A stretch of 62,333 nucleotides of DNA, filler included. It is 16 parts of 16 records of this genome, joined end to end, with 100 filler letters (N's around TTAATTAATTAA, not from the genome) between each part and the next. Parts side by side here need not be neighbours in the genome. Positions count along the whole stretch, not along the records: positions 12,777 to 17,570 come from SRR9670534_382; 15 more parts are not named here. One strand, given 5' to 3'. Made by a program: the position numbers and the translations under genes. Under the pieces are notes generated by a model. The model did not search any database. It had not been told where the DNA came from and saw only the letters and a program-made list of their open reading frames with translations. Of this stretch, positions 1 through 62,333 are shown one piece after another (position 1 is the first letter of the stretch; the number at the start of each line of letters is the position of its first letter).

Positions 1-799
1 ATTGTAAAAAAAGACATTGAAAGGGTGCTACAATGAATAATAGACAAAAAATAAGAAATTCTATAAATGTGGAGAAATATTAATTTGTGTGCATGGCTAA
101 GTAGCATTTTGGTCATAATAATAAAAATAAGAATTTATTATAGGCTGCTGTAGAGCTAGAAAGCCATAATCAGAACCATCAATCGCTATATACTGTATTC
201 AACTATCTGAATGTGAGACAATAAAGAAGAACTAAGAAAAACTTATTTCTGAAGCATGGGCCTGTTCACTTAAGTAATTAAGCATAATTAAGTAGTTATA
301 TCATAAGGCAATCATCATTATAAATCATTAAAAAAATTTGAGATTAATCAATCGAATGACATTTTTATGAGAGTGTATTATCAAAACTTATAAATATTAT
401 ATCAAAATTAAAATCAGTAAATTTATAGTGACTGAACTTGTATGCCAATTTCAGAAACTTGGAATGTGAGAAGAGAAAGGGCAACAGGCTGTGTCCCAAC
501 CAAAACTGGATCAGAAGCTAAAAAGAGATAAAAGGACAGCCAACACAAAAGACTGTCCTTTTCAAATCATGTAACTAAAAAGAAAATTGCTATATACGAG
601 TTACTGTTGTGTGGTAATTGAAAGTAAAATTATAAATAAAATGTACATTGAAATATGAAAAAGTATACAATATAGAAAGATTACTTCTTGCTGCCATAGC
701 ATTGCAGCTGATCTTGTATCTTAAGTAATCTATCTTGTACTTTAACAATAAAGGGTAAGTGGTTACAAGTGAAATGCAAATCGAATTGTTCAATTAGAC

Positions 800-2900
800 A
801 TCAGAATAACAGTGCTATGTCTGCTTTTTTCAAGTAGTCTGGCAAGTTGTTCCAGATGTCAACAACTGACACCAAGTAGGACTTTCAATATATATTAGAC
901 ATTACCTCTGCATTCAATCTGATGTTAAGCTTCAGTCTCTGTGATTGAAAGGTTGTAAAAACACTGTATTCACCACTAAAAGCATTATTGAGAAATTTGT
1001 ACATCAAAATTAAGTCATTTTGGATTAAATGCTCTTTAAGAGTTTTTACTTCGAAATATTGACAGTACTCTTCATATGAATAGCCAATGTTGATTCTACT
1101 TTTAGTAATAATTATTCAAAAAGTCCATTATTGCAGCTTCTCCATATCATCAAGCCTTGCATGGTAATGCAGGCACCATAATGAGGCACCATAATCCATC
1201 AACTATCTGATATATTGTATGTAACAGTGGTAGAGTAATGTGGGAGCTTTTGATCTCATACTGCTGAAAAGTTGTTTGGATCAAACAATTACCCTTCTTG
1301 TGGTGATTTTTTTGTGTTCCTGGAAGTTGAGAAAATAATCTACCCATATACCTAGGTCTTTGGTAAGATATGTAACTTTAATCGTAACTTCACCCAATTT
1401 CAGAACTGATTCTGGTGAAGCTGTGCCTATAGGCATAATCTATGTCTTGTCCATGTTAATGGTGAGTCTCCAAGCATATGTCCAATTGTAAATGACCACC
1501 ATTGCTTTTTTTAGTTGCTCTAATTTGCCACCCCAAGTCTTCATGCTGAGATCTATCCATAGTACTTTACTCAGCATTAACATAAGATCATTTATATAGG
1601 ATATAAACAGCACTGGACCAAGCACAGAGTTTTGGACTACACCAGAACTAACTGGTAGTAGTTCTGAGGCTCTGCCCCTAATAATTACCTTTTGATACCT
1701 GTTTTCAAGCCAGCTTTTAATAATCATCAATGTATTACCACAAATATGAAAACTAGACCACAACTTCTTTATAAGAAGTGTGTGGTCAATGCAGTCAAAA
1801 GCTTTAAAAAAATCTAAATATATCATATATCCAGGGGTACTCTTGTTAATCCAAAAATGGCTCTTTATAAGAGTAAATGAGATTGACTTCTGTAGATCTC
1901 TTGTCCATGTAGCAAAATTGTTGCTGGTGAATTAGATTATGCTTTTTGTACCAACCATAGATCTGTTTATTCAAGATTTGTTCAAACACTTTACTTCCCA
2001 CGCATGTTAGTGCTATTGGCCTGTAGTTTTTTACAGTACAGGCACTCCCTGTTTTGAATACAGGTGTAATAAGTGCTGTATGCCAGTCTTCAGGTATAAT
2101 CTTGTATTGTAAAATTAATTGATACAGAAAAAACAATGGTGTTTTCATTGCATCCATTGCCTTGTGAAAGAAGATCTCTGGAATTCCTTTCATGGTTGGG
2201 TATAGTTTGTTATCCAAATTCATCAACTCAATTGCCACATCTGCTTCTGATATAATAAATTTATCAAACCAGTCATCTTCATCAACCAGATCTATGGGGT
2301 CTACCACCAAGTTCTGTGCTGGTTTCAAAGAAACCGAAGGAAAGTATTCATTAATTTTCTGGGTAATTACATCCAGTTCTGTTATGAAGATATTGCCTTC
2401 CTTTATTACTTCAGCCTTTTCCATGGGAGCTAAAACTTTTTTCAAATGCAAAAACATTTTGTGAAAACTACTATTATTAGACCATTTCCAAATCTGTAAC
2501 ATAATTTGACACCATCATTTGGTAGAATTCTTGGTATCTGTCATAGAGCTCTTTAGAAGTTTTATCTTCAAATTTCTTCCAAACATTGTAGTGCTTCTTC
2601 CTTTCTTTTTCAAGCTTCCTTAACCACTTAGAGAACTTTGCAGAATTTTCCAATTTCTTTAATGGGACAAAATTCTCAATAATGCTATCAATGCAATTTT
2701 TAAAAATTTGAAAAAACACTTTGACTGTACACTCTGTGTAGAGTTCTTTCCAATCCTTCTCCACAATGATCCTGTTAATAAGATCAAAATCTGCACTTCT
2801 AAAATCTCAAAAATAGATAGGTTCAAAAGCTACTGAAGAAAAATTACAAAGTAAAAACAATTCTATACCAAGATGATCACATTAGGTCTAGTATCACAAC
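800..2900 (-). mobile_element. Degenerate non-LTR retrotransposon (CR1/L2/Jockey-type LINE ORF2, reverse transcriptase region)
   Basis: Three frameshifted ORFs (2477-2764, 1846-2502, 1440-1826) carry RT motifs NYRPIALTCVGSKVFEQI, YLDFFKAFD, SGVVQNSVLGPVLF and YINDL. The catalytic (Y/F)ADD is missing and there are several stops. Ends approximate. Confidence 0.9.
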
Positions 2901-3580
2901 TAATGACAAGTACATTGGTCATGATCAGATCTATTAGTGAATGAGATTTAATATACATAAAATCAGTAACTACCTGTGATAGATTATAACATTGTGAAAA
3001 TAGTAGAAGGTCACATGATCATTAGAATGTAGATGGACAAATGAATCATTGTGCTTGCCTATCATGCCATTTCTATTCAAATAAAAACATTTTAAATTAT
3101 TGATGATTGCATCCTGCAATTCAATGGAATAAATTGTGTCATTATAATAAAACAGATCATTGTGAAAATTAAAAATTGCTCATCATCTATATTTAAAGAA
3201 GAGCTATTTGATAATTTAAAGAGGAGCTATTCAATAGCATATTCGAAATGTACACAGTATTATTATCTAATATGCTTGTCTTGGCAAATACACCTTAGCT
3301 GAGATTACAGCAGATGCTGGGGCTGACCAAAACATCAAATTATGCAAATTCATAATATGTTCCATATGCTTAACTCTTTCCTTATTTTTCTTATTTGTTC
3401 TATCTAAGTTCATTTCAATTTGCAACACTCTTTGTCCAACACTAGTAACTTCATTGCATAGTTGTTGCTGACTTTGAACAATGTCTTCAACTTTTGCTGA
3501 TAAACTGATGCTTATCTATTGCTTAATTTTAAATGTTTTAATTTTGTGTTTGTATTTTCAGGGATAGTATATGATTGTAC

Positions 3581-3680
3581 NNNNNNNNNNNNNNNNNNNN
3601 NNNNNNNNNNNNNNNNNNNNNNNNTTAATTAATTAANNNNNNNNNNNNNNNNNNNNNNNNNNNNNNNNNNNNNNNNNNNN
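3581..3680. other. Artificial contig-joining spacer N44-TTAATTAATTAA-N44 (first of 15)
   Basis: The same 100-nt spacer with stops in all frames starts at 3581, 5803, 9924, 12677, 17571, 22421, 25755, 32386, 34666, 40545, 43741, 48885, 54264, 57429 and 60118. RFT1, PDE1, the CAM and SLC22 are cut at spacers and do not continue on the other side. Confidence 0.97.
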
Positions 3681-5156
3681 AGTATAATATTTATAATATT
3701 ACTAATATTATATTAGAGTTAGCATTCAATAAACTTATTAGAATATATAAAAAAATTCTTAAAGAAATATGTTTTTTATGTAAGCTACTTTACAAAAAGC
3801 AATATTTTAGCCTATATTAGCAATTTATCTTTATAAATTTTTAATTGAATCAAAATTTCAGAATTTTATCAACTTTATTGTATATTGCTTAAAGTAAAAC
3901 TGTTTATGTTACTAATAAAAAATTTACAAAAGACTTATATAATATAAGTTGTTAAATTAGTTAAAGATATTAGTATAATTAAAAGCTATAATTCTTATTT
4001 TGCAAGTATAATGATATAATAAATATTAAAATAAAAAGTATATTATTATAACAAATTTACTCATAATATTTTGCTAGTAATTTATAGGCAGTAATTATGT
4101 TATTATAATTTAGTGAAAATATTATACTATTGTTACTAGAATAGCTTAGTACTAACTGTTAATAATAATTTGTAAAATAGTATAATATATATCTTATAAC
4201 AATGTAAAGTAGTTTTTGTAACATATTAATAATAATTAAGAAAGATAAAACATATACTGTAAATTTACAAATTATAGTGTAAAATCTAGATAATATATTA
4301 AAATATATACCATAAAATCTAGATAATATATTCAACTATGCTTACATTTTGATAATTATATATATTTTAATGTTATAATTTCAACAATTATACTGTTAAT
4401 AATACTAAAACCTACATGTAGGTATGCAATAAAAAATAACTTAACTATTATTATAAAACTAACAACTATTTTTTTAAGATTATATATTAATATAACTTTA
4501 TATTTAATTAATAAACTTAGTTAATTTTTAAAAAAAAACTTTTTATAATAATTGTTGTTAATTTTTGAAATTGGAATTGTTAAAAAAGAAGTATATACAT
4601 ATATAGTGGAATCTATTTAATAACATGTTAAAGAGTTTAACTTTAAAGCATGATTTTAAGCAAAATTTAATCATGATCTTAAGCACAAAATAATCATAAA
4701 AAGGTGATCTTATTAGGTGGATTTTACTGTATTATTTTTTATAATAAAGCTTATATTAGATTATTGAATAAATAATGTTATAACATGTTAATATATTTTA
4801 ACTTTTAAAAATAATTAACAAATAATAAAATAACTATTTTGATTTTAGTTTTACTAATTTTTACCTAATTGTTTATATTCTGTCTGAGGCTGAAGATATA
4901 TAATTTAAGTATGTATATTTATCTTAGATCTTATTATTAAAAAAATTGATAAATTTAATTTTAATCTTTTTTACATTATGAATACTCGTTTTTTTTATTA
5001 GCTTGTTCATATCTAATATGTAATAGCATACATAGGTATATGTACCTAACATGTGGTAATATGTATATAATATGTAATACATATTATGTATAATGTATTA
5101 TTATTAATAATACAGTGTATTATTATTAATACATATCTTGTAATGTGATTTTAGTT

Positions 5157-5738
5157 ATGGGAAAGAATGATAAAGGTGAGAAGATAGATGAAGTTGTGTC
5201 AAAGGCCGGAACTGCAATAACGTACAACGTTTTTCTACAGGTTAGGAGTACCTATGTACGCTGTATGTATTTCAAATTGTGGATTAATTTTACAGACTTT
5301 TTATTTATTACATAGGTACCTAATTACTAAACTTCGTAGTATCTGCTAGTGTACTGTACACTGTGTACAATCGTAAAAAAGTACGTTGTTGTTCTACATT
5401 CATGATTGTACATACCTACATGATTTGTTAGGGTGCGTGTGCGCACTGCGTACACACTGTATAATAATACAATGTATATATCGCAGGTACTACGTAATAC
5501 ATAATAGGTACGCAATACCAAGGCTCTCTATAGACCTAATATTCCTATCATTACCTACTAGTTCGTATGTCTAAATGACTAGGTACATATTCAGACATAT
5601 TTAGACATAGGTATGCATAACATATACATCTACATTCTCGAGAATATTTTAGACTGCTATTCGAGTTTTGACCTTCATCATAAATGCAGTTTCGCTAAGA
5701 TTTGTTGCAAAAGACCTTTTGGGTGTTGTTAATGTTAG
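5157..5738 (+). CDS. RFT1: RFT1 (Man5GlcNAc2-PP-dolichol translocation protein), first two coding exons, 3'-truncated by contig end
   Basis: Exons 5157-5240 and 5653-5738 (GT-AG) give MGKNDKGEKIDEVVSKAGTAITYNVFLQ|TAIRVLTFIINAVSLRFVAKDLLGVVNVR. This matches the RFT1 N-terminus (LLQ..[27 protein letters not shown]). Confidence 0.88.
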
Positions 5739-6159
5739 GTATATTCAAACATTTTTCGAATGTGTCATTTTAATTACCTATTATGTATTATTATTAATAA
5801 TANNNNNNNNNNNNNNNNNNNNNNNNNNNNNNNNNNNNNNNNNNNNTTAATTAATTAANNNNNNNNNNNNNNNNNNNNNNNNNNNNNNNNNNNNNNNNNN
5901 NNTACGTAATGGCTACATCACCTATCGGTCTATACAGACGAGTAGCTATTAAAACAGGTAGTCTATATCCTAGGTCATAGGTATGTGTTGAACACTCGCA
6001 ATTGACATAGCCACTATTCACTGATAATAATTTATCAGTCTTTGTGATTAATTAGCAGGTAACTCTAGTGCTATTATTAATATTGTAATAATGTACACGA
6101 AGACATTGCGATCGGTTCTTTTTTGCTTTTCACAATTTTATAGAAAGGTTCAAAAAGTT

Positions 6160-7416
6160 ATGCCCAGTACAAGTTCAAGAAATTTCTTCAGATACTTCAG
6201 GCTTTTGATATTTTCATCATCTATTGTAATTGTAATAACTTTTGTTTTTATGAACCACCAACGCCTCTATGATGAACTCAAAACAAAAATTCCTGATGAT
6301 TTTTTCACAACCCATAACAATTCACACCTGTATAATTTTACTTACCTTTCATATCCCAATATTACTTGCAGATATGGTGAAACACAAATTCTTGTTTTCA
6401 TCTTAAGTGCACCAAAAAATACAGGCAGAAGATCAGCTCAGAGAAGTTCTTGGGTTAACAAAACAAATTATGGTTCCTTCCCTGATTTGTTGTGTATATT
6501 TTATATTATAGGAAGATCTGACACTGATGATGTAATTAAGAGTGAAATAAATAAATTTACTGATATCTTATATCTTGATTTACAAGAATCATACAGGAAT
6601 TGTATCTACAAATGGTTTGCTGGTTACGAATTTGCCACGTCATTAGGATATTTTCCAAATTTAAAATTTGTTGTAAAAATTGATGATGATGCTTTTCTAC
6701 ATGTTTTCAAAATGGTGACGTTTCTACTTTTGAGCAAAGGAATACCAACGAATGATTTCTTCTTTGGAAAGGTACGCAGAAATTCAATAGTTGTAAGACA
6801 TAATCAAAACAAGTGGAATATGCCTGTTAAAGAGTACAGTAATAAGAATTATCCTAATTACATCGATGGACCAATTGTATTGAGCACAGATGGAGCTGCC
6901 AGAAAGGTGAAAAGTATTTATCTTTTATTAATAATAAAAATTACCTTGAAATTAAATTAATAATTTATATAAACTTTGATTAATATTAAATTAATAATTT
7001 CTAAAAAATTTTGAAATTAAAAAGCTATCCAATCAATTGGCCTTTAGGTAGTCCACGCTGCTAAATGGACAAAGTTTATGACAATGGATGATGTATATTT
7101 TACTGGTATTTTGGCAGAAAAAGTTAATGTACCACGAATATTTCCGAAAAATATAATAAGTTATCCAGATGGACAAAGACATTGCTTAAACAAGAAAAAA
7201 ATTTCAACATTCGGATGTGTTGTAGGGCATTGGGATATTAAAAATAAAAGCATAGATGATAAAGTTGAAAAACTTACAAAGGACTTATGGAAGCATGTTG
7301 ATCAAAATTACTGGAATAGTCTCATTGAAAGAAAACTTATTAACTTTAATAGGAAAGATGGTTTTAATAATGTTGTAGTCAGAAATGTCATCAAATATGC
7401 TGACATTCTTGCGTAA
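6160..7416 (+). CDS. Beta-1,3-galactosyltransferase family (GT31), type II membrane protein
   Basis: Exons 6160-6906 and 7048-7416 (in-frame ATG at 6091 also possible). N-terminal TM, then ILVFILSAPKNTGRRSAQRSSW, FVVKIDDD (DxD), YPNYIDG and DDVYFTGILA. Confidence 0.9.
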
Positions 7417-7862
7417 ATTCAGCAGCTAATTAACTTATTATTAAGTCTAGAATAATTAGTAATTGTAGCTTTCTTGTTTTATTATCTTTTAAATGAAATT
7501 AATTAAGATTATGTATTATTATTAAAATTAGTAGAAAATAATAAAGTTAGTCTTACTTGAATAAATACCTGTATAACATATCTTCAATTCAATGTATTGC
7601 TTTCAACACAATATGTGGTTATTGCAAATATAAGACATTAGATAATAATAATAATGATAAGCATCACCATAAGCATCACAATGATTGTTAATAAATTAGA
7701 AAATGCGCTATAATAATCATAATTCAATTAAAATATGATTCATTACATTTATATTGTATAATTAAATAAATATTATAATGTCTAAATATGTATATAATAT
7801 TGTACATAAATACTAATATTATTAATAATAATATTTATATAAAACATTATATATATGAGTTT

Positions 7863-9564
7863 TTATAAAGCACTACAAGCACTTTTTTTGTTCACAATTC
7901 TGCCTGGAGGACATGAATGCCCAAAGATAACCAAATTATCTTCAGGTATGGTGTTCCTGGTCTTCGTATGTAGGTATAAATCATAATACTGGTCCCACAC
8001 TACGTGCTCAGCTCCGATGGCCTTCCCTATCAATCCAGTAAAGAAAACATCTTCAACAGGTAACCAAGGAATAGAGTGGGATAAGGATAACCAATGGGGT
8101 ATAATATCTGCTGTGAAGGTATAGGCAATGCCAGAACAAAATTTGGGATAGTATTTATGGAAGTAATTTATCCTTCTGCCTAAAAATATATGATATATTA
8201 TATATCTTTTACTCCATTTAGGTTAATCGATATTTAAATGCAATATTTAAAATTTTAATAATGTATTATTGCAATTATTATCTTATAATATTGACGTATT
8301 CAGAGATTTTTAGCTGACAAGCTATGCTGTACAATATAGATGTATTGTGCAATCAGTAAAAGTACTGATATAGCACTGATACACATAAAGATATAGTGAT
8401 AAATTGATAAACTGATAGTGATACATTGATAAATGATTTATTTATATTATATGTTCAATATTATTTTGTCAATATTATAAAGTGGTGATTATTGATTATT
8501 GATTAAGAACTACTAAACAATACTTAGTGTACAAGATATAAATAGTTAATATTTACTAAATAATATTTATTATTAATAAATTATTATTATTAATGATAAT
8601 TAGTTATAAATCCGGCAAATCTTACCTTCAGTTTTAATGCCAATCCTGGGATTATAAAATTGTGGAATAGAATGGTGCCATACCTTGCAAAAAAAGCTCC
8701 TTTCTTTTCCTTTTCCATCTTTTTTCAACAAGTTTAAATACCTTGGTAAATTGAGCCAAACATCATCATCTATCTTTAGCACAAACTTTGGGGAATTTTG
8801 AAGACTTGAAATCCAATGAGCCATGTAAAAAGTTTTCAAAGTCAAGTTATCATAGGCTTCAGTCAGAGTATTTACGAAAATAATATCTTTAAATTTTAAT
8901 GCTTCTTCCCTTATATTTGAAATTTCAATTAAATTGTCCCTTCCCATAAAAAAAGTAATAACAAAAATTTTTGTATGCATTTTTAGTGAAGCTGGTTCTT
9001 ATAAAGGCTCTTCTGTCAAAATGGACTGGAATAGTGGTGACAATTGCCAATATTGAGCAGTTTTTATTTGAAACCATAGTGCAAAAAGATATTGATCAAT
9101 TTGGTCATATACTAAGTTAAAAAATAAAAAAGCTAATTCTTAATAAGAGGGTAAATTTGTACATGTGTGCTATGATATATTCCTTATAAAAATTGCTAAC
9201 TCTGTTGTTCTTTTCTGTTTATTAATAATTTAAAATTATTAATTTTACAAAAACTAAATTATTTACCATAAATTTCAATTTATGGTCTATTTTACTAAAT
9301 GAAAAAAAAATCATGTAAAGTAGCAAAAATGCCATATGTGACATATCTTTGCACTATGCTTGAAACAATGGGTTGAACTAAGAATGTAGTATTTATTAAA
9401 TTAACATAACTTTCAAATACTGAAAATGGCTGCAAGTCTTTTGTAGGATCAAATTCGTCATATGGAATTTTAAGGTATAATAAAATGGCGAATATAACTG
9501 CCAGAATGATAGCATTTGATATGAGAAGAGGTATTCGTTTACAAGGAAATAGTCGAAATTTCAT
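7863..9564 (-). CDS. Second GT31 beta-1,3-galactosyltransferase, convergent with the first; frameshifted as assembled
   Basis: TM exon starts at 9564. Middle exon (~9110-8626) has ILAIVTT..FDRRAFIRTS, EAYDNLTLKT and FVLKIDDDVW. Last exon 8179-7863 has YPKFCSGIAY and EDVFFTG. The frame shifts at the homopolymer runs 9083-9087 and 8948-8954. The exon 1 donor is unresolved. Confidence 0.82.
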
Positions 9565-10078
9565 GAATAAATAACTATGACCAGCAGTTACATTATTCCT
9601 AACAGGAATAAAGATTTGTGAATACTTATATTTGTCTTACATATAATGTTTATCTTATCAGCTAGTTCATGATATACTGCTTTTATTAATTATTAGTAAT
9701 TGAATTGACCCTTTACTACAATATGTTTACATCATAATAATATTATTGGAGACATTTTTCATGAACTGTCTGACTGATTGTCTTCAAACCTGGACAATGT
9801 CTATGGGAATTATCATAATAGAGTATTGTCAATACTTTGCCACCAAATGTGACATGTTGACCAGATTGCGCCAAGAATGAATGCAGCGTCAATTACTTGA
9901 AAAATAAGATTATATAATGATAANNNNNNNNNNNNNNNNNNNNNNNNNNNNNNNNNNNNNNNNNNNNTTAATTAATTAANNNNNNNNNNNNNNNNNNNNN
10001 NNNNNNNNNNNNNNNNNNNNNNNAATAATAATATTATTATTATTAATTATTAATAAAAACAAGACAAAAGAGACCTAC

Positions 10079-12132
10079 CTTGTATTTGTTGACTAGATCG
10101 TATCTCTGGAGTAATTCGTGAACTACAAATCTTAAACTTTGATTATTACTTTCGTCATTAACTGTGAAGACGTCAAATGACCAATCTTCGATAGTCTGAA
10201 ATTTATTGATTAATCATCACACTGAACATGATTACATTCATTAGGTAGCTGCTACTGAAGGGGAAGCAAAAAGCTAGATCTGGCTAGCTAAAAAGCTAGC
10301 TGCAGCAAGTTAACCAGTCAGCCAGCCAGCCAGCTAGCTATCTATTCTTTTGCTTTCCACCACAACCACCCCTACCAGCTAGTTACCAATTGAGGTCGGT
10401 CATACATGCAAGTTAGCTAGTTAGTTATTACCCAGTTAGTAGTAGTAGTAGATACATTACTAGTGGTAAACTTATTTGCACAAAAGCAAAAAGCCAGCAG
10501 CCCAAAAGCAAGCTAGCCAAAATCAATGAGCAAACACTAACCTTTAAAAGAATTAGTACACCAGGTGGGCACAGAATGCCTGCAGAACTTGACATGCGAC
10601 GTAACCTACGAAAGCAAATTGAACATTAATTATTAAGCACAAAAACAACCCAATAATCTTCCAGTAAGTTAATTTAGTGGCTGAAGTGAGCGAACAACTA
10701 TACATACCGTACACATTATTGTACAAGTGTATTCCGCAATAGCTGTTAGTACTAATGAGTATTAGCATTAGCCATAGCTAGTTATAGTTAGTTAGTAGTG
10801 GGAGTAGCAATAGCAACTAAATGAATGATGGATAGAAATAAAATGTATAGCTTGCAGTTACGTTACAATTCCGCCAAAGTGTGGAGCGCAAAAACCGCGC
10901 GCGCGCTAGGTCATGTTTATGGGAGGAGCAATGATACCTTGGTTAGTATGCATTTGTTAGTGTTAACTACTATGAATAAGCCAATGACACAAGCATGCAT
11001 GAATAATATGTACGACTGTACGACTTACCTTTTTTAGTCTACCTGGACATTGTGTCACCCATTTGCACATTGAAGATAGTTGTTTCTCTCGATAAATTCT
11101 TACAACAAAAATGGTGCAAGTATCATCACGTATTCAGGCACACATCATATGAGTGTCATGGTACGCAACATCAAGATTATTAACGATAATTACTACTATT
11201 GTATCAATATATATTGTTACCAATAGCAAAACAACGTAAAAATGCGTAATTTCTTGAGACAATAATTAGCTACTAAGGATTACTTGGTAATCCACGAATT
11301 AGTACACATAATAATTATGATAATCTAACCAACTAATAGGGTCTTAGTATTATCAATATTATTAATGATAATAGTAGCAACGAACCTATCAACAAAAATG
11401 CCGGCTCTAATCGTTTGTACCACGCTTCTAAATCTAGCCTTACTATCTGTTGTGCGTTTGACACTGTTCATGGAACGCGTGAAGGTTGTTGCAAGCCAGT
11501 CTCGAACTTCGCTAGGCACTGAATCTGGCTTGACTTCAGACAGTTCATCATCTTCATCACAAAGTCTCCTATAATAATGGTAAAATGATCGTACTATTTT
11601 GATTTGACAAATTAGGAAAGACTAATTAGCAATAGTCATGCACAAGAAATTATAATAAAAGGCAATTTTTTATGGTACATATGTTAAACATAGCTTACCT
11701 TGTTTCATCAAGATAAGTCGCTTCCAAGACAGAGAGCACATATTCCAGGTTTTTCTTTAAATCCTCTTGAGTAATTTCAAACTTCTTTTCCCATTGGCTG
11801 AGTATGTATCTAATTCTAAAAGCGGTAGAAAAGATTAGAACAAGAACCCGTAAAATTACAGTGATTCCAATCAAGTCAAATTGCAGCTAGGGTAAATGAA
11901 TAATAATACGATTGGTAGTAGCACTAATAGTAGCCCAAAGGGTAAGTAAAGAGCACCACCTTAACGCAGAACATTGCAATTTTTCAATTGTTCTTTCATC
12001 AATGAGTTTAGTCTTTGAATTATTTCCATTATTTTCAGTAGCATTTGGAGAAGAACTTGACATAGGTGAAAGAATTTTTTTAGAAGGCATTGATTTCAAG
12101 TAGCGATTGACCAACTGTCGCTGTCTATACAT
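10079..12132 (-). CDS. PDE1: Ca2+/calmodulin-dependent cyclic nucleotide phosphodiesterase 1, 5' exons; catalytic domain lost at contig end
   Basis: Exons 12132-11960, 11815-11699, 11568-11386, alternative 11098-11029 or 10605-10542, then 10195-10079. Motifs: DLKKNLEY, DELSEVKPDSVPSEVRDWLATTFTR, FRSVVQTIRAGIFVDR, DWSFDVF. Confidence 0.92.
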
Positions 12133-14600
12133 TAGTAAATGACGAGATGTCTTCCTAATGCCGTATAATATATATTTAATAGGCCAAGGGCTTCCTCAAA
12201 ATCAAATTGCTGAACATAACAGTATTCTGGTATATTTGCAATTTGAATCTATCTATCTATCTTATTGGAAAATACCACCCATCACCCACTCTTCATGCAT
12301 CTTCTTTGTGGCATTATAATAACAGTAATTGGAGTGAATGGCTGCTCTTATTACATCGTTGGAAGAGCAACAGCCAGGATATCGATCTGTCAAATACAGC
12401 ACCACAGTTACCGTTAGTAGTTATCAATAATAATCTATCATCTTAAAGAGATTACCTTTTTTATTGAATGAATTATACAAAGGAGGAAAAGTACCAGGTG
12501 AGAAGAAGCAAACCGACTACGTAAATTTTAGACATAATTACTATAATAAGGATTCCACGTAGGTCCCCCATAAGAACGCTGTTATGTATAATAAATATGA
12601 TAAACAAATTTCAATCAAGACCAAAATGTAATGGATTTTCAACCCTCCCAAATTAACTAATATTATTAAAAGGGGGNNNNNNNNNNNNNNNNNNNNNNNN
12701 NNNNNNNNNNNNNNNNNNNNTTAATTAATTAANNNNNNNNNNNNNNNNNNNNNNNNNNNNNNNNNNNNNNNNNNNNTTATTATTATTAATAATAATTAAT
12801 AATAACAACAACCGATACGGGCAGAACGAAATATTATTGTTTTGGCTTCTATGAAAATTTTCATTTTAAAGACTGCTTTTCTGGCAGAAAATCAATATAC
12901 TCTTTTTTTATGGTTACTTACTGCTGTGCTAACAGTGTTCAGTGAACACCCTTCTCATTGTTATGATATATTTCTACAACAAGCAGCATGTTGCAGCTGA
13001 ATCAGGAATAATGATTTATTATTTCATAATTCATAGGATTCTATTCATAGTATTCGCCTTCATATAATACCTTCATAGAAAACCAGCCTGTTCATGGTAT
13101 TGTCCAAATCCCATAATAGTATCGATCGCACTTAGCTCATAGTTGGAATTAGTACCAGTATAAAACCTTTCTGATGACATCTTCGTATAGTACTTAATGA
13201 ATGGAATTTCTTTCACTGCAAGTTCCAATTTATAGCAATTGCAAGTTCCCATTTATGGCATTTATATAAAGTTTAAACTATTTGATAATTTTCATAAAAC
13301 ATGACCTATATTACAATGTAAAAAATTACTGCAAGCATTAATAATAATAACATCAATAATACAAGAAACAATAATCGCAATCGCATTAATTCAGCAACGT
13401 CTGTTAGATTGTACCTCAGAGCCTTATTATACTTATATGGGCTACTGTGCTGAATGCCATAAGTTGTTCTTTAATTACACGTTATTACTCCATTATTTAT
13501 TCAGACCTTAGACATTATTATAATAATAGTAATAATAAGTCTACAGGTAGTATACTACAAAAATTAGCAATGATAATTAATTATTGAAGAGAGCGACATC
13601 GTTATTATTATTAAATATGTATTTACCTGACTTATTGAAAATTACATAAAACACTTATGACAAATATACCAAATACACTGACAGACAACAAATAGGTGTC
13701 GCTTATACAAACAGATTTTCAAGCAACAATTAGATGTCGCTTGTACAGCCAGATTTCGCAAAGCTCGAGTAAATAACATATGTTATTGAATGGATTCCAT
13801 TCAATGGAATACTATGTTACATGAAAGAAAAATAATTAACATTACTTGTTAATTATAATAATATCAGGCGTTATTTAATAACTATAATGATATCATGTGT
13901 AATAAATTAAAGCATACGTCACAACAACTTGCGTGATTATTACTAATTCGTAATAAGCTTTTATACATTTTTGCATAAAAGCAAAACTGACAAGACAAGA
14001 AATAAAGAATTTCTGCAAATTACTTATTAAAGGCTGTATGTCATCGTCATTTAAATTAATATTAAAAAATGTACACATGTGACTTTGTACAAATTGTTCT
14101 AATGAAATGGTATACATATATGAAAACAACATCAGTTGTTTGGTATTACCAAATTGCTAACCGATCTCCAAATGATCCTTTACCAGTTTCAAATTCTGAA
14201 TACTGAACCAGTAATTGGGAGACTCTGAGACGGAGCTACCCTAAGGTTACAAATAATTTACAATTAATTACATTGATGAATTCTTGCAATAGGTAGGCCT
14301 ATAAAACAATTCCTTATATTGCTAATGTAAGAATATTTATAACAATATTTGGTTAGGTCTACTACTACTAACAATAAGTATATGTAAGTCTGCATTGATA
14401 TAATGAAGTAAGAAACATTTTGTCAATAATAGTTTGCCTTTGTTTAAAATTCATCTTTGCTAATAATAGTCTATATATTTAGCTATATATTTTGCTAATA
14501 GTCAATAATAATTTTGCTATTGATAATACAAATAGCATATCATATACTACGACTTATTATTACATTAATAATATAGTAATATAATTTATTTATTATCAAA

Positions 14601-14833
14601 GCTTTACATGCCACTCTATATTACTTTAGCCCTGTTGACTAAATACGCATGCCATTCAAATTGAATGATTCAATATTACTGAAGCCATGTTGGCCAAATA
14701 CGCATGCCACGCATTAATACTAAAGTCATGTAGGCCAAATACGCATGCCACTAAATATTGCTAAAGCCATGTTGGCCAAATACGCGTGCCACGCAGTAAT
14801 ACTAAATCCATGTTGGCCAAATACGCATGCCAA
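14601..14833. repeat. Minisatellite, ~41-bp unit, 4 clear copies plus 1-2 degenerate ones
   Basis: Repeated TACTAAAGCCATGTTGGCCAAATACGCATGCCAC-like unit. Confidence 0.85.
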
Positions 14834-15154
14834 TTGTTTAATAAGTAAAGTACATACATCGTAAGAATGGTATATTACTTAAGTCAAAATACAACTAAAA
14901 TAATAACTAAATCTATTCCTATGACTAAATGCATTATAAAATAAACTCTTAAAATATATAATTTTAGTCTTATCTATAATTAATTATAATATTAATTTAT
15001 ATTAATATTATATTAATAAACACTAATGATATTAATATTAATCAAAGTTTGATTGTATATTGTTTATTGCTAAAAACTAGATAGAGAAACAATTATGCAA
15101 AATATTTGACTAATTGTAAAATATTATGTTCAGAGAAATAAACTATTATTATAA

Positions 15155-16171
15155 TTACATTATTTGGTAAACATACAGATGAAGCATGGCATAGCAACAC
15201 TCCTTTGCATATCTGTTTGGAATATCAAACGATCTCAGGTAGTCAATAAATTCATCATTGTTTAGGTTGCAAAGCAAATATGCACCCACTAAAACGTATG
15301 CTTTTTGAATGCTAAAATAATAGGAATAAACTAAATATAAATATTATTAATAACAACAATGCAGTAGACAAATGTGATTACCCATTTTCACGCAACCTGT
15401 CATAATTCTTAGGCCCAATGGCTGGGATTTTATTTGCTGATTTATTGCACAAACCTTCGCTAACAAATTTCCGATATTTCTTGGTACATACCAAAGTTTC
15501 TGAATACTCATCTGTTGGTTTGTCAATATCTAAAAAACTATTTTAATTAATTTCAAAATATGAAAACAAAAAATGTGAAGTTATCAATAATATCTTATAA
15601 AAATCGATAAATTCATTTTAAGCTACAAATAAACATCCTTTATTATAATAATTATTAAATTAATTATTAATAATTATTAATAAATAATTAATGAATTATT
15701 AAACATCTATTATTATCGAATATAATATTAATAAAAATAATAATAATAATAAGCTTACAGGTAAAGTTATTGCACCATTCTTGAATTGCCTTTGTGCAAT
15801 CCATAGCATTTCTGTTCGAGATGTTTAGGCACATCAAATACTCAAGGAATTTTTTGTCATTCTTGTAGTAAAACAAATAGTGGCCTACCAAAAGGTAGGC
15901 TTTTTCAATGCTAAAAAGAAAAATGCATTATTAAATTTAGTTATTAACAATAAAAAATTGCCTCCAAGCTGGATAATAGGTCCTACTTACCTATGTTGAC
16001 ATAACAGGTCATAATTCCTTCGATCTATACCAGGCACTTCATTTGACGATTTGTAGTCAATTCGTTCACTAACAAACTTTAGATATTTCTTTGTCTCTGA
16101 CACTGGGATGATTTTGAAGATACCTTGCCCTTTGTTCTATTGGAATTTCTACTTCGGTACGAATAAGCCAT
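15155..16171 (-). CDS. Protein with two tandem barrier-to-autointegration-factor (BAF)-like domains
   Basis: Exons ~16136-15991, 15910-15759, 15529-15382 and 15311-15155, all internal junctions GT-AG and in frame. Repeat 1: TKKYLKFVSE..VPGI..IEKAYLLVGHYL..DCTKAIQEWCNNF. Repeat 2: TKKYRKFVSE..IPAIG..IQKAYVLVGAYL..ECCYAM. Compare BAF QKHRDFVAE..LAGIG..FDKAYVVLGQFL..DCFGCLREWCDAF. How the ATG at 16171 joins this frame is uncertain. Confidence 0.8.
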
Positions 16172-17047
16172 GTTCTCAGAATAGGCTATTAATATATGAT
16201 AGTACAATTATACTGATGCGCTGCATAAACTTTTTTGTAGTTTATTACATACAAATCATTATTATTTAAAAATGTTACTATAGTATTTATAAATACATAC
16301 CTAGATAGTGACTCGGATCCAGAAAACTGTCTAGATTTCAAAATTTCCAGATGCAAATTAGATCATGTTCATTCTTATCATTTATTATACACCTGTAACA
16401 TTGTATTATCTTAAGAAATATTTTGAACAAAAGAGCATACTGTGTTATGCATACAGTGTTTGATAACGCTAACCACAAAAATATCAATTATACACTTTTC
16501 TGATAAAAATTATTGTAACTTTCTCCCATCCTAACTCACTTGAACCAAGGACTCTTTTACACGGTATATAATGTAGCCCTATAAGATACCTTGACTTAAA
16601 ATAGTTTGGGTATGAAAAGTATTGGCCTTGAGTTAATGATTTACACGCAATAGGCCTAATATCAATGTAATTCATATAGGTATGCATGTATTATTACTTT
16701 ATTAAAACCGTAACTTTTCATGACAATAAAAGATGTCGATATTCAATTCAGAGAAATTCTCCACATCACGCATAATAATCGTCAGCTAATGCAAAATGAA
16801 GGCTCTGATTCGAAAACAATTGTTTATTGTTATTCTTAACCATTTCGCCTGAATAATGATGCTTCAATGCAGCTCTAAGTCTTCTCAAATTACACTGGAT
16901 TATTATTAATTATTAAACTTAATTGCGACGTGCAACGTCAATATATTATTATTGATTCTTTTCATTACCATTACTATTAATAATAATAATGTCACGATAT
17001 TACAGAAATAACTAATATACCTACTCCTTGTTGACAACTTCAAACTC

Positions 17048-17267
17048 ATGCTAGGAACGCGTCTTTTGTTAATTTTCATAATTGAAGCTTCTTTCATTAT
17101 TTTGGTATCAAGTTTGCATTGCTACCAGTGCGATGAAAATTATGATTTGTACAAGGGACAAAACTGTTTAGAAGAACCCAAAAAGAATACTTTAAGAAAA
17201 TGTATTTTAGCTGAAAAGAACATATGTTCCATGACATACTCAGAATTTTTGTTAAATGCAACAAAGG
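17048..17267 (+). CDS. Ly6/uPAR three-finger (quiver/sleepless-like) protein, first exon; remainder lost at contig end
   Basis: Signal peptide followed by LHCYQC..C..C..C spacing typical of LU domains. GT donor at 17268. Confidence 0.7.
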
Positions 17268-18676
17268 GTAATAAATTTCTTCATATTGTTATTATAATAC
17301 AATACCTATTATTATATAGGTATATTATATATATTATAATACAATATAATACAATAATTATTATAATACAATATATTATAATACAATATAGTATTATAAT
17401 ACAATAATTTTATTAATATTTAATTATGATAATAATAATTATTACTAATATATTTATTAATATTTAATTATAAATAATTATAATTATATCATTATCATAT
17501 TTATTATTAATATTTAATTATGATAATTATAATAACAATAATTATTATTATAATTGTAATAATAATTATANNNNNNNNNNNNNNNNNNNNNNNNNNNNNN
17601 NNNNNNNNNNNNNNTTAATTAATTAANNNNNNNNNNNNNNNNNNNNNNNNNNNNNNNNNNNNNNNNNNNNAACAAGCCAATTTGCATCAAGTTTGACGAA
17701 GAAGTTTTATTTTACCCATGATGCATTACCACCAAACGCATAATGCTTTGATAATTAGCTTAGAACGTTACATTTACTATACTTACCAATATTTAAATAT
17801 TTAAATTAAATAGTTAATTTAAATATTAAAATTATTGCCAATATTTCAAAATTCTTATTTTTATTTTCAATTTTAAATTTTAACTTTCAGACTGAAAATG
17901 TCAGCATTCACTATTCAGGCTATAGAACGTTATTAGAGATTTTTTCTATATTCAGTTTGATACCGTCTATTTAAAATACTTTTTTTTTAACTTTTTTACT
18001 ATAGTTACTATATACGCAACATATATATACAATGCATAGTAAAGCTTACTAATATTATTAATCTAATAAAGGACTAGAATAGGTTCGGTTAAGTGATAAA
18101 ATGGGTTTTCTAATTCGAAATGGTCTAAATCGATGAATTTCCCAGATAGAAAAAAACATTGTTTGAACAAAAGAGTAATTTAACCATTTGGAAGATGAAA
18201 ACTATGGTTGAGCAATTAACAAGAGTCTCTTGTCAAGAGAATTGTGGAATGAACCTAATTGGAACAACCTAATTATTATGTAATAATAAGAGGTGTAATA
18301 AGTAATAAAAAGATGGCGGTAATGCTATATTCAGAATTTCTCCATTTGTTTGATTAATAATAGAATTTTCTTCATGACATGCACTCTATAATTCGTAGAG
18401 CAACAACGCCAAATAAACATCATTTGAAGGATATTATTGATTCATATGCAACAATATAGGTATTATGAAAGAATTTACAATAAAAATAGGTTTTACATTA
18501 AATTAAAACTATGACAAAGTTCTTAAAATATTGCAGACGAATGCAAACTGCTAAACAGATTTCACTATGATTCTAGCGATTATTATCATATGCCTTAAGT
18601 ACAATAAAATGGAATATATTCGCAAATGTGGTAATAATTAAAAAATTTTAAAATCTGTAGATGAATAACAATGGCC

Positions 18677-21600
18677 TTAGTGTGTACGACTAATAACTTC
18701 AATTTGTTCTTCTTTACGTACAACTGCTTCATCCTGATCATTACTATCTTCTGCTGATTGTATACTTCCATAATCTTCATGTAGTTGAACTTGCGATGAA
18801 GTTGTCGTTTCAGGTTCTTCAAGTCCAACGATTTCAAATCCTTCCTCTTCACCAAATACGTTTGGTACATATTTCTAAAAAGACTCCGTTAGGTAATAAA
18901 ATTGATGCACACCATTCTCACCGATTTTAAATCTAGTTCAGGTTCTGCTACTTCTGGTGGTTTCTTCTTCTAAAGTATAGCTTTTGCAAAACATTATTTC
19001 GATATGTAATTAACAATACCGTGTTAATTCTGGTGGAAAACAAAGTACCAAACATGACTTGAACTGCTTCTGGAACTACAGATTCTTCTTCATCTTCAGA
19101 TTCCGTTGCCAATAACCCTCTTCTAAATGTAGATTTCCCGAAATACCATATGTCTCGAAAACACATGCGAACTGTGTATAAGATCAGCGATAAGATCAAT
19201 GTTACAAGGTTAAACGTACCAAGTGCAGCCAACATTCCTAAAATCAAGTAAAAATGTAATGATACTGACATCTTTTTTGAATTCCGTACCTTGTCGAACG
19301 ATCGTGAAAAACAGCAACGTTACTTGTAACAGAATGACTCCAAAAATAACATAATTCATGGATGTGTTATGAATATCACGAGATATTGTGGATGGTTTGT
19401 AAACAAAGTATATGTTGTACCGATCCAATAAGTGCTTCATGGCAAAATACAGCAAACCTGAAATGTTCGCAAAATAAGGTAGACGCAAAATAATAATTAT
19501 TACTTAAGTACGAATTTATACCAAATGGCGTGATTATAGGGCAGATCAGACTGTATGACATAACAATGGCAAAAATGCTCAGAACATAAGCATACTGGAC
19601 TGGATAATCATATTCCATAAGACCAGCTTTGGCTGCAAATATTCTTTCCACCTTCGATCTTGCCCGCAAGCGTCCCCATGCATAAAGCAAAAGATGGTGG
19701 ATTCTCAAGTAACCCATTCCAGTACCAATAAAGGTTGCTGTTATGATGTAATTGACGAAAAAAGCTCCCTTGTCAGGTAAAAATATACACCTAAAAACAA
19801 ATCTACTTCGTTAGATGAAATTTTCATCATGAAAATTACATGAACATAGGCGTATCACCGTTTTTTTTTGTTGGTACGCTAAATAGATAGCGCCAATAAC
19901 AAAAGTAGATGGCGCCAATAATTAAAGCAAATAATACCAACAAATAAGATAAATAATACTACCTAACAATCATAATAAATAATAGTAATTCATTGAAATA
20001 AACACTTACGTCCACTGAAAACCCAAAATTACTTGCTGAATGGTGACATCTTCCTTATTTTTCCCAGCAAAATACATGATCAAAGCTTGTGCTGAAGTTA
20101 AACCCAAAGCAGGCAAAATTAACAGCATCAATAACAGAAGAATGTAACATCTTCTCATTAAGCTTAAATTTTGTCGATCACTTGTCCAATGTCCACAAAA
20201 CGTACTGAGATACCACATTGCAAATGGAACGAGAAAAGTAAATATCAAAAGAATCAAGGATGGAACAACGTTGGAAACGAAGGCACTACCAATGTGCGAC
20301 AGAACCGATTGGTAACTAACATCATCCAAGATGTTGAGCAGTGCAGCTGGTGTTGTTCCGAAAATTATCAGCAAAATTGCGGCTAATGTTATAAGAATGT
20401 ATCTAACCCACCAAATGGATGGTTTTAACGAAATATTCTGCCATAAGATGTATTGTGGTTTTGGTGCAAATGATACTGTCCACTTGTGAACTTTTAGCTC
20501 TGAAGAAATTGATGAGGTAGCTGGTCGTTTTCTGCAACCTTTGACAAGACCAAAATCTTGCCATATGGATTTTGCCATTTTGGCATCAGTGAATGTTACG
20601 AAAGCTATTCCACGAGGATGGTGAAAAGATTTTGCGCGTTCTTCGGTGCATTTCTTTTCATAATCTTGCAAGAGCTTCTGGTAAAATCTTGCAGCTGGTT
20701 CTTCGGTACATTTGCAACAACATTTACAACACTTTTTACAACAAAGTCCACATGTACGAGGAACCACCATAACATCCTCACCAGTGTTTCTAGTTATATA
20801 TTCCGTCATCTCTAAAAGTAATGCCATTTGAAGACGTTTCTTGTTTAACTTGATTAGCTTTCTAGTGTCATAAACTAGTTGAAGGGATTCCATCTCAGTT
20901 TCAGGATAAGCTTCGTTAAAATGCTGGATTAAAAAACTTCTATGGCATTGGTCAGTTGGAATATTGCTAATCATTACGCTGTTTTCGGCGACTGTATCGT
21001 CCGTGTCTGCTAGTGAAACGTATTTCGTAAATAAAAACAGCATCACGTAAGCCATTACCAAATATCCGACGGCAATACTTGCATGTATCCAAAGAAATGG
21101 GCTTTCTGCATCTAAATTGCCTATTGTTGCCATTCCAAAAGTGGTTTCCATTTGAGCACCTTTGGTAACGTTAACAGGCAACACAAAGCATACTGAAATC
21201 ACTGTAATGAAGCACAAGTAAAATAGGAGGTATCGTTGGAACTTTAAATAACCCACAGAATCATTGCCGCATTTCTCCCTGAAATTTTCATCACTTAATC
21301 GAAAGAGTCGTGCAATCCAATAAAAGAACATCTTCAGTCTAAGTTTTGGGTTTGAACCAGAGCTACTAGCGGCGTAAACTGCAGCCACGTCTTCTTTTAA
21401 GCAAAAACTATGGAGCCATACATTGTAACCAGTTCCACCACGCTGACGAGCAATTTGTCCATATTTTTCATATAACTCAGCATATCCAAAGGCAACTTGT
21501 CGCAGAATGGAAAAGACCAATATCAAAAGAACCCATGCAATTACATTAAATGCAACATTGGAGGGTACTCCCTCAAAATCATCTGATGATAGTGTGAAAT

Positions 21601-21703
21601 TAAACAGACCTGTCGAGAAGGTGTCGGTATCATAAATAAAGCACTGCTGAAAATCCGTAGTATTCGTACTATTCGTTACATTAGACATGGAATGATCTAC
21701 CAT
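18677..21703 (-). CDS. TMEM63: TMEM63/OSCA/CSC1 mechanosensitive cation channel
   Basis: Exons 21703-20010, 19790-19522, 19457-19290, 19237-19020, 18969-18922 and 18874-18677, all GT-AG and in frame. Motifs: YLKFQRYL, VLPVN, GIAFVTF, FAPKPQYILWQN, CIFLPDKGAFFVNYII, PFGLLYFAMKHLLDRYNIYF. Confidence 0.95.
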
Positions 21704-22183
21704 TTCAATTTCTCTGCCTTATTATTAAAACATAATAATAATTCATATTACTGTATTGGGCTAGTACTATCAGCTGTGTTCTAAAAAGTTTTCAAGCTTC
21801 ATATTTGATTAGGTAGATACATGTACATATGGTATGTAATTATTGATAAAAAATACCTATGTACCTAGGTAAATACATGTACTGTACATATCTCTGTGGG
21901 TAATTAAATTAATTAAACATTAATACAAATATGTATACATCATGTATAATACATGTACCTACCGTTACGGTAGTACCGTATGTACCGTACATACTATTTA
22001 CTTACCGTACCTCCTAGGTAAGCTACCTAGGTACATAGTACAGTACATATATGTACCAAGGATATTACACACTTGATATGTACTATGTAGTACATTGTAT
22101 GTATTACTAATACAGTATTAGTAAATTGAAGTTACGGGACTTTGTAGTACATTGTATGTAGTACTATGTAATACAGTAATATA

Positions 22184-22230
22184 AATTGAAGTTACGGGAC
22201 TAATACAGTATTAGTCCCGTAACTTCAATT
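22184..22230. repeat. Perfect 47-bp palindrome (23-bp arms, 1-nt spacer) overlapping a ~60-bp tandem duplication
   Basis: AATTGAAGTTACGGGACTAATAC-A-GTATTAGTCCCGTAACTTCAATT. A partial direct copy of the arm lies at 22124-22140. Confidence 0.9.
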
Positions 22231-22963
22231 CAGTGTCGTCATCAATGTACATCAATGTACGTAACGTAACGAAACGCTCGATTTCGGTCACCAAAAAACA
22301 ATGTAAAGTATGAATATTCAGTACGTAAATAACATACCTATTCCATGTAAGTTATATGATGTAACCTTCTTCAAGAGACTGATCAACGCGTAACTACAGT
22401 ATAACCCCGTTATAGTGAACNNNNNNNNNNNNNNNNNNNNNNNNNNNNNNNNNNNNNNNNNNNNTTAATTAATTAANNNNNNNNNNNNNNNNNNNNNNNN
22501 NNNNNNNNNNNNNNNNNNNNAAGACTAGTATAAGAGTTGTCTATTATGCTATATCTGACTAATTGTTTTTAGTACTTTATTGTATATGAATAATAATAAT
22601 TATAAATTTTTTAAGATACACATATTCTGTCATAATTAAGAGTTAACTCTTTATTATTACTAAAAAACTAAAAAGTAACCCAATAAAGACTTTTATTATA
22701 AAGGTGAACCATTTTCCCCATCTTACCCTATACAGAAATGTCTGCAAACAGCTACAGCAGAAATCCATTAATTAAAGGTTACTCATTGTTAGCAGCAATT
22801 TGCTACCACGTAAGAAGCTTTAAAAAATAAAAGTCAAAGAAAAAATCAAAATAATGAGTTACTTGTTATATGGTTTTAGTGGTCATGCACCACAATTACT
22901 GCAGTTTTACACATTTTTAAATTATTTGAAATGTAACATTTATTATGCAGTGAAAACAATTAA

Positions 22964-25161
22964 TTAAAACATAATCTTTGGTTCCAAGATCTTCATGTAT
23001 TGTTGTTTGGTGAAAATCAAATGTTCTATCGATGAAAGAGCAATTAAAGCAGTTACAAATGCAAAAACAATGTATGTCAAAACAGTTCCAGTGATAGTGA
23101 CCAAGTATGACACAAGAATGCCCAAAAAAATTTCTGCGAAAAAATATGATACATCCATCTTACCAATTGAAGTACCAATACCATGTGAATCGGCTGATGC
23201 CAAAGATATATCTTGAAAGAAGGTCTAAATAATTTTACCGTTCAAGGAAAACTTTTTATTAATCATTATTAATTAATGTGTATTAACTGTACCAACTACG
23301 TAGATAAGGTAAGTAATACAGTAATGGTATACAGTATACAGTATACTGTATACCGTATACTATATACTATATATACTATAATAGTATCACACAATATACT
23401 ACGTACAATTTGTACGGTACAAATATACAACATGCAATCAAGTATATATAATGTACCATATATATACTTGATTGTTTATTATTATAATTATTATTAATAA
23501 CTAAGACTAGTAAAATATAGGCCTACCTCCCTGTTGCCATCATACATAGTAACCAAAATATAAGGTAATGTGGTTAAGGTAGCATATCCCAGGCCAGTTA
23601 TCATGCACAAGAAATTAACAAGATAAATATTCTTAATAAATAACATTAAAAATGTACAAATGGCAAAAGTTGTCATTCCAAAAACATACATTGTTTTTAC
23701 AGAATACCTTTGTACCAAACCATCCAATAAAAAGGAATAAATGGAAGCAGCAATACAGTGTAGAAATAAACCAAGTGAGCCAACTCTAATGCCCCTGTCA
23801 TAAGCCATGCCTAAAGGTTCATCACTTTCAGCCTCTGGTGAACCTCCATAAAGATACTGACCAACAAAATCAGTGTAAAATAGATTAAATGAAAACATCG
23901 CTACCCATGACCAAAAGTTTGTAATCATCAAACGGGTAAGGGCATAAGGAGTATTGGCCATGTGCGTCCACATTCGTTTAGGCATTAAAAACTTTAAAAT
24001 TACATGTACAAAGAAATATTTTAAATGATTAAAAATAAAGCCAAGGCAGAGAAAACGAAAAGTCGAACGCTCGTAGACTTTAGACATTGAGCTTGATAAG
24101 AATCTTGTCATTGGAAAATTATCAGATCTATCAAAAAAGCTGCTGTTATCGGAAGAACTGCTGTCTTCATCATAAATAGGGTCAGAATGAAGAAAATCCT
24201 CTTCTGTCAAATTTTCTTTATCCATAAATACAAAAGTATTACTCATGTTTCTACCATGAGTTGGTGTCAGTGGTGTACTTGGAGTATTTGGCCAATGCTT
24301 GACATAGGGTTTTTCATCGGCAACAACAAGCGTAATTATTAGTGCAGTTAAGAATAAAATACACAAAATAAAAAAGACAGTACGTTCCTGAGAACCAAAA
24401 AATGCTCCATATGAACTATCATTTATCCAGTCAACTGCTGTAACAAAGTAACCAACACTTCCTCCGATACCAATCATGAATGAGTAAACAATAAAAGCTT
24501 TATGTTCATTTCTACTTCCCTAAACAATAATTTCATTGTTATTTTTATTTGTTCTTAATTATTAATAATATGTAAAAAAATATAGGTACATAAATACAGC
24601 TATTGTGTATACTATGTTTTGTACTGCAAATAGCATTAGTAGTGAATGAATATTTACACTTGCCTTACAAATATCAGACAGGAGAGCTTCACATGGTGTT
24701 AAACCACACTGACTGGTAAGATCTAACAACACAGATCCAAAACATAAAATGGTCATAGCCGTTATTTTAATCAGTTTGCTATTAGCTGCCATGTAGCTTG
24801 CAAAGTAACCAGCATAAGGAATAAGTATTAACGAAATCAACAAAAATATACCAATAATTAGAACAAAAGGTCTTCGACGCCCATACGAACTTGTACAACG
24901 ATCACTTAAGCTTCCAATCATAGGTACAATAAATATAGCAAAAAAAGGACCCGTACCTATCACAATGCCCATTACAGTCTCACTTATACCTGCCTTTAAA
25001 ATCATGGGAGGTAGATACGAAAAACCAGCACTTGCACAAACTTCAAAACAAAACACGACCATGTTCAACAAGATTAACTGTAAAAGGCTAATTTGAAAAT
25101 CTTCACCCTTTGAGCGAACGAAATGCTTTGTATGGGAAAGATGCAAATGACTGGTTTCCAT
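22964..25161 (-). CDS. SLC45: SLC45-family MFS sugar/H+ symporter (prostein/SLC45A3-like)
   Basis: Exons 25161-24664 (or 24658), 24519-23527 and 23224-22964. Motifs: GSLSDRCTSSYGRRRPF, TPCEALLSD, FYTDFVGQYLYGGSP, YDRGIRVGSLGL. Confidence 0.92.
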
Positions 25162-26270
25162 GCCAGGTCAGAAGGTAATTAATAAGGATATTTAACGAGT
25201 AGTATTATGTATTACATAAAATCATTTCTCCAATACCAGTTTTTCGGTATGATCTTTTCTCGAAACTATTTACAGTTAATGAGCTAGATAGTAGTTTCCT
25301 TGAAAACAGATATACAAGGTAGTATCCTAAATATTTAACAAATGTAAGTATGATACTGTATAAACAAAAGATACATCACAAAATGGTGTAGGGATGTAGT
25401 ATAGAATAGGTACACTGTGTACCAACATGGAGTTAGTCTCTCTTCTAACTCCATGGTGTACCAATGTGTGCTTGAAGTACAGTACACTAATACATATGTA
25501 CAGTACACTAATACATGTACAGTACACTAACACATATGAAGTATAGTACATTAATACATGTACACTAATACATATATATTACACTAATCTATGTACAGTA
25601 CGCAGTGCGTACTAGTAGTGCGGTACTACGCACCATTCGTTATCATTATCATAATAATTATGACAACTTGCAATATCTCCCCCTTTTGTAGGTATGTACT
25701 TACTTGGATAATTAGGCAGCAGCTATATAGGCCAGCCTCTGCTATACTAAATAGNNNNNNNNNNNNNNNNNNNNNNNNNNNNNNNNNNNNNNNNNNNNTT
25801 AATTAATTAANNNNNNNNNNNNNNNNNNNNNNNNNNNNNNNNNNNNNNNNNNNNCTGTATATAGCTAGAATCTGAACAATAAACTAATGAACTAATGTGC
25901 TGTGGATGTACGCGTGAAGTTATAGGCTATAATAAAAAATGACCATTTTTTACTTTTGAGGTCAGTAAATAAGTAGGTATTCACTGCTTCTGAATGATAT
26001 GTATTACCAAAGTGCATGTGCAATATATCGTTTGAAAGAGAAATAATTACCTTTTCAAATGAACCTGCAAACAATGCACGTGCATGAACACGTGCAAAAT
26101 AATAAGCTGCCAAATTATTGGGCCAAAAATAAAACTTATATTTATAAGTATGACTATATCGTTTTAAAAAGATTCTTACCTGGGAATGTATAAATTATCT
26201 GATAGACTAATCATTACCTTAGTTACTGCTAAGTAGATGGTTGTTATTCTATCTGTTAACAGTAGTAGCT

Positions 26271-26299
26271 CATGGACCACTTTACAGTAGTGGTCCATG
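26271..26299. mobile_element. 29-bp minimal TIR element or footprint (P-superfamily-like) with 7-bp target-site duplication
   Basis: AGTAGCT-[CATGGACCACT-TTACAGT-AGTGGTCCATG]-AGTAGCT: 11-bp TIRs and identical 7-bp flanks at 26264-26270 and 26300-26306. Confidence 0.6.
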
Positions 26300-26966
26300 A
26301 GTAGCTAGAAATCACGAAATAAATAAATAAATAAACAATTTTTATTACAAATGCATAATCAACTTTTCTGTTTAACTTGTTAAAATATCTTATAAACTAT
26401 GTTTAAATTAGAACTTTTTAGTCATTTAGTCATTTTTTAGTCATTTAAAATTTTATTCCCTGTCATACTTTTAGCATCTTTAATTCCAACAGCAGCTACA
26501 ATAATAATAAATTGAAATTCAGGCGTTATGGCCTTAAGCAATTCCATAATACTTTTATTGACAAACTACTTAAATACTTATTAATTAACCTTAGCAAAAA
26601 ATGTTTTCAATAGTACAAAAAGATGATACAAATAAGATGATACTTAAATATTTAACATAATATTGGATACCTGAAGATAAAAATCTATAATAAATCTATA
26701 AAAAAAGCATCAGATATGACAACTATTTACTACAATATTATCAGAAGTAAATATTTAATCTACCAATGAAATTCTTCTCTACCATAACGTGAGATTGCTA
26801 TGATACAAAATCTTGAAATATTGGAAAAACCCATAAAATGATGTCAACAGTCTGCTTCATAAAGACAGACAATTAAGTATTGATATAAAATTGAATTATT
26901 ATAAATTTTGGAATGTAGCAATTAAAAATTGGAATGCATGCTAAATAAAAGCAAAGTATATTATCA

Positions 26967-29900
26967 TTAAACTTCATCTCCCTCGTAATCTTCGTCCTCG
27001 TCTGGGGGTTCATCATAATAACCATGCTCACCCTCATCTGTACGTGGGTAGCTATCATGGTCACTGCCCAAACCCGTTTTTTCATCTGGTACATCATCTG
27101 CATCTTCATCGTGATATCTGCAATGGTTCAGAATTACGGTTAATTCGTAATATATTCGTAATTGTAATTATCAAGAGCCATTTTTGTAAACATTAATACA
27201 TAAAAATAACCTCTTTTGACATACCTTGATATTACGTAACATTAAACAAATATCAATAGACATTAATTAGACATATAAAATCAGTTGCTACAAAATTAAT
27301 TAATACAAATAACCTTAATTATTAAATAAACTAGAACATTAGTCATTGCCTTAGCATTATTAAATTAATAATATTAATGTATCATAACATAGTAACATTA
27401 ATTACGGTAAACTAGCAAAAACAATTATTTTCAGATATTTGAATACAACTATTATTACATTACATTTGTTAGTTAAAATTTATAGAAAGTAATGACAATA
27501 TTTCAAAATAATTAGTGATTACATCATTTGCTGGGAAGAATGATCTGGCTGTCTTGTTGGAATAGCCTTTTTATCGTCAGTCAACTTTCTCTTTTGTCTA
27601 ATTACACAAACAATCAAAGCCACCAGAACAATTATACCAATAACCACAAAAAGTCCCACAAACCAAATACTACTAGTAGCAAGTTGAGTTGAAGAACCAA
27701 TGCCTTCAGTTTGGACATACTCTGTACCAGAAGCAGTTTCAAAATCTCCAGATTTGGCCACAGCTCTAACTTCATATTTCGTGCCAGTTTCCAAATTTTC
27801 AACATTAATCCATCGATAATAGCTTTCTTCATTGCTTATAAGCCAATCATTGGTATGATATTGACGATATTGAATAAAAAATGAGGCACCTGGATTTACA
27901 TCTGCAGGAGTTATACTGATATTTACGTTATTGGTTCCAAAAGATTCTATTTGGAAACTGGGTACATATGGTGCTATAAAGAAACAATTAATTAACAACA
28001 ACCAATGGTAAAGTTATTACACGTCATACCAACTGGTTCAGCAGTTGCCAATTCACCAAAGTTTGCAAGGCCAAGAACAGTCTTACCATCAACTACAGCT
28101 AAGGCATGAACATAAACTCTATATTTGGTACTACGCTTTAAACCTCCAAGAATTAGCATCTTTTGTTCTGGATCCGTGATATCTGGTACATGTCTTTGCA
28201 GAACGCCAAGTTTTGTAAGACCATCCTCAACTGCAATACAAAAATTCGATCATAATATAAGGTTATAGTGAACTTTGAAAATTAATAACGAGTTTGTGTC
28301 AATATTATATTGAAATTAACAAAATTTGGCTATTTCAAATTGTTTCCTAAGTTAGGAGTCCTAAGACATCAAAAATCTACTCAGAATTAATCGAAAATGA
28401 AAATTTTAAAAATTTTTACAATTTTAAAATTTTTAAAATTTTCTAAAATTTCCAACAATGTTTCGATTTTTGCAATAGTTATCAAAATCCCAACAAACCT
28501 TGTTGATAGAAGACTGCATAGCTAGTAATATCATTATTGGGATCAGTTGGTTCCGTCCAAGTTACTTTGAACGAAGTAGCATCACTGTGAGTAATCTCCA
28601 AGTTATTAACTGGTCCAGGTACTCCAGGATCGGTAAGAAAGTATTCCAGATTTGAAGCAGAACTTTGATAGTATCTTGTCATATACCTAATTCTAGACTG
28701 ATACTGGGTGTTTGGTCTTAGCATTGTTAAAGTGTAGTTGGTAGTCTCTAGACCATCAACAATTTCATAGTGCCAGTAAAGACTTCCACTAGTTTCCACA
28801 GGTTGATATTCTATTTTGAAACCAACCACTGTAAAAGATTCAAATGTACCAGCTACTGTCCAACTGAAGCTAGCAGAAGTAGGACCAATTGAAGACTGAT
28901 CAACTTTAAAATTTTCTGGAGATGCTGATGAAGGCTCTGAAAAAATAAGCGTTTTGACTCGAAGTTTCAAACTGTACTTAAAAATATTCTAACTTTTAAT
29001 AATAATCATAATTTCACGAAAAGTTTTAAAAATGCTGAATAATAATTACCATCTTCTCCACTGTAACCATATACAGAGTCAGGACTAATTGCGCAATCTC
29101 CCATTGAATTAGTACTTTGAACCTTAACTTCAAAAAGTACATGAGATTCAACTCCACTAACAGGTTGTTGAGACTGTTTGTAATCCTCAACAACTTCAAC
29201 TTCAAATGCCGCATCAGAACCTGCCAATCTGTGATAAATTTTGTACTTGAAACCTTTTGCGTAATGGTCAACTACCGGCATAGGTTCCCATTTAATTAAT
29301 AGTTCACTGGGCTCACTACTTTCAATTCTAACATTTGAGGGATTTCTGCCAGGAACAGTTTCCATATTTAACAAGTTACATTCACTGATGGGTGTTGAAT
29401 CACTAGCTACACTTTGACCAACCAGGTTAATGGCAATTATTCGAAACCTACAATTAACAGCATAGTTAGTGACACGTGAGGCGATAAAATGAGCACAAAT
29501 GTAGTAAATTGAAAATTAAGGATAGCGTCAATTACGTGTATTGGGAGTATGGAGTCAATCTGGCATGTACAGGACTATTAGTAATGTCTTTTCCATAAAT
29601 CAGATATTGCAGACAATCATTATTATCAGCAACAGCTTCACCGTCTGAAGTGTCTATTCCATAGCAGGGATCATCCAATTCCCAATCAACATCTATTTCA
29701 CTCCATTTGGAAGTATCCCAATTTGTAGTTTGCTGCACAATATACCTAAAAATTTAGCTTAAATTCAAGCATCACATCTAAGTAATTCTTAAAAAAGTAC
29801 CTAATTATAGCAGCTTGGTTGGAGTCAGGTACTTGCCATTCAATTTCTGCGGTATCAGAGGTACAAATGACTTCGAGGTCATAAGGCTGATCTGGGATAG

Positions 29901-32205
29901 CTTGAACAGTCAACGTGGCACACGCCCTGTCTTCGTCGTAATCTGTGTAGGCCTTACAACAATAATACCCAGCATCATCTTCTTCAATCGAGCTAATTAT
30001 TAGAGAATGATCTTTAGGGTGGGTCCAAGCTCGACCAAATTGATCATAATCAATTTCTGTGTCATCTTTTAACCATGCATAGCGCAATTCCAAGGAATAA
30101 TCTGCTTTTGCTAAAACGACACATAAATTGTGTTCATAAAAGGTTTAGGTATGTATTTGTATATATTTACATTTTAACAATTGCTTGAAATTTCAAAAAA
30201 TTAAATGTTTCTTACCTCTGCATGAAAATTGGACACTATTGCCATCTTGACTGACCAAATCCTCTGGTCGAATTTCTTCCATAATGACTGTTTGATCTAA
30301 ACATAGCATTCATAAAATCAATAAATATTCTCACTAAGTAATGCTCTATCGATATATATATATATATGTTATGCACTACATGTATTTGAGTAGTTTATGT
30401 TAATAAATAAATGGTTAGTAGCAACTGTTTTATTCACATAATATGATATGGATGGTTCACCAGAAAACTTGATGGCTAATAAGCAAGATCAAGAAACGTA
30501 CCAAAGAAATAATACAAGAAAGAAATCTCGATTAAAACTTGCTCTAAAGATCGTCATTCCTATTGCATTAATTATTATAGTTGTATTAATCGTAACCATC
30601 ATCCTTGTAAAAAGGAAATCTGGGTCTGGAAAAGACCAAAAGGAAGATGAAGAAGACTGCAATGTGTGTAGTATGTTCGCCATGGCAAGGTCGAATGACG
30701 AAAATGGTAAACCGATATTTATTAAACAATGATAAATCAATAATTAATAAATATGCTTATTATTAAAGACTGGAACGATTATAATTACTAACTACCTCCC
30801 TTTATAATAGCTATTATAAATTTAATTGATAATTATAAATTATAATTTATAATCTTTACTATAATCGATAATATCAGCATTTTTAATAATAATGGTTATC
30901 AATTAGGATGAATTATAAACGTACCAAGAACTTTCAAATCTCCAGTAGCTTCAGCCTCTCCGATGGCATTTTTCGCTCGACATGTGTAAGTACCTTGGTC
31001 AGCTTTAGAAACTCCCTATAAATAACATATCAAATTTCTTTTAATAAATTGTATGTAATAATAAAATGATTGAAACCTTTATGATTAATCCTGTGTCCGT
31101 AATTGTGTATCTCGATCCACCAGAAATTTCTTGACCTGCTCGAATCCATGTTATAATAGCCTTTGGAGCTGAGAAAACCGTGCAGTTTACGTAAGCATCA
31201 TTTCCAACTACTACCTTGGTAACTTCTGGCGGCGCATTTGTTATTACCGGTTCACTTTCTATAAAAGAAGGACATGTACATGATGTACTACATGGGGTAC
31301 ATGAGGTACAGACTTTACCGTACAGTACATGATGTACCTATGCAATTCTCATGTTCATAGAAAGAAGAAAATATTACCTAGAATGTTGACGTAAAAATTG
31401 TGGAAACAATAACCGTAGGTGTTGGTCATATTAATTTGAAAAACACCAGTATTTTCGATTTTAATACCATCAATTTTGATTACCACTGATTGCTCCATTG
31501 CTACTTCATCAGGAGATTTGGTAATTAGTTGGATGTTATCATTTGGAGAAACCAAATCTAAATAGTTTTAGGCTAAGTAGAGGAAAAGCATCGTTACCTT
31601 ATTAAGCAGTACTTTTAACTTCAACTCCATTAAGCGTAACATTAGTTTTGAACGGCAATGGATTGCTTTTACAAGTTGCAGTAAATTCATAGGAACCTCC
31701 TTCAGATGTTAACAAATTTTGGGGTTGCTCAATCCAGTATGGTGGATCTTAATAAAATCTTTTACACAAATATCTACTAAGGTGGGATGTTAAACTTACA
31801 TCCGACTTCCAAAATGTAAGAATAAAGAGATGGAGATCCAATGCCATTTTCGCCCTCACATTCGTACGTTCCTGCATAACTTTCAGTAATGGATGGTAAA
31901 ACGAGAACAGAATCTGAAAAGTCAAAGGTATGTGCCGGTAAGTCCTGCGAGTTTCCGTCCGGATCTTCAAAAGTCCATGTTATCTGGAACGGGAAAGATG
32001 ACCTAGAATGCCAAGAATAAGTATCCTACTGCCAACATATAACTATATTTGTGCTTGTAAAATATAACACAAGATTCATGCATGACACGAAATAGTACTT
32101 ACTTCTGTGAAAAAATGCAATAAAATTTGACTTCAGTACCAACAGCGTATTTTACTTCTCGCTGGGTGTTATATTCAAGCGTTGGAGATCTATCGCCAAC
32201 TGTAT
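26967..32205 (-). CDS. L1/neuroglian-family cell adhesion molecule (4 Ig + 5 FN3 + TM visible; 5' end lost at contig edge)
   Basis: 14 GT-AG exons in frame from 32205-32103 to 27117-26967. Motifs: YAGTYECEGENGIG, PPYWIEQP, TGVFQINMTNTYG, DQGTYTCRAKNAIG, DAGYYCCKAYT, LTPYSQYTFRIIAINLVG, YGYSGED, and TM WFVGLFVVIGIIVLVALIVCVI. Confidence 0.9.
30448..30732 (+). CDS. Small single-pass membrane protein (94 aa) nested antisense in a CAM intron
   Basis: Complete ORF inside the ~30296-30924 intron. Basic N-terminus, ~22-aa hydrophobic helix, acidic stretch with CNVC. AATAAA at 30746. Confidence 0.6.
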   Translation: MDGSPENLMANKQDQETYQRNNTRKKSRLKLALKIVIPIALIIIVVLIVTIILVKRKSGSGKDQKEDEEDCNVCSMFAMARSNDENGKPIFIKQ

Positions 32206-32639
32206 CTAAAAGTTAGTTAAAATGCAATAAAACTCGCTACGTTTATTAGTACATAATTGTAGTGACACTATAGTACTGCTAAAATAACAGTTACCATGGT
32301 ATTACTACTGCATCTTGAAAAGAGTGTAAATTTTATTAAAAATTACAAATCATTTTCATACAGGGTGTTCAATAAATACCTGACANNNNNNNNNNNNNNN
32401 NNNNNNNNNNNNNNNNNNNNNNNNNNNNNTTAATTAATTAANNNNNNNNNNNNNNNNNNNNNNNNNNNNNNNNNNNNNNNNNNNNTTATGTGATTTTATA
32501 TAATGTATAGATTTTGTTATTATAGAGGATTATGATCAAGTAGAGTAGATATGAATGTGAGACTGATGAGATTGTAATAACGTTGAACATAGTCGTATGA
32601 TTAATAAATAAAGTTTGAAGCAATTTGAAGAACCACTCC

Positions 32640-33550
32640 AACCTACTTGTATGTCATCAACTACTTTCTTTCTTGTGGTAGGGTGCCACATCTTTAGCTA
32701 GGTTTATGTAATTTTTTCTTTTTAGATGTGAAGCTAAGCACAGAAGCTAGCAGTTACTGTTGGTCTATACTAGGAGCCACCTCAAACATGCTGGGAATAG
32801 GTGGTCAATTTTCTCTTTAACATGCTCCTGTTTGGATTGATATGGCTGGTTCTACATCTGGCATTGATTATCTTTGCCACTCATAAGCTGTAAGACATTA
32901 CTTTCAATTATAGATAAATTAATTGTTTTTTTATATTACATATATTTCTAGTAATAGTAATTAATAATAGCATAATTTCCAGATAAACCTTAAAATTTAA
33001 AATTAATAGGTAAGTTTAATGTATTCAATTTGAATTGCATATAATAAAATTATTAAAATTAGCATCTTTTGTAAAATAGCAAAAAATGCTGTATATTCTT
33101 ACTTTTATTATTAATGTTTTTTCAAATTCAATTTCCAAATTTTAAAGATTATTAGTATTTAAAGACTATGCTATTTTTGATATTGTGCATACTGAATATT
33201 TTCATGCTTGGAGCATGGAATTTCTACTCCACTACCACCAGAGAGGCCTTCTTTTGGAAGGAAGAGCCCAGCCTTCTAAAGATGGTAAGTATAATTATGC
33301 ATCTTTAGCTAGTTTAATATATTTTTTCTTTTTAGATCTGGAGCTATGTTTTGAAGCTGGCAACTGCTGTTGGTCTGCACTAGAAGTTATCTTAGACAAC
33401 CTGAGAATAAGTGGTCATTGTCTTGGACCTTCCCTTGTTTGGGCTAGTATAGCTGGTTCTGGCTCTGGCACTAATCATTTCTACCATTCATAAGCTATAA
33501 GAAATTACTTTCAATTATGGATGAATTATTTGTTTTTGTATTGCACTGAT
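32640..33550 (-). pseudogene. Two diverged tandem copies (~600-bp spacing) of an acceptor plus exon-like segment with stop codons
   Basis: 32690-32940 aligns with 33300-33545 (e.g. CATCTTTAGCTAG, TTTTTCTTTTTAGAT, TTGGTCT, TCATAAGCT..AAGA.ATTACTTTCAATTAT). In-frame stops in both copies. Confidence 0.45.
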
Positions 33551-33786
33551 AATAATAGTAAACATTACTATTATCAGTAAAAATGTTATATTAATATCCT
33601 ATTAGTAATAAAAAACATTGCCTTTTTAAAAAATTACAAAAATTTTAAATTTTTCATTTTTTAATTTATTATTTTTGTGGCATTTTTTTGTAATTGCATA
33701 AAATTCATAAAATGTCTTAATATTGATAATAACTATACAATTATGTTAAATTGCTAGTAAATAATTTATGCTATACTGTATAAACA

Positions 33787-33862
33787 TTAAATTCTATGTT
33801 TTGCTTTTGCTATTAAATTCTATGTCTTGCTTTTGCCATTAAATTCTATGTTTTGCTTTTGC
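33787..33862. repeat. 26-bp tandem repeat x3
   Basis: TTAAATTCTATGTTTTGCTTTTGC(TA/CA) repeated. Confidence 0.85.
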
Positions 33863-35064
33863 AAAGATTATTAATAATTATCCTCAATATAAACTATAGA
33901 AAATAATACATAAAACTCATGTTATGAATGAACTATTTTACTAATGAAAAAATAAAATGCTTTAATAACAAATTTCTGTTTAGGAATAAACATAACATAT
34001 TAATAATAAATTCAGTTATTATCAAAAATAACAGAATATGGCCAATATATGCACAGTTCTTTTATAATTTGCCTACTTTAGAACTTGTTGATTGGCAGAT
34101 TAAATTTCAATGTTTTTCAAATACATTGTATAAAATCAAAAATATAATCTACAAAAAACAGTAACAGTAATTGGCCACAAAAAGACTTTATGTAAATTAA
34201 TGGTAGTAACAAATCATGTTGGTCTTCATTCTTTTTTGTATGTTGGTCCACATGGTGAATTTCATATTTATAAACCAAGGCTGAAAAATTATATAAAACT
34301 GTGCATGCTGAAAATGATAAATTTTAAAAAAAATAATGTTTTTTATTTTAAATAATAGAAAAGGAAGATTCTCATATCATTTGCTAATTCAAATATCATT
34401 TGATTGTATAAAAATACTTTGGCATCTAAATATTCCAACTGAGCTAAGCAATTATAACATTTTATTCTAGGAAATCATCTAAAAATGTTATTAAAATTAC
34501 CCATGCTACTAATAAATGAGATTGTTTTATGATTTTGTTGGAAGATTTAGTTATAATTTAAGTTCTGAAAATCCTTTAGTGAAAAATTGTCATAAACTCG
34601 ATGTTTTGCTTTATTTCATACTTTAAGCTATTTTTTGTCAATTATTATACCAATGATTTATTATTNNNNNNNNNNNNNNNNNNNNNNNNNNNNNNNNNNN
34701 NNNNNNNNNTTAATTAATTAANNNNNNNNNNNNNNNNNNNNNNNNNNNNNNNNNNNNNNNNNNNNGATTGAATTTACATTCTACATAATACTCAAAGAAG
34801 ATGAGATGATATATATAATATATGAGAAGATAATATATATTCTTCGTCTTAATCAATTGTTTAACAATAATAACCTATTAATAACTATTTACAGTTAATA
34901 ACAAGTATTTAAAGTTAATAATAATTTAATTGTAATATAATAATGTTTTATTAATAACAATTAAAATATACATTGTTAAAATTTTTTAATAATGAATATG
35001 GTTTTATTATTAACAAACTATGGCTAATTTTATCGTAATAATTAATTTTAAAATATCTACTTAC

Positions 35065-35304
35065 ACTAATCTTGTCAATATTTTTCAAAAAGCTTCGAGA
35101 AATATTGTTGAAATTAATATAACGTCCGGGAGTCATATTTTGTGTTGTTACATCATCGGGTATAAGAAGTTGTTTCTTTCTATTTGTATCTTCTATAAAC
35201 CTTTCCAAACCATGTTCCTTTGCAACATACAGCAGTATTGCAATACAAGAAACAGACACAATAAAATTTCTAAAACTGATTTTTGACAGCAATTTAGTAC
35301 ACAT
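35065..35304 (-). CDS. First exon of an unidentified type II membrane (Golgi enzyme-like) protein
   Basis: Short basic N-terminus, TM (FIVSVSCIAILLYVA), stem region, strong AGT|GTAAGT donor at 35064. No later exon before the contig end. Confidence 0.5.
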
Positions 35305-35901
35305 GATAGCGGCAGCAAGAGATAAACAAAACTAACACCTTCCTCCAGGTGAAGGAAATTAGAATATAGCTGCTACGAAGGACATAATAATCCTAAATGT
35401 CATAAAAGTGGTGTTTATGTTATTGTTTCTTACCAATTGTGAATTACTATTGTCTAAAAATCACAATGAATTTACTATTATCAAATGCTTACTGTTGACA
35501 AAATTCTGGTAGTGATCCATATATGGATAATAGATCTCATTATATTGTTATTACATTGTATACGGTAGTAAAAGTTCAAGTATGTATAATAAAGGAAATA
35601 GGCTTAGCATTTTATTGTAACTGTAAATTGTTGATTCCTACCTGCTAAGTTTAGCTATCACGGAATACATTGTTGAATGTTCCATACTTTTTTATTGTGC
35701 CAAAGATATAAACAACCTGTGCTACACAAAATTACATGACCACAACATAGGAGATGGCTATAGTTAGTGAATGAATTATCAAATTCAGGCAAGGTAGCGT
35801 AGAGACAGTAAGACAAACGACAATTTAAATCAGACATAAATTCAAGCTTATGTCTATAAAATCACTCTAAATCTTAAAAATATCACAGGATAAGGAGAAC
35901 G

Positions 35902-38352
35902 TTAGTCTGATTCATCTTGAAAACCAAGCTTCTTTTCCAAAACTGTTTTAACATCTTTTTCTACCAAAAGCGCTTTTATGATGTCATCTAAAAGGTAAAA
36001 TATGGTGATGATGGTAGGTTATTACATAGTTAATCCATGAAATATCATGGATACCTTTGTTCATGGATTTCAACATTTGTTCCAAATTTGCAGTTTGTTC
36101 ATTGTTGTTATTTATTAATAAGCACTAAATTTTAAAAACAATGAAAAAAATATTTAAAATTATTTTAAAATGTTAATAAAATTTAAAATGTTAATAAAAT
36201 ATTTAAAATAATATTAAAATTTACACAAAAAGTTTATATGAACACATAATAATTAATAATGATTGCGAGACACATATTTTCTTACATCTTCTGCTGAAGT
36301 ACCTTCTCTAACCTTTTCATGGATTTTTGGATATGCCAATTCCACGGTGACGCTACTTGCATCCTCATCTTTGTTATTGGTGCTACTAGTTATGACTATG
36401 GGATCTTCATTTGAATTTCCTCGAGGAGGTTCGTCGACGTTATCCTTTTGTATTCCATGTCCATTAGCTGAAGTTGTTCTGGGGTAATTTTTGAGAAACT
36501 CCTGATGCTCCATTTCAGCGTTCTGGTATAACTTTGCTCTCAAGAAGTAATCACCCCAATTCTTTGTTGATGCTGCTTGCTGCAGAGCTGGGTGGATTAG
36601 ACTAGCTGCGGCTGCAGGATTTAGCCAGGGATTCCAATTCCATGGTGCAGCTGCTGGATTAGCATTAACACCTGCATAAGCTCCAGAAAAGAATCCGTAT
36701 GGGTTCATTGATAAAGCAGATTTAGGAGCACTACTTTTTGCATATTTAGCATGACTTTCAATTTCCGAAAATGCTCCAGGAAAGCGTTTACGATCTTGGG
36801 AGACCTTAACAGGTGCTTCCATACGATCATAGTCTGCGTCAGGTAAAAGCTTCTTTTCATATATAGGCTTTCTTTTCACCATTGAAGGAGATTCGATATT
36901 ATTGCACTCTTTAATAGGACTGGTCCTAGATAAATATTAAAATAAATCATTATATAATCAAGTTATAATAAATATCTACCAAACAACTGAGCCATTTGCA
37001 AGTATAACAAAATGGCTAAAAGATGTTATTAATAGAGGCATCTATTTACTCATTAAAGATACAATAGTTTGCCGCTTCTAAAAAAGATGTCTCTATTAAT
37101 CGGAAACTTTGCTGTTAATGATAAAACATGTTCTATTACATGTGTGTTGAATAATTAATATAATTAAAATAGAGAATAGGACAGTTATTATTAAACTTTG
37201 CATATTATATGAATAATCTAACACTAATAATTCAGTAGGACTTTACAAAGTGTCGTTATCATTATTATTAATACAACAAAAATGGAATATTGATGTTTCC
37301 CTAAGTAACTTCTATCTTGAAAGTAAAAGTAGACATAATTAGGAACTGTCGTAAGATCACAAAATGACAAAAACATGTTCAGTAAATAGCAAGTATGTCT
37401 AAATAAGTTATAAAATACCAACTTACGTAGACGTTGGTGAAATCTGTTGACAAGCGGTGCCGGATATTGGTCTCTTACGTGTTCCACCATTAAACATAGC
37501 CTTAACATCTTCCCAAATACGACTTATTTCATCTGCGGACTTCTGACTATTACTAGTATTTTCCAACAGGGAAATATGCCTTCTCCATGAATTGAAATTG
37601 CTTGCATCTGGTTGGGTATATTTAGAATTCGCTAATCGATGCGAATGGAAGATGAACTTATTTGGTGAAAAGAATTGTTCACAATAGACACATTTTATGC
37701 ATTTAGCTCTTGAACTGTTGTACCTATGTTAATAATAATAATAATGCAATAATAAATAAAAGATAAAATTTTATGTGATCAAACAACTAATGTCACAATA
37801 AATTACAACATTACCTTTGGGGAATAAATTGCCCTCTACACCCCCATGCAGATTCGTGGTAAACTTCAAAGTAAAACCCATCTGGTAACTGCGGTGGTTC
37901 GTTGTCCTGAAGAAAACTCTTGCACAACCTTTCAGCTTCTCTTTTGGTGATCATTCCACATCTTCTTGAAGTGACAGGCATGGCACCAGCTCTTCGCAAT
38001 ATTTCCAATTGAACAGGTGTGCATTGGACACACGTAATTCCTAACGCCACTCGTCTGTTATGTATCTCATTGTAAGAATAGCCCTTCAACAATGTGTTAG
38101 AGATTTGAGCCAAGCATAATCTCTCATGACCACCCATTGTTAGCGCAACAATTGGCTCGCCGTAAAGTACAACGCGGCCAACGCTATTTTCCTTTAGTAA
38201 TGAAATAGCGTCTCTACTGGCTGAAAAACAAATTTTAATAAATATTAAATCTCACAGGATGATTTCTTACGTTGTTCCTCAACATCAATGGAATCATTGT
38301 CAAAACTGCCTTCAAAATCAACTTCTTGAGGATTGGGCTCATTTCCCGCCAT
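35902..38352 (-). CDS. SKOR: SKI-family transcriptional corepressor SKOR/Fussel/CORL
   Basis: Exons 38352-38271, 38220-37815, 37723-37427, 36925-36286, 36124-36055 and 35987-35902. DHD motif ERLCLAQISNTLLKGYSYNEIHNRRVALGITCVQCTPVQLEILRRAGAMP. SAND motif RYNSSRAKCIKC..FSPNKFIFHSH..WEDVKAMFNGG. C-terminal coiled coil. Confidence 0.95.
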
Positions 38353-41300
38353 TATAATTCTGTTTTAATGATCGGTTTTTACTGAAGAATCTAAATACAT
38401 ACTATTAAATAAATAACACAATTTACATATTTTGCAAAAGGTTATCAAACGGAATAATAAAGTTTGTCACCCTGGGTTAATGCATCTATACTAACAGTAA
38501 TATCTGTGATTTTCGTTCACAGAAGGGGTGGCTACTTGTCAGTCGAAGCAACGACGATCTAATAATAATAATAACTAGGACTGCACATAAATAATATTAT
38601 AGGAAGCAAACACAGCAAGCAACTGCAAAGAGATAGTAGCAATAGGAGAGAATTTATTAATTTATAAGAATTACTTTCTCTCTTGCAGCGAATTAATGAA
38701 TTTGGTTTAATCATGCAAAATCAAAGTTGTTTAAATTTTAATGCCCAGCCCCATTAACTTAAGCAGATTAGTTTTAATTACGCCATATAAATTAAATTAT
38801 TTGTTGCACACTTATTAATTTTGCAGCAGTGCCAAATTAATTCTGCTTCTGTAGCTGCTGTTCCTACTTATTAATCCGAGCTGGACGACTTAATTTAAAC
38901 AAATTTACAAGAAAACCACCAGATATTTTGCGTTGTATGTATGGAATACATCACATACGTAGAGATTGCTACATAGATATCAACTGACAAAAATAGCCAA
39001 TTTTGAACCTGGTTAATTAATAAAAGAATATTTTTATATCCCAAACCTCAATGTTCCCAAGAGGGTGGGTATTAGCAACATATGGTACTTGTCAAGGTAA
39101 TGCTTCATTAACTTTTAGCTACCTGTATGCCCATTTAATTACCTCGAACGCCATATGGGTAATACCCCTACCAGGTAGTGCAATAAACATTCAACAAAAG
39201 ATGCTTATCACATATTATCATTATATACAACTATCTGTACACGTGCACTTCCTAGTCTCTTCACGTTGAACAGTCTATCATAATTAATTAGAAAACTCAC
39301 CATAATTATTCTTAACACACCAATGCCATAAAATTTATTAACAATGACGAATATCATTAAAAATATCATTAAAAGAATGCTATAGCATATATGCTATTAT
39401 TAAATTAGTATACTAATTTAGTATACTAATTTAAATAGTATACTATGTAATCGGTAGTTCAAATAATAAAGGTGAATTTTTGTACAAAAACTGCAAAATG
39501 CAATAAATAATTCTATAGAATATAAGTATAATTATCATATAATAAATTAAAGTAATAATTTTACTATTAAATTGACTTAAAATTATCTTAAATGGCAATT
39601 TGAAATATTGAAATAGTAAATATAAGAACCATATTTTGTAGTTGATAATAGCAGTAAAAGTTATTGTATATTTTTGTATACAATACTATAATAAAATATT
39701 TCCAATAATGAAATAACACAAAATATTAATAGACTATAAATATAATATATTATTAACAATAATTGATAAATAAAAATAATATAGCATTAAATGGAAATTA
39801 TTAATTAACATTTTTATTAATTAAATTTAGGAATTAAAATAATAAAATTACAAAATAAAAGGATTGATATATTAGAATGCTCTCTCGCATTATTAGTAAT
39901 TTCATTATTTTAAAAGATTAATTTAATAATATTTGTGTTATTATAAAATAAAAAGGTTTCATCAATATTGTAACAACAATAAATAACAAAAGCCCTTTGA
40001 TGATTTTGCTAGTCCTATCTATAAATATATATGGACATTGATATATGTTCCATATGTGACATAGCGTGTTCACGTGCGCGCGTTGTCTTTCAATAATGTC
40101 AATTATTAATTAAATATGATGAGAGGCTGGAAAAGAGGTACGCTGTTCACATAATTAAAAATTTATTATGAGAGAGAGCGATGGATGAAATTCATTTATT
40201 TAATTCGCTGTGCCTCTATCTAATAGATTATTTATGATAAAGGGAGAATTACCTTTTCCTAAACTAATTAAAAAAGTTTCCCATCTGATCATCACGCGTT
40301 CCTGACAATATCAGATTAGCAAACTTGAAAAACACAACATTAACCCTACTTTAATTAAAGCGATATATACATACGATATAACTTGGAATATGCTTTACTA
40401 ATCAATCAGTCATGTCAATCACGCAGCTCAATTAAAAGAGACTTAAAGGGTAAATAAAACCCCTCAACAGCTACAAAGGTGCGAAAATGCTGCTGCATTT
40501 GGCCAATTCTACATACCATATGTTGAAAATTTCCTTGTTTACAGNNNNNNNNNNNNNNNNNNNNNNNNNNNNNNNNNNNNNNNNNNNNTTAATTAATTAA
40601 NNNNNNNNNNNNNNNNNNNNNNNNNNNNNNNNNNNNNNNNNNNNGACTTATTGGCCCACCCAATATAATAAGGATGCTACCAAACATTGAATTGTTCCAT
40701 GCCTGACAGTAATTATCGACGTACAAAAGATGCTTATGAGTCGCTTGTACAGATTTACAATACTATTGTATACCCACCTGTTGTATAGTAATGCTAAAGC
40801 AATATAAGTATGTACACTGTACATATAATGTTTTAGTAGTATTGCATTGTACAGTAATAATTATGACATTGAACATTCCTAACCACATATAATAAAAAAG
40901 ATGCCGCTATTGTTAGTACCATAGGCATGTCTTATGTTGTATATCATATGATGTTATGTTATGTTACTGTAACATTGTTGCAATATGTATGTGATGCATG
41001 TTATGTTACAGTTATGTAATGTACATTACATAACGGTAATATACATAGCACTACAGTTATGTATGTTATGTTATTTACATGCATGTTATGTATCATATAA
41101 CGTAACATAGTTAGTATTGTTACTGTTGTAAGTATGTATACTATAGCATGTATCAGACTTACATGAGTCATGTACTGATTTAGTACTATGTACTAAATTC
41201 TACTACAATTATTGTAGTAAATAAAATTAATAAGACTAGTAATACTGCCATTAAGTACATTTGTACCATTATCTATATTTTAATAAGTAACCCAAAAACT

Positions 41301-41767
41301 CAAGGTCTGAAGGCAAGGTTTATACTAATTCATGTTAGTAAGTAAGCCATAATGAAAACAAAACCCGGTTAGTATTTCGTCATTTTGGGTTACATGGTAT
41401 ACCTAGTTATAATACCTACTAATACCTATAGGAAAAAGTAATACATGGTAATACTTAGGAAAAATTAAACTTTATACATTGCAATTTGCAACTAATTGTT
41501 AAAGCCAAGATTATCCATGCGGAAGAAAAAATTCTGATTTTGCGGACTACTAATGAATAATATGCAGAAATTATCAGCTATGAAGTTCTAACAGTTGAGT
41601 CACATGAATTATGTAAGCCATATGAAGTTATATATAATAATAATCTCTGATAATAGCAGTCTGTTCTTGTATAACTGTATAGGTGTTCTTTTAGATTCCT
41701 ATTGAAACATTTTGGTCATTTTCAATATTTTTTAGCTGTTTGATTTTTTTTTGATATTTGGTCAAAC

Positions 41768-43507
41768 ATGAGTCAAGATAAAAAGGAGTACCTGTATAAG
41801 GTGTTGGTGATTGGGGACATGGCAACAGGAAAAACAAGCATTATAAAACGCTACGTTCATAGCTTTTACTCTCAACATTACAGAGCCACCATTGGAGTTG
41901 ATTTCGCCTTAAAAGTCATTAGCTGGGATGACGAAACCACTGTACGGCTCCAGTTGTGGGACATAGCAGGTAAGCTTATTGATAACCGTAGTGTGGTTAC
42001 CGCACGCTAATTATTAGCGGCTAATACCAAATATAATGCAACAAAGCGAAAACTAATGTGTATTTCCAAATTGTTGCTATAAATTACGAAATTAGATACA
42101 AATTTTCAATAATTAGATATTATACATCATGCTCGAGTTTAACTTTATTATTAAATCAGAAGAAAACATGAATAATAACATTGGTTTGCAATATTATGAT
42201 TATTGAATAACAATAATAGCAACAACAATAACAATAATAGCAACAACAATAAAGTTGATTTTGTCATAATCACATGACATACCTGTGATTTTCTGGCTTT
42301 GAGTTAATAAAGAAATAGCAGCTCTTGATGACTTATCTTATTATTAATAATAATAAGAGTTGTTCGACTTTTTGGTCATGGGACGTTTTGATCACAAGAG
42401 ACATTTTGATCATCTTGGAAAGCTTACTGTATTTCAAACCTAGCGAAAATTTTTTCCTACTAATCAATAATAAGAGAAAGCTCGTGTAGTCGAAGAAATC
42501 CGAAAATAAGTCGAAACAAGCTTTCTATGATCTAAATGTCCCCCGAATGTGATGAGAATATTTCATGATCTAATCGTTTTTGATCATGTCATTTTTATTA
42601 TTAATAATTTTGTAGGGCAGGAACGATATGGAAATATGACTAGAGTTTATTACAGGGAAGCCGCTGGTTGCTTCATAACCTTTGACGTTACACGGGCATC
42701 CACATTTGAGGGTGTCGCTAAATGGAAACATGATCTTGACTCCAAAGTTCAGCTACCTAATGGTTCCCCAGTACCTTGTGTTCTCTTAGCAAATAAAGTA
42801 TGTATCTTTATTAGATAATATCGAAAATATGTACCTATTATGTAATAGCCATAGTGTAGAGAAAACTTTCAGTGAACTTATTCAAGTAATCTTTGTTCAA
42901 GTCACTGTTCTCGTAGTTTATCATGCAACTGGAACTTCCAGCCTGGAAGAAATTTCTTCCAACTGCGTGGGTATTTGTTCGAATGTTTTTAAATGTTTGA
43001 AGACCAGGCTTGTCATTGATGATAAAAAATTACAGAACATACGTAAAACTGAAAGAGGTATTACCTGAATAAGTCATCCGAAATTCGGATTCCGAATGTG
43101 TACTTTTCGTACTTTCTTGCAATTTTACAAAATTTAGCGAATATAAGCATAAACTAGCTAAAATTGATAATCTGGTTTTAGTGTGATTTGCTAACAGAGA
43201 GTTTAACGAATAACTCTAATCAAATGGACGAATTTTGTAAGGAAAAGAACTTTGCAGGTTGGTTTGAAACGTCTGCAAAAGAAAATATCAACATTGATGA
43301 GGCTTCCCGATTCCTCGTCAGAAAAGTATCTTTAATTTTCCCATGATTGTTTGGTAATGGTTTTATTGTATAACTACATATGACTTACTTTAGATGATGG
43401 AAAATGACTTTATGCTAAATACTAGAGAACATGATTCAGATCACATTAATTTAGTTGATGATAGTGGAAGATCAAATGATCGAAAGGGCGGAAGTTGCCC
43501 TTGTTAG
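41768..43507 (+). CDS. RAB32: Rab32/Rab38 GTPase
   Basis: Exons 41768-41969, 42616-42797, 43182-43325 and 43394-43507. WDIAGQE (Rab32 subfamily signature), VDFALK, GNMTRVYYR, LLANKCD, WFETSAKEN, C-terminal CPC prenylation motif. Confidence 0.95.
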
Positions 43508-46238
43508 TATGTGCATATTGAACCTATTAGATAATTGTAATTTCTTGTTATAATTCATAATTTGCCATATCACGAAAAGTACTACAGCCTGCAATCTACA
43601 ATACAACAGTTTGATAAAAATTATTCTTCCAATACAATAGATAGTTAATTTAAGCAGATGTCACTATTTTTTCTTCTTGCTTTTCATCGCTAGCCTATTA
43701 CAATAGACTCTACGCTTTGATTACTATATTACAATAAGTANNNNNNNNNNNNNNNNNNNNNNNNNNNNNNNNNNNNNNNNNNNNTTAATTAATTAANNNN
43801 NNNNNNNNNNNNNNNNNNNNNNNNNNNNNNNNNNNNNNNNATACTATATACTAACAGTATATACTATATAGTAACGTATAGTAGAAAAATTAAAAGACCT
43901 TCATATTTTAATAATAATAAATATATATTAGATTTAATAATAAATGTATAAAAATTTATGATAAATATTATAATAAATCAATATCAACAGTTATTAATAA
44001 ATACAATGGAAATTTAATAAAAATTAATAATAAACATATAATGACTCAGTAAGTATAACTATTACTATTAATAATAACACAGTTGTAAACAAAATGGATA
44101 ATGTATAAAACATATCAAAAGTAAATAAATATTGATAAAGTAAATAAAATGGTAAATATTATCAATAATTTAAAAAACTAATGAACTTGTAATAACAAAT
44201 AAACATACCTATTTAATATCAATTCCTCTATAAGTTATTATTAACACTAATTATAATTAGTTATTATTATTAAAACGTATCACTTATAGTTCTGTATTAT
44301 ATAATATATTATCTATAAATTATAAAACATAACAATTAATATTCAATAGTAAGTTACTAAATTATAAATACATATATAATTATTATAGTATTATTGTACT
44401 ATAATAATAAATAGTAAAAAATATTAATATATTAAATACCATAATAGTGATATATAATATGTTTATATTATCATTATATCCTAACATAACAATGATAAGT
44501 GTTATTATTAAATTATTTAGAATAAATAATTGCTATTACTATACTATAGATTATAATATTTATCATCAGCATATAATAATAAATATTATTATATAATAGC
44601 CAAGATAAGTATTCCCATGCGGCCACATCATAACCCACACCATCTTGCCTTTCGTGCCGCGCTAATGCATCATAACAAAAATAACAATAGCACAACACCA
44701 CTACTATTACAATTATATATTAATATCTACAATCAAGATCGTTACCACTGGTTAGCAGTAAATAACGCAGATTATCCTTGATTTCTATGGAACCCCATCA
44801 ATCCTTCTCAAGCAGAAAACCCATTAGTTACTTCACATTTATTAATTAATACAAATGCTGATCATTATCATTATCATCATCATAAAAAAGGACAGGAAAG
44901 AAGGCACAGAATTCTAAACCTTCACGTCATCATCCACATAAATATACATGGAACAATAATGACAGGGGGCAAATTAGCTACATAAGCAAAGAGAATGGTT
45001 ATGCTTGGTCCTGGCTGCTGGCCACAATAATTAATTAATGATACAATAGGACCCATATACTTATCTCTTAACAGTTATGCTATAATTAACCATAATCAAA
45101 TATTGGTTTTACGTCACTGCCGTAAAATCAAAATAAACCATTACACTTCAATGTACTAATTACCTTATGGGTTTTGCTTTTATTTACCAAATCCTCATCA
45201 CGAAAGGGGAAAGAACTTCGTAAGAGGATTGGGAATAAGGAGTAAATAAGTTTGTTATTTAAAATAATATTAAATGGGTAAATATTATATCTATATACTA
45301 AGTAAATATATTATTGATATTAAATATGAATATTGTTATATAATTATTATATGTTACTAATAATTAATAAATATATAAAATTAATACTTTTATATGTAAT
45401 AATAAATATGTATTAATTATTAAATATACAATAAAATCATTATATGTATATAATAAGTAAATATATTATTGATATTAATAATGAATATTATATGTTATTA
45501 ATAATTAATTTATATATAAAACTTAATACTTTTATATGTAATTATAAACATGTATTATAATTAAACAGTTATTTGACATTAATAGTATATTATAATGCAA
45601 TACCATGTTAATATCTAAAAATATGTGATTATTAATAATTATATAATATTTAAAATATTTACTTTTATTATTTATAAATAAACAAAAATATATTAATAAT
45701 AATTGTAAGTTATAATTTATAACTAATAAATAATAATAGCTAATAGCTACCCAAACAATAAACAGGCGAATATTATAAAGAAACAAATAAACAAATATTA
45801 GTAACAATTATTAATTATTAATATGGATAACAAATATTAATAATTATAAATATAAATATCAATATATAATATTTAAGATATTTACTTTTATTATTTATAA
45901 ATAAACATATATTAATAATTATAGTTAAATAATAACTACCTAAATGATAAATAAACAAACAAATATTATAAACAAATAAATAAACAAATGTTAATAACAA
46001 TAATTAATATAGATAATAAATATTAATTATTATAAATATAAATATTAATAATAAATATTTCCAAAACAAAATCATTTCATGAATCATTTATTTATTATTA
46101 ATAACCTTCACAACACTTTAAAATAACAACAAATTACATCCCAATTGCCAATTACTACACAGAAAGTTTGCTTATAAGTTATAAACACTACTGGACGACG
46201 ACTACACATAAACCTTATACAAGACTCCTCAAAACAGA

Positions 46239-46244
46239 TTTATT
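46239..46244 (-). terminator. AATAAA polyadenylation signal after DIM1
   Basis: AATAAA on the minus strand 14 nt after the DIM1 stop. Confidence 0.55.
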
Positions 46245-46258
46245 GCAGCAGCCGCTTA

Positions 46259-46687
46259 CTAATAGCGATATTTGGTTGAATAATCCTTTGGCGAAATAAC
46301 CAAACCTCTACCCTTGCGAGACCCTCTATATACAGTTTCTACAATGTCAATGAATTCTTGAGTGTCCTCAAGGGCCCAGTTAATCTTGTTGTTATTGCCA
46401 GTGCCCAGATCAATCATTATATGCTTATTCCGATAGAAAAACATCACGGTACATGGATCGTATAATTCATACATTTTGTTGAAGTCTGGGACCTCCGTGA
46501 CGTCAACCAGGTAAATTATTGCAAAATTTTTAACTTTTTCAGCAACTTTGAATAGGACTTCGTCCATTTTCATGCAGGTGGGGTCCCAATCATGCCCAAA
46601 CCTAACGACAACTACCCGATCTTCTTCGGAGAGGATTGCTTGGTCCACTTGCCAACCATTGTGTAGATGGGGGAGCATGTACGACAT
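46259..46687 (-). CDS. TXNL4A: U5 snRNP Dim1 / thioredoxin-like 4A, intronless, 142 aa
   Basis: MSYMLPHLHNGWQVDQAILSEEDRVVVVRFGHDWDPTCMKMDE...SPKDYSTKYRY, nearly invariant. The true ATG is at 46687. Confidence 0.98.
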   Translation of the reverse strand: MSYMLPHLHNGWQVDQAILSEEDRVVVVRFGHDWDPTCMKMDEVLFKVAEKVKNFAIIYLVDVTEVPDFNKMYELYDPCTVMFFYRNKHIMIDLGTGNNNKINWALEDTQEFIDIVETVYRGSRKGRGLVISPKDYSTKYRY

Positions 46688-46759
46688 CTTTTTAACTAAG
46701 GCTAAATTTAACAAAATTTAAAAAATAACTTAAATTTGAAAATTGTTTTCTTAAAAAGC

Positions 46760-47567
46760 CTAATATCGCCAAAAATAGTCGATGACGGTGGAGAAGAAGC
46801 CGAAACCAGCAGCTCCAAAGATGCCAGCTTTCACGCCTGCTCTAACTCCGAGAATTCCACCAATTATAAAGCCAGAAATGGAACCATTCTTCCAATCGGA
46901 TTTTCCTCGATGCTGAAAAGAATTTTAAAAACTTTATAAATATGGTAATGAGCAGGGACTGGAAAAAGCTTGAGATAATTAGTAGAGAGCCCTGGAACTA
47001 TTGATGAACCATTTACTACACAAACATTATTATGAAAATACATACCGTTTCAATGATACAATCACAGCCAGCAAAAAGAAGTCCGATTATTGCGAAATTT
47101 TTGGCATAGGATAAGGAACGATTCTTCATTTCTCTAAAAACTAATCTGGCAGTTGGTGTTTGGGTTCCAGTAATGTTTGGATCAACTCCAGCAGTAAATA
47201 AACCGAAGACAACTCCAAGTCCAGCACCTAAAAGACGTGAAACAACATTATTATCATATAGTGACGTCATCACTATGAGTCATTTCCAAGATGGCGGCCT
47301 CAGCATGCTAAGCTGAGAAATTAAAAATCGTTGGTTTTAAACCGATTTTAATGTTCTTTAAAGTCACTTACCTCCAACAAAACTGATGCCACTCTTGAAA
47401 GGGCAGCTCTGAAAGAACGCTTGTACCAACATCTCATTCTTCGAAGGTATTTGGTTGTGCATAGGGCCAAAAGATTCGACAATTTTGGGACCAGGAATGG
47501 TTCGTTTCCTTTTGTCACCGATTAACCTTTGTAACATTTCGTGAAATGACGCCGCATTTTCCTCCAT
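46760..47567 (-). CDS. TIMM22: Mitochondrial inner membrane translocase TIM22
   Basis: Exons 47567-47372, 47227-47046 and 46912-46760. Motifs: [68 protein letters not shown]. Confidence 0.95.
47234..47350. promoter_or_regulatory. Promoter-like motif cluster inside TIM22 intron 1
   Basis: CRE TGACGTCA at 47262-47269, AP-1 TGAGTCA at 47276-47282 and YY1 consensus CAAGATGGCGGC at 47287-47298, all within 40 bp. Confidence 0.5.
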
Positions 47568-47589
47568 CGTCCTAATAAAATACAAGAGT

Positions 47590-48321
47590 TCATAGTTGAC
47601 GTTTTCTACGTAATAAAAAGTAAAGGACTATGGCAATAATAACAGGCCAAACAGTAGCAAATCCTATCGTTTTCCAGAAATTCTTGTCCAAAGCTTTCAG
47701 ATAAATCTTTTGTTGTTCCTTCAGGAGAGTTTTAACTACAGTAATTTCTGTTTTTATTTCTGCAATATCATTGTGCATTTTGTCCAAAACGGAACAAACT
47801 TCGTCTGTTACGGACAGAGCTGAAGATGGTATTTTGTCAAGAGTATCCCAAAATATTTCTTCTTCAGGATTGGTTGAAGATGAGCTTTGACAACGAATTC
47901 TTGAACTGGTTTCTGAAATAGTTAATTCAGGTACCTTTGCTTCAGGCTCTTGAACTACAATTTCATTGGTATCTTCATCAACAAGTTCATAAAATGGACC
48001 AAGAACATCCATAAAATCTTGCACAATTCCCGTTTGCGGCATCGTCTCGATTAACGCTTTTAACAACTCAACATATTCTGTCATGCAATCCATTTTGGGT
48101 TTATCACCTAATGCTTTCCAAGCTTCCCATTTCGCTTTCCTAACAACGTCCCAAAAACTGGGCTTTGGTTGCTTGCAGGGTCCTTCTGTGGTTTGCTTGT
48201 AAAGTGCGTAAAATTTCAATAAAACTTCTTTAGACGGCTGGTAGGCACCATCTTTTGGCAGACTTTGTATGACTTTGGTTGCTGCTTCAAATTTTGCCTT
48301 GCATAACAATTCTTCACCCAT
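47590..48321 (-). CDS. ACBD5: Acyl-CoA-binding domain tail-anchored protein (ACBD4/5-like), intronless CDS
   Basis: ACB domain (FEAATKVIQSLPKDG, LKFYALYKQTTEGPC, FWDVVRKAKWEAW), FFAT-like EEEIFWDT, coiled coil, C-terminal TM (VWPVII) with basic tail RRKR. Confidence 0.9.
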   Translation of the reverse strand: MGEELLCKAKFEAATKVIQSLPKDGAYQPSKEVLLKFYALYKQTTEGPCKQPKPSFWDVVRKAKWEAWKALGDKPKMDCMTEYVELLKALIETMPQTGIVQDFMDVLGPFYELVDEDTNEIVVQEPEAKVPELTISETSSRIRCQSSSSTNPEEEIFWDTLDKIPSSALSVTDEVCSVLDKMHNDIAEIKTEITVVKTLLKEQQKIYLKALDKNFWKTIGFATVWPVIIAIVLYFLLRRKRQL

Positions 48322-50321
48322 GGAACGCTATAAAAACTTAATGTTCTTTGCTTTTAGGATAAATCTACATATCGTGTAAATGATTTAGAGCACAATGTAA
48401 CTGGGAGCATAGCTTGACATTTTATAAAAATCGGAGCTGAATCATGCTCAGCATGCTGTATCTACGGTAATAGGTCGAAGTCATACTACATGTACATACA
48501 TACATGTATGGCCAGTTACTGCTCAATTGTACGGTACTGTCAGTACCTACCTATGTAAACAGTATGTACATACAATACTGTACTGTACTGTATGTACAAA
48601 CAGTACTGTACAATTTGCATATGCACATCTGGTATGTTGCATCATGGTATGTATTGAATTACCTATTAAATTTTAATACATTGTACATATTATGTTACCT
48701 AGTATGTACGTAGTACGTAGTACAATTACCTATGTACCGTACATAATGTACCTTACGTAATAATGTACATACCTAATAATATTAGGCTAATAGGTATACA
48801 TAGACTATGTAACATGTGTACCATGATAGTACATAGTATGCAGGGTTGTTAAGCATAAAACCATAGTTGAATAAAACCATGGTTNNNNNNNNNNNNNNNN
48901 NNNNNNNNNNNNNNNNNNNNNNNNNNNNTTAATTAATTAANNNNNNNNNNNNNNNNNNNNNNNNNNNNNNNNNNNNNNNNNNNNTATAGTATATATATAT
49001 AGTATATATATATATATTGCAATTAATGTTATCAATATCTATATTTAATAAATGTATAACCAAAAATGCACCATAACAGGACAAATGCGTGACAGGAATT
49101 ATTAATAATAAATCTGTTTGTCTTTGTTATTAATAAATATTTAATAACAACAATACGCAGTCTTTATTTTGCAAAGGTATTATAACAATGATTTTGCGAT
49201 AATTATGATAATCTCATAATAATCAAAGAACTATAAATTACTTATGTGTAATGCGTATTAACTATCATAGCGGAATGGATGGAGTGGAGGCACTCGAGCC
49301 AGCCCTTATTATGTTTTGTCAACATGACAGAAGAAGGTGTATCAACTATTGATAGACATTGCTTTTATTTCAGCAGGTAGAACAGGAAAGAAATAGGAAG
49401 GACTGCATTTGCCCTTCTTAATGACTAAATGATTAATAATGATTATAATTATGATTAACTAACAATGCAGCAGGCAGGCAGTCGTCAGTCAGCAAGCAGC
49501 ACCATTTACTCAGGTAGTACTACAATGAAGTAGCTGCCTACCTGCTACAGATGGTTTTGGGGTTTATGCTTTCTACCCCGTATGTGTCTTGTTTAATGAA
49601 TAAATTGTGCCTAAGGATACATCCCCTCATATTGAACGTTGTATGTGTGTATGTGACCCGATTTAATCCGTCAGTCCATCCATTATTATCAGTGATCAAA
49701 CATGTTGGCTTACCTTGCTAATAAGACCAAAGAAGTACCAATAGGTATTCCATAATGAGAATAAACCAGCATAACTAAGCTTTAGTTTCCATGTTTCGTG
49801 ATAATCTGTTAGCTATTGAATCGCTGTTTATATTAAATAAACTATTATCTTGATCCAGCTTTTCCTGGGTAAGCAATCAACCCATGGTTTGTCATTATTA
49901 TTATTATCGTGTTATTTTACAATATTATTATATGTGTGTGTATACAACGTATTATTTGCTGACAAAGTTTACAATCTTACAAATTCCAATAAATGTTGCT
50001 TTGGGCTTATTTATTTTCAATATACTACAAAGTAATAAATGCCCATTGTAATCAACAAATGCACCATGTAATAGTTAGTTAGGTAGGTAAAACATAAAAG
50101 TAAAAGTATATGTTTTCACAGTATTGTGTGAGATAGGTAAACACATAAGAAGGTGAGATGATCATCAACACATGACCAATAATCATATGTTTAATCTATA
50201 GATACACAATAATATTATGGTACAGACGTAATTCTCAGAGTTCGAAATTAATAAAACGCCACAAAAACGCTAAAATTTTAATAATCGAAATAAAATCAGG
50301 TAAACACAAAAGGATACCTAT

Positions 50322-51494
50322 CTAAGGTGTTCTAGAAGTAGCGAATTGCGTTGCCATTGCTGCCAAATAATTTGGAGGTGGTGATGGTAATTTTGAAGGG
50401 TCTGTACTTGGAACTGACATTCTTCCACCCAAGTTTTGCTGCTGAAGAAAGTAGTTCTTCAAGTAGGCATCTAACAACATGGAAGAATATCTTTCTCTGG
50501 CTGCCATTTCATTGGAAACCATCAATTGGTGCAGCATCAACTGATGTTGGTGATCCATAATTGGTGTTGACTGAAACAAATTACTGTTGTTATTAACTAG
50601 AGGTGGTTTAGGTGAGGATTCTTGGGCAGTTGTTGAAGACCCTCCAGTTCCAGCATTAGTAGTGGTGTTGATTAGCCTATCGATAGAAAAATTTGAAGTG
50701 GAACTTTTGGCGGCTTTGGTACTAGTAGGACTGCCTCCACCAACATTGTTTGAATGGTTTCTGTCTTCTTGTTGATTCATTGACTGAAACATCGCGGCAG
50801 TTTGGTGCTGATATGCTGCAGCTGCAGTGTAATTTCTTAGAAACTCTGCTGCTGTAAATGGATTGTGACTATTCATCGGTGGGTAAAATCTGGAGGGGTG
50901 TGGCGATGCCGGCCCCAAATAGTGATTTTTTGCACCCCCAGTTGCTCCTATACCAAATCCACCATGATGACTCTGAGAAGGTATACTTCTCTTCAAAGCC
51001 GCAAATCTGCTTCTATTAATGGCACTTGACCTTCTACGTAACTTTCCTGTAGTTCCACTTATTAGGACATCATCTCCACACGAGGGGTCTAACATCCAAT
51101 AGTTACCCTTTCCTGGATCGTCATAATTTCTGGGCACTTTGACAAAGCATTTATTTAGACTGAGATTATGTCTGATTGAATTCTGCCAGCCTTGCTTGTT
51201 CTCTCTGTAATAAGGGAAATTTTTCAGAATGAATTCATAGATACCATTAAGGGTTAGTCTTCCTTCAGGGCTGCTGCGTATTGCCATCATGATCAGTGCA
51301 TTATAGCTATATGGTGGCTTGTCTCCAAATTTATTCTTCTCTTTGGGAATTTCTACCTTTTTTGGTGAAGCCGTTGACTGTTGGTCACTACCATTGTCTT
51401 CGATGACCAAATCATGATCTTTTTCTTCAGGTTCCTCCTTTGAATGCTCATCATCAATATTGTTATTTGTCACAGCACTGGGTGATGAATCCAT
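50322..51494 (-). CDS. FOXG: Forkhead box G transcription factor, intronless
   Basis: [79 protein letters not shown]. eh1-like FSIDRLI C-terminal to the domain. Confidence 0.96.
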
Positions 51495-51694
51495 TTTTTA
51501 AGAAACAACAAAAGGTATGTAAATGCTACTGTAGGGGTAATAATAGGTAATGTTGCTTCCTCTCTAAGGCGTAATTTATATATTATAAAACATGATAAAC
51601 TGTGTATGCGATAAATAAGCAGCAATAAAAGCGTACAAAATGATGAGCTCATCGCGTGGTAATACATATAGGTAGTAATACCAAAGACTAACGT

Positions 51695-51720
51695 GATTGG
51701 CTACTAATTAGCCACGCCCA
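51695..51720 (-). promoter_or_regulatory. Candidate FoxG proximal promoter (KLF/Sp box plus CCAAT box)
   Basis: Minus strand reads TGGGCGTGGC..CCAATC about 200 nt upstream of the ATG. Confidence 0.4.
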
Positions 51721-54556
51721 CTTACCTACTCAAAAACAAATAATAATTGGTTGTGAAGCCATTCAAGTCTTTTGTAAATGATGAAATATTAACAGCATGC
51801 TTTGTTTGCCAAACAAACTAGTTTATTAATTTTTAATTTTGTTTTACCTCTATTTCCCTTCTAAAGGAATTGATGGTCATGATAATCATAAAGAAAGTAG
51901 GGTTGTACGTAGTAAGGAGAAGGAAAGCACTAATCATAAAGAATGAACAAGGAATTGGTTTTTGCCTAATTGCTGCAAAACATCCATAACGCAAAAAAAT
52001 TAAAATTATTATTATTAATGACAACATCCCATATTTGCCAGTTTGGGCTATAAACAAGGATCATAAAACCCCAGAACACAATATTATTATCAACTGGCTG
52101 TAAACTAACAAAAAGGTAAATCTATTGACAGACAAATTTTTATGATGTGTAACAAAATAGTGAGATTGTACCAAGAGATAGGGTGTTCAAAGTGAAGAAT
52201 TATATGACATGTTTACATTTTTACCACCCTTCTTCCATTTTCTCCCCATATTGAGGGGGTAATAACTTTTTGCAAGACGTAATATGTATTTACATATATA
52301 CAGCCGTTGGGTGTCTGCTGCCAAATAATTTTAAACAAAACTGTGTAAACTTTGGCAACCTTTGTAGAGAATATTGGGGCAACAGAGATGGCTTTTGCTT
52401 TATGCCAAGTGGATAAACATTAAATTGTTTATCGCACTCCAGTCAACTGTCAATTTCAGAAGCGCATTTTCTGGTAATCGAAACGAAAATGTTTATACAG
52501 GCTTTTGCACCGTTATGTAAACTACTAGTTGTATGATCTTTTAGCACAGTTATTAATGACATTGAACAGATGTAACTGTCCTCATACCAACTAAGCTACC
52601 ATTTACCAAATAATCAAAAATTACCATCAAGTCATTGTCAAACCAAAGTTACACCATCGACCATTTATTGAATATTAATTATACCATTTATCAATAATAT
52701 TGCTATTTTATAGATTAATAAGTATTTGTATACAATATCATATTAATATTTAAAATTTATGTTTAAAATTTAAAAATTATATTTTAAATTTAAAATTAAT
52801 ATTTAAAATAATTACATGATATTATTATTTAAAATTTAATAATTAATAATAAAAAATATTTAATATTTTAATATTAATAATAAATAATATTTAATATTTA
52901 ATAAACATTTAATAATTTTTATTAATAATGTCTATTAAATATTTAATAAATATTACTTTGTTATTAAATCACACTCAAACGGGGGATTGCTTCATTATTA
53001 TTGTAAATGTTGTACGTATCGGATATATTGATACAATACCCAGATGATGGTGTATTAAAAAAGTAAGACAATATTTCTCATTCTTTAATGACTGTTAATA
53101 ATGGGGATGACAAAGAAACGCTACATGATATGTATGTATAGTTGTGATAATAATTTAATACGCATAAATGGGAATGTCCACAATGATCATAACCGGCAGC
53201 ATCCCTGTCAAAATAATTACTACTTTATAGCATTATTATGATTCATTAATTAAGAAGACCAATAATGGCTTTGGTGTAGTAATTTTAAACTTCGTTTTAA
53301 TGAGGTACTTGATTCCAACCCCCGTTTCTAATAAAGCTAACAGCCTGGCAAAAAAGAAATATTTGATCACATGTTTTCAGGTGTTTGCCAATTATCTCCC
53401 AGCTTTTACGTAAATAATAATGAACCTGAAGAAAATAATCATTCGTTTTTGCCTGAAACGACCCTACAATACCAACGCGCACGCGTGTCAACACTCCAAA
53501 CCATGAACATATTGTACTACCACAAACCACAAACCAATTATTACATCTTGTATTTTTCTTCTTCAATACTCCAATTAATAATGGTGATGATTATTTGTTG
53601 CGCTAATGAATGTCTAATAACAAATTGCTTTTTGAAAAATTCGAAACAAAAGCAAAGGAGCAATAGTACCTAACTAATGCTTCTTCTCATTTGTTTTCAT
53701 ACAAATACTTATTTTCACACGAACTAATCATTATGTTTGCGGGCAGAACGTGCTTATTTTGGTAATCATCACATGCGCTTCAGTTGCTGTTTCAAAATGA
53801 TTATTTTATTAATTAACAATCGCTCTAACTCTCTTGTACATTTTGTGTGTATCAACAGAATAAGGACAACACGAACATGACAGCCACCAAAAATGTAATT
53901 AGTGCCATTAATGTGTTTTTGTGTTCCCTAAAGCAATTTGGAAAATTATTAATTTAAAATTTATAAAAACATTGTTTTTTAATAGTAAGAAAGGAATTTT
54001 TTCAATATGTGGTATGTTACAGAAAATGCTGCATATCGTCAGCAGGATTACTGATAAATTGCAAATGACATGAAAAAACTTTATGCCATTTTATTGCGAC
54101 TAGCAATTTTCAATGAGGTTTAAGAATGATAGTAAATTACTAATGTCACGCAAATGAAAATCACTAACCTCGAACCATAGACATAGCTACTGTCTATAGC
54201 TCTAACAAGGCCGACATCTTTCAGCATGAAGAGAGTTTCTATAAAAATATTGCTAAAAGATGTNNNNNNNNNNNNNNNNNNNNNNNNNNNNNNNNNNNNN
54301 NNNNNNNTTAATTAATTAANNNNNNNNNNNNNNNNNNNNNNNNNNNNNNNNNNNNNNNNNNNNTTCCTGTTGAATTCCTGTCTGGATTCCTGTTGAAAAA
54401 CGACCATTGCGGTCGTAACTCACACTAGGATGCTAACTAAAAATCATAACTAACAATATACATGAATATGGAAACATATGATGTAATAATTAATAATTAA
54501 TTAATTATTAATTACATGTTACATATAATAATATATATAATATGTAATTATTTTAG

Positions 54557-57334
54557 TGGGATTTAGTGTGCTCAAAGGGATGGATACCACGCATGGATAC
54601 TTTTGTCAGTTTCATGGGAGTTTTACTTGGTGCTTTAATATGCGGACATCTGTCTGATCTGTAAGAACAATTTTAGACTCTCAGAGGGTCTACTAAGGCT
54701 AAATTACAACTTTTATAAATGTAGTAGGCCTAATTTTTGCATAATTCTTAGTTATGGTAGAAAAAAAGTTTTAGCGATTTCTTCCATATTACAAGTACCC
54801 CTTGGAATAAGTTTGGGAATAATTCCAAACATTGAGGCATGGCTTTTCATCAGATTTTGTTCATCTGTTGTGCTGATGGGGCAATTTGATTCAGCCTTTA
54901 CATTATGTAACTTATCTATCATTGTGCATTTTATCAATAACTATGAAATGTGAACAATTTTGCAGGCTTTGAAAATAGCACCAAAAGAGCAAGGGCACTT
55001 GTAGGAATGGTATTATGCTTATTGTGGGCAATTTGCTATTTTCCGTTAGTTATGTTGGCATATCTTATTAGAACAGCTACAACTTTGCAGATAGTTTCAA
55101 CAGTTTCCTGTGTTCTCTTCTTGCCTATAGTCGTGTAAGCGTAACTTATACCTAACGTACACGTTTTTATAATAGGCCTATACATAATCTGTGAATATTT
55201 TTTGTTTTTTAGAATTTATCCTGAATCTCCAAGATGGCTTCTGGTTAAAGGTAAAATCAAGCAGCTGATATCATTACATAAAAAATTTAACAAAAGCAAC
55301 AAATCAGCAATTGAATGCCTTTTACATTTTAACGTTGCTGTAAGATAGTCTCACGTATTCTTTAGTACAGCAGAAGTTATGATAGGCCTATTTAGAAAAG
55401 AGATAAAATTACTTCCTGCAAAAAAAAGTTGAATTTGATAGCCTTGTTCACTATCTCTGAATACAGAAAGAGATTGCTGTTCTTAATTCCCAGATGGTAA
55501 ATCTATTATCTATAACAATATTAATATTAATAAGTATTGGTAAGTATATTAATAAGTATTAGTTCCATGATATATCTCGAGAAATTATTACTGTCTAAAT
55601 TTGGATACAACCCATCAATCCGTTCAGTAATTAGCAATGCAAATCCATATTTTACATAAGTTTACCCCCAAAGATTTCAATGGGAATTTCCATAATAATA
55701 ATTAGCAGCCTTTGTTCCTTGATTACTGATCAATGGTCATCCCAATTGAGGTGTTCGGTATCTTGTTGGAAAGAACAAAGAATTATCCATTAGATACATG
55801 GCATCATGGCATTACTAGTCCTCTTTACCATATGCATAACGACTCTTCTTTCTATCGTAAATGCAAAAGATGTCGCCATCTTAATTCCTGGGTTTCAAAT
55901 TCTAGCAGAACATTGTCCAACTTTTCTTCTTTTTTGGTTTCAAACTTCAAAATCTCACAGGCTTCCATTGACGAGATATAAGCCTTATATCTAGGCGTCC
56001 CAATTTAGAACTTCGATTCCCGCTCTTATTATGCTTCCACTGGTGCTGGATAGCGGTTCGCCATCTATGTGCATGCACACCCTACGAGAGTAAAAGATTT
56101 GAACAGGTGTATGCTCATGTATGGTATATCATTAATCTATTATTATAATATAATTACACATAACTAATAATTAGTTAATAAATTAATTAAGAAAATGCTA
56201 AACGTGCGTTTTCTGCCATCCACATTTAAATCAATTTAAATCATTATTAAAATCATTAAAATTAACTAAATTAAACTAACTAAAATTCATACATAATTCC
56301 AATAAAGTACTTCCAAGATGAAATTGTTGTGAAAGAAGTCCTCCATGTTACCACAGCCAAGATATAACACGCAACTTGCCTATGATATCACTGGGCATCA
56401 ATTAATCAATTAATTAATTAACTTCCATAAATCTAATAAAAATCGCGCGTTAGTCCTACGCCACTGCTACATTATTATATTTGTTATTAATAATAATAAA
56501 TGGAAGACTTATAGGATCATAATTGGCTGTGCTTACTACTTTTTGTCATATAATGTTGAGGCTTTTGACGGAAATTATTATGTTAACTACTTGCTGGTGA
56601 ATTGCATTGAAATTCCTGCTAATCTGCTGTTGCTGGTACCTTTAAAATTCCTTGGAAGAATAAGTGTTTTGAGATGCAGCATGGTTTTATCTGCAATTTT
56701 TTGTATTTTTATTTCATTTGTTACAGAATTAAGTCCAGGTTAGTTATTAGAAACTATTATTAATAATACTATTATTAATTCAATAGCATATTTATTACTT
56801 ATTAATAAGTAGTAGAACTACCAGATTATGATATGTTCTAGATATTTGCAAAGCTCTATTAATAATAATAAAACAAATCACTTGATCAAATGTAGATTAC
56901 ACCACTAGTTTGGCAATTGTCAGTAAATTTTTTGCAACGTGGTCATTTACTTCAATTTACATATACACTGCTGAAACATTTCCAACTGATTGTAGAAATT
57001 CTGCTCTTGGTATATGTTCAGCTTGTTCAAGTTTTGGAGCGGCATTTTCAAAGTTTGTACCTAAGCTAAAGGTATATCAATGACATAAAGTTTATTGTAA
57101 TCAGATATTATTAGCCAGTATCAAAATAATAATGAATTAGAAATCCTAATTTAGAAATATAACTTTGAATGAATGTTTATTTAGGAAGTTGGTCCTTCGT
57201 TTCTGCCTTTTCTATCAGTAGCTATACCATTGTTTGTTCTTGGTGTCAGAGAAACAAAATTACCTGAAACAAAATACAAGGAACTTCCTGATACCAAATA
57301 TGATATCTCAAAATTTCGTGAGACGGCTGTGTGA
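54557..57334 (+). CDS. SLC22 organic cation/anion transporter-like MFS protein, 5'-truncated
   Basis: Exons 54557-54660, 54752-54906, 54966-55134, 55213-55339, 55396-55496, 56515-56738, 56896-57071 and 57185-57334. Motifs: WDLVC, GHLSDLYGRK, PESPRWL, AETFPTDCRN, LPETK. Confidence 0.92.
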
Positions 57335-58014
57335 TATGCAAAATATTACAATATCGCTATGAATTTCAATGTTGTGGGAAACATTTATATTAAGTAATTA
57401 TTGGGTTGTCCCATAAGTTTTTGCAAAANNNNNNNNNNNNNNNNNNNNNNNNNNNNNNNNNNNNNNNNNNNNTTAATTAATTAANNNNNNNNNNNNNNNN
57501 NNNNNNNNNNNNNNNNNNNNNNNNNNNNTCTGAAATCATTACCTGGAATTGCCAATTCTGAATTGGTCATGAAAAATAAATGCTTTTTGCTTTGCATGTA
57601 TTTTCAATTTTGTATATTACTCTAGTTTATTTTTATGATGTATTTTTAGTTATACTTTTAATTTTCTTTCAAACTTTGATAATTGAATTATTCGTAAAAT
57701 TGCAAAAGCAATTAGTTCTAAACCATCACATTTTTATTAAGAGCAAGATAATTTACACAATTATAGAGACTGTTTGAATAAATCTAAAAAAATCACTTCA
57801 ACAAAATGTAACTCAAGACACCTGACAAAAGCAACAATAATAAAGAAAAGTGTGAGTAATGTACCATAAAATTATTTTTGAAAAGATTTTTTTCAATGTC
57901 TGTGTTTAATACTTTAGGCAGTTTTTGTACAAACAAATCTCAAGCACAAATTAATAATAATATAATCACATAGCAAACTAGTTAAAATTATAATATTGAT
58001 ACTTAATAATATTA

Positions 58015-58986
58015 TCAATCCACAACAACATTTCCAACAACTTCCCAATCATCCAAAATCCAATTGATAACCAAATTTTCATAAATTCCCATAAATGGCA
58101 AGGAACTTGAAACTATCTCTACAGATGGAATTATATAGTTCCACAGCAGAACATATCTAACTGAACCTTCAAATGCTTGGTGATCATTGAAACCTGTACC
58201 AAAACCATCCTGTTCTTGAAATAATATGAAATAACCATCTGGCTGGATTGGTGGAACATTGCCAGATAGCATACCTAGGAATGAATTATTTAAATAAACC
58301 CCAATTTGATCAGTATCACTATTCCATGTCAAACAAGCTTGGTTCCATGCATCTTCAGTGTATTCAAAGGAGATATCTCCAAAGCTAGTATCCCCAAGAT
58401 AAGGTCTTAACTTTTTACCATTAGCTGTAGTAACATAAAAGAGCAAGTGATTAGCATCCCCAGCTACAGAATAGGAAAAGGGTGTCAGCTCTCCATATAC
58501 CAAGGCTTCAGTGGTTGGTTTAAATTGAAAACAAACAGTCCCTTTATCCATTGTTTCTGTAATCTTTGATCTATCATATTTGGCATAATTGTTTATACTT
58601 CTTGGATGTTCCATGGTCATGATAAAATCTTGAGTGCATTGTGGCTTACTTTCAATTTCTTCCTGCTCTTTTTCTGGAAGCTTAGTATAACCCTTTTTTG
58701 CCACCAAGAAGGTATTCATGTTCTGGTCAGAAACATCATGATAGCAAACATTATCATCAGATAAAATTTCGCAATATCCATCATTATATTGCAAGTATTT
58801 GCAGTTATCTTCATATATGTTACAATGTTGTAAACATGTTGAATACTGATCATCAGCATGAAAAATGGGTGTACCAGACAGGTCGTTTTCTATTAGTGGC
58901 AACTTTGGTGAAGGAAATTTGCAAGTAGAAAAGACAAAGGAAATATGCAAATATATGCAAAGCAGAAAAGCTAAAACAAATCTCAT
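58015..58986 (-). CDS. Secreted PAN/apple-like plus pentraxin domain protein
   Basis: Signal peptide, Cys pattern CLQHC..CKYLQY..CEIL (PAN-like), then pentraxin motifs WNQACLTWNS, GYFILFQEQDGFG..F...QAFEG and VLLWNYII. Confidence 0.8.
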   Translation of the reverse strand: MRFVLAFLLCIYLHISFVFSTCKFPSPKLPLIENDLSGTPIFHADDQYSTCLQHCNIYEDNCKYLQYNDGYCEILSDDNVCYHDVSDQNMNTFLVAKKGYTKLPEKEQEEIESKPQCTQDFIMTMEHPRSINNYAKYDRSKITETMDKGTVCFQFKPTTEALVYGELTPFSYSVAGDANHLLFYVTTANGKKLRPYLGDTSFGDISFEYTEDAWNQACLTWNSDTDQIGVYLNNSFLGMLSGNVPPIQPDGYFILFQEQDGFGTGFNDHQAFEGSVRYVLLWNYIIPSVEIVSSSLPFMGIYENLVINWILDDWEVVGNVVVD

Positions 58987-61900
58987 TTTTCAATCCTAGA
59001 AAAGCTGGTTTCTATTTAGTAGTGGACCTAGCAGCAAAACATGAACATCTGTTGTTTACTAATAGTAGGTATTGATTTTAACATTATGTTAGATAGTTAA
59101 AGTATCATAGCTTGCAATTTATGCTCCTAATATAAGTTTTCCACGGTAAAGCTATAAATAATAGATGTTTTAGTATCAATGTCCTAATCCATCACAGGGT
59201 CAGAAATGGTTGAAGTTTCAATTAAATTGTCAGTTTTATTATTATTAATAATAATAGCTAGGATGTTGGTGATAGAGTCCTTAAACTAGCTACATAGGTA
59301 ATTGCTAAGATAGCTACATAGAAATTACACATACATTATTGTAACAACATGTTTTATTATTAATAACAAATGATTTATCAGTTGTGAATTAATATGTCAG
59401 AAATTTTGAAATTTATTCCACAAAATTGATCATCACATGGGCTGCAAATTGCAATTATTGATTTTTATCCCAACTAATGTTGTTGCTCTATGGTTAGAAG
59501 TCAAAATATAAAATACATAGTCGGATACTATCCGATTAGTAACCAGATCTCTGGATATGATTTCCCTGGTTGATTATTATTAATAATAGCCATCATTATA
59601 TAATAATATCAGTAGCAGTAAATTGTCATATTTCGTCAGGTGTATTACATGAGGTTTGTCATGAATCATTCACTATGTATATGATACAGCTAAGGGATAG
59701 GAAGTTGTCAGCAACATAGAACCAGAGAGTCTCTTGGGTTCTCTTCAGAATCAATATCTAAATTTGTAATTGCTGAAATAGATGTCTTTATTTTTGGGAA
59801 TTGTTGAGTCACATAGCATAAACAAATACATATATAGCATTCCATTGGAAACTGTTCTCATAACTTTGTTACTAGCTTTTGTTGAAATTTTCATGTTGCT
59901 GTTGCAAGATCAAATACCCTATAAAATATTATTAAAATACTCAAAAATCATGTACAAACATTGTACTACAAAGCAAATGATAAAATCGTTATCATAAGTT
60001 ATGATTCATAACACAATATTATAACAAACAAGTATATTAAACTACAATAAGACTTGTAATAAACTATAATAAAAACATATGTAATACAGGTACCCTAGTG
60101 CTAAAAGTTGTCCTGTTNNNNNNNNNNNNNNNNNNNNNNNNNNNNNNNNNNNNNNNNNNNNTTAATTAATTAANNNNNNNNNNNNNNNNNNNNNNNNNNN
60201 NNNNNNNNNNNNNNNNNATAAATATAAATAAAAAATAAAAAATTTATTAAATTATTATAAATAATGTAAGTTTTATTACTATTTTTAATAAGTTATAACT
60301 ACTATTTATAATTAATGATGAAAAATTATCATTTATACTGGTAAAAAGTTATGGTTTATATAGGTTTGTAATATAGTTTGATTAATTATCATGTATATCT
60401 AAAAAAAGCATATTTTATTGTCATTATTAAGTATAGAATAATAAAATAAGAAATGCTTTTTATAATTACACTTACAGTTTCTGTTTGAAGTTATTATATT
60501 ACTAATAATGATGAAATGTTATCATATTTTAATTTATTCTTATAAAAAGAGTAATAGTTAATTATTATTAATCATTACATTTGATTATTATTAGCAATTT
60601 ATTAATAATGTGTCAACAGATTTACAATTTAAGATGAGAGTGAAGAAACAAAAGCACATATTTTTTCTTTTTATGTGAAAAATAAGCAGACACTTAGATT
60701 CAAACCTGGGTTCAGGAAATAGAAAGCTAAAGTGCTAATCACTGAGTCATGTATCTATTAATATATTATAAGGAATAAGAAATAATATCAAAAAATAGTT
60801 GAGAGGTTGAATTTAAATCATTGCCATTATCATCATGGTAATTGTCCTCAACAGTGTTAAGTCAGTACTCAAAAACATTAATTACTGCTTGTTTCCTTGC
60901 TTATTAAGGTAAAAATGCTTTCTAGTTACCGCCATTTTAAATGAAGTATTAGATCGACATCTTTTGGCTTTAGGTAAATGTCAAATGTCATTGCTATTGG
61001 CATAGTAAACTTATGGTTGAATTTTGAATTTATAGAAAGCAGTTTTGAAAACATTTCATAAAGGGTTTCTGAGTGTGAAAAGCTCGAATATGGACTCCAC
61101 TGCTTGTAAAAACGCTTCATGTGAGCGCTAAAACGCTGCATAGAAATGATTGTACCTGCTCATTCAAACCAGTGCTATGTAGAAATTAGCATAAAAACAA
61201 GTAGGCAAAAAGGATGAAATATAAATAATATAAGGTGATGATAAAACAAGTTTTATATAATTGTGCATATATTTAAAATATATCTCTTGATTAATAAACT
61301 AAACTAATGATACATGATTTAGAGTATTATCGTTAACGATAACAATTGTATGTTAGGCACAAAAAATGACCTAATTGAAGGAATAAAATAGCAGTTGACC
61401 AGACCAACAATTAATAATAATGAACCTGACATTATTATTATTATAATATATTATTATCATTAAACAGCATGCTTTTTAATAATAATAAACAGTCTTGAGG
61501 AACAATTGGGTTTTGACTGGATATACGGTAAGTCATTCAAAAACGTCATACATACATATTATACAATAATAAAATTAATATTACGAAAATGTTACTATTA
61601 TAATAGATATTCCTAGGCATATATAGGTTTATTAACCTAGAATAATGATTATAAATGTTTTACTTTATTAAGGGTTTTCCAACCATAAATAAAACCAATA
61701 GATTAGAACTAATTCTGCTATAGTGATTAATAATCACTATAATTATAATCATTCAAGGGCAATAGGCATGAGTAATCAGTAATAGTAGTCCTGAAACTAA
61801 TACTTTCTTTTGTGTAAGATTGAAATTAATAGCTTCTATAATTAGAGCTATTTACTTAATAATATCGGTAATCATTGAGAAGCAATTATGTAGGTGTGGA

Positions 61901-62333
61901 GATATAACGTATGTCACAACGTTGATTACTAACTCATTATTATGAATGCATAGAATAAATTCAAACTAAGGCAATACCCGTTTCGATATCGCCTACGTTA
62001 TTATTAAAAATCTTTTTCTCCTGCTTGTTCAATTTTATTCTATTTCCGTAAACATATGCAATTGCACCATTATATATTGTTGCCCTCTGTACTACAATGT
62101 TATAGTCGTTATTTTGTATTGATAGTAGCTGTTATTAGTATAATATGCTGAGAATAATATGCATGACATAAAAAAAATATTCTATGTAGGAAATTACTAC
62201 TAGCCTCACTGAGTTCGAACTGCTCAGTAGTACAATTTAGTCTTTTGGTTATTTATAAATATATTACTAATAACAACAATTATTTAGCTTGAAATAATTC
62301 GATTTTTAATTATTTTTACAAGCCAATGAATAT

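Follow-up and report, generated by a model that had tools for sequence, protein, structure and literature searches.

The contig at positions 12777-17570 of the window, i.e., of the whole 62,333-nt stretch of DNA that was analysed, carries on its minus strand four successive exon-like open frames that match the Pfam family SAM_BAF (PF02961; Pfam cut-off 25 bits), as N-half followed by C-half, twice over:

16136-15987, minus strand: repeat 1 N-half open frame, PF02961 positions 3-30, E 0.02, 15.8 bits
15927-15760, minus strand: repeat 1 C-half open frame, PF02961 positions 39-88, E 1.8e-9, 38.4 bits
15542-15378, minus strand: repeat 2 N-half open frame, PF02961 positions 4-38, E 2e-4, 22.2 bits
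15343-15155, minus strand: repeat 2 C-half open frame, PF02961 positions 39-84, E 2.3e-5, 25.2 bits

This contig (SRR9670534_382, 4.8 kb) belongs to a fragmented assembly, and the window, at 29.5% GC overall, is split into contigs of about 2-7 kb by 15 identical 100-nt spacers (44 N, TTAATTAATTAA, 44 N). Genes outside 12777-17570 are not necessarily neighbours of the BAF-repeat gene. The larger open frames of the window carry Pfam domains of animal-gene type, namely forkhead, SKI/SNO/DAC, I-set Ig with fn3, pentaxin and DIM1, together with ACBP, a TMEM63-type channel, a PDE1 N-terminus and galactosyltransferases; the host is an animal with an AT-rich genome. The TMEM63-like exon matches only four proteins at E<=1e-30, none of them more than 37% identical, and exact look-ups of two single-exon proteins of the window, DIM1 and forkhead, gave no entry in the collection searched. 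When HMMs built from the four pieces were run on the window's 3361 six-frame ORFs, no further BAF-like piece was found, and the next-best ORFs (E 0.21 and 0.008) were matched over short stretches only; the window therefore holds exactly two BAF repeats.

The two repeats and the introns between their parts were modelled as follows:

16102-15991, minus strand: exon, repeat 1 N-half (SETKKYLKFVSE...VPGID...), about residues 2-38 of human BAF by alignment to human BAF
15990-15911, minus strand: intron within repeat 1, 80 nt, GTAAGT...TTTTTAG, GC 0.26, phase 2
15910-15759, minus strand: exon, repeat 1 C-half (IEKAYLLVG...QEWCNNFT), ending one base into a codon
15758-15530, minus strand: inter-repeat intron, 229 nt, GTAAGC...TTTTTTAG, GC 0.12, phase 1
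15529-15382, minus strand: exon, linker and repeat 2 N-half (TKKYRKFVSE...IPAIG...), without an in-frame ATG
15381-15312, minus strand: intron within repeat 2, 70 nt, GTAATC...ATTTTAG, GC 0.20, phase 2
15311-15155, minus strand: exon, repeat 2 C-half (IQKAYVLVG...HLYVYQIM) with TAA stop, placed by profile match and alignment
15157-15155, minus strand: stop codon TAA, end of repeat 2
15063-15068, minus strand: candidate polyadenylation signal AATAAA, 87 nt beyond the stop

Once spliced, the model is stop-free over 188 codons, counted from the acceptor at 16102. When it was compared with an independent BAF profile (87 positions, built from eight BAF proteins from outside the window), residues 2-87 matched positions 2-87 with 77.9 bits and residues 103-179 matched positions 3-79 with 74.0 bits, so that each repeat is a member of the BAF family by a significant whole-domain match. 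Conversely, a search of the PDB with a profile that includes the window pieces recovers human BAF (E 1e-30). The earlier note had described two BAF-like repeats and had expected two domain hits on the spliced protein, and both are borne out, as is its reading of the hairpins (VPGID and IPAIG) and of the repeat 2 tail (HLYVYQIM instead of EWC..F) in the alignments.

Both phase-2 introns, 15990-15911 and 15381-15312, interrupt the codon that corresponds to human Gly38; they lie directly ahead of IEKAY and IQKAY, respectively, as the earlier note had also stated. All three domain introns are GT..AG introns with acceptors rich in polypyrimidine. The internal tandem duplication that the note had read from this common intron position and phase is further supported by a domain tree, in which the two repeats cluster (93/97); they are 43% identical to each other, which is above their identity to any other row of the tree. 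The intron sequences of the two repeats are unalignable. Over 78 ungapped aligned codons, the repeats are 63/81/46% identical at codon positions 1/2/3, with pN 0.28, pS 0.72 (saturated) and dN/dS ~0.14 by the Nei-Gojobori method. Both BAF repeats have thus been under purifying selection, and the duplication of the repeat is old, with both copies retained as protein-coding sequence. Given the base composition of the locus, chance would place one stop in 12 codons, and the probability of 188 codons without a stop is ~8e-8.

One chain, two genes and the 5′ end

The reading that we favour, by a modest lean, is that of a maintained gene in which an ancestral two-exon BAF was tandem-duplicated to encode a chain of ~190 residues, with an expected mass of about 22 kDa, composed of domain 1, a 15-residue acidic linker and domain 2. 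The fusion of the two repeats into a single chain is the most economical account of the locus and the best model, and this part of the reading is probable. The linker proposed by the earlier note from the 15759/15529 junction stands: the donor at 15759 is in phase 1 and fits the acceptor at 15529, and the junction reads ...NNFT, then T/AT (Tyr), then IDKPTDEYSETLVC-TKKY..., giving a linker of 15 residues (Y-IDKPTDEYSETLVC) with a net charge of -3. The GC content rises from 0.12 to 0.32, the value of the linker part, exactly at this inter-repeat acceptor. The first exon of repeat 2 contains no Met, and a stop in its frame lies four codons before the acceptor; in repeat 1, a stop is missing at the usual end of a BAF domain, and the unspliced frame would continue for another 23 codons into sequence of 12% GC. 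A single transcript that encodes a single chain is what we infer from these sequence features. A mis-join of the assembly between the repeats is conceivable, given the low-complexity AT-rich spacer and the 4.8-kb contig.

Two neighbouring BAF paralogues, each with its own 5′ exon, trans-spliced leader or non-AUG start, and with the spacer misread as an intron, make up the strongest of the alternatives, albeit an unlikely one. The first exon of each repeat starts at an acceptor that needs one upstream base, a pattern that would be expected if an ancestral 5′ intron had been kept by both copies, and repeat 2 retains a donor-like TCT/GTATGT where the donor of repeat 1 lies. The 229-nt spacer also contains an AATAAA at 15644; however, chance alone would be expected to produce AATAAA in a sequence of this kind, and because the hexamer occurs inside this spacer, the downstream AATAAA alone does not discriminate either. 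Two separate genes would moreover leave the first exon of repeat 2 without an in-frame Met, preceded by a spacer of 12% GC that has no exon-like island, and would have repeat 1 finish in a 23-residue read-through of AT-rich sequence, whereas the donor and acceptor phases match.

The 5′ end of the gene is less straightforward. The earlier note had begun the gene at 16171; this start is not borne out in that form, as the ATG there is out of the BAF frame and its own frame hits TAA after 30 codons. Upstream, the BAF frame meets a TAG at 16139-16137 and contains no ATG. At the position of the canonical BAF initiator, the sequence reads cccaG/TG TCA GAG (..SETKKY), i.e., the codon is GTG. The candidate starts are as follows:

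16171-16153, minus strand: candidate start ATG and six codons, in frame only with a 50-nt intron or with one assembly base missing
16152-16103, minus strand: putative 50-nt intron, donor GAA/GTAGAA, acceptor CCCAG/TG, GC 0.38
16259, minus strand: alternative start ATG, donor TTT/GTATGT, 150-nt intron
16687/16675, minus strand: alternative start ATG, donor CAA/GTGAGT, 437-nt intron

Splicing of 16152-16103 would create A/TG and give MAYSYR-M-SETKKY. This 50-nt intron is doubtful, with a weak, atypical donor and an exon-like GC of 0.38, as compared with 0.12-0.26 for the other three introns, which are 70-229 nt long. The GC content stays exon-like (0.32-0.38), unbroken, from 15950 to ~16220, and frame-compatible candidate introns at other junctions of the window are mostly ~75-210 nt. 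A 1-nt assembly deletion between 16136 and 16084 is an alternative account of the start frame, and a lost start codon is a further one. With one more base in that interval, ATG 16171 would be in frame and would add to the protein an N-terminal extension of about 25 residues, basic and rich in Ser/Arg. An 80-nt AT-rich 5′-UTR intron, with its donor at 16301/16300 (CTAG/GTATGT) and its acceptor at 16221/16220, is a conjecture.

The lost start codon leads to a second alternative, less likely than that of two genes, in which the gene was long functional but is now inactivated or non-expressed, after loss of the start codon and of the helix that ends repeat 2. The out-of-frame ATG at 16171, the GTG at the canonical start position and the degenerate C-terminus of repeat 2 are in line with such a relic, as is the fact that no annotated protein with these sequences was found in the collections searched. 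However, all four coding pieces are open despite a stop expected per 12 codons, dN/dS is ~0.14 with saturated synonymous sites, and the three domain introns keep GT..AG and their polypyrimidine-rich acceptors; the short intron or the 1-nt assembly error at 16136-16084 would explain the frame equally well.

A larger protein, with upstream coding exons (e.g., from ATG 16687/16675 to the donor at 16540) that add a domain or an N-terminal tail, is improbable: a frame of 45-49 codons does end there at the strongest donor of all candidates (CAA/GTGAGT), within exon-like GC (0.30-0.42 at 16490-16640), and a protein of the snail Pomacea does have BAF repeats in a much longer chain, but the upstream frame gives no BAF signal with our own BAF profiles, an open frame of 45 codons would turn up with ~2% probability in each of many candidate frames, and the window has only two BAF repeats on a contig that ends at 17570.

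Residues of the dimer, DNA, LEM and lamin surfaces

Both repeats of the favoured single chain were aligned to human BAF via the profile match to 1CI4 and 9J8M. Lys6, Phe10, Val11, Glu13, Lys18, Ile26 and Leu34 are kept in both repeats, as are Lys41-Ala42-Tyr43, Gly47, Leu50, Phe59, Leu63, Cys77 and a basic residue at position 72, and Glu83-Trp84-Cys85 and Phe88 are retained in repeat 1. The positions that differ from human BAF in at least one repeat include the following:

Human Thr3-Ser4: Glu-Thr in repeat 1, Cys-Thr in repeat 2
Human Ala12: Ser in repeat 1, Ser in repeat 2
Human Pro14: Arg in repeat 1, Gly in repeat 2
Human G25-I26-G27: G-I-D in repeat 1, A-I-G in repeat 2
Human Lys32: Asp in repeat 1, Asp in repeat 2
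Human Lys33: Leu in repeat 1, Arg in repeat 2
Human Leu58: Lys in repeat 1, Glu in repeat 2
Human Ala87: Asn in repeat 1, Gln in repeat 2
Human Phe88: Phe in repeat 1, Ile in repeat 2

The G25-I26-G27 hairpin of the BAF helix-hairpin-helix contacts the DNA backbone. Neither repeat has this hairpin intact, repeat 1 reading P-G-I-D and repeat 2 P-A-I-G, each with Ile26 and one Gly, and DNA binding may be weaker in both repeats because each hairpin has lost one glycine of G-I-G. Counted from the sequence, domain 1 carries a net charge of +2 and domain 2 one of +5, as compared with -1 for human BAF.

Gly47 is described as the centre of the BAF dimer interface, where the G47E substitution abolishes dimerisation and leaves a monomeric BAF that is unable to bridge DNA (PMC6212729, PMC5638020). 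The helix around this residue (KAY-V-LG-FL) is present in both repeats, as IEKAYLLVGHYL and IQKAYVLVGAYL.

The LEM contacts listed for BAF are Phe39, Gln48, Val51, Leu52, Leu58, Glu61 and Trp62 (PMC6212729), and LEM binding of human BAF is reported to be abolished by L58R (PMC5638020). In the same order, from Phe39 to Trp62, repeat 1 has I,H,F,Y,K,E,Y and repeat 2 has I,A,L,C,E,D,Y, so the LEM surface is not conserved in either, and position 58 is charged in both. The earlier note had proposed asymmetric DNA and LEM surfaces. Asymmetry was indeed found in the change of G27 to Asp in repeat 1, and in the change of G25 to Ala and the loss of EWC..F in repeat 2; the LEM surface, however, appears to be lost more than made asymmetric.

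The Ig-fold of lamin A/C is described as contacting Val11, Ala12, Pro14, Glu83, Ala87 and Phe88 of BAF, at a site made of helix alpha-1 and the C-terminal helix from both BAF subunits (PMC6212729). This surface has changed as well, to V,S,R,E,N,F in repeat 1 and to V,S,G followed by a diverged tail in repeat 2. The independent profile match of repeat 2, which is without the C-terminal EWC..F, halts at position 79 of 87, and no downstream mini-exon that would restore W-C..F to this repeat was found on the minus strand at 12800-15260.

Thr3 and Ser4 are phospho-sites near Lys6 through which VRK1 controls the DNA binding of BAF, according to PMC8053085. Lys6 is present in both repeats, Ser4 is replaced by Thr in both, and at position 3 the residue is Glu (repeat 1) or Cys (repeat 2). 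The corresponding segment of repeat 2 is internal to the proposed chain and is not an N-terminus.

A possible single-chain dimer

BAF is functional only as a dimer, and its dimerisation builds both the geometry for bridging two DNAs and the docking sites for LEM proteins and lamin. In the mechanism proposed here, the two domains of the chain would pack via the conserved alpha-3 helix (KAY-LVG-YL, with Gly47 in both), as in the BAF homodimer, and the chain would then be a dimer constitutively, with DNA-binding faces that differ from each other. Binding or bridging of DNA by such a single-chain dimer could therefore proceed without any dimerisation step that depends on concentration. The N- and C-termini of both subunits come together on one face, and the linker would have to run across it; because lamin contacts alpha-1, P14 and A87/F88 of both, the N-terminal helix of each subunit should be close to the C-terminus of its partner, and a 15-residue linker could plausibly span this inter-subunit distance. 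With Leu58 replaced by Lys or Glu and residues of the lamin face changed, the protein would probably be uncoupled from the nuclear envelope.

From its residues, the gene product is likely a BAF-like DNA-binding pseudo-dimer without the residues for LEM and lamin docking; an intramolecular dimer, DNA binding and the loss of LEM and lamin binding are what we infer for the protein itself. A complex prediction in which each C-half was a chain of its own scored 0.00 with an uncertain fold of the partner itself, and counts neither for nor against such packing. The full proposal, i.e., a natural single-chain BAF dimer with long-diverged domains under purifying selection, two different DNA faces and no LEM or lamin dock, is put forward tentatively, as something that may well turn out otherwise.

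If it is true, the protein would be a DNA-bridging or chromatin-compacting factor that is independent of concentration and uncoupled from the nuclear envelope; if one of its faces is dead, it could instead be a monovalent cap that antagonises the bridging by canonical BAF. What is known about BAF rests largely on mutants that break single properties, e.g., G47E and L58R. A covalent pseudo-dimer, if real, would be an evolutionary separation-of-function experiment in which the interface Gly was kept and the LEM Leu was lost. It would show which activities of BAF survive without coupling to the nuclear envelope, and would provide an asymmetric scaffold for probing single DNA faces.

Comparison with other BAF proteins

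A profile of the two C-halves was searched against 1.84 billion cluster representatives, and 13 proteins were matched at E<=1e-3, none of which reached E<=1e-10. Pfam identified 11 of the 13 as clear BAF proteins, the other two being a UBA protein with a marginal match and a protein without a BAF match. No orthologue or annotated copy of the tandem-BAF gene was found among these 1.84 billion representatives, and the top match (45.5 bits) is a single-domain BAF from Pomphorhynchus laevis; the tandem architecture is therefore without comparative support. A homologue search limited to longer proteins found none that match the repeat 1 C-half. In metagenomes, patterns of the C-half gave 588 matches and no relative among them, and patterns of the N-half gave 239 matches, two of which (L001 and L002) passed tblastn. 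Both of the latter turned out to be a 257-aa protein from contigs with 43% GC; it has only ETKKYLKFV in common with the repeats and gives no BAF signal with a full-domain profile, and the two were rejected as chance matches.

Three of the 13 homologues carry more than one BAF stretch. The first, uncharacterised LOC112569206 of Pomacea canaliculata (P0007; XP_025102719.1, 570 aa), resembles the window gene in that several BAF-like domains lie in one predicted invertebrate polypeptide, with seven BAF stretches by our own profile and three above the thresholds of Pfam. It differs in having seven repeats rather than two, and it matches the window C-half profile with 37 bits only. The second, a 237-aa predicted protein on a 1503-bp public contig (P0010), has, like the window gene, two BAF domains and no more, both of them full (87.6 and 77.5 bits), and a short linker, but it has Ala at the position of Gly47 and a 50-residue acidic N-terminal tail, and it is not an orthologue of the window gene. 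Its duplication is recent, as the two domains hardly differ (branch lengths 0.03 and 0.08). In its AlphaFold2 model, both domains are folded (pLDDT ~80-95) and the linker is disordered; the pTM of 0.59 says nothing firm on the packing between the domains. Among the nearest large Atlas clusters shown for this protein, none is a tandem-BAF cluster, and all are single-domain BAFs of 87-111 aa. The third, RCN38680.1 of Ancylostoma caninum (P0009, 163 aa), consists of two truncated near-identical BAF copies, which probably reflect an artefact of gene modelling or of assembly.

The domain tree comprises 16 rows, i.e., the two window repeats, eight single-domain proteins, both domains of P0010, three of the seven stretches of the Pomacea protein and the first copy of the Ancylostoma protein. 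The window repeats form their cluster with one long-branch protein (P0006) inside the group, the domains of P0010 cluster together (100/99), and so do those of the Pomacea protein (98/96). Since the Pomacea repeats cluster together and apart from those of the window, their duplication is an independent one. By this tree, the multi-BAF arrays arose independently, each in its own lineage, rather than from a common origin. The arrays in the snail and on the separate public contig suggest that the architecture arose repeatedly and went unnoticed. The earlier note had stated that it knew of no characterised tandem BAF. A full-text literature search likewise found no published natural tandem or single-chain BAF and no paper characterising one, but predicted multi-BAF proteins do exist, namely the Pomacea protein and P0010.

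BAF-L (BANF2) heterodimerises with BAF and binds DNA poorly. It is described as a divergent vertebrate paralogue of BAF that acts in spermiogenesis (PMC8877947). Like the window gene, BAF-L is a diverged BAF paralogue, but, unlike the window gene, it has a single domain. The window gene presumably coexists with a canonical BAF, as BAF-L does, and a germline role for it, as the earlier note had imagined, is pure conjecture. Canonical BAF (BANF1; PF02961; PDB 1CI4, 2BZF, 6GHD, 9J8M) belongs to the same domain family as both repeats, but it is one homodimerising domain of 89 residues, whereas the window gene has two domains in one reading frame. The multi-BAF architecture itself is not unique to the window gene.

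Make-up of the window and surroundings of the tandem-BAF gene

The window is interrupted by 15 spacers, and it carries two further features on the contig that holds the tandem-BAF gene (12777-17570):

3581-3680, 5803-5902, 9924-10023, 12677-12776, 17571-17670 and ten more: N blocks
17012-17407, plus strand: open frame in divergent orientation to the BAF gene
14724-14878, both strands: overlapping open frames

Every N block in the window consists of 44 N, TTAATTAATTAA and another 44 N, which we take to be the spacer commonly placed between joined contigs to supply stops in all six frames. The window therefore consists of concatenated contigs of ~2-7 kb, and genes on different sides of a spacer may stand in arbitrary order.

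The divergent frame 17012-17407 begins with a signal-peptide-like segment and includes a stretch rich in Cys (..LHCYQCDENYDLYKGQNC..), and its predicted product resembles a Ly6/three-finger protein, with no Pfam match at E<=0.001. At 14724-14878, ~280 nt beyond the stop codon of the BAF gene, the overlapping frames on opposite strands encode similar peptides (..HVGQIR.P.. and ..AWHAYLANMALAIF..), as a short palindrome or inverted repeat would; such an element may be present here.

Retroelement-like frames and host lineage

Two features on other contigs of the window were also considered:

1440-2806, minus strand: three overlapping open frames (..YRPIALT.., ..FDCIDH..)
20009-21718, minus strand: TMEM63/CSC1-type channel exon, 570 aa

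Judged by their translated motifs, the three frames resemble a non-LTR retroelement reverse transcriptase that carries frameshifts; the one piece of this interval that was scanned (1849-2514) gave no Pfam match at E<=0.001. The top database matches of the channel exon reach merely 36-37% identity, one of them being named from the mollusc Nucella lapillus, and no exact copies of the DIM1 and forkhead proteins of the window were found in a collection of 15 billion proteins. The host seems to be a member of a sparsely sampled animal lineage.

Candidate relatives of the BAF repeats

The peptide ETKKYLKFV retrieved two metagenome loci, L001 and L002:

2953-3723, plus strand: frame for a 257-aa protein, on contigs of 43% GC

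This protein contains the peptide but shows no BAF signal, and both loci were rejected as chance matches rather than relatives of the BAF gene. The database match P0006, a 151-aa protein encoded on a 3024-bp contig, has an Asp/Asn-rich tail followed by a single BAF-like domain. It adjoins the window repeats in the domain tree on a long branch (87/54), and may be either a distant relative or a long-branch artefact. Like repeat 2, P0006 is without the C-terminal EWC..F motif.

Follow-up and report, generated by a model that had tools for sequence, protein, structure and literature searches.

How are three genes expressed when they follow one another on a single strand with almost no DNA between them? 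The question is raised by a cluster of an ACBD5-like gene, TIM22, and DIM1/TXNL4A in an animal genome, for which it had been predicted that the genes form an operon resolved by spliced-leader (SL) trans-splicing. The window, i.e., the whole 62-kb stretch of DNA that was analyzed, is made of about 16 short contigs of 2 to 6.5 kb, separated by spacers of 44 N, 12 nt, and another 44 N. Because these are joined contigs, spacing was judged only inside the 5-kb contig that carries the cluster.

Organization of the cluster

All three genes lie on the minus strand of a single contig of 5,044 bases (43841-48884), arranged head to tail with the intronless ACBD5-like gene first, the three-exon TIM22 gene second, and the intronless DIM1/TXNL4A gene last. 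The elements are as follows.

48321-47590, minus strand: ACBD5-like ORF, a single exon of 732 nt encoding 243 aa, with the stop codon TGA at 47592-47590
47568-47589, minus strand: gap 1, the 22 nt between the ACBD5 stop and the TIM22 ATG
46760-47567, minus strand: TIM22 gene, with its ATG at 47567 and a 531-nt coding sequence for 176 aa
47567-47372, 47227-47046, and 46912-46760, minus strand: TIM22 exons, whose joined frame is open
47371-47228 (144 nt) and 47045-46913 (133 nt), minus strand: TIM22 introns, both GT..AG
46688-46759, minus strand: gap 2, 72 nt, A/T-rich, between the TIM22 stop and the DIM1 ATG
46259-46687, minus strand: DIM1/TXNL4A ORF, a single exon encoding 142 aa

The first protein contains an N-terminal acyl-CoA-binding (ACB) domain (Pfam ACBP, 1.9e-26), for which the best match in a search of PDB sequences is ACBD5 (3flv, 7e-34, against 7.4e-26 for ACBD4); a protein search likewise retrieves ACBD5 of many animals at 140 to 151 bits. 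Its C-terminus, a hydrophobic stretch followed by RRKRQL, has the form of a tail anchor. With both the ACB domain and the membrane anchor in place, we identify it from its sequence as the tail-anchored acyl-CoA-binding protein ACBD5, which would be a peroxisomal protein. The product of the three-exon gene belongs to the Tim17 family of Pfam (9.4e-13). Its exons are collinear with human TIM22 (7cgp_A) at residues 25-79, 83-144, and 146-194 in the search of PDB sequences, the second match is yeast Tim22, and chains of TIM17 or TIM23 are absent among the matches listed; these matches identify the gene as TIM22 and not as TIM17 or TIM23. The third protein matches the Pfam DIM1 family (2.3e-69) and human U5-15kD/TXNL4A over residues 1-142 (6.6e-93, against 9.7e-30 for TXNL4B, in the same kind of search). 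On these matches the DIM1 of this locus is the spliceosomal U5 snRNP 15-kDa protein TXNL4A and not the rRNA dimethylase of the same name. The three proteins are unrelated, and all are housekeeping proteins.

Recomputation of the coordinates left the framework of the original prediction standing: three unrelated housekeeping genes with intact frames share the minus strand of one contig, 22 nt (47568-47589) separate the ACBD5 stop from the TIM22 ATG, and the 72-nt U-rich gap before the DIM1 ATG runs from 46759 to 46688, with 33 T and 27 A. It is highly improbable that this compactness is an artifact of a misassembled or chimeric contig, or that ACBD5 and DIM1 are unexpressed processed retrocopies beside TIM22. 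The assembly is indeed highly fragmented, and both ACBD5 and DIM1 are without introns here. However, the junctions between the three genes are unique sequence without N, no poly(A) remnant is found in either gap, and the three intact frames are full length relative to the solved human proteins, DIM1 matching human TXNL4A across all of its residues. Intron-poor genes also occur on other contigs of the window, among them a 570-aa single-exon gene and the genes for a FoxG and a pentraxin, both without introns.

Requirement for separate 5' ends

The 22 and 72 nt between the genes leave no room for each of them to have a promoter, 5'UTR, 3'UTR, and poly(A) site of the usual kind. Leaky scanning from a polycistronic mRNA to TIM22 or DIM1 is excluded because the ACBD5 ORF contains 16 ATGs and the TIM22 coding sequence 9; the short or AUG-poor upstream ORF that marks leaky scanning or re-initiation of the Drosophila or green-alga type is absent here. 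Read-through fusion was likewise rejected. The frames of ACBD5 and TIM22 differ; those of TIM22 and DIM1 coincide, but the stop-to-stop ORF in the DIM1 frame begins only at 46717, so that at least one stop in that frame lies inside gap 2. With scanning and read-through excluded, each downstream gene needs a 5' end of its own, and the acceptor-like sites described below point to splicing as the source of these ends.

Acceptor-like sites before the three start codons

Each of the three start codons is closely preceded by a T-rich sequence ending in AG.

48328-48339, minus strand: AAGTTTTTATAG, before ACBD5, ending with G 48328, 6 nt before the ATG
47585-47572, minus strand: TTGTATTTTATTAG, in gap 1, ending 4 nt before the TIM22 ATG, with 7 T in 10 nt
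ending at 46702, minus strand: GTTAAATTTAG, the best acceptor-like site of gap 2

The site before ACBD5 has 6 T in the 10 nt preceding its AG and a T at position -3. As for that of gap 1, a random 22-nt stretch contains a comparable site (at least 7 T in the 10 nt before YAG) 1.1% of the time; of all 5,909 AGs in the window, 2.3% reach this T-richness. Splicing at 47572 would also remove the sole ATG upstream of the TIM22 start, an out-of-frame ATG at 47593-47591 (-26) that overlaps the ACBD5 stop codon. Gap 2 contains three AGs, with G at 46702, 46696, and 46688, upstream of the DIM1 ATG by 14, 8, and 0 nt; a random 72-nt stretch has a site with at least 6 T 17% of the time, and at this chance rate the evidence from gap 2 taken alone is not significant.

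With T-count thresholds that were set after the sites had been inspected, a site with at least 6 T lies no more than 20 nt upstream of the ATG in all three cluster genes (the actual distances are 4 to 14 nt), as against 5.5% of 2,649 window ATGs and none of the seven other gene starts in the window. This bears out the predicted presence of a T-rich YAG before each ATG. The cluster sites are as T-rich as 14 intron acceptors from the window itself (4 to 8 T in 10 nt), a reference set picked by hand via a heuristic and not from transcripts. A position weight matrix built from these 14 gave leave-one-out scores of -6.3 to 10.6 and was replaced by the simple T count because it was too noisy.

Poly(A) signals, promoter motifs, and possible independent transcription

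A search for signals of 3' end formation and initiation adds three motifs.

46239-46244, minus strand: AATAAA, 15 nt after the DIM1 stop
47347-47352, minus strand: ATTAAA in TIM22 intron 1, 238 nt after the ACBD5 stop
48420-48426, minus strand: TATAAAA, about 95 nt upstream of the ACBD5 acceptor-like site

Neither AATAAA nor ATTAAA occurs in gap 1 or gap 2, and the only AATAAA between 48450 and 46100 that lies outside the ACBD5 coding sequence is the one after DIM1, in agreement with what had been claimed of both gaps and of the 3' flank of the cluster. The missing hexamers in the gaps are themselves weak evidence because only 0.23 AATAAA would be expected in 94 nt. The motif at 46244-46239 is likely the common 3' end signal of the unit. 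The TATAAAA is a possible, if weak, candidate for its core promoter, and it may be there by chance because TATAAA occurs 158 times on the two strands of the window.

These motifs also bear on an unlikely alternative, in which three independent genes are packed so tightly that their UTRs overlap, the promoters of TIM22 and DIM1 lying inside the gene upstream. The ACBD5 mRNA would then end in TIM22 intron 1 and the TIM22 mRNA inside or after DIM1, and the acceptor-like motifs would be unused or belong to short 5'UTR introns. The ATTAAA at 47352 is suitably placed for this, and may be an alternative poly(A) signal for ACBD5, whose mRNA would then extend over TIM22 exon 1. The 150 nt preceding the DIM1 ATG contain no ATG, and any transcription start within them would yield a clean leader. 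The gap 2 site does not rise above chance, and T-rich AG motifs are common in a genome of 30% GC, where 8.7% of the window's AGs have at least 6 T in 10 nt. Against this, chance is unlikely to place strong acceptor-like sites no more than 14 nt from the ATG in three genes out of three (0.055 cubed), and no TATAAA is found near the TIM22 or the DIM1 start. Moreover, promoters would be required within conserved coding sequence, and transcription of TIM22 would have to start no more than 25 nt from its ATG if the out-of-frame ATG is to be avoided.

Possible resolution by cis-splicing from a common promoter

A second alternative, of about the same low probability, dispenses with a spliced leader. 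A promoter common to the three genes and a noncoding 5' exon upstream of ACBD5 would be followed by alternative cis-splicing to the acceptor of ACBD5, TIM22, or DIM1. All transcripts would terminate at the AATAAA that follows DIM1, the upstream ORFs would be lost as part of an intron, and any long polycistronic mRNA would express its first ORF only. The cholinergic VAChT/ChAT locus is an example of a common promoter resolved by cis-splicing. Such an arrangement accounts equally well for acceptor-like sites at all three starts, and the introns required, of about 1.0 to 2.1 kb, do not greatly exceed the maximum length inferred for an intron of the window (about 1 kb). Between the TATAAAA and the ACBD5 acceptor-like site no donor-like GT scores above 0; five donor-like sites are found 222 to 444 nt upstream of that acceptor, with scores of 8.0 to 9.4, as against 6.6 to 12.9 for intron donors in the window. 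These sit, however, in a GTA-rich low-complexity stretch in which such motifs arise by composition, and the 5' exon could not be defined. If all forms used a single poly(A) site, the ACBD5 mRNA would also carry two intact ORFs in a 3'UTR longer than 1.3 kb.

Precedents come from Drosophila, for which 159 dicistronic pairs, 7 tricistronic and 2 tetracistronic loci, and 130 genes with a common promoter and common 5' noncoding exons (the "rule-benders" of FlyBase) are reported (PMC4528330). Its loci expressed only as polycistronic forms have stop-to-start distances of -34 to 319 nt, and some monocistronic forms are products of alternative splicing or of internal promoters (PMC4528330). Insects and vertebrates are, in addition, stated to lack SL trans-splicing (PMC7986045). 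As here, the Drosophila loci place unrelated conserved ORFs in series, the single transcript being a proposal in our case. Yet, on the counts given, even Drosophila has few such runs of three genes (PMC4528330). Ribosomes there are believed to translate the downstream ORF of the polycistronic mRNA through an IRES or re-scanning, whereas scanning is excluded for the present cluster, and a purely polycistronic mRNA of the Drosophila type needs none of the acceptor-like sites that stand here before every ATG.

A candidate trans-spliced operon

The reading that the three genes are transcribed as a unit and make up an operon like those of tunicates or of the SL1-type we regard as about evenly balanced between true and false. 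The sequence-level part of the polycistronic reading held up, namely tight spacing, acceptor-like sites at all three ATGs, and downstream ORFs that are unreachable by scanning. Same-strand genes at very short intercistronic distances, as in an SL-resolved operon, are what the cluster presents (22 and 72 nt, minus strand). As to acceptors, the acceptor-like sites at all three starts may be unpaired; donor-like sites are found 222 to 444 nt upstream of the first of them. Three-gene clusters as tight as ACBD5-TIM22-DIM1 are common in operon-bearing genomes and rare elsewhere.

From this anatomy we infer a single promoter and a polycistronic precursor. Transcription would begin upstream of ACBD5, cross all three genes, and extend as far as the AATAAA at 46244. 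A spliced leader, presumed to exist in the host, would then be trans-spliced onto the unpaired acceptor upstream of each ATG, after 48328 for ACBD5, after 47572 for TIM22, and after 46702, 46696, or 46688 for DIM1, providing each mRNA with a capped 5' end. The ACBD5 and TIM22 mRNAs would use no canonical hexamer; their 3' ends would arise at the acceptor that follows or beside it, presumably through coupling to trans-splicing. A search of the 62-kb window with Rfam gave no match at the gathering score, and no SL RNA gene was found in the window. At E-values up to 1 the same search returns five weak miRNA-like matches in a low-complexity stretch at 23304-23475, which are irrelevant to the cluster.

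Comparison with known operons

In its anatomy the cluster most resembles the operons of the tunicates Ciona intestinalis and Oikopleura dioica. In both, housekeeping genes with no relation to one another share a strand and are separated by hardly any DNA, an acceptor (an acceptor-like site in the present cluster) stands directly before the downstream cistron, and the upstream cistrons are without AATAAA (here, outside coding sequence). The median intercistronic distance is given as 1 bp in Ciona and 31 to 33 bp in Oikopleura (PMC7986045), and gap 2, at 72 nt, exceeds the typical Ciona spacing. For the present cluster, the leader, the SL RNA gene, and the polycistronic precursor are predicted elements.

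The operons of C. elegans are also same-strand clusters with an unpaired acceptor before the downstream genes, to which the acceptor-like sites in the DNA correspond here. In the accounts cited, the SL2-type has an A/U-rich spacer of about 100 nt, comparable to gap 2, and the minor SL1-type a near-zero spacer, comparable to gap 1 (PMC1488885; PMC7986045). The characterized SL1-type operons, however, retain AATAAA in the upstream cistron (PMC1488885), which the gaps here lack. In the chaetognath Paraspadella gotoi, 18% of genes are reported to lie in operons, defined as at least two genes less than 250 bp apart of which at least one carries a leader, with an enrichment in housekeeping metabolism (PMC12460157). 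Short spacing is common to these and to the present cluster, although the evidence for leaders in P. gotoi comes from RNA-seq (PMC12460157).

We found no TIM22 or ACBD5 relative in the flanks of any of 82 other DIM1 loci (tblastn, E-values up to 0.01), comprising 80 from metagenome contigs and two from assemblies labeled as prokaryotic. With linkage at 0 of 82, no conservation backs a functional unit, but this says little because the loci are probably those of distant eukaryotes. In the literature on operons, trans-splicing, and polycistronic loci, supplementary operon lists aside, we found no paper describing an ACBD5-TIM22-DIM1 linkage.

Host lineage and significance

The host is a bilaterian animal for which the protein searches gave no close relative. 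The best relatives of one window protein, which is TMEM63-like, reach 37% identity, and the FoxG of the window resembles FoxG from many bilaterian phyla. An affinity to hemipteran insects was considered and dropped because the ACBD5 proteins of aphid, amphioxus, and rat score almost alike (140 to 148 bits). No tunicate protein is among the named matches of the protein searches, and for this reason membership in the tunicates is not indicated; the same searches gave no sign of nematode affinity.

What the cluster means depends on this placement. Should the host be a tunicate, chaetognath, rotifer, flatworm, or nematode, the cluster would be an ordinary operon, of use mainly for correct gene annotation, with three genes in place of one fused model. 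If it is an SL-type operon, it probably adds to an already known class, and it strikes us as distinctly unlikely that it is a genuine SL-resolved operon from animals in which neither SL trans-splicing nor operons have been described. Were the latter true, metazoan operons would have arisen independently once more, or been retained unnoticed, in a tunicate-like form whose upstream 3' end is made without AATAAA and may be coupled to trans-splicing. More generally, if confirmed, an operon with hardly any DNA between its cistrons, from an animal without a near named relative in protein searches, would bear on how the upstream 3' end forms when an acceptor lies 17 nt past the stop codon and AAUAAA is absent, and on the number of times that operons and leader trans-splicing evolved among animals.

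The three-gene cluster

On the minus strand of one contig of 5,044 bases (43841-48884; 28.8% GC), an ACBD5-like gene, TIM22 and DIM1 (the gene for the U5 snRNP 15-kDa protein, TXNL4A) follow one another head to tail, with the whole cluster falling inside that contig:

48321 to 47590, minus strand: ACBD5-like ORF, 243 aa
47589-47568, minus strand: gap 1, from the ACBD5 stop to the TIM22 ATG, 22 nt
47567-47372, 47227-47046 and 46912-46760, minus strand: TIM22 exons (start 47567), 176 aa, joined frame open; two GT..AG introns of 144 and 133 nt
46759-46688, minus strand: gap 2, from the TIM22 stop to the DIM1 ATG, 72 nt, A/T-rich (33 T and 27 A)
46687-46259, minus strand: DIM1 ORF, 142 aa
46244-46239, minus strand: AATAAA, 15 nt past the DIM1 stop

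Read on the minus strand, the cluster coordinates and sequences of the original prediction are correct, as are its gap sizes of 22 and 72 nt. The prediction of three unrelated housekeeping genes is likewise borne out: judged by their Pfam and solved-structure matches, all three are intact and full-length. The Pfam assignments are to ACBP (1.9e-26), the Tim17 family (9.4e-13) and DIM1 (2.3e-69). In the search of solved structures, TIM22 exons 1-3 are collinear with residues 25-79, 83-144 and 146-194 of human TIM22, with no TIM17 or TIM23 chain among the listed matches, and all 142 residues of the DIM1 ORF are matched by human U5-15kD/TXNL4A (6.6e-93), TXNL4B being far weaker. The ACB domain is closer to that of ACBD5 (7e-34) than to that of ACBD4 (7.4e-26), and the C-terminus of the protein, where basic residues come after a hydrophobic stretch, resembles that of the tail-anchored ACBD5.

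Genomic surroundings

The window comprises about 16 contigs of about 2 to 6.5 kb each and contains 30 N-runs of exactly 44 N, paired around a 12-nt linker, so that each spacer reads 44 N + TTAATTAATTAA + 44 N (e.g., 48885-48984 and 43741-43840). Because these 62,333 bases represent several molecules, distances from the cluster to genes on other contigs are uninformative, and the order, orientation and mutual distance of the contigs carry no information. GC content is about 30% throughout, and the genes that Pfam and ORF calls identify on the other contigs are ordinary animal ones:

51494-50325, minus strand: intronless FoxG/sloppy-paired-type forkhead gene, 390 aa
21718-20009, minus strand: TMEM63/CSC1-like gene
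58986-58018, minus strand: pentraxin-domain protein
ATG 41768, plus strand: Rab32/38-like gene
ATG 9564, minus strand: one of the galactosyltransferases
Elsewhere on other contigs: a Ski/Sno/Dac gene, a PDE1 gene, an Ig/FN3 gene, an SLC45-like transporter and a LINE-like reverse transcriptase

At 885-2806 (minus strand) are pieces of a non-LTR retrotransposon whose reading frames are disrupted; Pfam RVT_1 is matched there at 1443-1931 (1.4e-10), and the adjoining ORFs are in other frames. The 2.4 kb downstream of DIM1 (43841-46238; 19.7% GC) lack any ATG-initiated ORF of at least 60 aa and consist mostly of degenerate A/T-rich tandem repeats with periods of 13-141 nt. Low-complexity stretches rich in GTA/TAC, with imperfect 14-16-nt repeats, recur across several contigs (48480-48880, 23273-23497, 25327-25578) and account for many donor-like GTA motifs and weak miRNA-like Rfam matches.

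Affinity of the host

No protein of the window has a near-identical database entry. The ACBD5 scores are nearly equal for aphids, amphioxus and rat (140-148 bits), and the FoxG protein shares 47-50% identity, across some 70% of its length, with FoxG from a hemichordate, a brachiopod, an onychophoran and a sea cucumber; FoxG of hemichordates, brachiopods, onychophorans, priapulids and echinoderms resembles it to the same degree. Its conservation is much stronger than that of the TMEM63-like gene, a single exon of 570 aa whose best relatives among 1.84 billion representatives reach 37% identity and none higher, and for which only 85 clusters score below 1e-30; the named best relatives come from a sea spider, krill, a sea cucumber, flatworms, fishes, mites and an anemone. 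Either this exon comes from a divergent paralogue, or it indicates that the host lineage is isolated. By these similarities, the host is a bilaterian with no closely related species sequenced and annotated in the collections searched.

Separate 5' ends for TIM22 and DIM1

Several ways of expressing the downstream genes are at odds with the sequence. Leaky scanning on a polycistronic mRNA is rejected because the downstream starts are unreachable past the 16 ATGs of the ACBD5 ORF and the 9 of the TIM22 coding sequence. Read-through fusion of ACBD5 with TIM22 is rejected by their differing frames; those of TIM22 and DIM1 coincide, yet the stop-to-stop ORF of the DIM1 frame starts only at 46717, so that at least one in-frame stop lies inside gap 2. 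An out-of-frame ATG, 26 nt upstream of the TIM22 start and overlapping the ACBD5 stop codon, means that the 5' end of TIM22 mRNA must either lie no more than 25 nt from the start codon or be made by splicing at 47572; a remote internal start is thereby rejected for this gene. As the frames and ATGs stand, TIM22 and DIM1 must each have a 5' end of their own, and the presence of an acceptor just ahead of every ATG suggests that splicing makes these ends. That the cluster is instead an assembly artefact or a set of retrocopies is very improbable, since its frames are intact and conserved. No trace of a poly(A) tail is left in either gap, and genes on other contigs are also intron-poor, which makes it unlikely that ACBD5 and DIM1 are dead retrocopies.

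Acceptor-like sites ahead of the ATGs

We compared the T-rich YAG sites ahead of the three genes, each denoted by its final G, with 14 intron acceptors picked from the window by a frame-and-donor heuristic rather than from transcripts, in which 4-8 of the 10 nt preceding AG are T. The site upstream of TIM22 (47572, 4 nt from the ATG) has 7 T of 10, and those upstream of ACBD5 (48328, 6 nt) and, as the best one there, of DIM1 (46702, 14 nt) have 6 each. Among all 5,909 AGs in the window, 2.3% have at least 7 T and 8.7% at least 6. A site matching that of TIM22 in quality occurs in 1.1% of random 22-nt stretches, and one with at least 6 T in 17% of random 72-nt stretches; the gap-2 acceptors alone are not above chance. 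A site with at least 6 T within 20 nt upstream precedes all three ATGs of the cluster, 5.5% of window ATGs (n=2,649) and 0/7 other definable gene starts, two of which (the Rab gene and one galactosyltransferase) have one within 40 nt. The T-count thresholds were set after the sites were seen, so these figures are only indicative; as such, the gap-1 acceptor and the three-of-three pattern exceed chance.

The intronless pentraxin gene, which encodes a secreted protein (Pfam Pentaxin, 2.1e-17), has an acceptor-like site (58996-59009) ending 9 nt from its ATG, where the 10 nt ahead of AG include 5 T and 8 pyrimidines, and the sites of the Rab and galactosyltransferase genes lie 32-34 nt upstream. 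With a threshold of at least 5 T within 40 nt, a site is present at 4/7 other genes, compared with a background of 25% (P = 0.07). Such sites could mean that 5'UTR introns or trans-splicing are widespread.

A candidate operon and its alternatives

The cluster may be an operon of the spliced leader (SL) type, as originally predicted; this is our best reading, which we hold about midway between acceptance and doubt. A single promoter upstream of ACBD5 would give rise to one precursor extending to the AATAAA past DIM1; a leader would be joined by trans-splicing to the acceptor ahead of each ATG, and the 3' ends of the upstream mRNAs would be made at or beside the next acceptor. A TATAAAA at 48426-48420, with no donor-like GT between it and the ACBD5 acceptor, is a weak candidate for the promoter. 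As predicted, AATAAA is missing from both gaps and present after DIM1, where it is the sole non-coding one from 48450 to 46100; its absence from the gaps is weak evidence, because only 0.23 would be expected in 94 nt. In the window, no Rfam family reaches its gathering score, and a cutoff relaxed to E = 1 brings in only weak miRNA-like matches within a low-complexity stretch.

The three acceptor-like sites are explained equally well by a shared promoter with cis-splicing, in which a common non-coding 5' exon is alternatively spliced to each of them and all transcripts end after DIM1. At 222-444 nt upstream of the first acceptor there are five donor-like sites, but these fall within a GTA-rich low-complexity stretch; for Drosophila, passages of one paper report 159 dicistronic pairs, as well as 130 genes whose promoter and 5' non-coding exons are shared (PMC4528330). 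On balance such an arrangement is unlikely. Independent promoters within the upstream genes, with overlapping UTRs, would accommodate the sole ATTAAA from 48450 to 46100 (in TIM22 intron 1, at 47352) and the 150 nt ahead of DIM1 that lack an ATG; they fit poorly, however, with acceptors at three of three genes and with the ATG at -26 of TIM22, and we consider them improbable.

Comparison with known operons

The SL-type operon reading has close anatomical counterparts. Passages of Satou et al. (2006; PMC1488885) describe Ciona operons as mostly without intercistronic DNA and those of Oikopleura as having 23-30 nt between cistrons, likewise without AATAAA; Wenzel et al. (2021; PMC7986045) put the median distance between cistrons at 1 bp for Ciona and 31-33 bp for Oikopleura. 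The anatomy of the cluster matches all of these. Of the defining features of SL-resolved operons, it shows only the short same-strand spacing. Its acceptor-like sites may or may not be unpaired, and membership in that class is not established. Among the papers searched, none turned up for the ACBD5-TIM22-DIM1 trio as an operon, trans-spliced or polycistronic, and TIM22 or ACBD5 is near none of 82 DIM1 loci on metagenome and prokaryote-labelled contigs, which come from eukaryotes, perhaps distant ones. It is a slim prospect that the cluster is an SL-type operon and that such operons are otherwise not known from its lineage.

Excerpts of two papers place 18% of chaetognath genes in operons (PMC12460157) and count 7 tricistronic and 2 tetracistronic loci in Drosophila (PMC4528330). 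Tight three-gene clusters are frequent where operons exist and rare elsewhere, a prior that favors the operon reading and points the same way as the cluster itself, which, on its DNA, would work like a tunicate-type or C. elegans SL1-type operon.
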